A stretch of 64,000 nucleotides of DNA from Escherichia phage Barry, in sequence record LR880803; one strand, written 5' to 3'. The notes below the pieces were generated by a model that saw nothing but the letters and a program-made list of their open reading frames with translations, did not search any database and was not told the DNA's origin. Positions 1-64,000 of the stretch are shown here, piece by piece. A program made the position numbers and the translations under genes. Numbering within the stretch: the first letter of the stretch is position 1; each line of letters begins with the position of its first letter.

Positions 1-5602: not shown

Positions 5603-6337
5603 ATGAAAGAGATGACAGAACAAGGTAAGGAGATTTTTAATCTCTTAAAAACTGGTAAAGGGTTCTCTAACCCGCTTATTACTGGTGCAGCAGTTCTCGG
5701 TGGAACCGTAGCTGCTTCTACATCACTTGTAAGCTCTATTAGTTCTGTAACAGACCCTACAATGAAGGAGAAACTTGTTGCTGCTGGACTTACAACAGTC
5801 CTTCTAAACAGCTTTACAACAAGCCTTACAAGCACTACAGCAACTACTAAAACTCTGACAGACTACGGTCAAAAATCTATTGATGAGTTTTCATCACGTA
5901 TGCAGGTAGCAAAGGGGTATTCCAATGTTATGGGTGCAGCAGGAGAACAAGTTGGTTGTACACCATTCAGTGGTATCATGGGTGTTGCTACAGAGTATGG
6001 TCAAAAAGCTATTGACATGATGAACAGTACACTAGATAGTGTTAATGGTGTGTTAAGTGACTTACAAGATGCTATTGATAAGGGTCTTGATACTGTTTCT
6101 GATTTAGCTAACCAAGCTGTCAGTAAGATTAATGAAGGTATTTCAAAGATTACAGCTTATGCAGATGAAGTTGTGCAGATGATTGAAGAAGAAGCTGCCC
6201 TTATTGCAGAGTACCTTAAAACGAATATCAATGGGTTCTTAGCAGGTATCTTACCAGACTGGTTTGACGATGCTTGTAAAACTGGTGTGATTGACACTAT
6301 TGCAACACCAGAAATGAAGAGCGCATTACAGAAATAA
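5603..6337 (+). CDS. hypothetical protein (Thr/Ser-rich N-terminal half, alpha-helical C-terminal half)
   Basis: ATG at 5603 with SD aaaggtg; the track start at 5540 overlaps tRNA-Phe and is rejected. Confidence 0.5.
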   Translation: MKEMTEQGKEIFNLLKTGKGFSNPLITGAAVLGGTVAASTSLVSSISSVTDPTMKEKLVAAGLTTVLLNSFTTSLTSTTATTKTLTDYGQKSIDEFSSRMQVAKGYSNVMGAAGEQVGCTPFSGIMGVATEYGQKAIDMMNSTLDSVNGVLSDLQDAIDKGLDTVSDLANQAVSKINEGISKITAYADEVVQMIEEEAALIAEYLKTNINGFLAGILPDWFDDACKTGVIDTIATPEMKSALQK

Positions 6338-6338
6338 T

Positions 6339-6431
6339 GGAAGATTAACCCTAAAAGGTAAGGGAGCAGTTTGCTAAACTGCCAGTAGCTGAGAAATCGG
6401 TGTACCAGTTCAAGTCTGGTATCTTCCTCCA
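6339..6431 (+). tRNA. tRNA-Ser (anticodon GCT), long variable arm
   Basis: 93 nt; perfect acceptor ggaagat/atcttcc, perfect anticodon stem gcagt/actgc with loop ttGCTaa, long variable arm, T-arm ACCAGTTCAAGTCTGGT, CCA encoded. Confidence 0.75.
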
Positions 6432-6435
6432 ATTT

Positions 6436-6511
6436 GAATCCGTGACAGAAATGGATATGTGCCTGTCTGCAAAACAGGTTTATAAGGGTTCGAGTCCCTT
6501 CGGATTCTCCA
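6436..6511 (+). tRNA. tRNA-Cys (anticodon GCA)
   Basis: Perfect acceptor gaatccg/cggattc, perfect anticodon stem cctgt/acagg with loop ctGCAaa, T-arm AAGGGTTCGAGTCCCTT, CCA encoded. Confidence 0.75.
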
Positions 6512-6548
6512 AGTTATTTTACTCTCTCTCAATTAAAATAATAATAAT

Positions 6549-6608
6549 GCCCTGCTATAAGTATTCTTCCTTTCGCTACCGAAGAGTATTTTTAGACAGG
6601 GCTTTTTT
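6549..6608 (+). terminator. rho-independent terminator closing the tRNA island
   Basis: Stem gccctg ... cagggc followed by TTTTTT. Confidence 0.55.
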
Positions 6609-6673
6609 ACAGAGTTATACTTTATAAGAAGGCTTATACAGTATGTCTCTGACGTACATTGTGGTTTCTCCTT

Positions 6674-6698
6674 GACGGTCTCTGTGCCGTCTTTTTTA
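6674..6698 (+). terminator. rho-independent terminator
   Basis: Hairpin gacgg-tctctgtg-ccgtc followed by TTTTTT. Confidence 0.5.
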
Positions 6699-6733
6699 AG
6701 GAGAAACATGGTTAATTATTTGGAGAAAACATA

Positions 6734-6934
6734 ATGAGTGAGACCGTTTATAAAGAACTTTATGAAGCTAACAAAAAGCTAGAATTTATGCAGAACACTA
6801 TCATGGCAATTGCAGATAGATTATCTGTAGCAACAGGTATTGATATCAAAGAAGCCTCTATGGATGCACTTCTTGATGCTGTTGATGCAAAGTTCGAAGT
6901 TAAGAAAGAAGAGACTGCTACAGACTCTGAATAA
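6734..6934 (+). CDS. small acidic protein (possible terminase small subunit or accessory; function unknown)
   Basis: 66-aa ORF with SD ggagaaa, immediately upstream of the terminase large subunit. Confidence 0.4.
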   Translation: MSETVYKELYEANKKLEFMQNTIMAIADRLSVATGIDIKEASMDALLDAVDAKFEVKKEETATDSE

Positions 6935-6955
6935 TTCTATTTGCGGAGGTGCTTA

Positions 6956-8557
6956 ATGGACTTAAATGCTGTTAAGCAGAAGCGAGTGGAAGATGTTAGG
7001 AAAGTCCTAGCTGGAGAGTTGGGGCTTTCTGATGAAGTAAAAGAAATTATCAAATCATTCGGTAAAGACCCCTCTAAATTCCTTCCAACTCAAATTCTGA
7101 CTTTATTAAGATACACACCAGACCAAGTTCGCCTTATCTTTAAATTGATGACTGATAAGAACTATGTAGCCCCTCAACCGGGTTCTCAAGAGGTCTTTTT
7201 AAACACTAATGCTGACTTGGTTCTTTATGGTGGTGCTGCTGGTGCTGGTAAAACTGCTGCATTGTTAATGGACTCTTTAAGATTTATTGAAGACCCTAAC
7301 TATAATGCTGTATATTTCCGTCGAAATACAACACAGTTACAAGGTGGTTTATGGCCTGCTGCAAAGAAACTATTTGGTAAGTTTGGTGGGATTCCTCATG
7401 AGCAGAAAATGACTATCACATTCCCTTCTGGGGCGACTATCAAGTTTACCTATCTAGAACTTGAAAAGCACGCTGAAGGCCATCAGGGTATTGAATACTC
7501 AGCTATTTACTTTGACGAAGGTACACACTTCTCTGCTTCACAGATTTCATACCTACAAACCCGTCTACGTTCTGGTGCTGAAGGTGATTCATACATGAAG
7601 ATTTCCATGAACCCAGATAGAGACCACTTTATTTACGATTGGGTAGAACCATTCTTAGATGAAGAAGGTTACCCAGACCCTGAAAAGTGTGGTCGTATTC
7701 GTTGGTATGTAATGAATGATGGTGTGATGGTTTCTGATTGGGAGAGAGACAAGATTCTTGAAATGTTCCCTCTTGAGATTCCTCAAACATACACCTTCAT
7801 CTCTGGTACGATTGATGATAACCCAATTCTTGACTTCTTAGAACCAAAGTATCGCGGTAAGCTTGAAAACAACACCCCTGTAAACGTTGCAAGACTTCGT
7901 TTCGGTAACTGGAAGGCTCGTGCAGAAGGTTCAAACTACTGGCAAAGACAATGGTGTGAGATTGTTGATTCACTCCCAGAAGATATATTTGATGTTAGAG
8001 CATGGGACTTAGCAGCAACTTTACCATCTGAGGTTAACCCTAATCCAGACTGGACAGCAGGTGTTAAGATGGGTAAATCTAAAAAAGACGGTTGCTATTA
8101 TATCATTGATGTAGTAAGATTTAGAGATAGACCCTCTGGAGTCGAAACACAAATTAATTTGACTGCTGAAAGTGACGGTAAGCGAACTGGTATTTTTATC
8201 CCTCAAGACCCAGGCGCTGCTGGTAAATCCTACGCAACATCCCTCATCAGGAAACTTGCTGAGAAAGGCTATCGTGCAAGAGCTAAACCAACAAATAAAG
8301 ATAAAGTTACCCGATTTGCGGGGTTTTCTGCTGCTTCTGAAGCTGGACTTGTAAAAGTTTTGAGAGGTAGTTGGAACGAAGCTTATTTCCAAGAGCTTGA
8401 AGGCTTTTGTGGTGATGGCAAAACTAAAGATGACCAAGTGGATGCTACCAGTGATGCTTTCAACAGTCTTAACGAAGTTAAATTATTCAAGCCACCATCA
8501 ATGGGTGCTCACACAGACTTAGTGAGGGGAAATCCATATGAGGGGCTTAGACGTTGA
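6956..8557 (+). CDS. terL: terminase large subunit
   Basis: Walker A LYGGAAGAGKT near the N-terminus plus a C-terminal nuclease-like region; ATG at 6956 with SD ggaggtg. Confidence 0.8.
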   Translation: MDLNAVKQKRVEDVRKVLAGELGLSDEVKEIIKSFGKDPSKFLPTQILTLLRYTPDQVRLIFKLMTDKNYVAPQPGSQEVFLNTNADLVLYGGAAGAGKTAALLMDSLRFIEDPNYNAVYFRRNTTQLQGGLWPAAKKLFGKFGGIPHEQKMTITFPSGATIKFTYLELEKHAEGHQGIEYSAIYFDEGTHFSASQISYLQTRLRSGAEGDSYMKISMNPDRDHFIYDWVEPFLDEEGYPDPEKCGRIRWYVMNDGVMVSDWERDKILEMFPLEIPQTYTFISGTIDDNPILDFLEPKYRGKLENNTPVNVARLRFGNWKARAEGSNYWQRQWCEIVDSLPEDIFDVRAWDLAATLPSEVNPNPDWTAGVKMGKSKKDGCYYIIDVVRFRDRPSGVETQINLTAESDGKRTGIFIPQDPGAAGKSYATSLIRKLAEKGYRARAKPTNKDKVTRFAGFSAASEAGLVKVLRGSWNEAYFQELEGFCGDGKTKDDQVDATSDAFNSLNEVKLFKPPSMGAHTDLVRGNPYEGLRR

Positions 8558-8573
8558 TAGCTAGGTGAGAAGA

Positions 8574-10040
8574 ATGGCAGATATTACAGAAACACAAGAA
8601 AGCTTACCACCATTTAGAATGGGTGAAGTAGGTTCTTTGGGTCTGAAGGTTAAGAATGGAAGAATCTATGAAGAACCTCGTCAGGCACTAAGGTTCCCTG
8701 AAAGTATTAAAACTTTCCAATTAATGATGCGTGACCCTGCTGTAGCAGCATCTGTAAATATTATTAAGATGTTTGTCAGAAAAGTCAACTGGAGATTTGT
8801 ACCTCCAAAGGGAAAAGAGCAAGACCCTAAAATGCTTGAAAGAGCAGACTTCTTTAATTCTTTAATGGATGACATGGAGCATGATTGGGCAGATTTTATT
8901 AACTCTGTAATGTCATTCTGCACTTATGGGTTCTGTGTTAACGAGAAAGTTTATAAGAAGCGACAGGGCAAAAAAGGAAAGTACCAGTCAAAATTTGATG
9001 ATGGTCTAATTGGATGGGCTAAATTACCAATCAGAAACCAATCAACACTTGATAAGTGGTATTTTGACGAAGACTTTAGAAGAGTTACTGGTGTTAGACA
9101 GAATCTGAGAAATGTTTCACATATTGCTGGAGCAATTAATCTTGGAGAAAGACCACTAACAAGAAAACTTCCACGAGCTAAATTCATGCTGTTTAAGTAT
9201 GATGATGAATATGGAAACCCAGAAGGTCGTTCACCATTACTTAATGCTTATGTACCGTGGAAGTATAAAGTACAGATTGAAGAGTATGAAGCTGTTGGCG
9301 TTTCAAGAGACTTGGTAGGTATGCCAAAAATTGGGTTACCACCAGATTATCTGGATGAAAATGCAGAACCTGAAAAGAAAGCTTTCGTACAATACTGCAA
9401 AACTGTTGTTAACGATATGATTGCTAATGATAGAGCAGGTTTAATCTGGCCTAGATATATCGACCCAGATACTAAAGAGGATATTTTTGAGTTCTCATTA
9501 GTTTCTAGACAGGGTGCTAAAGCATACGACACAGGTTCTATTATTGACAGATATTCTAAGCAGATTATGATGGCGTTTATGTCAGATGTTCTTGCTATGG
9601 GTCAGTCAAAATATGGTTCATTCTCTCTTGCAGATTCTAAGACAAGCTTACTAGCAATGTCAGTAGATATTCTGCTGAAGCAAATTAAGAACGTAATTAA
9701 CCGCGATTTAGTTGCTCAGACTTATGCTCTTAATATGTGGGATGATGAAGAACATGTGCAAATCACATATGATGATATCGAAACTCCAGACCTTGAAGCA
9801 ATTGGTTCTTATATCCAGAAGACTGTTGCAGTAGGTGCTTTGGAAGTTGACAAAGAGCTATCTAACAAGCTTAGAGAGCATATTGGTCTTCCTCCTGCTG
9901 ATGAGTCTCAGCCAGTATCTGAAAAGCTTTCTCCAAATAGCCAAAGCCGCTCAGGAGATGGTTATAAGACCGCTGGAGAAGGTACTGCAAAGACACCTTC
10001 AGCGAAAGACCCAAGCACAGCAAATAAGGCAAATAAATAA
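8574..10040 (+). CDS. portal protein
   Basis: ~490-aa ORF directly after terL, size and position typical of portal; ATG at 8574 with SD aggtgag. Confidence 0.65.
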   Translation: MADITETQESLPPFRMGEVGSLGLKVKNGRIYEEPRQALRFPESIKTFQLMMRDPAVAASVNIIKMFVRKVNWRFVPPKGKEQDPKMLERADFFNSLMDDMEHDWADFINSVMSFCTYGFCVNEKVYKKRQGKKGKYQSKFDDGLIGWAKLPIRNQSTLDKWYFDEDFRRVTGVRQNLRNVSHIAGAINLGERPLTRKLPRAKFMLFKYDDEYGNPEGRSPLLNAYVPWKYKVQIEEYEAVGVSRDLVGMPKIGLPPDYLDENAEPEKKAFVQYCKTVVNDMIANDRAGLIWPRYIDPDTKEDIFEFSLVSRQGAKAYDTGSIIDRYSKQIMMAFMSDVLAMGQSKYGSFSLADSKTSLLAMSVDILLKQIKNVINRDLVAQTYALNMWDDEEHVQITYDDIETPDLEAIGSYIQKTVAVGALEVDKELSNKLREHIGLPPADESQPVSEKLSPNSQSRSGDGYKTAGEGTAKTPSAKDPSTANKANK

Positions 10041-10540
10041 TGGCTGAAGTTATCTCTATTTCAAATGCTACACGAGTGCATTCGTATAGAGGTGTTCTTA
10101 TTATCACTGACAAATTATCTGTAGAGGCTGGCTCAAGGGTTAGCCTTTCAGGTTATGTAAGTGATGGTGGAGCCTCTGACGTTTTCACTATTTGTAGGTT
10201 ACTTGATGCACCAATGAGTGGAAAACCGTTTATTTCAGGAAATTGTAGTGAAATTGTTAAAATTCCATTTGACAGTTCATGCCTTTTGGGTGTAAAGTTA
10301 TATAACTGCGAGAATAAACGTATCAATGTTAATAGCATTGAAGCCGCTTTCATTACCCTCGACACTGCATTTCAATCTCCAATGACAGTTAATAAAGAAA
10401 CAAACAGACTTGAATACATTTTTTCACAAAATGATTACAAAGTACTTGTCAAAGGCAAAGTATATGATATGATTGTAAATGTGGTAGATGAATCTGGTAA
10501 CCATTCAACAGCCCTTAAACAAAAAGTAAGGTTTAATTAA
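10040..10540 (+). CDS. hypothetical head-associated protein
   Basis: ORF start overlaps the portal stop (ATGA coupling). Confidence 0.4.
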   Translation: MAEVISISNATRVHSYRGVLIITDKLSVEAGSRVSLSGYVSDGGASDVFTICRLLDAPMSGKPFISGNCSEIVKIPFDSSCLLGVKLYNCENKRINVNSIEAAFITLDTAFQSPMTVNKETNRLEYIFSQNDYKVLVKGKVYDMIVNVVDESGNHSTALKQKVRFN

Positions 10541-10872
10541 TGGGAACATTAACTATTGATGGTAAGAATAAAATCCTCGCCACGCTAACCCCAACGACTA
10601 TTATTTTACACAATGTAGACCCAACGGCAGACCCTACAGCAAATAAGGTTACTCAGCCAGTGGCTATTTATTTTTCTGAACCGGATAATGGCTTAATTGC
10701 CTCAGAAGACACAGTTAATATTACTGTTCCAGCTTCTGCAACGGTCTCACACTATAGCTTGTGGGATGCTAACGATAAATGCGTGGCAACTGGTGCTCTT
10801 AGCAAACCTCAATTCTTTGCTGAAGAAGGTATCTATGTTATCTCTTCAGTCTCTGTAGATTTAAACAAATAG
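10540..10872 (+). CDS. hypothetical protein
   Basis: ORF start coupled to the upstream stop. Confidence 0.4.
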   Translation: MGTLTIDGKNKILATLTPTTIILHNVDPTADPTANKVTQPVAIYFSEPDNGLIASEDTVNITVPASATVSHYSLWDANDKCVATGALSKPQFFAEEGIYVISSVSVDLNK

Positions 10873-10883
10873 GGTGAGTAAAA

Positions 10884-12230
10884 ATGAGTTCGAATATCTT
10901 CAGACTTGCTGATAGATTATTCAACCAACCTTTACTAGCCACTGAATCATTAGCTCACTCAGCAGCAACTTATGTGAATAACAGATTGCTGGGTGATGTC
11001 CAAGCAGCAGTAAACTTTGATAAACCCAAAGGTGAAGCAAGAAGTCTTTTAAAAGTAAAAGATGACATTGCTATTATCCCTATTATGGGTGGTTTAACCC
11101 ATCGTATGACATTCATTGATGCAATGTGTACAGGTGGATTAAGCTCTTATGAAGGTTTGCGTAGAGGCTTTGACGAAGCTTTAGCAGATGAGTCAATCAA
11201 GACTATTGTTCTGCACATTGATTCTGGTGGTGGTGAAGCTTCAGGTTGCTTTGAATTAGCACGTCACATTATGGCTTCAAGAGGCCAAAAGAAAATTATT
11301 GCTTATGTAGATGAGTTCGCTTGTTCCGCTGCATACGCTCTTGCATCTTCTGCTGAAGAAATTATTGCATCACCAGATGCAGATGTTGGTTCTATTGGTG
11401 TAATTATGGTTCATCAGGAATTAACTAAAGCATTTGAAAAGAATGGCGTGACAATTAACGTCATCAAAGCTGGTGAGTTTAAAGGTATGGGTTCACCATT
11501 CCAAGCACTTTCAGAAGAAAGCAAAGAAAGACTTCAAAAGAGAATTAATGATACCTACGCAACCTTTACAGGTTTTGTAGCCGAATCTCGTAATCTCTCT
11601 GAAGAAGCTGTAAAGAATACTGAGGCGAATGTTTATTCTGCTCAGGAAGCTCTTGAACTTGGTTTAATTAACTCAATCATGTCTCAAGATGATTTCTTAA
11701 ATTACTTACAAGGTTCTGAAGAGGCTCCTGTAAGTTTAAACGTTAACAATTCAGGTGAAGAAATGACTGAACAAGAAAAGCAAGAACTAGAAGCTTTGCG
11801 TCTTCAGGTTGCTCAAATGAAAGCTAAAGAACAGGAAGCTGCTTTGTCAGATTTGACTAATAAGATTTCTGCTTCTGCTGAAGCTTTTGGGTTTGATGCA
11901 AAAGAAGCTGCAACGGCTATTTTAGGTGCTGGTCTTGATAACCCTCTGAGCGTTCTGTTTATGAATGCTATGGAAGGTGCTAACCAGAAACTTAATGAAA
12001 CTATCGCGTCCCATGCTTCTGCAATGGAAGAAAAAGAATCAGAAATTACCAAGCTGAAAGAAACTGCTGGTGCTGTTCTTGAACATTCCAACGCTATGGA
12101 AGAAGTGGGTAATGACGGCGAAGCTGATTTGGTTGAAGAAGAAAAAGAACCAGCTAAGAATGCTTCCGAAGACACCGCTGAACAACGCAAACTGGCTCTC
12201 CAGAATGCTCTAAAATCTCTTATCAAATAA
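10884..12230 (+). CDS. prohead protease (S49/SppA-like) fused to a scaffold-like coiled-coil C-terminus
   Basis: S49/ClpP-fold motifs (IPIMGG, HIDSGGGEASG, IAYVDEFACSAAYALA) followed by a Glu/Ala/Lys-rich helical tail; SD agggtgag. Confidence 0.7.
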   Translation: MSSNIFRLADRLFNQPLLATESLAHSAATYVNNRLLGDVQAAVNFDKPKGEARSLLKVKDDIAIIPIMGGLTHRMTFIDAMCTGGLSSYEGLRRGFDEALADESIKTIVLHIDSGGGEASGCFELARHIMASRGQKKIIAYVDEFACSAAYALASSAEEIIASPDADVGSIGVIMVHQELTKAFEKNGVTINVIKAGEFKGMGSPFQALSEESKERLQKRINDTYATFTGFVAESRNLSEEAVKNTEANVYSAQEALELGLINSIMSQDDFLNYLQGSEEAPVSLNVNNSGEEMTEQEKQELEALRLQVAQMKAKEQEAALSDLTNKISASAEAFGFDAKEAATAILGAGLDNPLSVLFMNAMEGANQKLNETIASHASAMEEKESEITKLKETAGAVLEHSNAMEEVGNDGEADLVEEEKEPAKNASEDTAEQRKLALQNALKSLIK

Positions 12231-12241
12231 GGAACACAATA

Positions 12242-12619
12242 ATGGCATATCAAGGTTTTACTAAGTTAGGTAACAGAGAACCTCTGAATGATATCATTCT
12301 TTGGGAACAGATTACCCCAACAGGCCACTCTCGTAAAGAGTACACTCCGGTTGCTTCAACAGAATACCGTGTAGGTGAAGTTCTGAAAGCAGATGGTACT
12401 AAGGTACAAGCTGGAGAAGAAGCCCAAGCAGACTCTGTATGTATCGTTAATTTCTACGCAGACCTGCAACTGTCTTATCATGGTCAGTTGAAAGTGGTAG
12501 GTATCCACCGTGATGCAGAACTAAAAGACCTGCTGACTCTTGAATCAAGCGTTAATGCTGCTGAAGTCAAGAAAGCTCTGGCTGCTAAAGGTATTGATTT
12601 CGTACCAACTGGCCTGTAA
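12242..12619 (+). CDS. putative head decoration or minor capsid protein
   Basis: 125-aa ORF between the protease/scaffold and the major capsid gene. Confidence 0.35.
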   Translation: MAYQGFTKLGNREPLNDIILWEQITPTGHSRKEYTPVASTEYRVGEVLKADGTKVQAGEEAQADSVCIVNFYADLQLSYHGQLKVVGIHRDAELKDLLTLESSVNAAEVKKALAAKGIDFVPTGL

Positions 12620-12652
12620 TAACAATAATAAGACATTCTGGAGAATTTTACA

Positions 12653-13759
12653 ATGTTGACTAATTCTGAAAAAAGCAGATTTTTACTTGCTGACCTGACT
12701 CGTGAAGTCCAGTCTATCCCAAACACTTATGGGTATATTTCCAACTTAGGTCTGTTCCGTTCAGCACCACAAACTCAGACAACCTTCCTGATGGACTTGA
12801 CAGATTGGGATATCAGCTTGCTTGATGCTGTAGACCGCACTAGCCGTAAAGCTGAAACAAGTGCTCCTGAGCGTGTTCGTCAAATCAGCTTCCCAATGAT
12901 GTACTTCAAGGAAGTTGAAAGCATTACTCCTGATGAGATTCAGGGTGTACGTCAGCCAGGTACTGCAAATGAACTAACCACTGAAGCTATCGTTCGTGCT
13001 AAGAAGCTGATGAAGATTCGCACCAAGTTCGATATTACTCGTGAGTTCTTGTTCATGCAAGCTCTGAAGGGTAAAGTTATCGACGCTAATGGTGTTCTGT
13101 ACGCAGACCTGTACAAACAGTTCGATGTAACTAAGAAGACTATCTACTTCGACCTTGACAATCCGAACTCTGATATTGATGCTCACATCGAAGACCTACG
13201 TATGCACATGGAAGACGAAGCTAAGACTGGTACTGTAATCAACGGTGAAGAGATTCACGTAGTTGTTGACAGAACTTTCTTCAGTAAACTTACCAAGCAT
13301 CCGAAGATTCGTGACGCATACCTTGCACAGCAGACTCCGCTGGCATGGCAACAGATTACTGGCTCTCTGAGAACTGGTGGTTCTGATGGTGTTCAGTCTC
13401 ATATGAACACGTTCTACTACGGTGGTGTTAAGTTTGTCCAGTACAACGGTAAGTTCAAAGACAAGCGCGGCAAGACCCATACTCTGGTTAGCATCGATGG
13501 TGTTACTCAGGATGGAACTGTAGGTGTAGGGCACGCTTTCCCTAACGTTTCTATGCTTGGTGAAGCAAACAACATCTTTGAAGTAGCTTACGCTCCATGT
13601 CCGAAGATGGGCTACGCAAATACTCTGGGGCAGGAGTTGTACGTATTTGAATACGAAAAAGACCGTGATGAAGGTATTGACTTCGAAGCTCACTCTTACA
13701 TGCTGCCATACTGCACACGTCCTCAACTGCTGGTTGACGTTCGCTCAGACTCTGAGTAA
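12653..13759 (+). CDS. major capsid protein
   Basis: 368-aa ORF after protease/scaffold with highly expressed-type codon usage; canonical position in the head module. Confidence 0.7.
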   Translation: MLTNSEKSRFLLADLTREVQSIPNTYGYISNLGLFRSAPQTQTTFLMDLTDWDISLLDAVDRTSRKAETSAPERVRQISFPMMYFKEVESITPDEIQGVRQPGTANELTTEAIVRAKKLMKIRTKFDITREFLFMQALKGKVIDANGVLYADLYKQFDVTKKTIYFDLDNPNSDIDAHIEDLRMHMEDEAKTGTVINGEEIHVVVDRTFFSKLTKHPKIRDAYLAQQTPLAWQQITGSLRTGGSDGVQSHMNTFYYGGVKFVQYNGKFKDKRGKTHTLVSIDGVTQDGTVGVGHAFPNVSMLGEANNIFEVAYAPCPKMGYANTLGQELYVFEYEKDRDEGIDFEAHSYMLPYCTRPQLLVDVRSDSE

Positions 13760-13781
13760 TGATAGGTAAGGAGGGTTATGA

Positions 13782-14231
13782 ATGTGTTATACAGGCGACC
13801 CAGCCAATAACCCTCTTGATAGAGTAAGAATCCTCTGCACAGACACTAATAATGATGAAATTCTTATTGAGCAGTCTGTGCTAGAGTGGTTCTATCTAGA
13901 ATCTGGAAAGGATGAAAAGAAAGCAGCCATCAAAGCTCTTAAATATTTACTCTTTCAAGTAGCCAAGATGGGAGATGAGAAGGTTGGTGGTGTTTATTTA
14001 CGTAACTCTTCCAGATTCAAGTCTCTGAAAGCTGTTTATGACGACCTTGTTAAAAGCTCTGTTTCAGGACTACCCTATGCAGGTGGTATTAATCAGTGTG
14101 ATATTGACATGCGTCGTCAGAATCCTTGCTCTGTCAAGAAATACACAGAATATGGTGATGCTGCCAGATACGAAGGCAGAGATTACTGCAACCGTGTTAA
14201 TGGCGTATTTATTATCGAGCGAGATGAATAA
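13782..14231 (+). CDS. hypothetical head-tail joining protein
   Basis: ORF with SD taaggaggg; position between capsid and tail genes. Confidence 0.4.
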   Translation: MCYTGDPANNPLDRVRILCTDTNNDEILIEQSVLEWFYLESGKDEKKAAIKALKYLLFQVAKMGDEKVGGVYLRNSSRFKSLKAVYDDLVKSSVSGLPYAGGINQCDIDMRRQNPCSVKKYTEYGDAARYEGRDYCNRVNGVFIIERDE

Positions 14232-14713
14232 TGGTTAAAAGGGTTATTCACCCCGCTAGAGCAAAATTAGTCGGGGCTATGAAGAACTTGCAAACGGCTA
14301 ATGCTCAAGTTGGGTATTTTCAAGAACAAGGTCAACATAGCTCTGGTTTTTCTTATCCTGCTTTAATGTATTTACAAGAAGTTATTGGGGTTCCTTCAGC
14401 TTCTGGTAAAGTATATCGTAGGTTGTTTGAAATCACTATGATGCTAAACAAACAGACCTTGTTAGAGCAGACTAAGAAGAATCTATATAAGCAACTTAGC
14501 AGTCTCAACACAGACCCTTCAAATACCTTAGAAGCATTTGCAAAGAATGCTCAAAAGGCAATTAAAAGGGGTTTTGGTAATTCTGCTATCCTCCCTCCTA
14601 ACGCACCTTCCACAGTCAAGAAAAAAGGCTTTAACGCACCTCTTGTTGAGACAGGTGACTTAAGGGATAACCTTGCTTATAAAATTTCTACTAAGAAGGG
14701 TATTAAGAAATGA
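14231..14713 (+). CDS. hypothetical head-tail connector or completion protein
   Basis: ORF coupled to the upstream stop (ATGA). Confidence 0.4.
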   Translation: MVKRVIHPARAKLVGAMKNLQTANAQVGYFQEQGQHSSGFSYPALMYLQEVIGVPSASGKVYRRLFEITMMLNKQTLLEQTKKNLYKQLSSLNTDPSNTLEAFAKNAQKAIKRGFGNSAILPPNAPSTVKKKGFNAPLVETGDLRDNLAYKISTKKGIKK

Positions 14714-15111
14714 GACTCTTAAACAGACACAGCTTTGTAGTAAAGCGTAAAGTCTCTGAAGATGGTTATTATAATGATGATGGTGATTGGGTAGCTTCAC
14801 AAGATATTGTAGAGGTTAACTGTAAAGGTAATATCCAGCCATATATCAAAGGTTCTGTAAAGAACGGTACACAGATTGCTTTACCGGAAGGTATTAGACT
14901 TACCGATACAAGAATCCTGTATACCACATATAAGCTTAGAACTTCAGATGATGTAGAGTGGAATGAGTCTGATATTGTTATGATTGATGGTCATGAGTAT
15001 GAAGTATTTATGACTATGGATTGGTCACAGCAATTAGCCCATACGTCCCATTATGAATATATCATTATTAGAAGGGATAAAATGAATGCAGTTAGAAACA
15101 GCAGAACTTGA
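14710..15111 (+). CDS. hypothetical head-tail joining protein
   Basis: ORF overlapping the upstream gene by 4 nt. Confidence 0.4.
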   Translation: MRLLNRHSFVVKRKVSEDGYYNDDGDWVASQDIVEVNCKGNIQPYIKGSVKNGTQIALPEGIRLTDTRILYTTYKLRTSDDVEWNESDIVMIDGHEYEVFMTMDWSQQLAHTSHYEYIIIRRDKMNAVRNSRT

Positions 15112-15685
15112 AAAAGGTCTAGTTAGAACCTTAGTGGATGTTATTGGTCACAGATTAGCTCGTGATAAAAATAATAGGCCAAACGTAATTAGGGCTTACC
15201 CTTCTGATAACTCAAATGACAAAGGTTTAAAACCTGACCAGCCATTTATCACCGTATATTGTCAAGATGCTGCAACACCTTATGGTTGGGTTCTTGATAA
15301 GTTTGTTGAGGATGATGTAGTTTGCTACAGAATTGCTTTTCAGATTCCTGTATTGATTACGGTAAATGGTAAAGGTGCTCACAGTATTATGCTTGAGCTT
15401 AAACAACGATTAGAGATGAGTTCAGTCAGAGATTTAATCCTTGAAGAAACAGGAGCTACAGTACTAGACACTGGAGCTATCCCGAATGACTATACTTATC
15501 TCAATACAGATTTCGAAAATTCTGCGCCTCTTGTTGTAACTCTTGTAAAAAACTCAGTCCTGAAAGATGAACGCGGAAGTATTATTGAGCGTGTCATTGT
15601 TGATGGTGAGTTGGTTTATGAAGAAGGACAAGAGCCACCAGAATATACTATCCATCTAGATGTAGACTCCAAAGGGGTAAAATAA
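15086..15685 (+). CDS. hypothetical tail completion protein
   Basis: ORF starting at ATG 15086. Confidence 0.4.
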   Translation: MQLETAELEKGLVRTLVDVIGHRLARDKNNRPNVIRAYPSDNSNDKGLKPDQPFITVYCQDAATPYGWVLDKFVEDDVVCYRIAFQIPVLITVNGKGAHSIMLELKQRLEMSSVRDLILEETGATVLDTGAIPNDYTYLNTDFENSAPLVVTLVKNSVLKDERGSIIERVIVDGELVYEEGQEPPEYTIHLDVDSKGVK

Positions 15686-17038
15686 ATGTGGAATCCAATT
15701 GTTAATGTAGATATTACATTGAACACCGCAGGAACTACAAGAGAAGGTTTTGGTTTGCCACTATTCTTAGCTTCAACAGATAACTTTGAAGAAAGAGTAC
15801 GTGGTTACACTTCCTTAACTGAAGTTGCTGAAGATTTCGATGAAAACTCTGCTGCATATAAGGCTGCTAAACAACTTTGGAGTCAGACTCCTAAAGTAAC
15901 TCAGCTTTATATTGGTAGACGTGCTATGCAGTACACTGTATCAATTCCTGATGCCGTTACCGAAAGTACAGACTACTCAATTACTGTAGCTGTTGGCGGT
16001 GGAATTTCTCAACCATACCAGTACACAGCACAAGATTCAGACACTGCTGAGGTAGTGTTGCAACAGTTTAAAACACAGATTGAAGCTGACCCAACAATCA
16101 AAGATAAGGTTTCTGTGAATGTAACTGGTAGCAATGGCTCTGCCACAATGATTATTACCAAAGCTGGTGATAATGACTTTGTGAAAGTAACAACCACAGC
16201 ACAGACTGTATATATTGCAAGTACAACTGCCGATACAGCAGCAACTGCTCTGGCAGCTATCGAAGCTTATTCTACCGACTGGTATTTCATTGCAGCAGAA
16301 GACAGAACTCAACAGTTTGTCTTAGCAATGGCTTCTGAGATTCAGGCTCGCAAGAAAATCTTCTTTACAGCTAACTCGGATGTAACAGCACTGCAAGGCA
16401 CAGAACTAGCCAGTGCAAATGATGTTCCAGCACAGCTTGCTAAGAATATGTACACTCGTACAGTTTGCTTGTGGCATCACGCAGCAGCAGAAGATTACCC
16501 AGAGATGGCATACATTGCTTATGGTGCTCCATATGATGCAGGTTCAATTGCTTGGGGTAATGCTCAGCTAACTGGTGTAGCAGCTTCTCTACAACCATCT
16601 AATCAGAGACCTCTGACAAGTATTCAGAAGTCTGCTTTAGATGTACGTCACTGTAACTTTATTGACCTTGATGGTGGTGTTCCAGTGGTTCGTAGAGGGA
16701 TTACTTCTGGTGGGGAATGGATTGATATCGTCCGTGGTGTTGACTGGTTAGAATCAGACCTGAAAACTTCTCTGAGAGACTTGCTAATTAACCAGAAGGG
16801 TGGTAAGATTACTTATGATGATACTGGTATTACCCGTATTCGTCAAGTCATTGAAACCTCTCTGCAAAGAGCAGTCAACAGAAACTTCCTGTCATCTTAC
16901 ACAGTTAATGTTCCTAAAGCCTCTCAAGTTGCTTTAGCAGACAAGAAAGCGCGTATCCTAAAAGATGTTACCTTCGCAGGTATCTTAGCAGGGGCTATCT
17001 TGGATGTTGACTTGAAAGGTACAGTGGCTTACGAATAA
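15686..17038 (+). CDS. putative tail sheath protein
   Basis: 450-aa ORF immediately upstream of a small tube-like ORF and the chaperone/tape-measure genes, as in contractile tails. Confidence 0.5.
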   Translation: MWNPIVNVDITLNTAGTTREGFGLPLFLASTDNFEERVRGYTSLTEVAEDFDENSAAYKAAKQLWSQTPKVTQLYIGRRAMQYTVSIPDAVTESTDYSITVAVGGGISQPYQYTAQDSDTAEVVLQQFKTQIEADPTIKDKVSVNVTGSNGSATMIITKAGDNDFVKVTTTAQTVYIASTTADTAATALAAIEAYSTDWYFIAAEDRTQQFVLAMASEIQARKKIFFTANSDVTALQGTELASANDVPAQLAKNMYTRTVCLWHHAAAEDYPEMAYIAYGAPYDAGSIAWGNAQLTGVAASLQPSNQRPLTSIQKSALDVRHCNFIDLDGGVPVVRRGITSGGEWIDIVRGVDWLESDLKTSLRDLLINQKGGKITYDDTGITRIRQVIETSLQRAVNRNFLSSYTVNVPKASQVALADKKARILKDVTFAGILAGAILDVDLKGTVAYE

Positions 17039-17053
17039 TAGAGGTAAATTGGA

Positions 17054-17500
17054 ATGGCTATGTATCAGCAATATTCCCCTAAAGACGTTGTATGTAGCTG
17101 GAACGGCATTGCTATTGAAGGCTTTGCTCCAGACTCATTCTTGCGTCTACAGAGAACATCACCACTTGTGACACCAGTTGTTGGTGCAGGTGGTCAGGTT
17201 GCTCTGACAAGAAATGCAGACAAGACAGGCACTATTGAGATTGAGTTAATGCAGACTTCTCTCTCTAACCAGATGCTTTCTGCAATTCAAGCTAAACAAG
17301 ACAATATGGAACTTGAAGAAGATATCTCTTCTAACTTCGTAATCTACGACCCATCAGGCTCTGTTCTGGCAACTGGTATTAACGCTTGGTTGCAGGAGTT
17401 ACCACAGATTGAACTTGGTCGTGACCAGAACTCTAAAACTTGGATTTTTGGTTGTGAGAAGTTAGACTACACTTCTACAATTCCAGCGTCAAGTGTTTAA
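17054..17500 (+). CDS. putative tail tube protein
   Basis: 148-aa ORF between sheath candidate and chaperones; followed by a terminator. Confidence 0.5.
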   Translation: MAMYQQYSPKDVVCSWNGIAIEGFAPDSFLRLQRTSPLVTPVVGAGGQVALTRNADKTGTIEIELMQTSLSNQMLSAIQAKQDNMELEEDISSNFVIYDPSGSVLATGINAWLQELPQIELGRDQNSKTWIFGCEKLDYTSTIPASSV

Positions 17501-17511
17501 TAAATCCTATA

Positions 17512-17545
17512 AGGGGGAGACTTTAAAAGGTCTTCCCCTTTTTTG
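17512..17545 (+). terminator. rho-independent terminator
   Basis: Hairpin ggggagac-tttaaaag-gtcttcccc followed by TTTTTT. Confidence 0.6.
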
Positions 17546-17573
17546 TTTCTTTTAAAAGTATTAAGGAATCACA

Positions 17574-17972
17574 ATGAAAACAGAATCTAGAGTAATTAAT
17601 GGTAAGAAAGTAAATATCGTTCTGCTTGGGGCAAGAGATGGTATTAAGATGTCTATGAAGTTGGGTAAAATTGTTGTTCCAACCTTTGCACAGATGCTAT
17701 CAAGTCTGACTGACAAGGATAAGAAAGAAGCTCCAATGGTTCCATTTAAAGAACTTGTTGAAGCTTGTTTTGACAGAATTGAAGAAATTAACCTTGAAGA
17801 GATGGCAACCCTGTTATTTCAAGGGGCAACTGTTGATGACTTCCCACTTAATATTGATACGTACTTCCAAGCAAACTACGGTGAATTTATTGATTACCTA
17901 GCATTTGCGCTGGAGGCAAACTTCGGAAGTTTTTTCGAAGCAAGCATTTTCAAAAGCCTAACTTCTCAGTAA
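17574..17972 (+). CDS. tail assembly chaperone (G-like)
   Basis: Small acidic ORF upstream of tape measure; contains the slippery heptamer T_TTT_TTC at 17930-17936. Confidence 0.55.
   Translation: MKTESRVINGKKVNIVLLGARDGIKMSMKLGKIVVPTFAQMLSSLTDKDKKEAPMVPFKELVEACFDRIEEINLEEMATLLFQGATVDDFPLNIDTYFQANYGEFIDYLAFALEANFGSFFEASIFKSLTSQ
17930..17936 (+). promoter_or_regulatory. -1 programmed ribosomal frameshift slippery site (T_TTT_TTC)
   Basis: Heptamer is in X_XXY_YYZ register with the 17574 frame; the -1 frame stays open from 17933 into the ORF at 17975..18214. Confidence 0.6.
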
Positions 17973-17974
17973 AC

Positions 17975-18213
17975 ATGGGTAATACTCTACAGACACCACT
18001 GACTGATGCTGCTGTAGAGGCAACCTATGAAGAAGCAGACGAGATGAAATTTGTGCTTGCTATTTATGGTATGGAAGGGTGTAAAGAAACACTTGACCAA
18101 CTCTTTGCTATGACATTCTCTGATTTATTATCATTGAGACAATTTCTTGAGATTCAGAGGTCGTATAAAGAGGAAATTGCTTACAACGAACTTAGAAGAG
18201 CAGGAAAAATGTA

Positions 18214-18214
<1 letters not shown>
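17975..18214 (+). CDS. tail assembly chaperone frameshift extension (GT-like C-terminal part)
   Basis: ORF in the -1 frame relative to 17574..17972, contiguous with the slippery site; also has its own ATG. Confidence 0.5.
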
Positions 18215-26230
<8,016 letters not shown>

Positions 26231-26232
26231 TA

Positions 26233-27381
26233 ATGGCAGTAGGTGAAATTCAAATTAGTGCCTTGCCTCAAGCAGCCTTACCAATTGACCTTAGTGATAT
26301 CTTCCATCTTAAACAGGGTATCGAGGATAAGAGATGTACTCTTGAGCAATTACTTGCCCCACACTCAAGCCTAAGAAATAATCCTCATGGTGTTACTAAG
26401 ACACAAATTGGTTTAGATAACGTTATTAATGCTCTACAGTTAGTTGCTGAAAATAACTTATCAGACATTGTTAATGTAGCTGAGGCAAGAGCAAATCTAC
26501 AGATTATGTCTTCAGAAGAGGTTAATAATCTTATTCAACAACATATTGATGATAAGAGCAACCCACACAACACCACTAAGGCACAGGTTGGGTTAAGTAA
26601 TGTTCAGAACTGGGTGACATCTAACCTTTATAATGAGGATGCAGATAAGTATGCTACAGCAAGAGCAGTAAATAACTTGTACAAGGCTGTTCAGGCTTCT
26701 TATCCAGTAGGTACTATCCATCTCTCTATGAATCCTGCAAACCCTTCTACATATTTAATTTGTGGAGGTACTTGGGAGTTAGTTTCAAAAGGAAGAGCAC
26801 TTGTAGGTTATGATAGTGCTTCTAGGCCAGTTGGTTCAACGTTTGGTTCGCAGACTACTGCACTGACAGTTAACAACATTCCTGCACATACTCACTCAGT
26901 ATACGTCACTGGTGGTGGTCACACACACGGTGCAACGGCCTCTATCAGTGCTTTTGACTACGGTACTAAAGGGACTACAACGTTTGACTATGGAACAAAG
27001 ACTGTATCTACTTATGACTATGGTAACAGAACAACCAGTGCTGCTGGTTTAACACAAACAACATTCATTAATCGTGGTTATGCTGATGGTGGTTGGAGAG
27101 GTTTATCAGTTGAGGGGGCAAGCTATGACCCAAGAGCTACGCTGACAACAGCTAACAACCACACTCACTCTGTAGCAATTGGTGCGCATAATCACACAGT
27201 TGGTATTGGTGCTCATAGCCATTCTGTTGCAATTGGTTCCCACAACCACTCAGCAACAGTAACAGTAACCGGAGCAGGTGAGCATTCGCACTCTGGCACA
27301 ACTGGCACAACTGGTTCTGGTCAAGCATTTAGCGTTGAACAGCCATCCTTCGTATTGTATGTATGGCAGAGAACAGCTTAA
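26233..27381 (+). CDS. tail fiber protein with C-terminal HxH repeat tip domain
   Basis: C-terminal third has repeated HTHS/HNHT/HSHS motifs and ends GSGQAFSVEQPSFVLYVWQRTA, paralogous to the end of the next gene. Confidence 0.65.
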   Translation: MAVGEIQISALPQAALPIDLSDIFHLKQGIEDKRCTLEQLLAPHSSLRNNPHGVTKTQIGLDNVINALQLVAENNLSDIVNVAEARANLQIMSSEEVNNLIQQHIDDKSNPHNTTKAQVGLSNVQNWVTSNLYNEDADKYATARAVNNLYKAVQASYPVGTIHLSMNPANPSTYLICGGTWELVSKGRALVGYDSASRPVGSTFGSQTTALTVNNIPAHTHSVYVTGGGHTHGATASISAFDYGTKGTTTFDYGTKTVSTYDYGNRTTSAAGLTQTTFINRGYADGGWRGLSVEGASYDPRATLTTANNHTHSVAIGAHNHTVGIGAHSHSVAIGSHNHSATVTVTGAGEHSHSGTTGTTGSGQAFSVEQPSFVLYVWQRTA

Positions 27382-27389
27382 TTTCTTTA

Positions 27390-27412
27390 CAGGGGCTTTA
27401 TAGCCCCTTTTA
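27390..27412 (+). terminator. rho-independent terminator
   Basis: Hairpin aggggct-ttata-gcccct followed by TTTT. Confidence 0.5.
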
Positions 27413-27427
27413 AGAGGAAAATTTATA

Positions 27428-29779
27428 ATGGCAGATTACAAGTTGAGTGAATTAAACTCAATTGATACAATTCGTTCAGACGACCTTCTTCATGTCAGGG
27501 TTAAAAAGAGACCTGAAATGCTGGGTGATGAAGACCGTCGAATGACCTATCAAGACTTCTTAGCATCTTTTAAACTAGAAAGGTTTGTCCAGATTGCTGG
27601 TAGCACTATGACGGGTGACTTAGGAATTGTCAAGTTACTTTATGGTGGTAAGGCAGTATTTGACCCTACAGGTTCTTCTGAGATTACTATGGGGGATGTT
27701 TTAAAGGCTTTTAAAATCAATGCAAATGGTCTTAAACTAACTATTGCAGATGCTTCAAGGTCTGCAACTGTTTACCATACTCTTAATAAGCCAAGCCCTA
27801 ATGAACTTGGGATGAGAACTAATGAAGAGAATGATGCAAGATATGCAAGGTTGGCTGTAACAAACACATTCTCTAGAAATCAGAACATTCAAAGTGATGG
27901 TAATGCACTTCGCCTTAGAAACCAGATTGCAAATAATGCACAATACATTGAGGGTGTAAACCTAGATGGTTCAGCTAGATGGTGGGTTGGTATTGGTAGC
28001 AATGGCGAGGATGCAGTAAGCCTGTATAACAGCAAATACAACTCAGCAGTGATTGTTGCAAGCAATATCTCTGTTAATAAGTCTTTAGCAATCACTGGTC
28101 AAGTTCAGCCTTCTGACTTCTCTAACTTAGATGCTAGATACTTTACTCAGACAGCAGCTAATCAGAGATTTGCGCAGTTAGTTGGTAATAATACCTTCAG
28201 TGGTTTAAACACATTCAGTAATAATGTTAATGTGAACTCTGATGGTGCTGCTATCATTCTAAAAAATAAAACGGCCAATGATACTCTGTTCATCCTAGCA
28301 AGAGACAGTGAAAACAATAATTTGTGGTATATTGGTAAAGGTGATGTAACCTCTAATATCACGATTTATGATTATAATGGTGACACTTCTATTAAATTAA
28401 ACGCGTCTGGTGTAACATTTAATAAGGGTGTAAAAATCACTGGTCAAGTACAACCTTCTGATTGGACTAACATTGACTCTCGTTATGTTCTTATTGGTTC
28501 ATACGCAAATCTTGCTAAGAAGAATGAAGCTAACACATTCACTTTACAGCAGAATATTCAATCTGATGGTGAAGCATTAAGAATCTACAGCAAGGCTCAG
28601 AATAATTCTTCTTACATTGTTGGTAAGAATACTGATAACACAAATAAGTGGTTTATCGGTTGTGGTACTAATGGTTCTGGTACGGCATCATTCCATAACT
28701 ACTTGACTGGTGCAAGACTCGATTTAGCTGACGAAATTCTTCTGTCTAAATCTCTACAGATTACTGGACAGGTAAAACCTTCTGATTGGTCTAACTTAGA
28801 TGCTAGATACTTCACTCAGTCAGCAGCTAATCAGAGATTCATGGTTGCAGGTTCTACAGGAGAAGCTACAGAGCAGAATGCAGATGGTGTGGCATGGAAC
28901 GCTAAAACAGGCTTATATAATGTAACATCACCAAATGGTGATTACACATCACTTGTATTTCAAATGTATCAGGGAGTGTCCTCTTCTACTGCCTGTGCGC
29001 AACTAAAGTTCCAGTATAAAAATGGTGGGATGTGGTACAGAACATCTGTAGACAGTAAAGGTTTTGAGGCTAAGTGGTCTAAGGTTTACACAGAGGCTCA
29101 GAAACCAACCCCTTCAGAGCTTGGTGCATACACTAAAGCTGAAACTGACCAGAAGATTGCACAGGCAGTAAGTGACTCTACAGACCTTAACAAAATCTAT
29201 CCAGTGGGTATTGTGACGTGGTTTAACAGTAATGTTAACCCTAATACAGCACTGCCTGGTCTAACTTGGACGTATCTGAACAATGGTGTTGGTAGAACTA
29301 TCAGAATTGCAGCAGCAAACGGTTCAGATGTTGCTACAACTGGTGGTTCAGACTCTGTGACGTTAGCTGTTGGGAACTTGCCTTCACACACTCACAGTTT
29401 TTCTGCGACTACCTCATCGTTTGACTACGGAACAAAAAACACTAACACGACTGGTGCTCACACACACTCTGTAAGTGGTTCTACTTCATCTGCTGGTAAC
29501 CACAACCACGCTATCTCGTGGATTGGTCAGAACTCTACACACTATTCTGGTGGTGGTGGTGGTAAAATCGGTACAGGTCCGGGTTACACTGATGCTGCTG
29601 GTGCGCACACCCACACAATCTCTGGTACTGCTACTTCTGCTGGTAACCATGCTCACAGTGTTGGTATTGGTGCTCACAGTCATACAGTTAGTGGTAACAC
29701 TGGTGGTACAGGTTCTGGTTCAGCATTTAGTGTTACTAACCAGTTCTATAAGTTAATGGCTTGGGTGAGAACTGCTTAA
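27428..29779 (+). CDS. long tail fiber protein with internal repeat modules and C-terminal HxH repeat tip domain
   Basis: 783 aa; three copies of ITGQV(Q/K)PSD(F/W)(S/T)N(L/I)D(A/S)RY; C-terminus has HTHS/HNHA/HAHS repeats and ends [22 protein letters not shown]. Confidence 0.7.
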
Positions 29780-29858
29780 TCCCTTGTTGACTGATTGTTA
29801 AGATGGTGTTAATATTCTTTATGGGTATTCTCACCATCTTGGCTGATGAGGTGATTAA

Positions 29859-30053
29859 ATGCCTACAATCCTAGCAATTCTTCTAAAAAATCTAGGTAGT
29901 TTCTTCTGGAAACTCATTTTATCCCTTCTGAGTGAATACATGATTGAGAAAGTGTTCTTTAAGCTTGCAAGATACCTTGCGAGTAAAACAGACACACCTA
30001 TTGATGATGAGTTCGTAGATAACTTAGAAAGAGCTTTTAAGGGGGAGAAATAA
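29859..30053 (+). CDS. small membrane protein (possible holin-like)
   Basis: 64 aa with hydrophobic N-terminus and charged C-terminus; located after the tail fibers. Confidence 0.3.
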   Translation: MPTILAILLKNLGSFFWKLILSLLSEYMIEKVFFKLARYLASKTDTPIDDEFVDNLERAFKGEK

Positions 30054-30425
30054 ATGAAGTGGCTAGAGGAAGCTTTTAAAAATAATATTGGTGCAATTGT
30101 AGTTGGTATTTTTAGTGTTATCGGGATGTATACCACTATGCAAGTTTCAAGTGGTAAGCAAGAAGTGTCTGTCACAACAAAGTTACAGCAGCTAGATAAT
30201 TATTCCAAAAGTAACTATTCAGCTATTCGTGATTTACAGTCTGACATGAGACTGATTCAGCTAGGGATGGAGAACCAGAAAGTCCAGTTAGAGAATGTTA
30301 AGGGTGAGAATGCGAAACTTACCAAAACTCTTGATAAATTCTCTGACAGTGTGAACAATCTGGCCCAATCAGTATCAGCCTTGCAAGCTATTACTGAAAA
30401 GAACACAAAGAATACTGAAAAATAA
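30054..30425 (+). CDS. membrane-anchored coiled-coil protein (possible lysis accessory)
   Basis: One N-terminal transmembrane segment then coiled coil; followed by a terminator. Confidence 0.3.
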   Translation: MKWLEEAFKNNIGAIVVGIFSVIGMYTTMQVSSGKQEVSVTTKLQQLDNYSKSNYSAIRDLQSDMRLIQLGMENQKVQLENVKGENAKLTKTLDKFSDSVNNLAQSVSALQAITEKNTKNTEK

Positions 30426-30431
30426 AATTTT

Positions 30432-30465
30432 AAGGCTCCCGTAAAAAGGAGCCTTTTTGTTTTTA
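30432..30465. terminator. bidirectional terminator between convergent modules
   Basis: Hairpin ggctcc-cgtaaaa-ggagcc followed by TTTTTGTTTTT; sits between the plus-strand late genes and the minus-strand block. Confidence 0.55.
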
Positions 30466-31362
30466 CTTACCTACTGACAGAGGTGCTTCAATCTTCCCTG
30501 CATGTTGGTAGTTGTTAATACCACCAATAAAATCACTTGCAGTAAGATGTTTCAGGTCACTTAAAGTATTAAGTGGTAGACCAATCTCAAAAGTTGGTGC
30601 ATGGAACTCTTCATTGTTCATCAGTTCATAAACCTGTTTCATATGGTTCTGATAAATCTGAGTATCCCCAAAGACACCTATCAAGTACCGTGGAGTGTAT
30701 CCAGTCATCTTACAAAGAACTTCTAAGATGAAACCATAAGACGCAATATTAAACGGAAGTCCTAAAAAGGTGTCTACTGAACGTTGATACCACTGTAAGT
30801 CAACTTCACCCTCATTAGTGATATAAATCTGAAACAGAACATGACAAGGTGCTAAAGCCATTGAGTTTGCTGCAATATCTGCTGCATTCCAAGCATTAAC
30901 AAGCATGTAACGGTCTGTGATATCACCCTTCATCTTCGTTACTAAGGTCTCTAGCTGGTCTACAACACAACCATTATGACCCTCAAAGTTTCTCCACTGA
31001 ACCCCGTAGATTCTCCCACCTGCATCTTCTAACCAGTCTTGTTCAGAAGAATAATTAGAACTTAACCAGCGTTTAAAATCATCTGACCAGATAGTCCATC
31101 GTTCCCCATCATTTTCACCCCAAGTACGGTAACGGAGTTCACCAAGCTTATTCTCACCATTCAGGAACCATAAAGCTTCCCCAATAACTTGCCTTGTAAA
31201 CACCTGTTTAGATGTTAAGAGTGGGAAACCAGTACGCATATCAAAACGAAACTTAGGTGGAGCAAATGCAGAGATAACATCTCCAGTTCGTGTAGTACGC
31301 AGTTCACCGACTGATAAAACATGGTTCAGGATATTTTTATAACTTGAATCTGCTTGTGACAT
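30463..31362 (-). CDS. thyA: thymidylate synthase (ThyA family)
   Basis: Catalytic-site motifs ALAPCH and YQRSVDTFLGLPFNIASYGF, plus GDTQIYQNH. Confidence 0.8.
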   Translation of the reverse strand: MSQADSSYKNILNHVLSVGELRTTRTGDVISAFAPPKFRFDMRTGFPLLTSKQVFTRQVIGEALWFLNGENKLGELRYRTWGENDGERWTIWSDDFKRWLSSNYSSEQDWLEDAGGRIYGVQWRNFEGHNGCVVDQLETLVTKMKGDITDRYMLVNAWNAADIAANSMALAPCHVLFQIYITNEGEVDLQWYQRSVDTFLGLPFNIASYGFILEVLCKMTGYTPRYLIGVFGDTQIYQNHMKQVYELMNNEEFHAPTFEIGLPLNTLSDLKHLTASDFIGGINNYQHAGKIEAPLSVGK

Positions 31363-31363
31363 A

Positions 31364-31909
31364 TCAAAAGTGTCCTTTTACTTGTGGAACATAAATTTCA
31401 AAGGTTGCTTTACCATCATCTGAGGGTCTTGACTGCACCTTTGCAAATACACGGCTATCATACAGCTTATCAAAGAAGTTTTCAAAAGGTAAATACACAG
31501 TGGCCTCTTCAGTAACTTTATGGAAAACTGTATGGAAAACTACACCAGCATACGGCAAAGCATCGACAAGAACACCTGCACCACCAATTACAAAGATATC
31601 TTCATCAATAGAGCTATCAAGATACTTCAAAAATGCTCCAAAGGACTCTTTACTAGCCTTAGCATACATTACATCGTCTTTGTCAAAGTCTATACCCAAA
31701 TATGGAACAGAGTTCGTTAAGACGAGGTTTGTACGTTCTGGTAATGGTTTACTACCCAGAGTCTTAAAAGTCTCATTACCCATAACTACCAAGTTGTCTT
31801 TAGTGAGTCTCTTAAACTCTTGCATATCTTGCTTATGTCGAGGCCACGGCATACCAGTTGGAGTACCAAACTCCCCTTTTTCACCACTTGCAAAGATTAA
31901 TTTAATCAT
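31364..31909 (-). CDS. folA: dihydrofolate reductase
   Basis: N-terminal motif IFASGEKGEFGTPTGMPWP and VVMGNETFKTL; adjacent to thyA. Confidence 0.7.
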   Translation of the reverse strand: MIKLIFASGEKGEFGTPTGMPWPRHKQDMQEFKRLTKDNLVVMGNETFKTLGSKPLPERTNLVLTNSVPYLGIDFDKDDVMYAKASKESFGAFLKYLDSSIDEDIFVIGGAGVLVDALPYAGVVFHTVFHKVTEEATVYLPFENFFDKLYDSRVFAKVQSRPSDDGKATFEIYVPQVKGHF

Positions 31910-32166
31910 TTTGTAAACCCTTTCTTAATAAACCAGTTGATAACAATCTTCAAAGCTTTATTGCTATGGTAGACTAAGTGTGGTGTAGGTTGGTATGAAC
32001 CATAAGCCCAGAAAGCAATGATTTCATTACATCCTGTACACCTTGTACTCTCTTCAGCAATATGACCGTTGACTATTTCACTTACCTCACCTTGTAAGTC
32101 TGTACATCCACAATGTGGACATCGGATAGGTGTTCCATCAGACTCATAGCAGTGTTCAATTTTCAT
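31906..32166 (-). CDS. small zinc-ribbon protein
   Basis: Two CxxC pairs (CPHCGC ... CTGC). Confidence 0.4.
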   Translation of the reverse strand: MKIEHCYESDGTPIRCPHCGCTDLQGEVSEIVNGHIAEESTRCTGCNEIIAFWAYGSYQPTPHLVYHSNKALKIVINWFIKKGFTK

Positions 32167-32682
32167 TTACTTAACCTCAAAAACTGGCTCAAGAACCAAT
32201 ATAAAGTCTACACAGTCATCTTCTTCATCCAGAATACCATCAAAGTTCTTAGGAACGAAGTCGAAGAGACTCATAACAAAACAGTCAGAAGTGACCTTGA
32301 TAGTTCCTCCTATGTTCTCTACAGTTAACACTGTACGACTTTCTTTTACCTCCCTCAGAAGATTACCCACAAAGTCATCTAAGAAGTACTTCATCAATGA
32401 CTTAAAACCTTTAGGATAATCTGTACCAGAGTATGTTTCAATCTGTGGTACAAGCTTAACATTTATACTAGTCTTTGTTAAGAACGTTTTAGAGAACATA
32501 CTATCAGGTAACTTACAAACAGTCTTTCCAGTACCTTCATGTTCAATCTCAACAAAACCAGCTTCATCGCCACATGTAACTATTTTAAAAGATGCTTCAT
32601 TCTCATACTGTGAAGCCATAAACTTTTTAAGCATCTCTTTAAGGAAATCTGCATGAGCATCTTGTAAGTAGACATCAATCAT
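32167..32682 (-). CDS. hypothetical protein
   Basis: 171-aa ORF in the minus-strand operon. Confidence 0.4.
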   Translation of the reverse strand: MIDVYLQDAHADFLKEMLKKFMASQYENEASFKIVTCGDEAGFVEIEHEGTGKTVCKLPDSMFSKTFLTKTSINVKLVPQIETYSGTDYPKGFKSLMKYFLDDFVGNLLREVKESRTVLTVENIGGTIKVTSDCFVMSLFDFVPKNFDGILDEEDDCVDFILVLEPVFEVK

Positions 32683-32695
32683 AGTTAATCACCTA

Positions 32696-33055
32696 TTATG
32701 GGAACAGACACTTAATGTCATCGTTTTTGAAAACGAAACTTGTGTAGTTGTGACCATCAACATCCAACCAAACAGCCTGAACATCTACACCATCAAGATT
32801 CTGGTAAAGCTCTTTAATGAAGTGGTCTTTCACAAACTGACTGCTAGTGGTTTCCAGCTTGATGTTTGAGATTGCTGAACCTACAGCCATATAACCCATG
32901 ACACGTTTCTTCTCAGTATGCTTAATCTTACCATCTTTGTAAGCCATAATGAGATTGGAGAGAATCTTCACACCATAATACTTTTCAAGGTGAGTAGGTA
33001 CACCGTAAAAGCCTAATGCGAAGTTTTCAGAGTGGATAATGTTTTCACGTTTCAT
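32696..33055 (-). CDS. hypothetical protein
   Basis: 119-aa ORF. Confidence 0.4.
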   Translation of the reverse strand: MKRENIIHSENFALGFYGVPTHLEKYYGVKILSNLIMAYKDGKIKHTEKKRVMGYMAVGSAISNIKLETTSSQFVKDHFIKELYQNLDGVDVQAVWLDVDGHNYTSFVFKNDDIKCLFP

Positions 33056-33056
33056 A

Positions 33057-33356
33057 TTAATCTGCCAACCTTAAATTAAAATTAACACCAAATTTTTCAC
33101 ATACTTCCAACATATACTCAAGGGAGACATTACCAGTGAGATGAATTATGTTGGACACACGAGCCTGAGAGATACCACAAATTTTAGCAACTTGCTCTTG
33201 AGAAAGACCTCTGGATTTAATCTCTCTCTTAAAACGATGTGCAACGAAGTCTCTCATTTCGTCTACATCCATTGGACAAATATAACTCTCCATTTCAGCC
33301 TCTCTATCAGCCTCCCAATCATCTTGTGGGGCATAAGGGTCAAAAACCTCATTCAT
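33057..33356 (-). CDS. helix-turn-helix DNA-binding protein (XRE-like)
   Basis: HTH motif SQEQVAKICGISQARVSNIIH; start placed at the internal Met to avoid overlap. Confidence 0.45.
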   Translation of the reverse strand: MNEVFDPYAPQDDWEADREAEMESYICPMDVDEMRDFVAHRFKREIKSRGLSQEQVAKICGISQARVSNIIHLTGNVSLEYMLEVCEKFGVNFNLRLAD

Positions 33357-33561
33357 CTTTCTTCTTCCGTTTGCGTGAAGTATCAATTAATGAGTCTATG
33401 TTAGTAGCCCTGACCTTTTCACGTTCATCGTTAAGATAATCGTCAAGAGCCTTTTCAATCTGTGAATCATCTTGACAGATAACTGTAAAGACTGTAAAGC
33501 CGTCTGTATCGTCAATTATCTTACCATAACCGCTTCTGGGATGTAACTTTTTAAGAGCCAT
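33349..33561 (-). CDS. hypothetical small protein with basic C-terminus
   Basis: 70-aa ORF ending in RKRKKKDE. Confidence 0.3.
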   Translation of the reverse strand: MALKKLHPRSGYGKIIDDTDGFTVFTVICQDDSQIEKALDDYLNDEREKVRATNIDSLIDTSRKRKKKDE

Positions 33562-33562
33562 A

Positions 33563-33946
33563 TCAAATACCTGTGCAGCTTCTGTTTTCTAAGAAATACT
33601 CAACACCATACATAGCTTTTTGCATCAAATCTTCTTTAAACTGGATACGGTGGTTGAGCATAGCCTGTACATCAATATCATCACGGTGCTTCTCTTTAAT
33701 GTTTGCAGATTGCAGGAAATACTCTGCAAGAACACGATATTGATAGTCAGTCACCTTATCAGTCATCTCTGTCAAAGATTCTTCAGAGATTGGTTTAAGT
33801 AGCTCACCATTAGCTAGAGCAACACCTTTAACAATCTGGCAAGTGTCTTCTGGAACACCTGATAAGTCCACATTTGGGAGTTCTGTTGCATTGACTGGTA
33901 AATTCATTGCCATAACCATTGCAGCAGCTAATAAAATCTTTTTCAT
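33563..33946 (-). CDS. secreted protein with signal peptide
   Basis: N-terminus MKKILLAAAMVMAMNLPVNA is signal-peptide-like. Confidence 0.45.
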   Translation of the reverse strand: MKKILLAAAMVMAMNLPVNATELPNVDLSGVPEDTCQIVKGVALANGELLKPISEESLTEMTDKVTDYQYRVLAEYFLQSANIKEKHRDDIDVQAMLNHRIQFKEDLMQKAMYGVEYFLENRSCTGI

Positions 33947-34040
33947 AATGACCTCAAAGTTATATTAAATTTTGTATTACATTGAGTATAAAAATAAGCT
34001 ATAACACCTGACTTGTCAACAGATTTTATAGCTTATTTGG

Positions 34041-34163
34041 CAGATTTTTTATAAGGCTACTGCCATCCTTCCATACCTTACCTTACCACACCTAACCATA
34101 CCTAACCAAACTACACCATACAATACCTTGTTAAAAGACCCTCTTAAAGACCTTTTAAAAAGG
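34041..34163. repeat. direct repeat copy A (~120 bp) with pentanucleotide NNACC tract
   Basis: Tract atacc ttacc ttacc acacc taacc atacc taacc then ttaaaagaccctcttaaagaccttttaaaaagg; ~75% similar to 35301-35443. Confidence 0.6.
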
Positions 34164-34190
34164 AGCCTCCGAAGAGGCTGCCTAGTCAAC

Positions 34191-34631
34191 TTAGAAAGGT
34201 TTTCTACGTTGCTTGTTAATGTTAGCTTTCATAGCAGCTAAATGGTTTTGCTGTTCAATTAGTCGTGAACGTTCTTGATGGCTAAGTGCCATAGTGTTCA
34301 CATTCTCAATTGCTTGAGTGGCTTGCTTTAAAGCTCGACCAATCTTACCAGACATTTTACGTTTTGCAATAGTTGCTTGATGCTTAGGTTCAACCACACG
34401 ATAACCAACACCCATTGAAGCAACCAGATAAATCTTCTCTTCTTTAAGAAGCTTCTCAATAAACTTCTCAAGTCGGTTTAGACGTGTAAGCGCATAAGCC
34501 TTCATTTCATCTTCGTACTTAACAATGTCACCTTGATAAGTTGGCTTCACAATACCTAAGAAGGTGTCCATCTCAGAATGTGATACAGTGTCACCGTAAC
34601 TAAACTTTGCTGCTAATGCTTTCGTATTCAT
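34191..34631 (-). CDS. hypothetical protein (first gene of repeat-flanked cassette)
   Basis: 146-aa ORF followed on the minus strand by a terminator hairpin (gcctcttcggaggc plus T-run). Confidence 0.45.
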   Translation of the reverse strand: MNTKALAAKFSYGDTVSHSEMDTFLGIVKPTYQGDIVKYEDEMKAYALTRLNRLEKFIEKLLKEEKIYLVASMGVGYRVVEPKHQATIAKRKMSGKIGRALKQATQAIENVNTMALSHQERSRLIEQQNHLAAMKANINKQRRKPF

Positions 34632-34633
34632 AA

Positions 34634-35239
<606 letters not shown>

Positions 35240-35300
35240 TTAGTTGATTGTTAAGTTGTTTGTAAAGAACCCTCAACAGAAGACTCTTTAGAAACTTGGT

Positions 35301-35443
35301 AGATTTTTAACGTGGCTACTACCATCCACCCATACCTCACATCACCATACCATACCTGACCGGACCTAACCAAACTCCACAGCACCATACATCACATCAC
35401 ACAACCTTATTAAAAGACCCTGTTTAAAGACCTTTTAAAAAGG
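35301..35443. repeat. direct repeat copy B with pentanucleotide NNACC tract
   Basis: Shares agattttta..ggctact.ccatcc..catacc..taaaagaccctgtttaaagaccttttaaaaagg with copy A. Confidence 0.6.
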
Positions 35444-35460
35444 TAAGTCTCATTTTAATG

Positions 35461-35565
35461 TAGCTGAGACTAACTACCCATACCAAACAGCACCGCACTA
35501 TGCCTTACCCCACCTCACCGAGCCTCGCCCCACATCACTTAAAAAACCCTTTTCAAAGACTCTTA
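35461..35565. repeat. partial third copy of the C/A-rich pentamer tract
   Basis: Tract ttacc ccacc tcacc gagcc tcgcc then aaaaaacccttttcaaagactcttaag. Confidence 0.45.
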
Positions 35566-35787
35566 AGTGATGTTGGTGAGTACCCGTTGGTTTATGCTGC
35601 TCAGTATACTCACCAAATTTTCTATGTCAACAACTTTTTATAAAAAAGTTCTGATAGCTATATGTGTCACGAAACAAAAGATTGTAAACAAGACACCTAT
35701 TGCAAAAGATGTGTCCAAAAGCTTACTTGCAACGTATGACAATACAAAGACAACCAGTATAAACAGAATGACTGTACTGAACATAGT

Positions 35788-36888
35788 TTATTCATAATCC
35801 CTAATAACTAGCCCTACAGGGAACTGTAAAGACCCCTTACGAGTCATCTTCTGGAACTGAACCGTTAAAGGTTTCCCGATAAACTCTTCAGGGTGTTCAG
35901 CAAGATACTGTTTCTTCTCGTGACTAGTCTTCCATGAAACATCTACAAAGACGTTAGGAAGAGTCTCTACAACGAACTTACCATGACCACGCTTATCGGT
36001 CTTGACACCAGTCACTTTAAACTCTTCAGTGTGCATCTTCTTGTGCTTAATCAAGAAGTATGAACGGTGACAACACTCATAGAAGGAGTCTTCAGAGATT
36101 GAACGGTACATTGCACCTTCAAACTTAGATTCAACCCACTTATCATGAGCTTCATCAAACTCTTCCCAAGAATTTACACGGATAGTCTGTACAGGAACAA
36201 CTCTACAGGTATCCCCAAGCTCAACAATAGGTGAGTTATCAATAACTTCACGACGTTCAGGCCAAGATTTTGAATTGTCGCAGATATCATACCAGTAGAA
36301 TTTAAGAAGGTGACGGTCTGGATTGTCAGCATTCTTAATCATAGACACAATATCTTCTAAGTCCCAACCATGAGCATAAATCTCACCATCAAAGTCTTCG
36401 ACTTGTGGATGCAATTTAAGCAACAAAAGCAAATCTGGGATTAGTTCTGCTGGGACGTTGTAAATAGTATTCTCACGAGAATAAGCCGTGAAGCTAACTA
36501 AATCAGCATCTCTTGAGATTCTACAACGTACACCATCAAGTTTTGGTTGAGCATCAGCAGGGAACTTCAGATACTTTGCATGACTAACCTTTGCAGCATC
36601 ATGAGCAAGCTGTACACCTACCTTCTCAGTATTCTGTGCAGACTCTTTTGTGTAAGCATAACCTTTACGGTCAACTTGCTTTTTATACTTAGCAGCAACT
36701 TCAAAGAGAGCTTGCTGTTCAGCGTTACGCTCATTCTTTTTACCGATGTTCTTAGGCTCTGCTGTATACTCTTCAAACATCATCTTGCCATTTTCTTTAC
36801 CATAGGTTGTAATAACTTTGTCACCTATAGCACCGCATGACCAGATGTTGAAGGAACCGTCTTTATTTTGTTTGTACAGTGTTGTCAT
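35788..36888 (-). CDS. ATP-dependent DNA ligase
   Basis: Adenylation motif I KLDGVR, motif III FDGEIYA, motif V FLIKHKK; ATG at 36888 with SD gaggt. Confidence 0.8.
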   Translation of the reverse strand: MTTLYKQNKDGSFNIWSCGAIGDKVITTYGKENGKMMFEEYTAEPKNIGKKNERNAEQQALFEVAAKYKKQVDRKGYAYTKESAQNTEKVGVQLAHDAAKVSHAKYLKFPADAQPKLDGVRCRISRDADLVSFTAYSRENTIYNVPAELIPDLLLLLKLHPQVEDFDGEIYAHGWDLEDIVSMIKNADNPDRHLLKFYWYDICDNSKSWPERREVIDNSPIVELGDTCRVVPVQTIRVNSWEEFDEAHDKWVESKFEGAMYRSISEDSFYECCHRSYFLIKHKKMHTEEFKVTGVKTDKRGHGKFVVETLPNVFVDVSWKTSHEKKQYLAEHPEEFIGKPLTVQFQKMTRKGSLQFPVGLVIRDYE

Positions 36889-37081
36889 TTTTAACCTCTG
36901 AGTGATACCAAGAGTTGCAAGCATTACATGCGTAAAGCTCTAAGTCATTTTTATCCGGTTTATGAAAACAGTTTGCTCCGCAGTGGCAACGAAATGGCTT
37001 TCCACCAACTGTCAGGACGAAGGACTGAATCTTTCCATCAGGAGTTCGTACAGCATTTTTATGCTTATCTTCTTTGTTCAT
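36863..37081 (-). CDS. small zinc-finger protein
   Basis: Cys/His cluster CHCGANCFHK ... CNACNSWYH. Confidence 0.4.
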   Translation of the reverse strand: MNKEDKHKNAVRTPDGKIQSFVLTVGGKPFRCHCGANCFHKPDKNDLELYACNACNSWYHSEVKNDNTVQTK

Positions 37082-37335
37082 TTCCTCTTACCACCAATCT
37101 CTACGTCAATAACTTGAACATCGCCAGCAACATCAAACTTATGAATGATGCTTTCCACAGTGTAAGTCCAATCCTCAATGCGAACCAACTCACCTTCTCG
37201 TGGGACGATTGGATTACGTTGAGCTACCGTTGTAGTGGAGTGAACAACATCATAACGATAGATATAGTTTACTAATACTTCCATCGTTAAAACCTCACTC
37301 AATAACCGTAGTATGTGATTGACCATTTTTGCCAT
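37078..37335 (-). CDS. hypothetical protein
   Basis: 85-aa ORF. Confidence 0.4.
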   Translation of the reverse strand: MAKMVNHILRLLSEVLTMEVLVNYIYRYDVVHSTTTVAQRNPIVPREGELVRIEDWTYTVESIIHKFDVAGDVQVIDVEIGGKRK

Positions 37336-37540
37336 AGCTATAAGATGTTGTTGTTTGAGAATTTGGACATCTTACAACAACAATATCTCTACTTATAGCA
37401 TCACCATGTAACTTGTACACTCTGCAATCTTGCATCTCTGGTGGGAGGCTGTAAGAAGCATTCTTATCTTCATAAGAAGGGTTGCAGCCAGATAGAAAAA
37501 TAACACCAAGTGCAATTACTGCTTTCCACATAATACTCAT
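37295..37540 (-). CDS. putative lipoprotein
   Basis: Lipobox-like signal MSIMWKAVIALGVIFLSGC. Confidence 0.4.
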   Translation of the reverse strand: MSIMWKAVIALGVIFLSGCNPSYEDKNASYSLPPEMQDCRVYKLHGDAISRDIVVVRCPNSQTTTSYSYGKNGQSHTTVIE

Positions 37541-37544
37541 CCTA

Positions 37545-37700
37545 TTACTGTTCACGATGTTCTACTTCTCTGTATGTGCGTCGGTAGTTTATGATAAGAG
37601 GTGCTAATTCATTGCTTTTAACATTTGAACGTAACAGTTGCCAGTCAAAACCTTTAGCAACCCTCCCATATAAATTAAATAACTTTACTTTACGTTTCAT
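37545..37700 (-). CDS. small basic protein
   Basis: Start moved to the internal ATG (MKRKVKLF) to avoid overlap. Confidence 0.3.
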   Translation of the reverse strand: MKRKVKLFNLYGRVAKGFDWQLLRSNVKSNELAPLIINYRRTYREVEHREQ

Positions 37701-37719
37701 TTTTTGGTATCCCCAATAT

Positions 37720-37947
37720 TCAGAAGTTAATATTAATACGTTCGCCCTTAAGGACTCCTGTGCGGTCTCTTGCAATCTTACCGTCAACAATAAGAATATG
37801 TGCAGACCTTAAAGAATCATGATTAAAACCTTTTACGAACTTACTAGGCATCACTACAATAAGCATCTCCTGAATCAACTCTGGAGTATAACAATTGTTG
37901 TGAAGTTGCTGAATAACGTCTGCAAGTGTCATTTTTGATGTCTCCAA
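37720..37947 (-). CDS. hypothetical protein
   Basis: 75-aa ORF. Confidence 0.35.
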   Translation of the reverse strand: METSKMTLADVIQQLHNNCYTPELIQEMLIVVMPSKFVKGFNHDSLRSAHILIVDGKIARDRTGVLKGERININF

Positions 37948-38138
37948 TACTCAATATCAATAAGTTCTTGTGCAATGCTTTTTAGATTACCTTTCAAGAA
38001 AACCTTCTCAGAACCTGAAAGAGATGAATTGTCAATTAACCTGTTCATTCTCTCAAACAACTTCTGCTTACGGTTCTTGATAGTTTCCTTTGAAGCACCT
38101 TTCATCATCGCTGCATGGGTTCTTCCACGGTGGCTCAT
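37929..38138 (-). CDS. hypothetical basic protein
   Basis: 69-aa ORF; TTGACAAGGTG motif upstream on the minus strand near 38190. Confidence 0.35.
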   Translation of the reverse strand: MSHRGRTHAAMMKGASKETIKNRKQKLFERMNRLIDNSSLSGSEKVFLKGNLKSIAQELIDIEYWRHQK

Positions 38139-38199
38139 AAGCCCTCCTATATAAGATATAGTATAAGGTACTCTTCCCTGAGCACCTTGTCAATACTAA

Positions 38200-38760
38200 T
38201 CAGTGTACCTCATACCAGCTTTTACCAACCTTACCAGTACCTGTAACAAGTGTTTCTTTCTTAAGACCTAAGTTCTTAGAAGCTTGTCCATAATACCAGT
38301 CAGTAACTGCCTTCACCTCTGCCGTCATACTTTCTGGGCATTCCCAACTTGTCTCGTCGTGATAGGAGCACAATAAACGAGCACCTATAGCTGGTTTACG
38401 ACCGTTCAACTTCATCAAACCTTCGTCAATCATACGACGGCAAGCAAGGTTAATTGCTTCATTCTGAACCTGCGCCTCACTACCCATAAGTGTGTAATTC
38501 AATAACTTATGTGGAGATTTACACCATAACCACGCTCCAGCGACCTGAATGTACCCACCCTTAGCGATTGCAGCACTCTTGCCGAAAACCTCTTCTAATG
38601 CCTTCTTAGTGGCCTTAAAATCGGCTTCTAAGTTATCAAGTAGTTTCTTAATCTTTGGTAGACGCATATAGTAGGTCTGCTTAGTCAATGCACCTTCCTC
38701 TGTAGAAGCTGCCTTAATGGTTTTGGCAAACTTCTCATCACCTGCACCGAACAATACATC
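38200..38760 (-). CDS. DNA polymerase (family A, T7-like), 3' exon carrying second half of motif B and motif C
   Basis: Begins (L)FGAGDEKFAK (T7 YGAGDEK) and has motif C LCSYHDE; no ATG start and an in-frame TGA just upstream, so it must be joined to the upstream exon. Confidence 0.7.
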   Translation of the reverse strand, partial: DVLFGAGDEKFAKTIKAASTEEGALTKQTYYMRLPKIKKLLDNLEADFKATKKALEEVFGKSAAIAKGGYIQVAGAWLWCKSPHKLLNYTLMGSEAQVQNEAINLACRRMIDEGLMKLNGRKPAIGARLLCSYHDETSWECPESMTAEVKAVTDWYYGQASKNLGLKKETLVTGTGKVGKSWYEVH

Positions 38761-39565
38761 TGGTCAATACACTCGCAAGGTGTACCAGTTCTCTTATGAA
38801 CTTCTCCGCATTTCTACGGAGTGTCGGACTATATCACGTAGTAGTAATACTACCGTTGCACTTGGGAATGGTCATTAGCTTACCACCCTACTCTACTCAG
38901 TTCATACATTAAGTATGCTTTTCGATAGTCTCTGAACGTTTCTCTGTTAGGAACTCTAAAATACTATTATTTACTAAGGTATGCAATTGCTCTCTTCATG
39001 TTCTCTATACTATCTGAGAACAGCCCAAGACCTCTGTTACAGTTGTGACACAGCATACCTCTTACCTGTCCTGTTTTGTGGTCATGGTCAACAACCAGCT
39101 TGGCTTTATGTCTTGAACCATCCATGATAAAACCTTCACCACCGCAGATTTGACACTTGTGACCACACTTACTTAGTAACTCTTCGACCTCTTCTCTTTC
39201 TAAGCCGTAAGTCCTTAAGTAATAGTTCTTTACCCTTCCCTTTTCTCCACAAGCAGAACTGCAATACGTCTGTCTTGCTGTTCTAGGTGTAAACTGGTTA
39301 TTGCAACTTGGACATATTTTCTCTATGACACGACTTGCTGCTCTTCTGTCTACTTCAAGAACGCAGTTTCTACAACGTTTTTGATTGTACTGATATGGCT
39401 TAAACTCTTCGCCACATCTGGAACAAACTCTTTCTTTATAACCTGCCATTGTCTCTCTCCCATTTCTACTATAGGAGTCCTAACAGAGACTTCGCTGCTG
39501 ATTACCATATCTTTTAAGACTTAGGCTTCCAGCAATTCACAACGTTTTACATGCGCCACTGACGC
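38761..39565 (-). other. intervening sequence (probable self-splicing intron) in the DNA polymerase gene
   Basis: ~0.8 kb separates ...AKNGIY from ...FGAGDEK at the same point in motif B and carries a free-standing HNH ORF; exact splice sites not determined. Confidence 0.55.
38967..39449 (-). CDS. HNH homing endonuclease (intron-encoded)
   Basis: HNH motif VVDHDHKTGQVRGMLCHNCNRGLG and N-terminal CxxC zinc-binding pairs; lies wholly within the polymerase intervening sequence. Confidence 0.75.
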   Translation of the reverse strand: MAGYKERVCSRCGEEFKPYQYNQKRCRNCVLEVDRRAASRVIEKICPSCNNQFTPRTARQTYCSSACGEKGRVKNYYLRTYGLEREEVEELLSKCGHKCQICGGEGFIMDGSRHKAKLVVDHDHKTGQVRGMLCHNCNRGLGLFSDSIENMKRAIAYLSK

Positions 39566-41704
39566 ATAGATACCATTCTTAGCCTTCTTACGGCCTTTAG
39601 TTATCTCGTGAAGGAGTTCCTCATCCTGTGTCTCTCTACAACGGATAATATCTTCTTCTTTGTTCAATGCAAAATAGATACTGTTAAGTGTATGCGCATC
39701 AGTACCTGTGTAGACTTCATACAAATCATTATCAGCATCGTAACGACAATATTTATCAGCCTCTGGATTTAGGTACTTATCAAGATGCTTGCAGTAGTAT
39801 CGTCCATCATCCTGTTTAGTGAACTCTACAAACTCTTTACCTTCAGTTACCGCTTTGGTGAAGTCTTTATCACCCATAAAGTTACACAGTAAAACAAGCT
39901 GTGCAGAGTTCTGGTCAACTGAAACGATATTAGTCCCTTCCTCACAAATCCACACCTCCCTCATAGGTGCTCCATAGACAGCAGCACCAGACGGTACGTT
40001 TACAATACCATATTGTGTCATACGTCCAGTTGAAGTACCAAACACCATTGCACCAGCACTAAGGCGACCATCTGGACGAATCTGGTTCAACCAACCTTTT
40101 TCATCATCCTTTGAGTTCTCAATAGTTCTGCGTCGGTGCATCAAAGTATAGTACTTAGCAATCTTCTGTCCAAGTTCACCTTCAATCGTATCATAAGATG
40201 ATTCAGTAAGTTTTGGTGAAGTACGGATTAAGCAAGGCTCAAGCAAATCTGTGTACTTCTTCACAGACCAGTTATGCTCAATGTACTGTACACCTTCATG
40301 TTCAACATAACTCAAACCACACCGCTCAACCATTTCCTGCCACTTAGGATGTTTTGTAATCATCTTTTTATTGTCTTTGAAACGACAAACTTTGACAGGG
40401 CGACCATCAGAGTCTTTCTTGTAGTTCCAGTCATCTGGAATCCAACCAACTGATTTCAAGTAGTCTTTAACAACTGCTACCTGAGTCATACGAGAAACTT
40501 CAAACTCAATTGGTGTATATGGTGCATCAATCAAACCTGTGTAGCGACTTGACTCAAGTTCAAAGTGGTTAACAACGTGGCTGTTATAATACTTCACAGT
40601 TTTAACTGTTTTTACTGGCTTCCAGTCTTTGCATTTCTTACCAATCTTTGCGTTCAACTCATTGCAAATTGCACGAGCATCCTTCATTGCTACAAAGCCT
40701 TCCTTGTACTCTTCACCAGTTACAGTGTTGGTTGGTGTATAGCAATTCCTTTTTTCAATGTTAAAAATCTTTGTAGTTGGCTTACCAAATGGTTTGATTT
40801 CGTATGTCTGCATCTCGCCATTACGTACCTGCTGACGATACTTTGTCTTAGGGTACTTGGTAATTCTTTTCAGTCCATCTGCATGACCAAATGTTTCAAC
40901 ATACTCATTCCAAGCTTTTGCAAACTCTTCTCCAGTAACTTTACCTTTAGTCTTAATAGTTGGAGGAAGATGTGGTTCAACTTCTGAAGCAAGCTCATTA
41001 GTCAACTTGTCAAGTTCCTTTACATGGAACTCCATAAGCTCTTTATCAGCTTTCCAACCATTGATAGCTTGTTGACTCATCCAGAAAGATGTTTCTTTAG
41101 CTCGCATGTAAGTTTCATAAGTGTCTATACCACACTTCTTAAGCTTGAGATACTCGTTATCAAGTGCCCGTTTAGTTTTGGCGTTAATACGGATATCTTC
41201 TACAACACGAGTGAAGATTTCTGCATTCCACACACCCCAATGTTCAATCTCTGGTTTACGGACACCAACACGAGCACCCCATGCAGCCAAACCATGAGCA
41301 CCTTTATAACCCTTTGGAGTTGGCCTATCCATCCACTGAACACGAGACTGGATAAGAGAATCCTGAAAGAAATTACTCCACGGCTTACATTTTGGATTAT
41401 CAAAATTCCATAAATCAGGTGCAATGTGATTGAAAACCCACCAGTCATATCCGAGACCATTATGGATGCAAAGACGTTTTGCCTTTAACGCAAACTCAAT
41501 ACCTTCTCGTAAGCCACCCTTAATGTACTTAGTGTACTTGTGACCGAGGATAGGCTCATCTGTAAAGACCCATACAGGTGGCTCTTCATCGTCAGATTTA
41601 TAGTCTGCAAAGGCCATTACGTGAACTTTAGTGAACTCAAGGAGTAAACCATCAGTTTCTGTATCACCAACCAAATGTAAGTTTTTAAAATCTACGTTTT
41701 CCAT
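39566..41704 (-). CDS. DNA polymerase (family A, T7-like), 5' exon with 3'-5' exonuclease domain and first half of motif B
   Basis: Exo I motif VGDTETDGL; ends RKKAKNGIY (T7 RDNAKTFIY); ATG at 41704 with SD gaggga. Confidence 0.75.
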
Positions 41705-41734
41705 TTTTACTCCCTCTAAAACCATTAACCTCAT

Positions 41735-41961
41735 ACATTACTGCAAAAAATTATAAAAAGCAAGTTGACAATGCACTTGACAAGGTGTTAATCTTTGCGA
41801 AGTGGGTTTTTACTTAAAAGGTTACTTAACAGTTTAACTATACAGATACTTTAAAACTCTTAAAAGATTATTTAATAGCTTTTAAAAAGCTTTAAAGTAT
41901 AACGTATAGAATACGTTAAGATAAAAGATTAAAACTTAATAGTTACTTAAAAGAGGCTTAC
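41735..41961. promoter_or_regulatory. AT-rich divergent control region with TTGACAAGGTG promoter motif, ttacttaa repeats and a palindrome
   Basis: Between the divergent polymerase (minus) and 41962 (plus) genes; cacTTGACAAGGTGtta at 41774-41790; repeated ttacttaa(a/c)ag; inverted repeat aacgtata/atacgtt. Confidence 0.4.
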
Positions 41962-42384
41962 ATGCAGAAAATGTTTGTTCACCCAGACATAGCTGACTTT
42001 GTTAGAGCTTTGCAGAAGTTGGAAGAACTTGACATTGCTGCTCAACGGGAATATGCTCACCATCACAGGAGAATGGTTGATATACAACATGAAATAGAGT
42101 TGTCTGAAAACTATGAAGATGACTTGAAATGCTCTGTATTTGAGCATATGAAAGATGTTGCTACAGCTAGACGTAAAGCTAAAGACACAGTTGCTTTACT
42201 AGATTCTCTTAAAAAGAGGTTGCAAAGTGGTACAGACCTGTGTAATCTAGCGTCACTGATTAACGATGTTGAAACTTCTTGGGATAGGCACTATTATCCA
42301 CGTTCTGAAAAGACACTTGACTTTTCTTCATCCGAAAACTTAAAATGTTCTAGAAAGAAACTTAACCAACTGAGAGAGAAATAA
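41962..42384 (+). CDS. hypothetical protein
   Basis: 140-aa ORF, first gene of the plus-strand block. Confidence 0.45.
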   Translation: MQKMFVHPDIADFVRALQKLEELDIAAQREYAHHHRRMVDIQHEIELSENYEDDLKCSVFEHMKDVATARRKAKDTVALLDSLKKRLQSGTDLCNLASLINDVETSWDRHYYPRSEKTLDFSSSENLKCSRKKLNQLREK

Positions 42385-42385
42385 T

Positions 42386-43186
42386 ATGAATATCGATGTA
42401 GAAAAGATGCTTGAAGAAAAAGGTATTGACGAAGCATTTTTAATCAATGCCGTAGAAAGCATGGCTATGATTCTTCGTGGGAACAACTACACAGAACAGT
42501 TTATGCCTGCAAGCTATAATCTGCCTAAAGACAAGTCTGATAACGGTGCTTTTGCAGAACAGGTCAACATGATGCTGACAGACACTACACTTGCTTTGGC
42601 ATCTATAGTCGTAGGTGTTGATGCTCTTGCAGAGTTCATTTTTAAGGAGATGCAGAAAAATGATTATATCTCCCTTAACTCTGAAGAAAAGGACTTGTTA
42701 CTGTCATTAGGTAATAATGAGTTAATTTCCATGATAATTTCATCAACAAGTGCTGTTATGGCTGCTCTTGAGAAGCGAATGGAAGAGAAGCTGTCACGAT
42801 ATGAAAAACTTGATTGGGGGGTAGAAGAACTAAACCCACGAATCCAAGAAATTATCCAGCAAACTAAAGATTCTTTGGAAGAAGCTGTTGAAAATGACTC
42901 TGTAGCTGATATAGAACCACTTCAGGTGAAAGTTGCACTGATGATTCCAGCTATCTCTACGATGATGAATATCGTTGCACTAATCCAACTTTCGCAGATG
43001 ATGGGTATGAGTATTGAGTTCATTGAGGAGATGACTGGCGGTGTCAGTATGCAAGCAATCAATGATGTTTTGGTGAACATTGGTGCTTCAATCATTGAAG
43101 AGAAACTACGTATTAACTTCGGTGATGATTTTGTGAAGCAACTCTCAGCTATGGCTGAAAAAGAGTCTGCTGAGCAACTGCACTAA
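42386..43186 (+). CDS. hypothetical protein
   Basis: 266-aa acidic helical ORF. Confidence 0.45.
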   Translation: MNIDVEKMLEEKGIDEAFLINAVESMAMILRGNNYTEQFMPASYNLPKDKSDNGAFAEQVNMMLTDTTLALASIVVGVDALAEFIFKEMQKNDYISLNSEEKDLLLSLGNNELISMIISSTSAVMAALEKRMEEKLSRYEKLDWGVEELNPRIQEIIQQTKDSLEEAVENDSVADIEPLQVKVALMIPAISTMMNIVALIQLSQMMGMSIEFIEEMTGGVSMQAINDVLVNIGASIIEEKLRINFGDDFVKQLSAMAEKESAEQLH

Positions 43187-43203
43187 GTCTTTATAAATCT
43201 TAC

Positions 43204-43229
43204 AAGCCTCCTTAGTTGGGGGCTTTTTA
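43204..43229 (+). terminator. rho-independent terminator
   Basis: Hairpin agcctcc-ttagttg-ggggct followed by TTTTT. Confidence 0.5.
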
Positions 43230-43247
43230 GTAATTAATGGAGATAAA

Positions 43248-43991
43248 ATGAATAAAATCATCGCATTTACTGGAAAGGCACGTTCTGGAAAAGACACCTC
43301 ATGTTCTATTGTGAAGAACATCTTAGAGGATGAGTATGGCTACAATGTTGAAGTAATGGCCTTTGCAGACAACCTTAAACTATCTGCATCAAAGATATTT
43401 GACTTGACTTGGAATGACCTGTGCGGTGAAACTAAAGAGACTCCACAGGTTTTTGACTTATCATATCCTGAACTAATGTTTAAAGTTACGGAAGCTATGG
43501 AGTTCACCTTCAGAGATGAACGTTACCATATGGACTTCAAGCTTATGTCAGAGCTAACCGGACGATTAATCATGGAGCTTAAGAAGGTTGCTAAACCAAC
43601 TCTATTGACACGTCTGGGGTTTAGCAAAAAGTATAAATTCTCATCAAGACAAATTCAACAGATTTGGGGTACTGAAGTTGTCCGTAAAGTAATGGGCGAC
43701 AAGTTCTGGTCTAAAGACCTTGAAAAAAGAATGGTTAGATTCCATGAAATGTGCTCACTTAGAAATCAATATGGTTTTGTCTTAATCAGTGATTTAAGAT
43801 TTGACTCTGAAGCTGAATGGCTGAGTAGATTTGCACACCAAACTATTGAAGTAAAAAGAGACAATGTGGACAAAGTTTCATCACATGTTTCAGAAAATGG
43901 GATTTCTACAAAATATGAGCGTGACATTATTCATAATAATGGTACTCTTGCAGACCTTGAGAACAAGCTAAGAGCCATCATTAAAGTTTAA
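43248..43991 (+). CDS. deoxynucleoside monophosphate kinase (T4 gp1-like)
   Basis: N-terminal P-loop IIAFTGKARSGKDT resembling T4 gp1. Confidence 0.65.
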   Translation: MNKIIAFTGKARSGKDTSCSIVKNILEDEYGYNVEVMAFADNLKLSASKIFDLTWNDLCGETKETPQVFDLSYPELMFKVTEAMEFTFRDERYHMDFKLMSELTGRLIMELKKVAKPTLLTRLGFSKKYKFSSRQIQQIWGTEVVRKVMGDKFWSKDLEKRMVRFHEMCSLRNQYGFVLISDLRFDSEAEWLSRFAHQTIEVKRDNVDKVSSHVSENGISTKYERDIIHNNGTLADLENKLRAIIKV

Positions 43992-43999
43992 AAGAGATA

Positions 44000-44200
44000 A
44001 TGAAGATGAGAGTAAAAGACAATTTTAAAGTTATTGACCACCGTTTAGTGGAACTCTCATCTCTTTCCAATGAGGTAATGATTGAACGTCTTAAGAGAGT
44101 TGAATCACGAAGGAAAGAGATTGCAGATGAAATTCATGAACTGGACAAGATTGAAAACGGATTGAAGGCAGAACTACAACGAAGAGGTGCTAATGTCTAA
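44000..44200 (+). CDS. small coiled-coil protein
   Basis: 66-aa ORF overlapping the primase start. Confidence 0.35.
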   Translation: MKMRVKDNFKVIDHRLVELSSLSNEVMIERLKRVESRRKEIADEIHELDKIENGLKAELQRRGANV

Positions 44201-46178
44201 AGGTCGTAAATTGAAAGAGGCTGGTCAGTTTATTGGTCATTGTGCATGTCCACGTTGTGGTTCATCAGATGCTGGTTCAATCTATCATCATGACGATGAT
44301 TCTTATTCGATGACTTGCTTTAGTTGTAACAAAGGTTTCCCAGAGTGGGATTTTGATAAAGGACAAATCGTGAGCACTTATTCTACTGGTTCAGACAATA
44401 AAAACCGTACTTTCCGTGGAATGGATTTAGACGATGTGAAAGAAAACCTTGAAGCAATGGACTTAAAGGACAGGAAGATTCCTGCAAAAGTTCTTGAGCG
44501 TTTGGGTATCAAGGTTGACATTGACAGTGACGGTGAAATTGATGCACATTTCTACCCAACTTACAAACGCAATGAAGATGGCAAGCTAGAGCATGTTGGC
44601 TACCGTGTTCGTCACCGTTACCCAGAAGACCATCCAAAAGAGCACCTACGTGGTAAGTTAAAAGACTTCTCAGGTGGTGTTGGAGACATTAAAGGTGAAC
44701 TGGCAATGTTCGGTTCATGGATTGCTCCAGAAGGTGGTAACCGTCTATTCATCTGGGAAGGTGAGATGGAATGTGCGACAGCAATCTATATGACCTCTCT
44801 TGCGATTAAGGACAAGTCTCGTCGTAAGAATTACTGTCACGTATCTGTTCCATCAGGTGCAAACATTAAGTCTATCAAAGACAACTATCAGTACATTACA
44901 TCATTTGATGAAATTTACTTGTGCTTTGATAATGATGAAGCAGGTGCTAAAGCCACTAAAGAGGCTGCTGGCATTCTCCCTATCGAGAAGGTTCGTTTAT
45001 TCCAGTATCCAGAAGGCGTAAAAGACCTTAACGAGTGGTGGACAAAGTTCTATAAAGAGAAAGATACAGTTCTGGAAGGATTTAAGCAGCGTATCTACAA
45101 TGCACCCCGTTACTGTCCTGCTGGTATCAAGAACTTCGCAGATGGTTTTGAGGCAATGAAGAATCGTGGTCAGATTCCATTGATTCCTTTCCCAGAATCA
45201 TTCGGAGATTTGAACAGACTGACTTATGGTGGTTATGGGCTAGGTGAGATTACAACTCTGGCAGCACCATCTTCAGTGGGTAAATCAGCATACACTCGTG
45301 AAATGATTTACACAGCTTGGAAAGATACCGATTACAATATTGGTGTAATTCCTGTAGAGGATACCTATGAAGAGTTGATGGAGATGCTCTGTGCAATCCA
45401 CCTTAGCAAGCAGATTTCTGAGATTCCTTATGACGAACGTGATTGGGATGAATTGAAGGAAGCACACGCAGAACTATCTAAAGGTCGTCGTATCCACATC
45501 GTTGACCATCAAGGGGCAATTGACCAAGATAACTTGCTGGAATTTGTTGACTATCTTGTTAACAGTTTAGACTGTAAGATTATTATTCTTGACCCTATTA
45601 CGTTGGCTCTGTCACGTTCAGATACGGATGAAGAGGAAGTTTTGTCTGAGCTATTGCGTCGTTGCAAACGCTACCAGTATGCACAAGTGAACGTCTGTCA
45701 CGTTCGTAAGAGTGCAGGTGGTCAGAAGGCTAACTCTGAAGGTGGGGATATCTCTGAAGAGGATATTAAAGGCTCTGGTGCGTATTTCCAGATTTCTATG
45801 AACAACATTCTGTTAATGCGTAACAAGGTTGACCCAGACCCTGTTAAGAAAAACTTGACAAAAATCAAGCTAACTAAATGTCGTCGTCACGGTAAGTCAA
45901 CGGGTATTGCTGGTCATACTTGGTACAATCCAGATACAGGACGTCTCATTAAAGCATCTGGTTGTGGAGTTGACATTGATGGTGCAGCAGAAAATATTCG
46001 CCAACAGTTTGGCATTGGTGAAGCTGAAGACCATTACGATGACTCTTTGCCACATTATGAGGATGAAGTGTTTGACCGTGAGACTGGTGAAGTCTATACT
46101 GAAGAGCAGCGCCAAAGCTCAACGATTCCACCTGTATTAAGTGAGGATGCAGATGACTGCCCATTCGAAACTGAGTGA
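44193..46178 (+). CDS. DNA primase-helicase (T7 gp4-like)
   Basis: N-terminal zinc ribbon CPRCGSS...CFSCNKGF, central TOPRIM-like region, C-terminal helicase Walker A AAPSSVGKSAY; ATG at 44193 with SD gaagaggtg. Confidence 0.8.
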   Translation: MSKGRKLKEAGQFIGHCACPRCGSSDAGSIYHHDDDSYSMTCFSCNKGFPEWDFDKGQIVSTYSTGSDNKNRTFRGMDLDDVKENLEAMDLKDRKIPAKVLERLGIKVDIDSDGEIDAHFYPTYKRNEDGKLEHVGYRVRHRYPEDHPKEHLRGKLKDFSGGVGDIKGELAMFGSWIAPEGGNRLFIWEGEMECATAIYMTSLAIKDKSRRKNYCHVSVPSGANIKSIKDNYQYITSFDEIYLCFDNDEAGAKATKEAAGILPIEKVRLFQYPEGVKDLNEWWTKFYKEKDTVLEGFKQRIYNAPRYCPAGIKNFADGFEAMKNRGQIPLIPFPESFGDLNRLTYGGYGLGEITTLAAPSSVGKSAYTREMIYTAWKDTDYNIGVIPVEDTYEELMEMLCAIHLSKQISEIPYDERDWDELKEAHAELSKGRRIHIVDHQGAIDQDNLLEFVDYLVNSLDCKIIILDPITLALSRSDTDEEEVLSELLRRCKRYQYAQVNVCHVRKSAGGQKANSEGGDISEEDIKGSGAYFQISMNNILLMRNKVDPDPVKKNLTKIKLTKCRRHGKSTGIAGHTWYNPDTGRLIKASGCGVDIDGAAENIRQQFGIGEAEDHYDDSLPHYEDEVFDRETGEVYTEEQRQSSTIPPVLSEDADDCPFETE

Positions 46179-46248
46179 TAGTTATAAAAGAGAGGGGTTC
46201 ACACCCTTCTTTGAAGAAAAAAGTTTAAATAAATTTCAGGAAGAGTGT

Positions 46249-46277
46249 TTGACAAAGATTGATAGATTCTATAGAAT
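46249..46277 (+). promoter_or_regulatory. sigma70-like promoter (TTGACA-17-TAGAAT)
   Basis: -35 at 46249-46254, 17-nt spacer, -10 TAGAAT at 46272-46277; in the gap after the primase-helicase. Confidence 0.5.
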
Positions 46278-46430
46278 GCTCCTCATGAAATGCGATGGAG
46301 AGGTTGAGATAAAAGAAGATTTTCACCAGAGCATGATTACAGTCATCATTGCGCTGCCTCAGCATAATATTAGTTGGCTGTTTATAATTAAAGAAAATGT
46401 GTTTGAATATCAAGTATATCGGAGAATATC

Positions 46431-46580
46431 ATGAAACACTCTAAAGCATTTGAAAAAGTTTTTGGGGATTCCTTAAAAGCCACTGCTGGAAAACCAGCAA
46501 AGTACTATGAAGAAAAACGTGTAAGAACTGGAAAAACTGCACGTAAAGCAGCTTCTAAAGATAAGCACAACTTCCAGTAA
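46431..46580 (+). CDS. small basic protein (49 aa), absent from the ORF track
   Basis: ATG at 46431 preceded by ggagaa; Lys/Arg-rich product MKHSKAFEKVFGD...; between two promoters. Confidence 0.4.
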   Translation: MKHSKAFEKVFGDSLKATAGKPAKYYEEKRVRTGKTARKAASKDKHNFQ

Positions 46581-46587
46581 TTAGTAT

Positions 46588-46616
46588 TTGACAATAGAGT
46601 ATCAACAAATTAGAAT
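46588..46616 (+). promoter_or_regulatory. sigma70-like promoter (TTGACA-17-TAGAAT)
   Basis: -35 at 46588-46593, 17-nt spacer, -10 TAGAAT at 46611-46616, upstream of the SSB gene. Confidence 0.55.
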
Positions 46617-46652
46617 TGGTACTCTTCATAAATTGAGATAGAGGTTTAAATA

Positions 46653-47510
46653 ATGTCTAAAGTTGTTAAAATGAAAGCTCCGGTAGAGAAGTACAACGGT
46701 ACTGAACGTCAAACTCTGCGTTACCTGCTGAAAGATGTCTGGTTTTATTACCTGAACACTTCACCACGTCCGGGAAAAGGTAAGTCTATTGATAAAAAAT
46801 TCCCAGGAAAAGATTGTAACTACAGCGTATCAATTCTGGCAGAAGACGGTAACAAGCTCTTTAAAGAGTTTACTAAGTCTAAGAAAAATCCAGAAGGCTG
46901 GGATAAAGTTACTACTGAAGCAGTTGACGCAGATGACTTTGAAGAGAAGTTTGGTTGTAAGCCACCTTTTGAAGCAGACACTTACTACATCTTGAAAGTA
47001 AGTCGTGCAGCAGCTTATAAAGATGGTGCTGTATGGACAGCTAAACAGTCATTCCCTGTAATGCTGATTGAAGAAGTAAATGGTAAGCGTGTAGCTGTTA
47101 AGCAGCCGATGAAGAAAATCAAAGCTCAAGCATCTGATAAACATGAAGATGACAAGAACTATGATGTAATTCATCCAGATATCGCAGTTGGTAATGGTTC
47201 TTTTGGTAGTGTGATTCTTTCTACTCACTTCTACACTTTTGAGAACAATGTTCTGACAAAACCTATTCAGGAACAGTTTATCATTGATACTCTTGTACCT
47301 TACACTGGTGGTAACGGTGCTAATGGTGAACCTGAACTTGATGAAGATGAACTGGCTATGCTTGGTCTTGATGGTGTTGAAGATAACGGTGAAATCACTG
47401 AAGAAGACGCAACAGACCATAAACCTTCGAATGCTTCTGATGATGGTGATGATGAAGATTTGCCAGACCCAGATGACGAAGAAGATGAAGACTTCGATAC
47501 AGAAGACTAA
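46653..47510 (+). CDS. single-stranded DNA-binding protein with acidic C-terminal tail
   Basis: C-terminus DDGDDEDLPDPDDEEDEDFDTED is the acidic tail typical of phage SSBs; strong promoter and SD. Confidence 0.55.
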   Translation: MSKVVKMKAPVEKYNGTERQTLRYLLKDVWFYYLNTSPRPGKGKSIDKKFPGKDCNYSVSILAEDGNKLFKEFTKSKKNPEGWDKVTTEAVDADDFEEKFGCKPPFEADTYYILKVSRAAAYKDGAVWTAKQSFPVMLIEEVNGKRVAVKQPMKKIKAQASDKHEDDKNYDVIHPDIAVGNGSFGSVILSTHFYTFENNVLTKPIQEQFIIDTLVPYTGGNGANGEPELDEDELAMLGLDGVEDNGEITEEDATDHKPSNASDDGDDEDLPDPDDEEDEDFDTED

Positions 47511-47529
47511 TCTCTAAAAGTTACTTTAA

Positions 47530-47558
47530 AGCCCTGTACTTAGTATGGGGCTTTTTCA
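47530..47558 (+). terminator. rho-independent terminator
   Basis: Hairpin agcccc ... ggggct followed by TTTTT. Confidence 0.5.
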
Positions 47559-47572
47559 TATGGAGAGCCATA

Positions 47573-48613
47573 ATGGAGAAGTACACATTAACAAAACTTC
47601 CCGATTCAGTTACACATGTTTTTATTGACTCTGACAGTATTGCCTATAAAGGTGCTTGTGTAGTTGAGAAAGCAAAATATAAATATGTCAATAAACTCAC
47701 AGCAGAAGAATCTGAACCATTTGATAATGCGAAAGATGCTGCAAGATGGTTAGCAGACCAGAGAATCCTTGTGGAAGAACTTGGCCTGACATTTGATGAA
47801 GATGAATGGGAAAGACAGACTTGGAAAGAAGCTAAGAGTGAAAAAGAAGCTATCATGGCTACTCAACAGGTGCTTCAGGAATGGCTTAAGGTTGTTGGTA
47901 AAGAGAGAACTTGGGTAGGTTATTTAACAGAGAAAGGTGTGCATAAACATAAAGACATTAAAGGTCTTGAGCACCAATATCAAGGTAACCGCAAAGATGC
48001 TGTCACACCAACACACTTAGTTGCTTGTCGTGAGTATCTCCTGTCAAGACCAGAGTTCAAACTCTTAAAGGGGGGCTTCGAAGCCGATTCAATCGTAATT
48101 GCTAAAGCTGAAAAGATGGGTAAGAAAGCTGCTCTTATGAGTATTGACAAAGACCTTCGACAAGCTGAAGGGACTTATTGTATTGATATGACTTATGAAA
48201 AATCACCACTAATTTTTATCGCTGATAATAATGTTGGTAATATCTGGGATTGCCCTATCAAATCAAAACCAAAAGCTGCAAAAACAGTTGGTGTAGGTTT
48301 TAAATTCTTGTGTTATCAGGCTGTTGCTGGAGATAATGCAGACAACTACTTCGGCCTAAAAGGTGCTGGTAAAGTAGCTGTGATGAATGCTTTAGAGGGT
48401 AAAGAGACCTACAAAGAGTGTCTTGACGCTATCTATGAACTTTATGCTAAAAAAGACTCTTATACCTATGTGTCATGGGATGGACAGACCGTTACAAAGA
48501 CGCCGTTAGAGTTAATGGAACAGCATTTCTGGGTAGCATATCAAGAGAGAAATCCAAAAGATAATTTCTCTTTTAAGAAATATAATTGGGAGCCGTGTAT
48601 GAATGAAGATTAA
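47573..48613 (+). CDS. 5'-3' exonuclease (FEN / T7 gp6-like)
   Basis: N-terminal acidic motif VFIDSDSIAY and a GDNADNYFGLKGAGKVA helix-hairpin-like segment. Confidence 0.6.
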   Translation: MEKYTLTKLPDSVTHVFIDSDSIAYKGACVVEKAKYKYVNKLTAEESEPFDNAKDAARWLADQRILVEELGLTFDEDEWERQTWKEAKSEKEAIMATQQVLQEWLKVVGKERTWVGYLTEKGVHKHKDIKGLEHQYQGNRKDAVTPTHLVACREYLLSRPEFKLLKGGFEADSIVIAKAEKMGKKAALMSIDKDLRQAEGTYCIDMTYEKSPLIFIADNNVGNIWDCPIKSKPKAAKTVGVGFKFLCYQAVAGDNADNYFGLKGAGKVAVMNALEGKETYKECLDAIYELYAKKDSYTYVSWDGQTVTKTPLELMEQHFWVAYQERNPKDNFSFKKYNWEPCMNED

Positions 48614-49100
48614 AGGATTTGGCAATTGCCCTACCTATGGCCATTGGGTATCTTTATGTGGGGAAGTTGACCCCACTAAACATTTTGGCTTTGTCTATTT
48701 AGTGCACTGTAAGAAGACTGGACAATATTATATCGGAAAGAAACAGCTTAACAGTGTGACAAAAAGAAAAGTTGCTGGGAAGACTCGGAAGAAGGTAGTC
48801 ACTAAGGAGAGTGATTGGATGACTTACGAGACTTCTTCTGAGTATATTAAAAAAGATATTGAGAGCTTTGGAAAAGAATTTTTTGACTTTTACATTATTC
48901 AGACCTACTACACAAAAGGTGGCCTAGTCTATGGTGAAGCAAACCTTCAACATAAATTCGATGTAATGACAAAAAGGATTGACTCGAAGCTCAGACTCTT
49001 CTACAATGCCAATATTGCAGCAATTAAGTTTATTACTAAAGAAACTTATGAAGATGCTGAAAAAAGAATCCATAAGGTAATGAAAGCAAATTGTGCTTGA
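48603..49100 (+). CDS. GIY-YIG homing endonuclease-like protein
   Basis: GIY-YIG core FGFVYLVHCKKTGQYYIGKK; free-standing between replication genes. Confidence 0.55.
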   Translation: MKIKGFGNCPTYGHWVSLCGEVDPTKHFGFVYLVHCKKTGQYYIGKKQLNSVTKRKVAGKTRKKVVTKESDWMTYETSSEYIKKDIESFGKEFFDFYIIQTYYTKGGLVYGEANLQHKFDVMTKRIDSKLRLFYNANIAAIKFITKETYEDAEKRIHKVMKANCA

Positions 49101-49121
49101 TAACTATTGAGAGAGAATAAA

Positions 49122-49370
49122 ATGTTTAACAAAAGTAAAGCTGTGAGTCATGTAGCAAAAGTTGACAGTAAGATTGAAGAACTTGAGCGCATCCTTGCAA
49201 ATGCTAGAGAGTCAATAATTAAAGAAGTTGAAGCTGTTGAGTCTCAAATGCAGCACCTAATGCTTAAACGTCAAGAGCTACGTGAACATCTAGAATATAT
49301 TGAAACACGAGAGCTAAAGGTTAACAAATATTTTAAGGAGTCCGAATGTTTAACTCAAGAGAATCAGTAA
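49122..49370 (+). CDS. small coiled-coil protein
   Basis: ATG at 49122 with SD gagagag. Confidence 0.4.
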   Translation: MFNKSKAVSHVAKVDSKIEELERILANARESIIKEVEAVESQMQHLMLKRQELREHLEYIETRELKVNKYFKESECLTQENQ

Positions 49371-50101
49371 AAAACTGGAACCTTCGTTGTGGAAACACTC
49401 AAAAGCAACCTTACAGTGATGAGTATTGGGAATCTTTAAAATCTCAATCTCTGTGTATGCTTGAAGAAGCAAAAGAGCTTGTAAAAGCAATTGAAGAGAA
49501 AGACCCCATTGAGACACTGGATGCTCAGGCAGATTTGCAATATGTTCTTGACGGCTTGATTTATCTGTCACAACATGACCATAACGGTGCTATGAAAGCT
49601 GTTTGCCGTAATAATGACCTGAAGTACACAGATGACTATGAAGAAGCTTTAAAACGTCTTGCAGACATTGAAAAGCGTACTGGTCAAGAGTGTATTATCA
49701 GAATGTCAGTAGTTGATGGTAAAGAGTGGTATGCTATTGTTCGTGCAGCCGATGGGAAGATTATGAAGCAATCAAATCTCCCTAAAGTACAGCTTGGTGA
49801 ATACATTGTAGAACTTGAAAGCCAAGAACTTTTTGTGGTAGTATCTGAGACATGCGTTATCTGCAAAGGTATTGTAGGTAGCTTAAAGGATTTGGGTGTA
49901 GATGGTTTTGTAGAAGTTAATCCAATTACCTCTAAAGCAGATAAAGACTTCTGTAAAGAGAACGGACTATGGATTGCAGATATTGTCTACTATGATGGTG
50001 AGCAGTTCCATGTAACCTCATACCCGAAACTGAATTATGATGCTAATAACCTGAAGTGCTGGTTAAAAGGGGTTGGTTATAATGGATTCACAGAACATTA
50101 A
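49346..50101 (+). CDS. hypothetical protein, possibly MazG-like nucleotide pyrophosphohydrolase
   Basis: N-terminal helical segment EEAKELVKAIEEKDPIETLDAQADLQYVLDGL resembles an all-alpha NTP-PPase core; weak. Confidence 0.3.
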   Translation: MFNSRESVKNWNLRCGNTQKQPYSDEYWESLKSQSLCMLEEAKELVKAIEEKDPIETLDAQADLQYVLDGLIYLSQHDHNGAMKAVCRNNDLKYTDDYEEALKRLADIEKRTGQECIIRMSVVDGKEWYAIVRAADGKIMKQSNLPKVQLGEYIVELESQELFVVVSETCVICKGIVGSLKDLGVDGFVEVNPITSKADKDFCKENGLWIADIVYYDGEQFHVTSYPKLNYDANNLKCWLKGVGYNGFTEH

Positions 50102-50405
50102 TAAAGAGGGTGTAGCTCAGAAGAGCCACTTCTCAAACTACAATATTTCTATGACGGTGTTTATGAATGACCCGTTACTAGAAAAATATGGTGAGACTCC
50201 AGATACACTTCTGGACAATGAACAAGTTTTAAAAGCAGTCCTGTACAAATACGGTATTGATATTGAGAAAGAGTATTCTTTTGAAATCTGCCAACACAGA
50301 AACACTTTTGGTAAAGTTGTGATGGCTCCACTCTTTATGGGCGTAGAAAGGACTGACTATGGTTGGTTGTATCTAAAAAGAAACTTGGAGAAATACCGTG
50401 TCTAA
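50073..50405 (+). CDS. hypothetical protein
   Basis: 110-aa ORF. Confidence 0.35.
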   Translation: MVIMDSQNINKEGVAQKSHFSNYNISMTVFMNDPLLEKYGETPDTLLDNEQVLKAVLYKYGIDIEKEYSFEICQHRNTFGKVVMAPLFMGVERTDYGWLYLKRNLEKYRV

Positions 50406-50733
50406 AACAAAAAAGCTATCTTATGATGACATCATCTCAGGTGCTAAGTTAGGTGTTGACAGTATCGGACAAGATATCAAGCACGGAGACACAGTTATGT
50501 ACTGTGATGACCGAAGAGGAAGAAGCGCAATCTTGTTTGGGAGAATTGTTTGCAAGATGCGAGGTAATTATGTTGTTGCAGACATGGATGTGAACGTTAC
50601 ACAAAAACTTGAAACGATTATGGGTGATAATACACCGTCATGGCTCCTGAATTGTATGCACACCTCGTCAGTCACAAAAGTAAGTGATAAGTTTTACGAT
50701 ATGTGGCAGAATGAGCAAATTTTCAAGATTTAA
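50398..50733 (+). CDS. hypothetical protein
   Basis: 111-aa ORF with probable GTG start; followed by a terminator. Confidence 0.35.
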   Translation: MSKTKKLSYDDIISGAKLGVDSIGQDIKHGDTVMYCDDRRGRSAILFGRIVCKMRGNYVVADMDVNVTQKLETIMGDNTPSWLLNCMHTSSVTKVSDKFYDMWQNEQIFKI

Positions 50734-50737
50734 ACTA

Positions 50738-50762
50738 TGGAGCCTCTTCGGAGGCTCTTTTC
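50738..50762 (+). terminator. rho-independent terminator
   Basis: Hairpin ggagcctc-ttcg-gaggctc followed by TTTT. Confidence 0.6.
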
Positions 50763-50779
50763 ATCTGTAGGATTCAAAA

Positions 50780-53014
50780 ATGATTAAGACAATTAAAAAA
50801 TCAAACGGTACAGTAGTAAGCTTTGACCCAGAAAGACTGAATAAGTGGGCATCATGGGCAGATAAACGTGGGATTATCTGGTCAGAAGTCACTATGGAAG
50901 CCATGAAACGTGTCTATGAGGGTTGCACTACAAAAGAGATGCACCAAGCCATGATTGATGTTTGTGTTGATAAACAAACTCAAGAGTACTCAGATATGGC
51001 TGGACGACTGCTTTTGGGTATTATCTACAAAGAAGCCTTTGGAGGCTTTACTAAGGTTCCTACGCTGATTACCTTCGTTAAAAATATGGAGAGAGCAGGA
51101 CTTTGGGAGAAGATGGACTATTCACAGGAAGAGCTTGAATACCTGCAAGGTTACATCGTACACTCAAAAGATATCTCTTACGGTTATGCAGTCTTAAAAC
51201 AGTTCAGAGACAAGTATGGTATCCGTGATATTAAAACGGGAAGACTTTTTGAGTCACCACAATTTATGTTTATGGGTATGGCTATGAAAGCCTTTGAGAA
51301 GCAACCAAAGCACCGTAGACTGCAAGATGTTATCAAGCTGTACACTTACCTATCTGACCTGAAGATTAACGCTCCTACGCCTTATTTAAACGGTTTAAGA
51401 GCAACTAAATCAGGCTATGCGTCATGCTGTTTGATTAAGGCAAATGATACTGCTGAATCACTTGGTATTGCTGCAAAGGTTGCTTATGATATGACTACAA
51501 AGCAAGCTGGTATTGGGATGCTGATGGAGACTCGCACTATTGGTGATGGTATCCGTCAAAATACTATTGAGCACATGGGTAAGCTACCTTATTACAAGCT
51601 TGTACGTTCATCTGTAGAGGCAAATAAACAGAAGAGTCGTGGTGGTTCAGCTAATAACTTCTACACTGCTCTAGACCCGCAGATTGAAGATTTACTGCGT
51701 TTGAAGCACCCTACAACGGTTCCTTCTAAACGTATTAATGAGATGGACTACTCATTCGGCACAAACGATTATTTCTGGCAGTGTGTTCAGTATGATACAG
51801 ATTGGTTGCTATTCTCTTACAAAGATGCACCAAAACTCTATGACATGTTCTACACAGCATCTGCTGATGAGTTTGCTATGGCAGTTGGTCATGCAGTACA
51901 TTCAGGTGTTAAGCACAGACGGGTAAAGGCTCGTGAAATTGCTAAGCTGTTTATTCAACAGCGTTATGCTACAGGCCGTGTGTATCCATTCTTCACTAAC
52001 AATGCAAACACACATACACCATTTAAAGAACCATTGAAGATGTCAAATCTTTGTATGGAAATTGTATTGCCAGTGTATGGTTTTGAGAAAGAGACAGACC
52101 TTTACAGAGACGATGCTGTGAAAGAGGATGGTGAGGTGGCTCTTTGCTTCCTAGCTAGTTTGGTTGCAGGGAGAATTTCAGAAGATGAATACGCTGACGT
52201 TGCTTATTATGCTCTTGCAATGGTTGACTCCGTTATTGACCTTATGGATTATCCGTATCCGTCGATGCGTAACCATGTTCAGAAGCGTCGTTCTGTTGGG
52301 ATTGGCCTTACAAATGTGGCTCATTACCTTGCGAAGAACTACGTGAACTACTCTTCACGAGCAGGTAAAACGAAACTTCATGAACTTGCAGAGATGCACT
52401 CTTACTATCTGCATGAAGCCTCTCTGAGACTTGCTAAAGAGCGTGGTGTTCCAGAGTACATGAAGTTCACTAAGTATCCTGAAGGCTGGGTTCCTCCAAA
52501 GACAGCCAACAAGAAGATTGATGAAAAGCATGATGCAAAACTACGATATGATTGGGATGACTTAGCACAACGTATCAAAGAAAATGGTGGAATCCGAAAC
52601 TCTGTATTAGAAGCTTACATGCCTAATGAGAGTTCTTCACTGGCAACTAATACGACAAATGGCCTGTACCCAATTCGTGACTTTATTTTAACTAAAAAGT
52701 CTGCAACTGGTAACGTGTTGTTTATTGTTCCAGATTATGAAGAGTTGAAGTATGTATATGAAATTGCTTGGGGTATTGACACCTTTGACCTGATTGATTG
52801 TTATGCAATTGTTCAAAAGTTCACTGGTCAAGCTATCTCTTCAGATTTTTATGTTGACTACGCAAAAGCTAAGAAGGTATCATTAGCTCAAGCTTTGAAA
52901 TACATGATTTATGCTAACTCAGTAGGTATGAAAACCATGTACTACCTTAACAGTCGCATTGGTGTAGGTAAATCTGCACTACAAGATGCTTATTGCGAGG
53001 GTTGTGGTGTTTAG
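50780..53014 (+). CDS. nrdA: ribonucleoside-diphosphate reductase large subunit (class I, NrdA-like)
   Basis: N-terminal ATP-cone-like region, catalytic core (NLCMEI) and C-terminal CEGCGV cysteine pair. Confidence 0.8.
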   Translation: MIKTIKKSNGTVVSFDPERLNKWASWADKRGIIWSEVTMEAMKRVYEGCTTKEMHQAMIDVCVDKQTQEYSDMAGRLLLGIIYKEAFGGFTKVPTLITFVKNMERAGLWEKMDYSQEELEYLQGYIVHSKDISYGYAVLKQFRDKYGIRDIKTGRLFESPQFMFMGMAMKAFEKQPKHRRLQDVIKLYTYLSDLKINAPTPYLNGLRATKSGYASCCLIKANDTAESLGIAAKVAYDMTTKQAGIGMLMETRTIGDGIRQNTIEHMGKLPYYKLVRSSVEANKQKSRGGSANNFYTALDPQIEDLLRLKHPTTVPSKRINEMDYSFGTNDYFWQCVQYDTDWLLFSYKDAPKLYDMFYTASADEFAMAVGHAVHSGVKHRRVKAREIAKLFIQQRYATGRVYPFFTNNANTHTPFKEPLKMSNLCMEIVLPVYGFEKETDLYRDDAVKEDGEVALCFLASLVAGRISEDEYADVAYYALAMVDSVIDLMDYPYPSMRNHVQKRRSVGIGLTNVAHYLAKNYVNYSSRAGKTKLHELAEMHSYYLHEASLRLAKERGVPEYMKFTKYPEGWVPPKTANKKIDEKHDAKLRYDWDDLAQRIKENGGIRNSVLEAYMPNESSSLATNTTNGLYPIRDFILTKKSATGNVLFIVPDYEELKYVYEIAWGIDTFDLIDCYAIVQKFTGQAISSDFYVDYAKAKKVSLAQALKYMIYANSVGMKTMYYLNSRIGVGKSALQDAYCEGCGV

Positions 53015-53069
53015 TTTTAACAACTATGAGGGTCGTAAAAGACCATCTAAAAATAACTTTGGAGAGACC

Positions 53070-53345
53070 ATGTTAGAACTTATTAAAGCTGCAAGATTGA
53101 GAAGTAAAGATAGCTCATTGTATTTGTATTATGCGCCAAGAAAATCACTGTACTATATTGCAGATTTAGATTTAAAAGTTAAAATGCCAGATGGCTCTTG
53201 GAAAGAGCATATACGTTACACTGACTGTTTCAATCCTAAACAGACATATGCAAGGCCACTTGACATGTTTAAAACCGAACGCTGGGTTGTAATGACAACA
53301 CCTGAAGCCAGAGAATTTCTTAATACAGGAAGATTACCAGAATGA
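53070..53345 (+). CDS. hypothetical protein between nrdA and nrdB
   Basis: ATG at 53070 with SD ggagag; the track start at 52986 overlaps nrdA. Confidence 0.4.
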   Translation: MLELIKAARLRSKDSSLYLYYAPRKSLYYIADLDLKVKMPDGSWKEHIRYTDCFNPKQTYARPLDMFKTERWVVMTTPEAREFLNTGRLPE

Positions 53346-54415
53346 TTAACCAACACCCAATCTTTTTAGGTGGTGAGAGAAAAACTTTTGACTCACTTAA
53401 CAAGCACTACCCAAAAATCTTTGAACTTTATAAACAACAAAAAGCACAAGACTGGTCAGAAGATGAGTTCCCTTTTGAACAATCACGTCTTGATTTTGAG
53501 AGTGTCCCAGCATCAATGTCAGGTGTAATGCTTGAGATTCTTAAGTGGCAATGGGAAGCGGATACTCAAGTTGCTAAGAGCTTGGCATTTGCCTTTGCAC
53601 CCTTTATTTCTGATGACATCTATGCAACTGCAATTATGAAGCAGTCTGAGATTGAAAACCTACATGCTCTTACTTACTCAGAGATTGTAAGGCAATGTAT
53701 TAAAAACCCTGAAACAATCTTAGATGAGATTAACCAGAATGTTGCTGTACAAGACCGATTAAAAACTGTGAATCGTGTTCTTGAAGAATTACTAGATGAA
53801 GGTATAAACTACCGACTGAGTTATGTCCGTGGCTCACTTCTGGACAAAGACCCTTTACACTTCCATAAAGTGATTCTGAAAGGTCTATTTGCAGTGACTG
53901 CACTGGAAGGTATATCTTTTATGGCATCCTTTGCATGTACTTTTGCACTTGATGCTCAAGATAAATTTCAGGGTATTGCTCAAGCGGTACAGAAAATTAT
54001 GCTTGACGAAATCCTTCACACTAAAATTGATATTGAAGTTTTAAAAGAAACTTTAAGAGATGATGAGTGGCAGAAAGCTTTTCAACAAATTCTTCCAGAG
54101 ATTAAAGTAATCTTAGATGAAGTAGTTGAAAGTGAAGAGAAATGGTCGTATTATATCTTCTCCGAAGGACGTGCTGTAGTTGGCTTAAATACAAAGCTTC
54201 TTCATGAGTGGGTTTACTATAATGCTGCCCCGCTGTATGACATGTTTGGCATTCAAAGAGATTTTGTAGCTCCTAAAGAACCACCTTTGAAGTACATGAT
54301 TAAGAAGATGGAAATTGATAAAGAGCAGAATGCTAATCAGGAGCAACAGAACGGTGCGTACCTGTTGAATACTGTTGTAGACGATTTGAATAGTGGATTT
54401 TTAGAGGTTCCTTAA
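53342..54415 (+). CDS. nrdB: ribonucleoside-diphosphate reductase small subunit (NrdB-like)
   Basis: Ferritin-like protein directly downstream of nrdA with conserved E/H-containing helices. Confidence 0.75.
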   Translation: MINQHPIFLGGERKTFDSLNKHYPKIFELYKQQKAQDWSEDEFPFEQSRLDFESVPASMSGVMLEILKWQWEADTQVAKSLAFAFAPFISDDIYATAIMKQSEIENLHALTYSEIVRQCIKNPETILDEINQNVAVQDRLKTVNRVLEELLDEGINYRLSYVRGSLLDKDPLHFHKVILKGLFAVTALEGISFMASFACTFALDAQDKFQGIAQAVQKIMLDEILHTKIDIEVLKETLRDDEWQKAFQQILPEIKVILDEVVESEEKWSYYIFSEGRAVVGLNTKLLHEWVYYNAAPLYDMFGIQRDFVAPKEPPLKYMIKKMEIDKEQNANQEQQNGAYLLNTVVDDLNSGFLEVP

Positions 54416-54657
54416 TGACTTATGTAATTTACTCCAAAACTGGATGCCCTCAGTGTGAGACTGCAAAGAATTTTGCAAAAGCTCGTGGTATTGACCACGT
54501 TGTGAGAATGTTAGGGCAGGATTATGAGCTATCAGACCTGATGGATATTGCACAGATGCCAGTTCGTCAGATGCCATTCATCATGAAAACTGATGGACAA
54601 AACCTAAAACCTGTTGGTACGCTACAGAATTTTATGGCAGAGGTGAATAATGCTTAA
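54415..54657 (+). CDS. nrdH: glutaredoxin-like protein (NrdH/Grx)
   Basis: 80 aa with CPQC redox motif; coupled to the nrdB stop. Confidence 0.7.
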   Translation: MTYVIYSKTGCPQCETAKNFAKARGIDHVVRMLGQDYELSDLMDIAQMPVRQMPFIMKTDGQNLKPVGTLQNFMAEVNNA

Positions 54658-54856
54658 ACGCCTTTGGGAAGGTTTGGTTGTTGATGCACCAGCTATTGTG
54701 ATTGGTATGCTTATTGTTAACCTATTTACTGACTTTGAACAAGGTTCATTGTTTGGAGCCATGTTACTATGGGTTATCTTTGAAATATTAGAGATACAAC
54801 TAGGCATCACTGAAAAACTAAGAAAACTCGTTTCAAAGTTTTCTAAAAAGATTTAA
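54650..54856 (+). CDS. small membrane protein
   Basis: 68-aa hydrophobic ORF. Confidence 0.35.
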   Translation: MLKRLWEGLVVDAPAIVIGMLIVNLFTDFEQGSLFGAMLLWVIFEILEIQLGITEKLRKLVSKFSKKI

Positions 54857-54862
54857 AATGAA

Positions 54863-54886
54863 AGGGTCTCTTCGGAGACCTTTTTA
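54863..54886 (+). terminator. rho-independent terminator
   Basis: Hairpin gggtctc-ttcg-gagacc followed by TTTTT. Confidence 0.6.
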
Positions 54887-54904
54887 GCATGTAAAGGGGT
54901 AATA

Positions 54905-57049
54905 ATGAACAAAGTACAGATTATTAAAAAGAATGGCTCACTTGAAGAACCCGATATCAAAAAAGTTTTAGCAGCAGTAACTAAGTCAGCTAACAGGGTT
55001 GGATATAAAGAACTTCCACCAGATGTTACCCAAGCTCTTGAGTCAGCATTTATGAGGATTCTGGTAAAGTCCACTAAGCAGAATAATTTGCTCATCTCGG
55101 TAAATGATATTCACAGTATTGTTGAGGGTGCTTTGGCAGAAGTCAATCACGAGATTTATGAGTCTTACTCAACATATAGAAATTACCGTAAAGAGGTTGC
55201 TCAAAATTGGGACGAGCTTTACCAAAAGACTAGGGATACACTCTTCTTAGGTGACCGTGAAAATGCTAACTTTGACAGTAGTTTAATTTCTACAAAAGGC
55301 TCAATTATTCGTGGTTACTTGACTAAAGAAATCTTTAAACAGTACCATTTAACACCAGAGGAACTTGAAGCCATTGAAAAAGGGTTTATCTACATCCATG
55401 ACTTAAGAGACCTAATTTTTGGTGGTATCAACTGTTGCCTGTTTGACATCGGCAAAGTACTGAAAGGTGGCTTTGAAATGTCTGGTATCGAATACTGTGA
55501 ACCAAAGTCTGTGCTGTCAGCCTTACAGGTTATTGGTGATGTAGTTCTTTCAGCAACTGCACAGCAATTTGGTGGCTTTACTTTAGCAGAGATTGATAAG
55601 GTACTTGTGCCGTATGCTAAAAAATCTTTAGTGTACCACTCAGAGAAAGCTGAAGAGTACGGAATCCCTAAAGAGCAACACTATAATTACGTAATGGAGC
55701 AATTACAGAATGAGTTAACACAAGGTTTCCAATCTCTTGAAATGAAACTCAACACTGTTCCTTGCAGTCGCGGTGATTTTGCATTTACTACTCTGACATT
55801 TGGCCTGTTGGAACCAGATATGCACAATGAAGATAACCGTCTTCAGTTTATGATTGCTAATACAATCCTTAATGTAAGGATGAACGGGCAAGGGAAAAGC
55901 AAAAAACCTGTTGTTTTTCCTAAACTTGTGTATATCTATGAAGAGACAAGACATAAACTTGATGTATGCCAAGCAAGGTTGTTTGAAAAAGCTATTGAGT
56001 GTTGCTCTAAAGCGATGTATCCAGATTTCTTAAGTGTATCTGGTCATGGTGCTGTAGCAGATGCTTTTGAGCGTTCTGGTAAGGTGATTTCACCGATGGG
56101 TTGCAGAGCTTTCTTGTCTCCATATCTTAATGATAACGGAGAGGAGTTCTATGTAGGTCGTGCTAACATCGGTGCTGTTTCTTTGAACTTACCAATGATT
56201 TACCAGTATTCTAAAGAGAATGGTTTAGATTTCTGGAAAGAGCTTGATAAGTACCTAGAAATGATTCGTAGTTTCCACAAGAAACGCTATGAAATGATTG
56301 CCAATATGCCAGCAAGTTCTAACCCTCTTGCATTTACACAAGGTGGTCTGTACAAAGGAACTAAGAAGCCTACTGACAGGGTTGGTTGGGATATTGTGAA
56401 GTCCTTCACAGCTTCTTTTGGGGTTACTGCGCTTGATGAGCTATCTGTTCTTGCTGAAGGTAAACGACTTCATGAAGTTGGAAGCTATAGTTTTGCATAT
56501 GATGTTCTGGCATACATCAACATGAAAACTGAAGAGTTTAAGAACGAAGATGGCTTCTTGTATGCGGTATATGGCACTCCAGCAGAATCACTTTGTGGAA
56601 CTCAGTTAAAACAGTTCAGAGATATGTTTGGCGTTATTAAAGGTGTCTCTGACAAGGAATACTTTACAAACAGTTTCCATATGAATGTTGCAGCAGACAT
56701 CTCACCATTTGAGAAGCAGGACTTAGAAGAGCCATTCTTCCATATCTGTAGAGGTGGTAGAATCCAGTATGTAAGAGTAGCTAACCCAGAAAACTTAACA
56801 GCACTTAAAAGTTGTATTACCAGAGGGATGTTGAAGGGTTTTTATCAGGGACTTAACTTTGACTTAGCAATCTGTGAACATTGTGGTAACAGACCAAAGG
56901 CTGATGTTGAAGAATGTGAGGTTTGTCATTCACACGATATCTCTGTGATTAACAGGGTGTGCGGGTACTTGTCATTCACAAAAATTAAAGGTCAGTCTCG
57001 AATGAATGACGCTAAGATGGCAGAAATTAAGGATAGGGTTTCTATGTAG
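54905..57049 (+). CDS. nrdD: anaerobic ribonucleoside-triphosphate reductase (class III, NrdD)
   Basis: 714 aa with N-terminal ATP-cone-like region, C-terminal glycyl-radical motif NRVCGYL, and CxxC zinc-site motifs (CEHCGN, CEVCHS). Confidence 0.8.
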   Translation: MNKVQIIKKNGSLEEPDIKKVLAAVTKSANRVGYKELPPDVTQALESAFMRILVKSTKQNNLLISVNDIHSIVEGALAEVNHEIYESYSTYRNYRKEVAQNWDELYQKTRDTLFLGDRENANFDSSLISTKGSIIRGYLTKEIFKQYHLTPEELEAIEKGFIYIHDLRDLIFGGINCCLFDIGKVLKGGFEMSGIEYCEPKSVLSALQVIGDVVLSATAQQFGGFTLAEIDKVLVPYAKKSLVYHSEKAEEYGIPKEQHYNYVMEQLQNELTQGFQSLEMKLNTVPCSRGDFAFTTLTFGLLEPDMHNEDNRLQFMIANTILNVRMNGQGKSKKPVVFPKLVYIYEETRHKLDVCQARLFEKAIECCSKAMYPDFLSVSGHGAVADAFERSGKVISPMGCRAFLSPYLNDNGEEFYVGRANIGAVSLNLPMIYQYSKENGLDFWKELDKYLEMIRSFHKKRYEMIANMPASSNPLAFTQGGLYKGTKKPTDRVGWDIVKSFTASFGVTALDELSVLAEGKRLHEVGSYSFAYDVLAYINMKTEEFKNEDGFLYAVYGTPAESLCGTQLKQFRDMFGVIKGVSDKEYFTNSFHMNVAADISPFEKQDLEEPFFHICRGGRIQYVRVANPENLTALKSCITRGMLKGFYQGLNFDLAICEHCGNRPKADVEECEVCHSHDISVINRVCGYLSFTKIKGQSRMNDAKMAEIKDRVSM

Positions 57050-57056
57050 CATACAA

Positions 57057-57614
57057 ATGAATTACGAACTAATATATAATGCAATTATTAAGAAGGCACA
57101 TTCTGAAAGGGGTGTGCCTCTTACATACTACAAATGTCAAGGTAAGGGTTATGAAAGACACCATATCATACCAGTATGTCTAGGTGGCGATAAAATTAGT
57201 GGAGATAATATTGCTTTACTTACACCTAGAGAGCATTATATAGCTCATAAACTACTGGTTAAGATGTATCCAAACAATCATAAGTTATGGTTTGCATGGA
57301 ACAGGCTAGCTCATGATGGCCTAGATAGGAAAATATCATCCAGAGACTATGAAAAGGTAAGGGCTTTGAACTCGAAAGCTCTATCTATTGTGAATAAAGG
57401 TAGGGTTTTCACTGAAGAACATCGAAGACGATTAGGAGAATCTCAAATAGGCAATACAAAGTCAAAAGGTTGTAAGAGGTCTATAGAAACAAGGAAGAAG
57501 ATGTCAGAAGCCGGAAAAAAGCCAAAGAAAAAGAAAACTTGCCCTCATTGTGGCATGACTGGTGGTGCTGGTAACATGACTCGATATCATTTTGACAATT
57601 GTAAGAAAAAATAA
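57057..57614 (+). CDS. HNH homing endonuclease between nrdD and nrdG
   Basis: HNH motif YERHHIIPVCLGGDKISGDNIALLTPREHYIAH; C-terminal CPHC zinc-finger-like motif. Confidence 0.6.
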   Translation: MNYELIYNAIIKKAHSERGVPLTYYKCQGKGYERHHIIPVCLGGDKISGDNIALLTPREHYIAHKLLVKMYPNNHKLWFAWNRLAHDGLDRKISSRDYEKVRALNSKALSIVNKGRVFTEEHRRRLGESQIGNTKSKGCKRSIETRKKMSEAGKKPKKKKTCPHCGMTGGAGNMTRYHFDNCKKK

Positions 57615-57627
57615 CCTATGTAAAACT

Positions 57628-57656
57628 TGACAAGGTGATGTGGGTCTTGATAGGCT
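57628..57656 (+). promoter_or_regulatory. candidate promoter with extended -35 motif TTGACAAGGTG
   Basis: aacTTGACAAGGTGatg at 57625-57641, same motif as at 41777 and on the minus strand near 38190; -10 is weak. Confidence 0.3.
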
Positions 57657-57777
57657 TACATCACCTTTTTTATTGGATGTTATATATGGCAGAGAGTATT
57701 ATTGGGTTGTTCATAGGTTCTGTCTTACTAGGGTTCTTTTTAGGACTCTCTTATTGTGAATTGAGAGATAAGTTAAA

Positions 57778-57978
57778 ATGTTTAAAATACCAAAAGCATT
57801 GATGCCAATGCTCCGAACACTAGTCTTCTTCTTTGGGGTTAGTGTTATGGTATGGGGCTTTTCTGACCCACAATGGGGTTTCTCATACCACGGTCAGATG
57901 GATTTATGGTCATGCTTCAAACCATTTTTAGGGTTAGCTATAGCATTCAGTGCATTACCAACTAAGGTGAAATTATGA
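57778..57978 (+). CDS. small membrane protein
   Basis: 66-aa hydrophobic ORF. Confidence 0.35.
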   Translation: MFKIPKALMPMLRTLVFFFGVSVMVWGFSDPQWGFSYHGQMDLWSCFKPFLGLAIAFSALPTKVKL

Positions 57979-58370
57979 TTAAGTTGAGCCAAAAACAGTT
58001 AGAGTGGATTAAAGATTATGCCTCAGAGTGTGGCTCTTGCGAAAAGAATCACGTAAGATACTCAACATTCCACACGGTCTTCACATTGTATATTGGTGAC
58101 AATGTTCTAAGTGATTCTGTAGAAGATAGTGTAGCATTACCTAATGAATTACTTGATAAACTAGCTGTAGTCTCTGGAACTTGGTCTGAAGAAGATGGTC
58201 ACAAACTATCTGACGATGTTGTCTTCTACACCCTTGAAAACATCATGAATCCAGAGTACATTATGCTAATGACTTGCGCACAAGATTGTGTACCATTACA
58301 AAACTTCATTAAAGAGTACTGTGAAGAATTTATTACTAAACAGGTTCCTTGTCAGGTGGTGTTTGAATGA
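57975..58370 (+). CDS. hypothetical protein
   Basis: 131-aa acidic ORF. Confidence 0.4.
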   Translation: MIKLSQKQLEWIKDYASECGSCEKNHVRYSTFHTVFTLYIGDNVLSDSVEDSVALPNELLDKLAVVSGTWSEEDGHKLSDDVVFYTLENIMNPEYIMLMTCAQDCVPLQNFIKEYCEEFITKQVPCQVVFE

Positions 58371-58666
58371 GTAAAACAATTCGAAGAAAAGGTTTAAAGA
58401 ACGTTCATGGACTTTATGAGTGGAGAAATGAGGTACGTAACAGAGAAAATGCTTCAGATGTCTACTTCCATTCTGATATGATGTCCAGAAAAGGTGGCTC
58501 TTATGACTTTACAAGTCAACCTTGTAGGGAGATTAAGAAGGCTACTAAACGTCTTACAAGAACACAAATCAGGCAGCTTTCTAAGACATCCTTCTTAGAT
58601 GAAGACTTTGACATTGATAGCAAGTCTCCAAAGAAAGCCGCTAAGAACACTTATATGTATTGGTGA
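58367..58666 (+). CDS. hypothetical basic protein
   Basis: 99-aa ORF. Confidence 0.4.
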   Translation: MSKTIRRKGLKNVHGLYEWRNEVRNRENASDVYFHSDMMSRKGGSYDFTSQPCREIKKATKRLTRTQIRQLSKTSFLDEDFDIDSKSPKKAAKNTYMYW

Positions 58667-58675
58667 GGTAACTAG

Positions 58676-59161
58676 ATGAATTACATGGAGATTCGACCAT
58701 TTGACACAGCTAATGGTGAAGGGGTTCGTGTAAGCCTCTTCGTAGCTGGTTGTAAGCATCACTGCGAAGGCTGCTTTAACAGGGAGTCTTGGAAGTTTAA
58801 TGCTGGTAAAGTGTTCACTTATGCAAACCTATATGGAATCATCCAGTTAATGGGTGACGATGCTGTCAGTGGGTTGTCAATACTTGGTGGAGAACCTCTG
58901 GATGATAGAAATATTCAAGAGGTTACCAATATATGTAAACGTATTAAAACTGTTTACCCAGAGAAGTCTATCTGGCTCTGGACAGGTTTTCAGTTACACG
59001 AAAAAATTCACCTAGATGTAATGAAATATGTTGACGTGGTGATTGATGGTAAGTATGATTCATCTAAACCAACAGTTAAACCGTATCGTGGTTCTGATAA
59101 CCAAAACCTCTGGAGAAAAGAGTATGGGTGGCAAGGTGATTGTCAGTGGCGAGCCGAGTAA
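58676..59161 (+). CDS. nrdG: anaerobic ribonucleotide reductase activating protein (radical SAM, NrdG)
   Basis: Radical-SAM cysteine motif CKHHCEGC near the N-terminus; small size, near nrdD. Confidence 0.75.
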   Translation: MNYMEIRPFDTANGEGVRVSLFVAGCKHHCEGCFNRESWKFNAGKVFTYANLYGIIQLMGDDAVSGLSILGGEPLDDRNIQEVTNICKRIKTVYPEKSIWLWTGFQLHEKIHLDVMKYVDVVIDGKYDSSKPTVKPYRGSDNQNLWRKEYGWQGDCQWRAE

Positions 59162-59286
59162 GTCTCGTCGTAAAGTAGGTTATCGGTAAAGGCCACTTTA
59201 CAATGTTCTACAGAACAAACTTAACCGTTTGGTGTCACTGAAGAAGAACTTAAAACCTTTTGTGAAAAGATTGAGAGAGATATGAA

Positions 59287-59544
59287 ATGGGACTCTGGAA
59301 TAGTTTTAAATCAAAAGTAAAAGCAGCACTAGCTTCATTAGGTATGCTCACTGGTGTTGATGTGACTCATCTTATGCAGAACTTTAAGATGGATGAGAAG
59401 CTGACTAATGAGATTATGAAAAGTATCTATGTAGGCCGTGGCAAAGGTGGTAAGAAACAAGCCCACCGTCCGTCTGGTGCAGCAGCTATTAAACGAGCAG
59501 CTAAGAAAGCTCGTAACCGTAAACGTAATAAGAAGGCTAAATAA
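59287..59544 (+). CDS. small basic protein
   Basis: 85 aa, Lys/Arg-rich C-terminus. Confidence 0.4.
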   Translation: MGLWNSFKSKVKAALASLGMLTGVDVTHLMQNFKMDEKLTNEIMKSIYVGRGKGGKKQAHRPSGAAAIKRAAKKARNRKRNKKAK

Positions 59545-59546
59545 TC

Positions 59547-59867
59547 ATGAGCAAAGTTTATAACACTCGTAAATTACAGATTTTCTTACTGTGCCAGTTT
59601 ATGGCTAGAGAACATAGCTCCTACTATTGTGGTACAGGATTCATTAGTGATAATGATGGCTCATATCTCCCATTCAAAGAGGCTGTAAAACTCTTCAATG
59701 AAGAGAAAAGCTCTGAGAAAGGTATTGAAAAGGTTAAATTAACCTATAGTAAGAAAGATAAGAAGATTATCTGCCTAGATAACTTTGTGAAAGTTACCAA
59801 AGAAACTAAAGAGTTAATGGAAGAAAGTGAAATTCCATTCACAAGAATCTTGAAAGTAGCTCAGTAA
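59547..59867 (+). CDS. hypothetical protein
   Basis: 106-aa ORF followed by a terminator. Confidence 0.4.
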   Translation: MSKVYNTRKLQIFLLCQFMAREHSSYYCGTGFISDNDGSYLPFKEAVKLFNEEKSSEKGIEKVKLTYSKKDKKIICLDNFVKVTKETKELMEESEIPFTRILKVAQ

Positions 59868-59881
59868 ACAGATACTATAAG

Positions 59882-59910
59882 GGGACTGTAAAGGTTCCCT
59901 TTTTATTTTG
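59882..59910 (+). terminator. rho-independent terminator
   Basis: Hairpin ggga-ctgtaaaggt-tccc followed by TTTTTATTTT. Confidence 0.45.
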
Positions 59911-59918
59911 GAGGTAAA

Positions 59919-60434
59919 ATGTATCTGTCAAACCTGAAACGTTCGGTTGCAATGTCAGTTCTAAGACTCAGCTTTGATGAGCGTCAAGAGTTTATAGACT
60001 CCCACAAATATGACCCTTCAAATTCTAATCACATGGTTCTTTGGAATCGTGATAACTTCCGTGAAAGAGCACTTGTCCGTTATTACCCACACTACACAAT
60101 AGATAACCTGTATGAATGGTGTGTTGTGAAGAACACCATTGCAACACTGAACAATCTTTGCAGGTATACTGGTAAGCAAACATTTACATTAGGTCATCAC
60201 AAACCTGTTACAAAAGGTGGTGAACATCACTGTGCAAACTGGTTTATCCAAACTAAAGCTGATAACCAGAAGCAAGGAGATAGCCTCCTAAGTATCCCTA
60301 AGATGACCTATGAAGAGCAAGAGAAATATATCAAAAATAATATGCCAGATGTGCTTGACAACAACTATACAGATTTGGCAATATCTCTCCTGTTGAAGTT
60401 CGAGACAGTTTATAGGGCAACTTATAATGACTAA
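59919..60434 (+). CDS. putative HNH-family endonuclease
   Basis: Motif LGHHKPVTKGGEHHCANWFIQTKADNQKQG resembles an HNH core; low confidence. Confidence 0.35.
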   Translation: MYLSNLKRSVAMSVLRLSFDERQEFIDSHKYDPSNSNHMVLWNRDNFRERALVRYYPHYTIDNLYEWCVVKNTIATLNNLCRYTGKQTFTLGHHKPVTKGGEHHCANWFIQTKADNQKQGDSLLSIPKMTYEEQEKYIKNNMPDVLDNNYTDLAISLLLKFETVYRATYND

Positions 60435-60705
60435 AGAAAAGTGGGAGATTTTACCATTAGTCAGTGAAGGAGGTAATGGTTGTGAAATGTACATGATACG
60501 TGGTCATGTTCCAGAGCCAATTGCACTTGAGATGGTAAACAACTTTACAGATGGTTCTTACAAAGACTTAGGCGAACCAACTGTCAAGCAACAATGGGTT
60601 AAACCTGTACCAGACAGCACAGGTAACTGTAGTGTACTTTATCACGTTGTAGACCCTGCAAAATGCAAATCTGCAATGGCAGTAACAAACGTAACTTTTG
60701 ATTGA
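60427..60705 (+). CDS. hypothetical protein
   Basis: 92-aa ORF. Confidence 0.35.
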   Translation: MTKEKWEILPLVSEGGNGCEMYMIRGHVPEPIALEMVNNFTDGSYKDLGEPTVKQQWVKPVPDSTGNCSVLYHVVDPAKCKSAMAVTNVTFD

Positions 60706-60716
60706 GAGAGAAAACT

Positions 60717-61598
60717 ATGAAAACATCTATCCGTGTTACAGTTCATTCACCAACTAAAGGGACTCATGAAGAAGAGTTTAACATCGTCCAATTCCCTTCT
60801 GGTGAGATTGGTGGACACTTTTCGCCAGAGTTTGTTGATTTTACTGCTTATGCAGCATCATCCATCAACAATGTGATTATGATTGTAAAAGGTTATGACA
60901 AGGACACATTGTTTGCTGTGGCACTTGCTAAAGAAGCAATTGATGATTTAATTCCTCATGATTATGCTTTAAAGACTGTCATCTTTTACTACTTACCAAA
61001 TGCACGATATGACCGTCACATGTTTAAAGGTGACGCAGCAGCTTTAAAGGTTTTTGCTAAACAGATTAATGCAATGGGATTTGGCGCAGTCTGTGCAGTT
61101 GACCCTCACAGCTATGTACCAGATAACCTGTTTAACTGCTTCCAGAGTATTCCTCAAAAGGAGATTGCAGTCCACTATGCAAATGACCCACTGGTTGATT
61201 ACTTAGTAGCCCCAGATGCAGGTGCTGCTAAGAAGGTTGCAGAGACCGCTAAAGAGGTGGATAAACCATATATCACAATGTCTAAGGTGCGTAACCTTAA
61301 GACTGGTGAAATTACTGGTATGCGAATCCTTGATGATGTTGATTTGACAGATAAAACCGTCATGATTCTGGATGATATCTGTGATGGTGGTCGAACCTTC
61401 ATAGAAGCAGCTAAGCATCTTCGTGAAGCAGGTGCAAAACGTGTGGAACTCTATGTAACACATGGTATCTTCTCTAAAGATGTTGAAAACCTTCTTGACA
61501 ATGGCATTGACCACATCTACACTACAAACTCTTTAGGGGAAGCTAAAGACCGTGGCTTAACACATTATGGTCAAGTTACTGTAGCAAACCTTGATTGA
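60717..61598 (+). CDS. prs: ribose-phosphate pyrophosphokinase family protein (Prs-like; possible ADP-ribose pyrophosphokinase)
   Basis: PRPP-synthetase motifs: ribose-5-P loop VMILDDICDGGRT, GAKRVELYVTHGIFS, VDPHS; ATG at 60717 with SD gagagag. Confidence 0.7.
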   Translation: MKTSIRVTVHSPTKGTHEEEFNIVQFPSGEIGGHFSPEFVDFTAYAASSINNVIMIVKGYDKDTLFAVALAKEAIDDLIPHDYALKTVIFYYLPNARYDRHMFKGDAAALKVFAKQINAMGFGAVCAVDPHSYVPDNLFNCFQSIPQKEIAVHYANDPLVDYLVAPDAGAAKKVAETAKEVDKPYITMSKVRNLKTGEITGMRILDDVDLTDKTVMILDDICDGGRTFIEAAKHLREAGAKRVELYVTHGIFSKDVENLLDNGIDHIYTTNSLGEAKDRGLTHYGQVTVANLD

Positions 61599-61606
61599 AA
61601 CTTTAT

Positions 61607-61629
61607 AGGGGCTTAAAAGCCCCATTTTG
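61607..61629 (+). terminator. rho-independent terminator-like hairpin
   Basis: ggggcttaaaagcccc followed by ATTTTG. Confidence 0.4.
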
Positions 61630-61643
61630 AGAGAGATTAAAAG

Positions 61644-63425
61644 ATGACTAAATCACTTTATGCAGTACCAGCAGGTTTAAATGCAGATGCTTACAAATCT
61701 GGTCATGTTTACCAGTATCCTAGTGCAACAGAATACTTGATGTTCAACCTGACACCACGTAGTGATAAATGGTTTAACAGCCCTTTAGCAATTGACGGTG
61801 TAGTGGCTTTTGGTATTCAACGTTTCGTTAAAGATTACCTGATAGACCACTGGAACGCCACTTTCTTTGAACGTGATAAAAAAGAAGCAGTTGACGAAAT
61901 CTTAGAAGTCATGAATGGTGTTCTGGGTAAAGATGCTATCGGTCGAGAGCATTGGGAAGCACTTCACGATTTAGGCTATCTACCAGTTGAAGTATACGCT
62001 GTAGAAGAAGGTACAGTTGTTCCTATGCGTGTTCCAATGATTGTCTTCCAGAACACTGTTTCAGGTTTCCATTGGGTAGCAGGTTATCTGGAAGATGCTT
62101 TCTCTGCTGAGATTTGGAAGACTTGCACCATTGCAACTATTGCATTGCACTACAAACGTATCTGTAAGAAGTGGGCTGACCTTACTTGCGACAATGACTT
62201 ACATTTACCTTATCAGTGCCATGACTTTGCTATGCGTGGTATGTCCGGCTTTACCGATGACGCATTTAATGCTGTAGGTCACTTAACCAGCTTTAAAGGA
62301 ACTGATAGCTTCCCTGCTGTATACACGGCTAAACGCATCTATGGACAGTCTTACCCAATTTCTGATATTGGTAGTTCTGTACCAGCCACTGAACACTCTG
62401 TAATGTGTGCAAACATTGCTTGGGAAGGTGGTAATGAATTGATTGAAGAGGAAAGACGCTTTAAAGGTGAGTTGCAAACCTTCCGTCGTTTCTTAACAGA
62501 AACTTACCCAACTGGTATTGCAAGTATTGTTTCAGATACTTATAACTTCTGGAGAACTGTGTCAGAAATCTTACCAGCACTTCGTAAAGAAATTATGGAA
62601 CGTGATGGTAAGCTGGTAATTCGCCCTGACTCTGGAGACCCTGTACATATTGTCACAGGCTATAAAGCAATCCACTTAGAGTGTGCTAAGAAGGCTTATT
62701 ATGAGCACCTAAGCAAGCTGGAAGCTAGTGACACAATGTTGAATGCTGTTCTGAACATGAAGCTTGAAAACATCAACTATGGTATTGCTGGATGGCTACT
62801 GTCAGAAGGCTACGAAATGGTTGTTGACAGAGAAGACTTTGAAGTTGCTGATACAGTGATGTTGAAAAATGCTTATATGGTTGGCTCTGCAAACGTTGTA
62901 ACACGTCCTGTAGCAGAGATTGATGGAGCTATTAAGACCCTGTACAACATCTTCGGAGGGACTATTAACTCTAAAGGGTTTAAGGTACTGGATGAGCACA
63001 TCGGCCTTATCTATGGTGACTCTATCACGCTGGAACGTGCAAACGAAATCCTGAAGCGTCTGTATGAAATGGGTTTTGCAAGCTCTAACGTAGTGTTTGG
63101 TGTAGGCTCTTACACTTACCAGTACATGACTCGTGACACCTTTGCATTTGCTGTCAAAGCAACTCTTGCAAGCATTGGTGGTAAAGAGATTATGCTTGCA
63201 AAAGACCCTAAAACAGATAGTGGTGTTAAGAAATCTGCCTTTGGTGGTGTAGCACCTATGTGGGATGGTGATAAGCTGAAAGCTGTAGATGGCTATGGAT
63301 TCCAGAGTTTTGCAGATGTACTTGACCACCAAGCTTGTGCTTTACGTTTAGTCTTTAGCGACTCTGAGCAGTTCGGTTATACAACTCTTGGAGATATTCG
63401 AAATAATATTGACAAGCAGCTTTAA
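61644..63425 (+). CDS. nadV: nicotinamide phosphoribosyltransferase family protein (NadV/NAMPT-like)
   Basis: 593-aa ORF with NAMPT-like architecture directly downstream of the Prs-like gene. Confidence 0.6.
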   Translation: MTKSLYAVPAGLNADAYKSGHVYQYPSATEYLMFNLTPRSDKWFNSPLAIDGVVAFGIQRFVKDYLIDHWNATFFERDKKEAVDEILEVMNGVLGKDAIGREHWEALHDLGYLPVEVYAVEEGTVVPMRVPMIVFQNTVSGFHWVAGYLEDAFSAEIWKTCTIATIALHYKRICKKWADLTCDNDLHLPYQCHDFAMRGMSGFTDDAFNAVGHLTSFKGTDSFPAVYTAKRIYGQSYPISDIGSSVPATEHSVMCANIAWEGGNELIEEERRFKGELQTFRRFLTETYPTGIASIVSDTYNFWRTVSEILPALRKEIMERDGKLVIRPDSGDPVHIVTGYKAIHLECAKKAYYEHLSKLEASDTMLNAVLNMKLENINYGIAGWLLSEGYEMVVDREDFEVADTVMLKNAYMVGSANVVTRPVAEIDGAIKTLYNIFGGTINSKGFKVLDEHIGLIYGDSITLERANEILKRLYEMGFASSNVVFGVGSYTYQYMTRDTFAFAVKATLASIGGKEIMLAKDPKTDSGVKKSAFGGVAPMWDGDKLKAVDGYGFQSFADVLDHQACALRLVFSDSEQFGYTTLGDIRNNIDKQL

Positions 63426-63438
63426 AAGTATATGATAA

Positions 63439-63462
63439 GAGGCTCCTACGGGAGCCTTTTTA
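63439..63462 (+). terminator. rho-independent terminator
   Basis: Hairpin aggctcc-tacg-ggagcct followed by TTTTT. Confidence 0.6.
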
Positions 63463-63478
63463 ATTTCTGGAGAAGATT

Positions 63479-63814
63479 ATGAAAATCAAAGAAATGAACA
63501 TTAACGTTGTCCTAGAAGAACGTTGGGAGAACATTAAGAAACCTGAAGATGGTAAAAAGTTCCTTAACAAAATTTTAGTAGCAGCTAAAGAAGAACTGAC
63601 TGGCAAGATTGCAGCAGCAATCACAATAAAAATCTGTGTAAAAGGTCTTCCACAACATCACCAATTTGCACTTGACGAGTTTAAAGAAAGCTTCTACAAT
63701 CCAAACAAACAGATGCTTGAAAGTAACTTTGCAGTGTCTACAAGTATCGTCCATGACAGAAGCTTTATCCTTTACAAGAATATGAGAGGTGAGTCATGCA
63801 AGCATATTGGATAG
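63479..63814 (+). CDS. hypothetical protein
   Basis: 111-aa ORF with SD ggagaag. Confidence 0.4.
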   Translation: MKIKEMNINVVLEERWENIKKPEDGKKFLNKILVAAKEELTGKIAAAITIKICVKGLPQHHQFALDEFKESFYNPNKQMLESNFAVSTSIVHDRSFILYKNMRGESCKHIG

Positions 63815-63971
63815 AAATTTTACTGTCACTTGGTAGTGTAGCAGTATTTGTTTACCTTCTTTGCAAGTACTATGCAGAGCACAAGAAGTGTGATTACTGC
63901 AACGGGGAAGGGTACACAAGAGCAGGTTGTTGCCCTATTTGTGGTGGTTCTGGTAAAATGTTTAATAAGTA
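63796..63971 (+). CDS. small membrane protein with C-terminal zinc ribbon (58 aa), absent from the ORF track
   Basis: ATG at 63796; hydrophobic N-terminus and CDYCNGEG...CCPICGGSG motif. Confidence 0.35.
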
Positions 63972-64000
63972 ATTTAACAGTAAACTAAGAGGAAAGTATT

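What the first reader, a model, noticed from the sequence alone, without database searches (positions are those of the whole stretch)
60717..63425. Adjacent Prs-like and NAMPT-like genes: candidate NAD+ reconstitution counter-defence module
A ribose-phosphate pyrophosphokinase family gene (classic PRPP-binding loop DDICDGGRT) sits immediately upstream of a NadV/NAMPT family gene, in an otherwise nucleotide-metabolism late-early block. This pairing matches the recently described phage NARP1 arrangement (ADP-ribose pyrophosphokinase plus nicotinamide ADPR transferase), which rebuilds NAD+ after depletion by host NADase-based immunity. The alternative is a conventional PRPP to NMN salvage pair; sequence alone cannot separate the two.
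Basis: partly seen in the sequence, partly recalled or inferred. Interest (0 to 1): 0.7.

Follow-up and report, generated by a model that had tools for sequence, protein, structure and literature searches.

The report
Known phage NAD+ rebuilding operon (NARP1)
These two adjacent genes are the already-characterised phage NARP1 pair (Adps + Namat), which rebuilds NAD+ from the fragments left by bacterial NAD+-destroying immune systems; the window comes from the same phage genus (Felixounavirus) in which the pathway was discovered, so the call is correct but not new.

Summary
An Adps gene (60717-61598, 293 aa) and a Namat gene (61644-63425, 593 aa) sit side by side on the + strand of a Felixounavirus (wV8/FelixO1-like) genome, downstream of the NrdAB/NrdDG genes.

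NARP1 was discovered by deleting exactly this operon (genes 79-80) in Felixounavirus Bas63. The window Namat is 99% identical to Bas63 gp80. The window Adps is 78% identical to gp79 and 100% identical to wV8 gp135, which is already listed in the discovery paper's table.

Independent tests agree:
- Namat has the published adenine "selectivity clamp" (GSYTYQYMTRD; SCL Lys42-Trp43).
- 16 of the 20 NAD+-contact residues of the crystallised SPβL1 Namat are identical.
- The closest fold match is the Namat crystal structure.
- Adps scores like validated Adps and far below true Prs on curated Prs models.
- No NMN adenylyltransferase, Macro-domain (Adpp) or RyR-domain (RyDEP) partner is present.

Minor points not described in the papers I read: an ordered ~88-residue insertion subdomain in the Ounavirinae Namat, a swapped Adps N-terminal allele, and an intergenic hairpin that a homing endonuclease replaces in relatives.

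Novelty: already known. Interest: low.

The parts
60717..61598 (+). adps: ADP-ribose pyrophosphokinase (ADPR-PP synthetase), 293 aa, Prs-family fold
   Evidence: ORF. 100% identical to wV8 gp135 and 78% to Bas63 gp79. Scores 230 bits on an HMM of 15 Namat-linked Adps, against 130 for E. coli Prs. Fails all NCBIfam Prs equivalog cut-offs.
61284..61286 (+). Adps Lys190, equivalent to the catalytic Lys162 of SPβL1 Adps (K162A is inactive)
   Evidence: Alignment A1, numbering check, mutant described.
61371..61397 (+). Adps ribose-phosphate-binding loop DDICDGGRT (residues 219-227)
   Evidence: Translation. D219, D220, G225 and T227 are invariant across window, Bas63, SPβL1 Adps and E. coli Prs.
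61608..61623 (+). adps-namat intergenic GC-rich hairpin (GGGGC-TTAAAA-GCCCC, followed by ATTTTG)
   Evidence: RNA fold -14 kcal/mol, z = -3.55. Conserved in Bas63. Replaced by an HNH homing endonuclease gene in phage radambza.
61644..63425 (+). namat: nicotinamide ADP-ribose transferase, 593 aa, Nampt-family fold
   Evidence: ORF. 99% identical to Bas63 gp80 and 100% to phage Andreotti. 47% identical to crystallised SPβL1 Namat. AF2 model pLDDT 93.6, with best Foldseek hits 9W5X/9W5W Namat at TM 0.95.
61752..61796 (+). Namat selectivity-clamp loop (SCL), TPRSDKWFNSPLAID, with Lys42-Trp43 at loop positions 3-4
   Evidence: Alignment to SPβL1 R40. The rule 'Lys/Tyr at position 3, the next residue stacks, e.g. 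Bas63' comes from PMC12774641.
62394..62396 (+). Namat catalytic histidine His251 (ATEHS motif)
   Evidence: Motif position. Invariant in 60 homologues. Role as described in PMC12774641.
62661..62924 (+). Ounavirinae-specific insertion subdomain of Namat (residues ~340-427), absent from SPβL1 Namat and Nampt
   Evidence: Alignment gaps. Predicted as an ordered α/β unit with pLDDT 93-97. Homologous in phiEa21-4. Spacing is 124 aa against 52 aa in the ~495-aa forms.
63105..63137 (+). Namat selectivity-clamp helix (SCH) signature GSYTYQYMTRD (residues 488-498)
   Evidence: Matches the published consensus GS-X-Φ-X-Φ-X-Φ-TRD with aromatics at positions 3 and 7. Present in all 120 closest homologues. 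Absent in Xcc Nampt (GGALLQKVDRD) and HdNadV (GAQTYQRNTRD).
63437..63460 (+). Intrinsic-terminator-like hairpin closing the operon
   Evidence: 10-bp stem, 5 GC pairs, T-rich tail. phiEa21-4 has an annotated terminator at the same position after nadV.
59879..59901 (+). Terminator-like hairpin that bounds the transcription unit upstream
   Evidence: Conserved in Bas63.
59919..60705 (+). Two small upstream ORFs in the same terminator-bounded unit (171 aa, phrog_3500; 92 aa, phrog_4726). They are co-transcribed neighbours and were not shown to belong to the pathway.
   Evidence: ORFs overlap or abut adps. No Macro or RyR domain. The 171-aa family sits beside a helicase in Stephanstirmvirinae. The 92-aa family is confined to Ounavirinae.

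Best explanation
This is a NARP1 operon (NAD+ reconstitution pathway 1). When a host NADase-based defence (SIR2-HerA/Nezha, type I Thoeris, DSR1/DSR2, SEFIR and similar systems) cleaves NAD+ into ADP-ribose and nicotinamide, Adps transfers pyrophosphate from ATP to the ribose C1'' of ADP-ribose and makes ADPR-pyrophosphate. Namat then displaces the pyrophosphate with nicotinamide and regenerates NAD+ directly. Namat keeps the Nampt catalytic core (His251, Arg327, Asp221, Phe195, Tyr17'). Its adenine clamp (Tyr490 and Tyr494 on the SCH, Lys42-Trp43 on the SCL) selects the AMP-bearing donor over PRPP. The two genes are co-transcribed between terminator-like hairpins. Shown here: the gene pair, orthology to the genetically validated Bas63 operon, conservation of every tested signature and catalytic residue, and absence of NARP2, Adpp and RyDEP partners. 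Inferred by homology, not tested for this particular allele combination: the two enzymatic reactions and the counter-defence phenotype.
For: (1) Orthology to the founding case. Bas63 (JohannRWettstein, MZ501086.1) is a Felixounavirus. Deleting its genes 79-80 cost ~20-fold plating on SIR2-HerA cells and lowered NAD+, and ADPR-PP appeared only with wild-type phage plus the defence system. The window Namat is 586/593 identical to gp80 and the Adps 228/293 identical to gp79, both without gaps and in the same gene order and flanks.
(2) The window Adps is 100% identical to wV8 gp135, which appears in Osterman Table S1 with 'Namat within 10 genes: Yes'. The wV8, Bas63 and FelixO1 Namats are labelled 'Adps-associated' in Table S2.
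(3) Namat signatures. The SCH motif is GSYTYQYMTRD and the SCL has K42-W43, as described for Bas63. Of 20 NAD+-contact residues of SPβL1 Namat, 16 are identical and 4 differ conservatively. PDB sequence ranking is Namat 433 bits, above Xcc Nampt at 180 and human NAMPT at 140. The Foldseek top hit is Namat at TM 0.95.
(4) Adps versus Prs. Scores on the NCBIfam model PRK01259 are 92 bits for the window, 74 for SPβL1 Adps (which has no activity on ribose-5-phosphate), 101 for Bas63 gp79 and 533 for E. coli Prs, with a cut-off of 297. On an HMM built from Namat-linked Adps the window scores 230 bits and E. coli Prs 130. The catalytic Lys is conserved.
(5) No NMN adenylyltransferase is detectable in the window and none is annotated in Bas63. 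Bas63 still overcame the defence in a ΔpncC ΔnadR host.
Against: No enzyme from any Felixounavirus has been assayed in vitro. The Bas63 protein did not purify, so the biochemistry was done on the SPβL1 homologues, which are 36% (Adps) and 47% (Namat) identical to the window proteins. The window's Adps carries the wV8-type N-terminal allele, which is only 57-67% identical to the genetically tested Bas63 allele over codons 1-90 and 121-150 and 83% over codons 91-120. This exact allele therefore has only bioinformatic support. Namat retains measurable PRPP-to-NMN activity in vitro, so some conventional salvage flux cannot be excluded. My Adps tree has a single canonical Prs as outgroup.
Confidence: 0.9

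Rival explanations
1. A conventional salvage pair. The first enzyme is a true PRPP synthetase and the second a true Nampt/NadV that makes NMN from PRPP and nicotinamide, and the host NadR or PncC route finishes NAD+.
For: Pfam, NCBIfam and GenBank records name the genes this way. Namat passes the NadV-type model PRK09198 with 470 bits against a cut-off of 405. [quoted passage not shown]
Against: Bas63 with the orthologous operon still defeated SIR2-HerA in a ΔpncC ΔnadR host. SPβL1 Adps gave no product from ribose-5-phosphate. The window Adps fails all Prs equivalog cut-offs by 190-480 bits. Namat has the adenine clamp, which is absent from Xcc Nampt and HdNadV. No phage Nmnat is present.
Confidence: 0.04
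2. The NARP1 chemistry is the same, but its main role is housekeeping. It recycles ADP-ribose and nicotinamide produced during normal infection to sustain nucleotide metabolism, which would fit the position beside the ribonucleotide reductase genes, and it does not mainly serve to counter immunity.
For: The operon lies in the Nrd block. It is conserved in essentially all Felixounavirus records whatever the host. Chromosomal enterobacterial homologues carrying the Namat motif exist, and bacterial NARP1 modules are active.
Against: In Bas63, ADPR-PP appeared only when a defence system was present, and wild-type phage produced no excess NAD+ in cells without a system. The deletion phenotype was seen on defence-carrying cells.
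Confidence: 0.04
3. The divergent wV8-type Adps N-terminal half changes substrate range or regulation relative to the tested Bas63 allele, for example by accepting a modified ADPR or escaping a host inhibitor.
For: There is a sharply bounded allele cassette. Codons 1-90 are 57-64% identical at the nucleotide level while the flanks are 94-97% identical. Both alleles are common among Felixounaviruses.
Against: The catalytic and loop residues are unchanged and the C-terminal half is 97-100% identical over codons 181-270. Nothing indicates a different substrate, and mosaicism of this kind is routine in phages that carry homing endonucleases.
Confidence: 0.02

Closest known systems
NARP1 of Escherichia phage Bas63 / JohannRWettstein (genes 79-80; Osterman et al., bioRxiv 10.1101/2024.02.11.579819)
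   Same: Same genus and same locus between the NrdG block and rIIA. Same gene order, gene lengths (293 and 593 aa), intergenic hairpin and terminator. Namat is 99% identical and the Adps C-terminal half is 97-100% identical over codons 181-270.
   Different: The Adps N-terminal half is a different allele (wV8-type), about 57-67% identical in most of the first 150 codons. Namat differs at 7 residues, none of them in a ligand-contact or clamp position.
NARP1 of Bacillus phage SPβL1 (Adps gp190, Namat gp191; biochemistry in Osterman et al.; structures 9W5W/9W5X in PMC12774641)
   Same: Same two-gene order. Same catalytic Lys in Adps. Same Namat catalytic core and SCH signature. Fold TM 0.95.
   Different: Only 36% (Adps) and 47% (Namat) identical. 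The window Namat has a 4-residue-longer SCL that uses Lys-Trp in place of Arg40, an extra ~88-residue subdomain (340-427) and a 15-residue insertion (258-278). The SPβL1 genes overlap, whereas here a 45-nt spacer with a hairpin separates them.
NARP2 of Vibrio phage KVP40 (Nampt + bifunctional Nmnat)
   Same: The second enzyme belongs to the same Nampt superfamily, and the pathway has the same overall purpose of restoring NAD+ during infection.
   Different: NARP2 starts from PRPP and needs an Nmnat. Here no Nmnat homologue is found, a Prs-family partner is adjacent, and the Namat adenine clamp is present. The discovery paper found no phage with both pathways.
Extended NARP1 operons: NARP1-AP (Macro-domain ADPR-1''-phosphatase Adpp; 10.64898/2026.01.28.702374) and RyDEP-containing NARP1 (10.64898/2026.05.28.727677)
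   Same: The core Adps + Namat pair.
   Different: No Macro-domain or RyR-domain (PF02026) protein lies in or beside this operon. This phage should therefore be unable to use ADPR-1''-phosphate made by aRES, or cyclic ADPR signals, as input (inference).
Cellular class I PRPP synthetase (E. coli Prs) and Nampt/NadV (Xanthomonas, Haemophilus ducreyi, human)
   Same: Same folds, same ATP/ribose-phosphate loop motifs and same Nampt catalytic residues.
   Different: Adps is 29% identical to E. coli Prs, is truncated at both ends and fails the Prs equivalog models. Nampt/NadV enzymes lack aromatics at SCH positions 3 and 7.

Membership tests
NARP1 (Adps + Namat) | A Prs-family gene and a Nampt-family gene adjacent and co-oriented (Namat within 10 genes of Adps) | tested here: met
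   The genes are 45 nt apart on the + strand.
NARP1 (Adps + Namat) | Orthology to an experimentally validated NARP1 operon | tested here: met
   Against Bas63 gp79/gp80: 78% and 99% identity, full length, no gaps, syntenic.
NARP1 (Adps + Namat) | Adps falls with the phage Adps group and not with cellular Prs | tested here: met
   Adps-HMM gives 230 bits against 130 for E. coli Prs. The NJ tree places it with Bas63 and phiEa21-4 inside the Namat-linked set. NCBIfam Prs equivalogs all fail, as they do for SPβL1 Adps. The identical wV8 protein is in Osterman Table S1. Limitation: only one canonical Prs served as outgroup.
NARP1 (Adps + Namat) | Adps catalytic lysine (SPβL1 K162, B. subtilis Prs K197) present | tested here: met
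   Window K190 aligns with SPβL1 K162.
NARP1 (Adps + Namat) | Namat SCH signature GS-X-Φ-X-Φ-X-Φ-TRD with aromatics at positions 3 and 7 | tested here: met
   GSYTYQYMTRD at residues 488-498. Controls lacking it: Xcc Nampt and HdNadV.
NARP1 (Adps + Namat) | Namat SCL supplies a stacking residue (Arg at loop position 3, or Lys/Tyr followed by the stacking residue) | tested here: met
   S40-D41-K42-W43, identical to Bas63, for which the paper's AF3 model assigns the fourth residue as the stacker.
NARP1 (Adps + Namat) | Nampt-type catalytic core intact (His, Arg306, Asp215, Phe189, Tyr15') | tested here: met
   H251, R327, D221, F195 and Y17 are all conserved and invariant in 60 homologues.
NARP1 (Adps + Namat) | Adps converts ADPR + ATP to ADPR-PP and not ribose-5-phosphate to PRPP; Namat prefers ADPR-PP over PRPP | not testable with these tools
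   Needs enzyme assays. Known only for the SPβL1, DyoEdafos and P. foliorum homologues.
NARP1 (Adps + Namat) | Confers escape from NAD+-depleting defence systems | not testable with these tools
   Shown for the Bas63 orthologue against SIR2-HerA, not for this phage.
NARP2 (Nampt + Nmnat) | An NMN adenylyltransferase is encoded by the same phage | tested here: not met
   phmmer and tblastn with E. coli NadR, E. coli NadD and a phage NadR against all six frames of the window gave nothing below E = 0.3, and the positive control worked. None is annotated in Bas63. The window covers 64 kb of a ~87-kb genome.
NARP1-AP / RyDEP-extended NARP1 | A Macro-domain phosphatase (Adpp) or RyR-domain glycosidase (RyDEP) in the operon | tested here: not met
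   Pfam and PHROG scans of the six flanking ORFs found neither domain.
Canonical class I ribose-phosphate diphosphokinase (Prs) | Reaches the curated NCBIfam cut-off of a Prs equivalog or PRK01259 model | tested here: not met
   The best result is 105.5 against 296 (PRK00934), and 92 against 297 (PRK01259). Only the broad TIGR01251 model is passed, at 123.6 against 113. E. coli Prs scores 533.

The most novel reading that the evidence does not exclude
The Ounavirinae Namat differs from the crystallised enzyme by an ordered ~88-residue subdomain inserted right after the RPDSGDP strand. By inference from type II phosphoribosyltransferase barrel architecture, that places it on the catalytic face. 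It could be an extra lid or a docking surface, for instance to receive the labile ADPR-PP from Adps, and would then be an unrecognised functional element of NARP1. In parallel, the two ancient Adps N-terminal alleles, exchanged around a homing-endonuclease insertion site, might reflect selection by host counter-measures and not neutral mosaicism.
Probability: 0.12. Interest if true: 0.4.

Novelty: already known. Interest (0 to 1): 0.15.

Why it matters
For annotation, these genes are labelled 'ribose-phosphate pyrophosphokinase' and 'nicotinamide/nicotinate phosphoribosyltransferase' (in one record even 'nadR') in the Felixounavirus records examined, out of 257 matching records. They should be read as Adps and Namat, a broad-spectrum counter-defence against NAD+-depleting immunity. 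That matters when choosing Felixounaviruses for phage therapy or typing on E. coli, Salmonella or Shigella strains that carry SIR2, Thoeris, DSR or SEFIR systems. Because the operon lacks Adpp and RyDEP, the phage is predicted to remain sensitive to aRES-type NAD+ cleavage. As a discovery it adds nothing to the published pathway. Only the insertion subdomain and the allele mosaic are small open points.

Tried and rejected
(1) An extended four-gene module. The 171-aa and 92-aa ORFs share the terminator-bounded unit with adps and namat. The 171-aa family sits beside a UvrD/Rep helicase, away from any NARP1, in Stephanstirmvirinae. The 92-aa family is confined to Ounavirinae, and its positional counterpart in phiEa21-4 is not homologous. 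I rejected both as pathway components.

(2) Macro (Adpp) or RyR (RyDEP) accessory genes. None is present.

(3) NARP2 or conventional salvage. No Nmnat, NadR or NadD homologue is present.

(4) Fold of the insertion on its own. The single-sequence AF2 model was poor (pLDDT 60.8), so I did not run a fold search on it. I could not read coordinates of the full model, so the position of the insertion relative to the active site is an inference.

(5) A tree with many cellular Prs. The stored copy of Osterman Table S1 is truncated before the bacterial rows. I used HMM and NCBIfam score contrasts with controls instead.

(6) Promoter scan. Hits were not above the shuffled expectation (15 found against 12.2 ± 3.2) and I did not interpret them.

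(7) My first guess at the Bas63 accession (MZ501111) was a different BASEL phage. The correct accession came from the paper's supplement.
Full report
What is there. The window is a Felixounavirus genome segment: the 2.9-kb region is 96-97% identical at the nucleotide level to wV8, HY02 and many other Felixounavirus records. Two + strand ORFs occupy the reported interval. The first is listed from a TTG at 60702. The ATG at 60717, preceded by a GAGAGAGA purine run, is the start used in the annotated orthologues and gives a 293-aa protein ending at 61598. The second runs 61644-63425 (593 aa) behind a similar GAGAGAGA run. Pfam assigns Pribosyltran/Pribosyl_synth to the first and NAPRTase/NAMPT_N to the second. 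PHROGs assign phrog_619 (E = 8e-97) and phrog_448 (E = 3e-202). Upstream lie NrdA, NrdB, NrdD, a NUMOD3 homing-endonuclease ORF and NrdG. The observation and its genomic context are therefore confirmed.

Which of the two readings is right. The literature held in the tool library settles most of this. Osterman et al. (bioRxiv 10.1101/2024.02.11.579819) discovered NARP1 by noticing exactly this Prs-like/Nampt-like operon in four BASEL phages and deleting it (genes 79-80) from Bas63, also called JohannRWettstein. The mutant plated ~20-fold worse on SIR2-HerA cells and NAD+ fell further. ADPR-pyrophosphate appeared only with wild-type phage plus the defence system. Wild-type phage still overcame the defence in a ΔpncC ΔnadR host, which excludes an NMN route. 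Bas63 is MZ501086.1, a Felixounavirus. The window Namat is 586/593 identical to Bas63 gp80. The window Adps is 228/293 identical to gp79 with no gaps, and the flanking genes are syntenic. The window Adps is 100% identical to wV8 gp135. That protein is listed in the paper's Supplementary Table 1 with 'Namat within 10 genes: Yes', and the wV8, FelixO1 and Bas63 Namats are labelled 'Adps-associated' in Table 2. This locus is an orthologue of the founding example.

Independent membership tests for Namat. A 2026 structural paper (PMC12774641) defines what separates Namat from Nampt. The catalytic core is conserved, and an adenine 'selectivity clamp' is added to it. The clamp consists of a helix motif GS-X-Φ-X-Φ-X-Φ-TRD with aromatics at positions 3 and 7 (the SCH) and a variable β1-β2 loop (the SCL). 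The third residue of the SCL is Arg, or it is Lys or Tyr followed by the stacking residue, as in Bas63. The window protein has GSYTYQYMTRD at residues 488-498 and S40-D41-K42-W43 in the loop. Of the 20 residues that contact NAD+ in the SPβL1 Namat crystal structure, 16 are identical. The others are R40 to K42 (with W43 following), S190 to A196, A362 to S460 and F392 to Y490. The catalytic His (H251) and the essential Arg (R327, equivalent to SPβL1 R306) are present. As negative controls, Xanthomonas Nampt has GGALLQKVDRD and Haemophilus ducreyi NadV has GAQTYQRNTRD at the same position. All 120 closest database homologues carry the Namat form. By sequence, the best solved structures are the Namat entries 9W5W/9W5X (433 bits), ahead of Xcc Nampt (180 bits) and human NAMPT (140 bits). 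A confident AlphaFold2 model (pLDDT 93.6, pTM 0.92) gives the same order by fold: Namat at TM 0.95, then HdNadV, then mammalian NAMPT.

Independent membership tests for Adps. No Adps structure or published signature exists, so I used score contrasts with controls. On the curated NCBIfam Prs model PRK01259 (cut-off 297) the scores are 92 bits for the window protein, 74 for SPβL1 Adps (shown biochemically not to use ribose-5-phosphate), 101 for Bas63 gp79 and 533 for E. coli Prs. The window protein passes only the broad TIGR01251 subfamily model. On an HMM I built from 15 diverse non-Ounavirinae Adps that each have a Namat neighbour, the window protein scores 230 bits and E. coli Prs 130 bits. 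A neighbour-joining tree places it with Bas63 and phiEa21-4 inside that set, with the caveat that only one cellular Prs was available as outgroup. The catalytic lysine (SPβL1 K162) corresponds to window K190.

Rivals. A conventional PRPP-to-NMN pair would need an NMN adenylyltransferase. Searching all six frames of the window with E. coli NadR, E. coli NadD and a phage NadR found nothing, while the Prs positive control worked. Bas63 has none annotated, and the Bas63 phenotype does not depend on host NadR or PncC. The known accessory genes of extended NARP1 operons are the Macro-domain phosphatase Adpp and the RyR-domain glycosidase RyDEP. Both are absent from the six flanking ORFs. The operon is thus the plain two-enzyme form, and by inference from those papers it should not rescue the phage from aRES-type cleavage to ADPR-1''-phosphate.

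Operon anatomy. Terminator-like hairpins at 59879-59901 and 63437-63460 bracket four tightly packed ORFs: 171 aa, 92 aa, Adps and Namat. I tested whether the two small ORFs belong to the pathway. The 171-aa family (phrog_3500) also occurs in Stephanstirmvirinae, but there it lies next to a UvrD/Rep helicase. The 92-aa family is confined to Ounavirinae, and the ORF at its position in phiEa21-4 is unrelated. Their linkage to NARP1 therefore looks like lineage synteny and not function. Between adps and namat there is a GC-rich hairpin (61608-61623; -14 kcal/mol, z = -3.55). It is conserved in Bas63 and is replaced by an HNH homing-endonuclease gene in radambza. FelixO1-like relatives show the same split match, with an HNH gene annotated in several of them.

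Points not described in the papers I read:
- Relative to SPβL1 Namat, the window enzyme has about 88 extra residues at 340-427 and 15 at 258-278. The larger insertion is predicted as an ordered α/β subdomain with pLDDT 93-97. It is homologous in the distant Ounavirinae phage phiEa21-4. It sits at a site where other phage Namats carry insertions of varying length. The word 'insertion' does not occur in the structural paper. The insertion follows the RPDSGDP strand directly, so it should emerge on the catalytic face of the barrel; that is an inference from the fold family, because I could not inspect coordinates. An insert-only model was too poor to search.
- The Adps gene is an allelic mosaic. 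Codons 1-90 are 57-64% identical to Bas63 at the nucleotide level while both flanks are 94-97% identical. The Namat is identical to that of phage Andreotti, whose Adps carries the other allele.

These two points are the only basis for a more novel reading, and I rate that reading as unlikely to change the picture.

Verdict. This is an already-known system, an orthologue of the type NARP1 operon, so interest is low. What remains inferred and not shown is the enzymology and phenotype of this exact allele combination. The assays that would settle it are listed under next steps.

Noticed in passing
window 62661-62924 (Namat residues 340-427) and 62415-62477 (residues 258-278): The Ounavirinae Namat carries an ordered ~88-residue α/β insertion subdomain (pLDDT 93-97) and a 15-residue insertion, both absent from the crystallised SPβL1 Namat and from Nampt. 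The larger one is conserved in phiEa21-4, is variable in length in other phage Namats, and is not mentioned in the structural paper.
   Followed up: partly
window 60717-61250 (Adps codons 1-~180): Sharply bounded allele cassette. It is only 57-64% identical at the nucleotide level to Bas63 over codons 1-90, while the flanks are 94-97% identical. The window combines a wV8-identical Adps with an Andreotti-identical Namat, and both Adps alleles are common among Felixounaviruses.
   Followed up: partly
window 61608-61623; L008 (radambza) 1706-2197: The adps-namat spacer holds a stable GC hairpin (z = -3.55) that is conserved in Bas63. In radambza the same spacer is occupied by an HNH homing-endonuclease gene and the hairpin is gone; FelixO1-like relatives show the same split match. 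Homing may drive the flanking mosaicism.
   Followed up: partly
window 59919-60705: Two small ORFs of unknown function (171 aa, phrog_3500, with weak HNH-like similarity; 92 aa, phrog_4726) are packed against adps inside the same terminator-bounded unit. The 171-aa family is not NARP1-linked in other phage groups, and the 92-aa family is confined to Ounavirinae.
   Followed up: yes
window 1257-6511: A cluster of 26 tRNA genes on the + strand, matching the tRNA block annotated at the end of the Bas63 genome.
   Followed up: no
window 54905-57614; L002 11631-14517: NrdD is an uninterrupted 714-aa ORF here and is followed by an overlapping 202-aa NUMOD3 homing-endonuclease ORF (57006-57614). In Bas63, nrdD is annotated as two joined pieces with a homing endonuclease inside, so the endonuclease content at this locus differs between close relatives.
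   Followed up: no
proteins P0069-P0120: ~496-aa homologues encoded on multi-megabase contigs of Klebsiella, Cronobacter, Kosakonia, Phytobacter and Erwinia are 46-48% identical to the window Namat (40% for Erwinia) and carry the Namat SCH motif (GS[FY]TYQYNTRD). They may be chromosomal or prophage NARP1 modules annotated as nicotinate phosphoribosyltransferase. I did not examine their neighbourhoods.
   Followed up: no
Shigella phage Ag3 FJ373894_00125; phrog_12872: An apparent Adps-Namat fusion. The Adps sequence runs straight into Namat at about residue 240, so the Namat N-terminal domain that supplies the SCL is missing. The 547-position PHROG profile matches both window proteins in consecutive segments. 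It could be a real fusion or a deletion derivative.
   Followed up: no
MG065668.1 'Campylobacter phage A126', GU169904.1 'Staphylococcus phage SA1': Records named for Campylobacter and Staphylococcus hosts contain this Felixounavirus operon at 93-94% nucleotide identity. This suggests mislabelled, contaminated or chimeric database entries.
   Followed up: no
L007 (Klebsiella phage KP13-26) 781-2973: This Stephanstirmvirinae phage carries nadR and pnuC (a nicotinamide riboside salvage pair), and Osterman Table S1 also lists an Adps for it. One phage therefore has two different NAD+-related modules.
   Followed up: no
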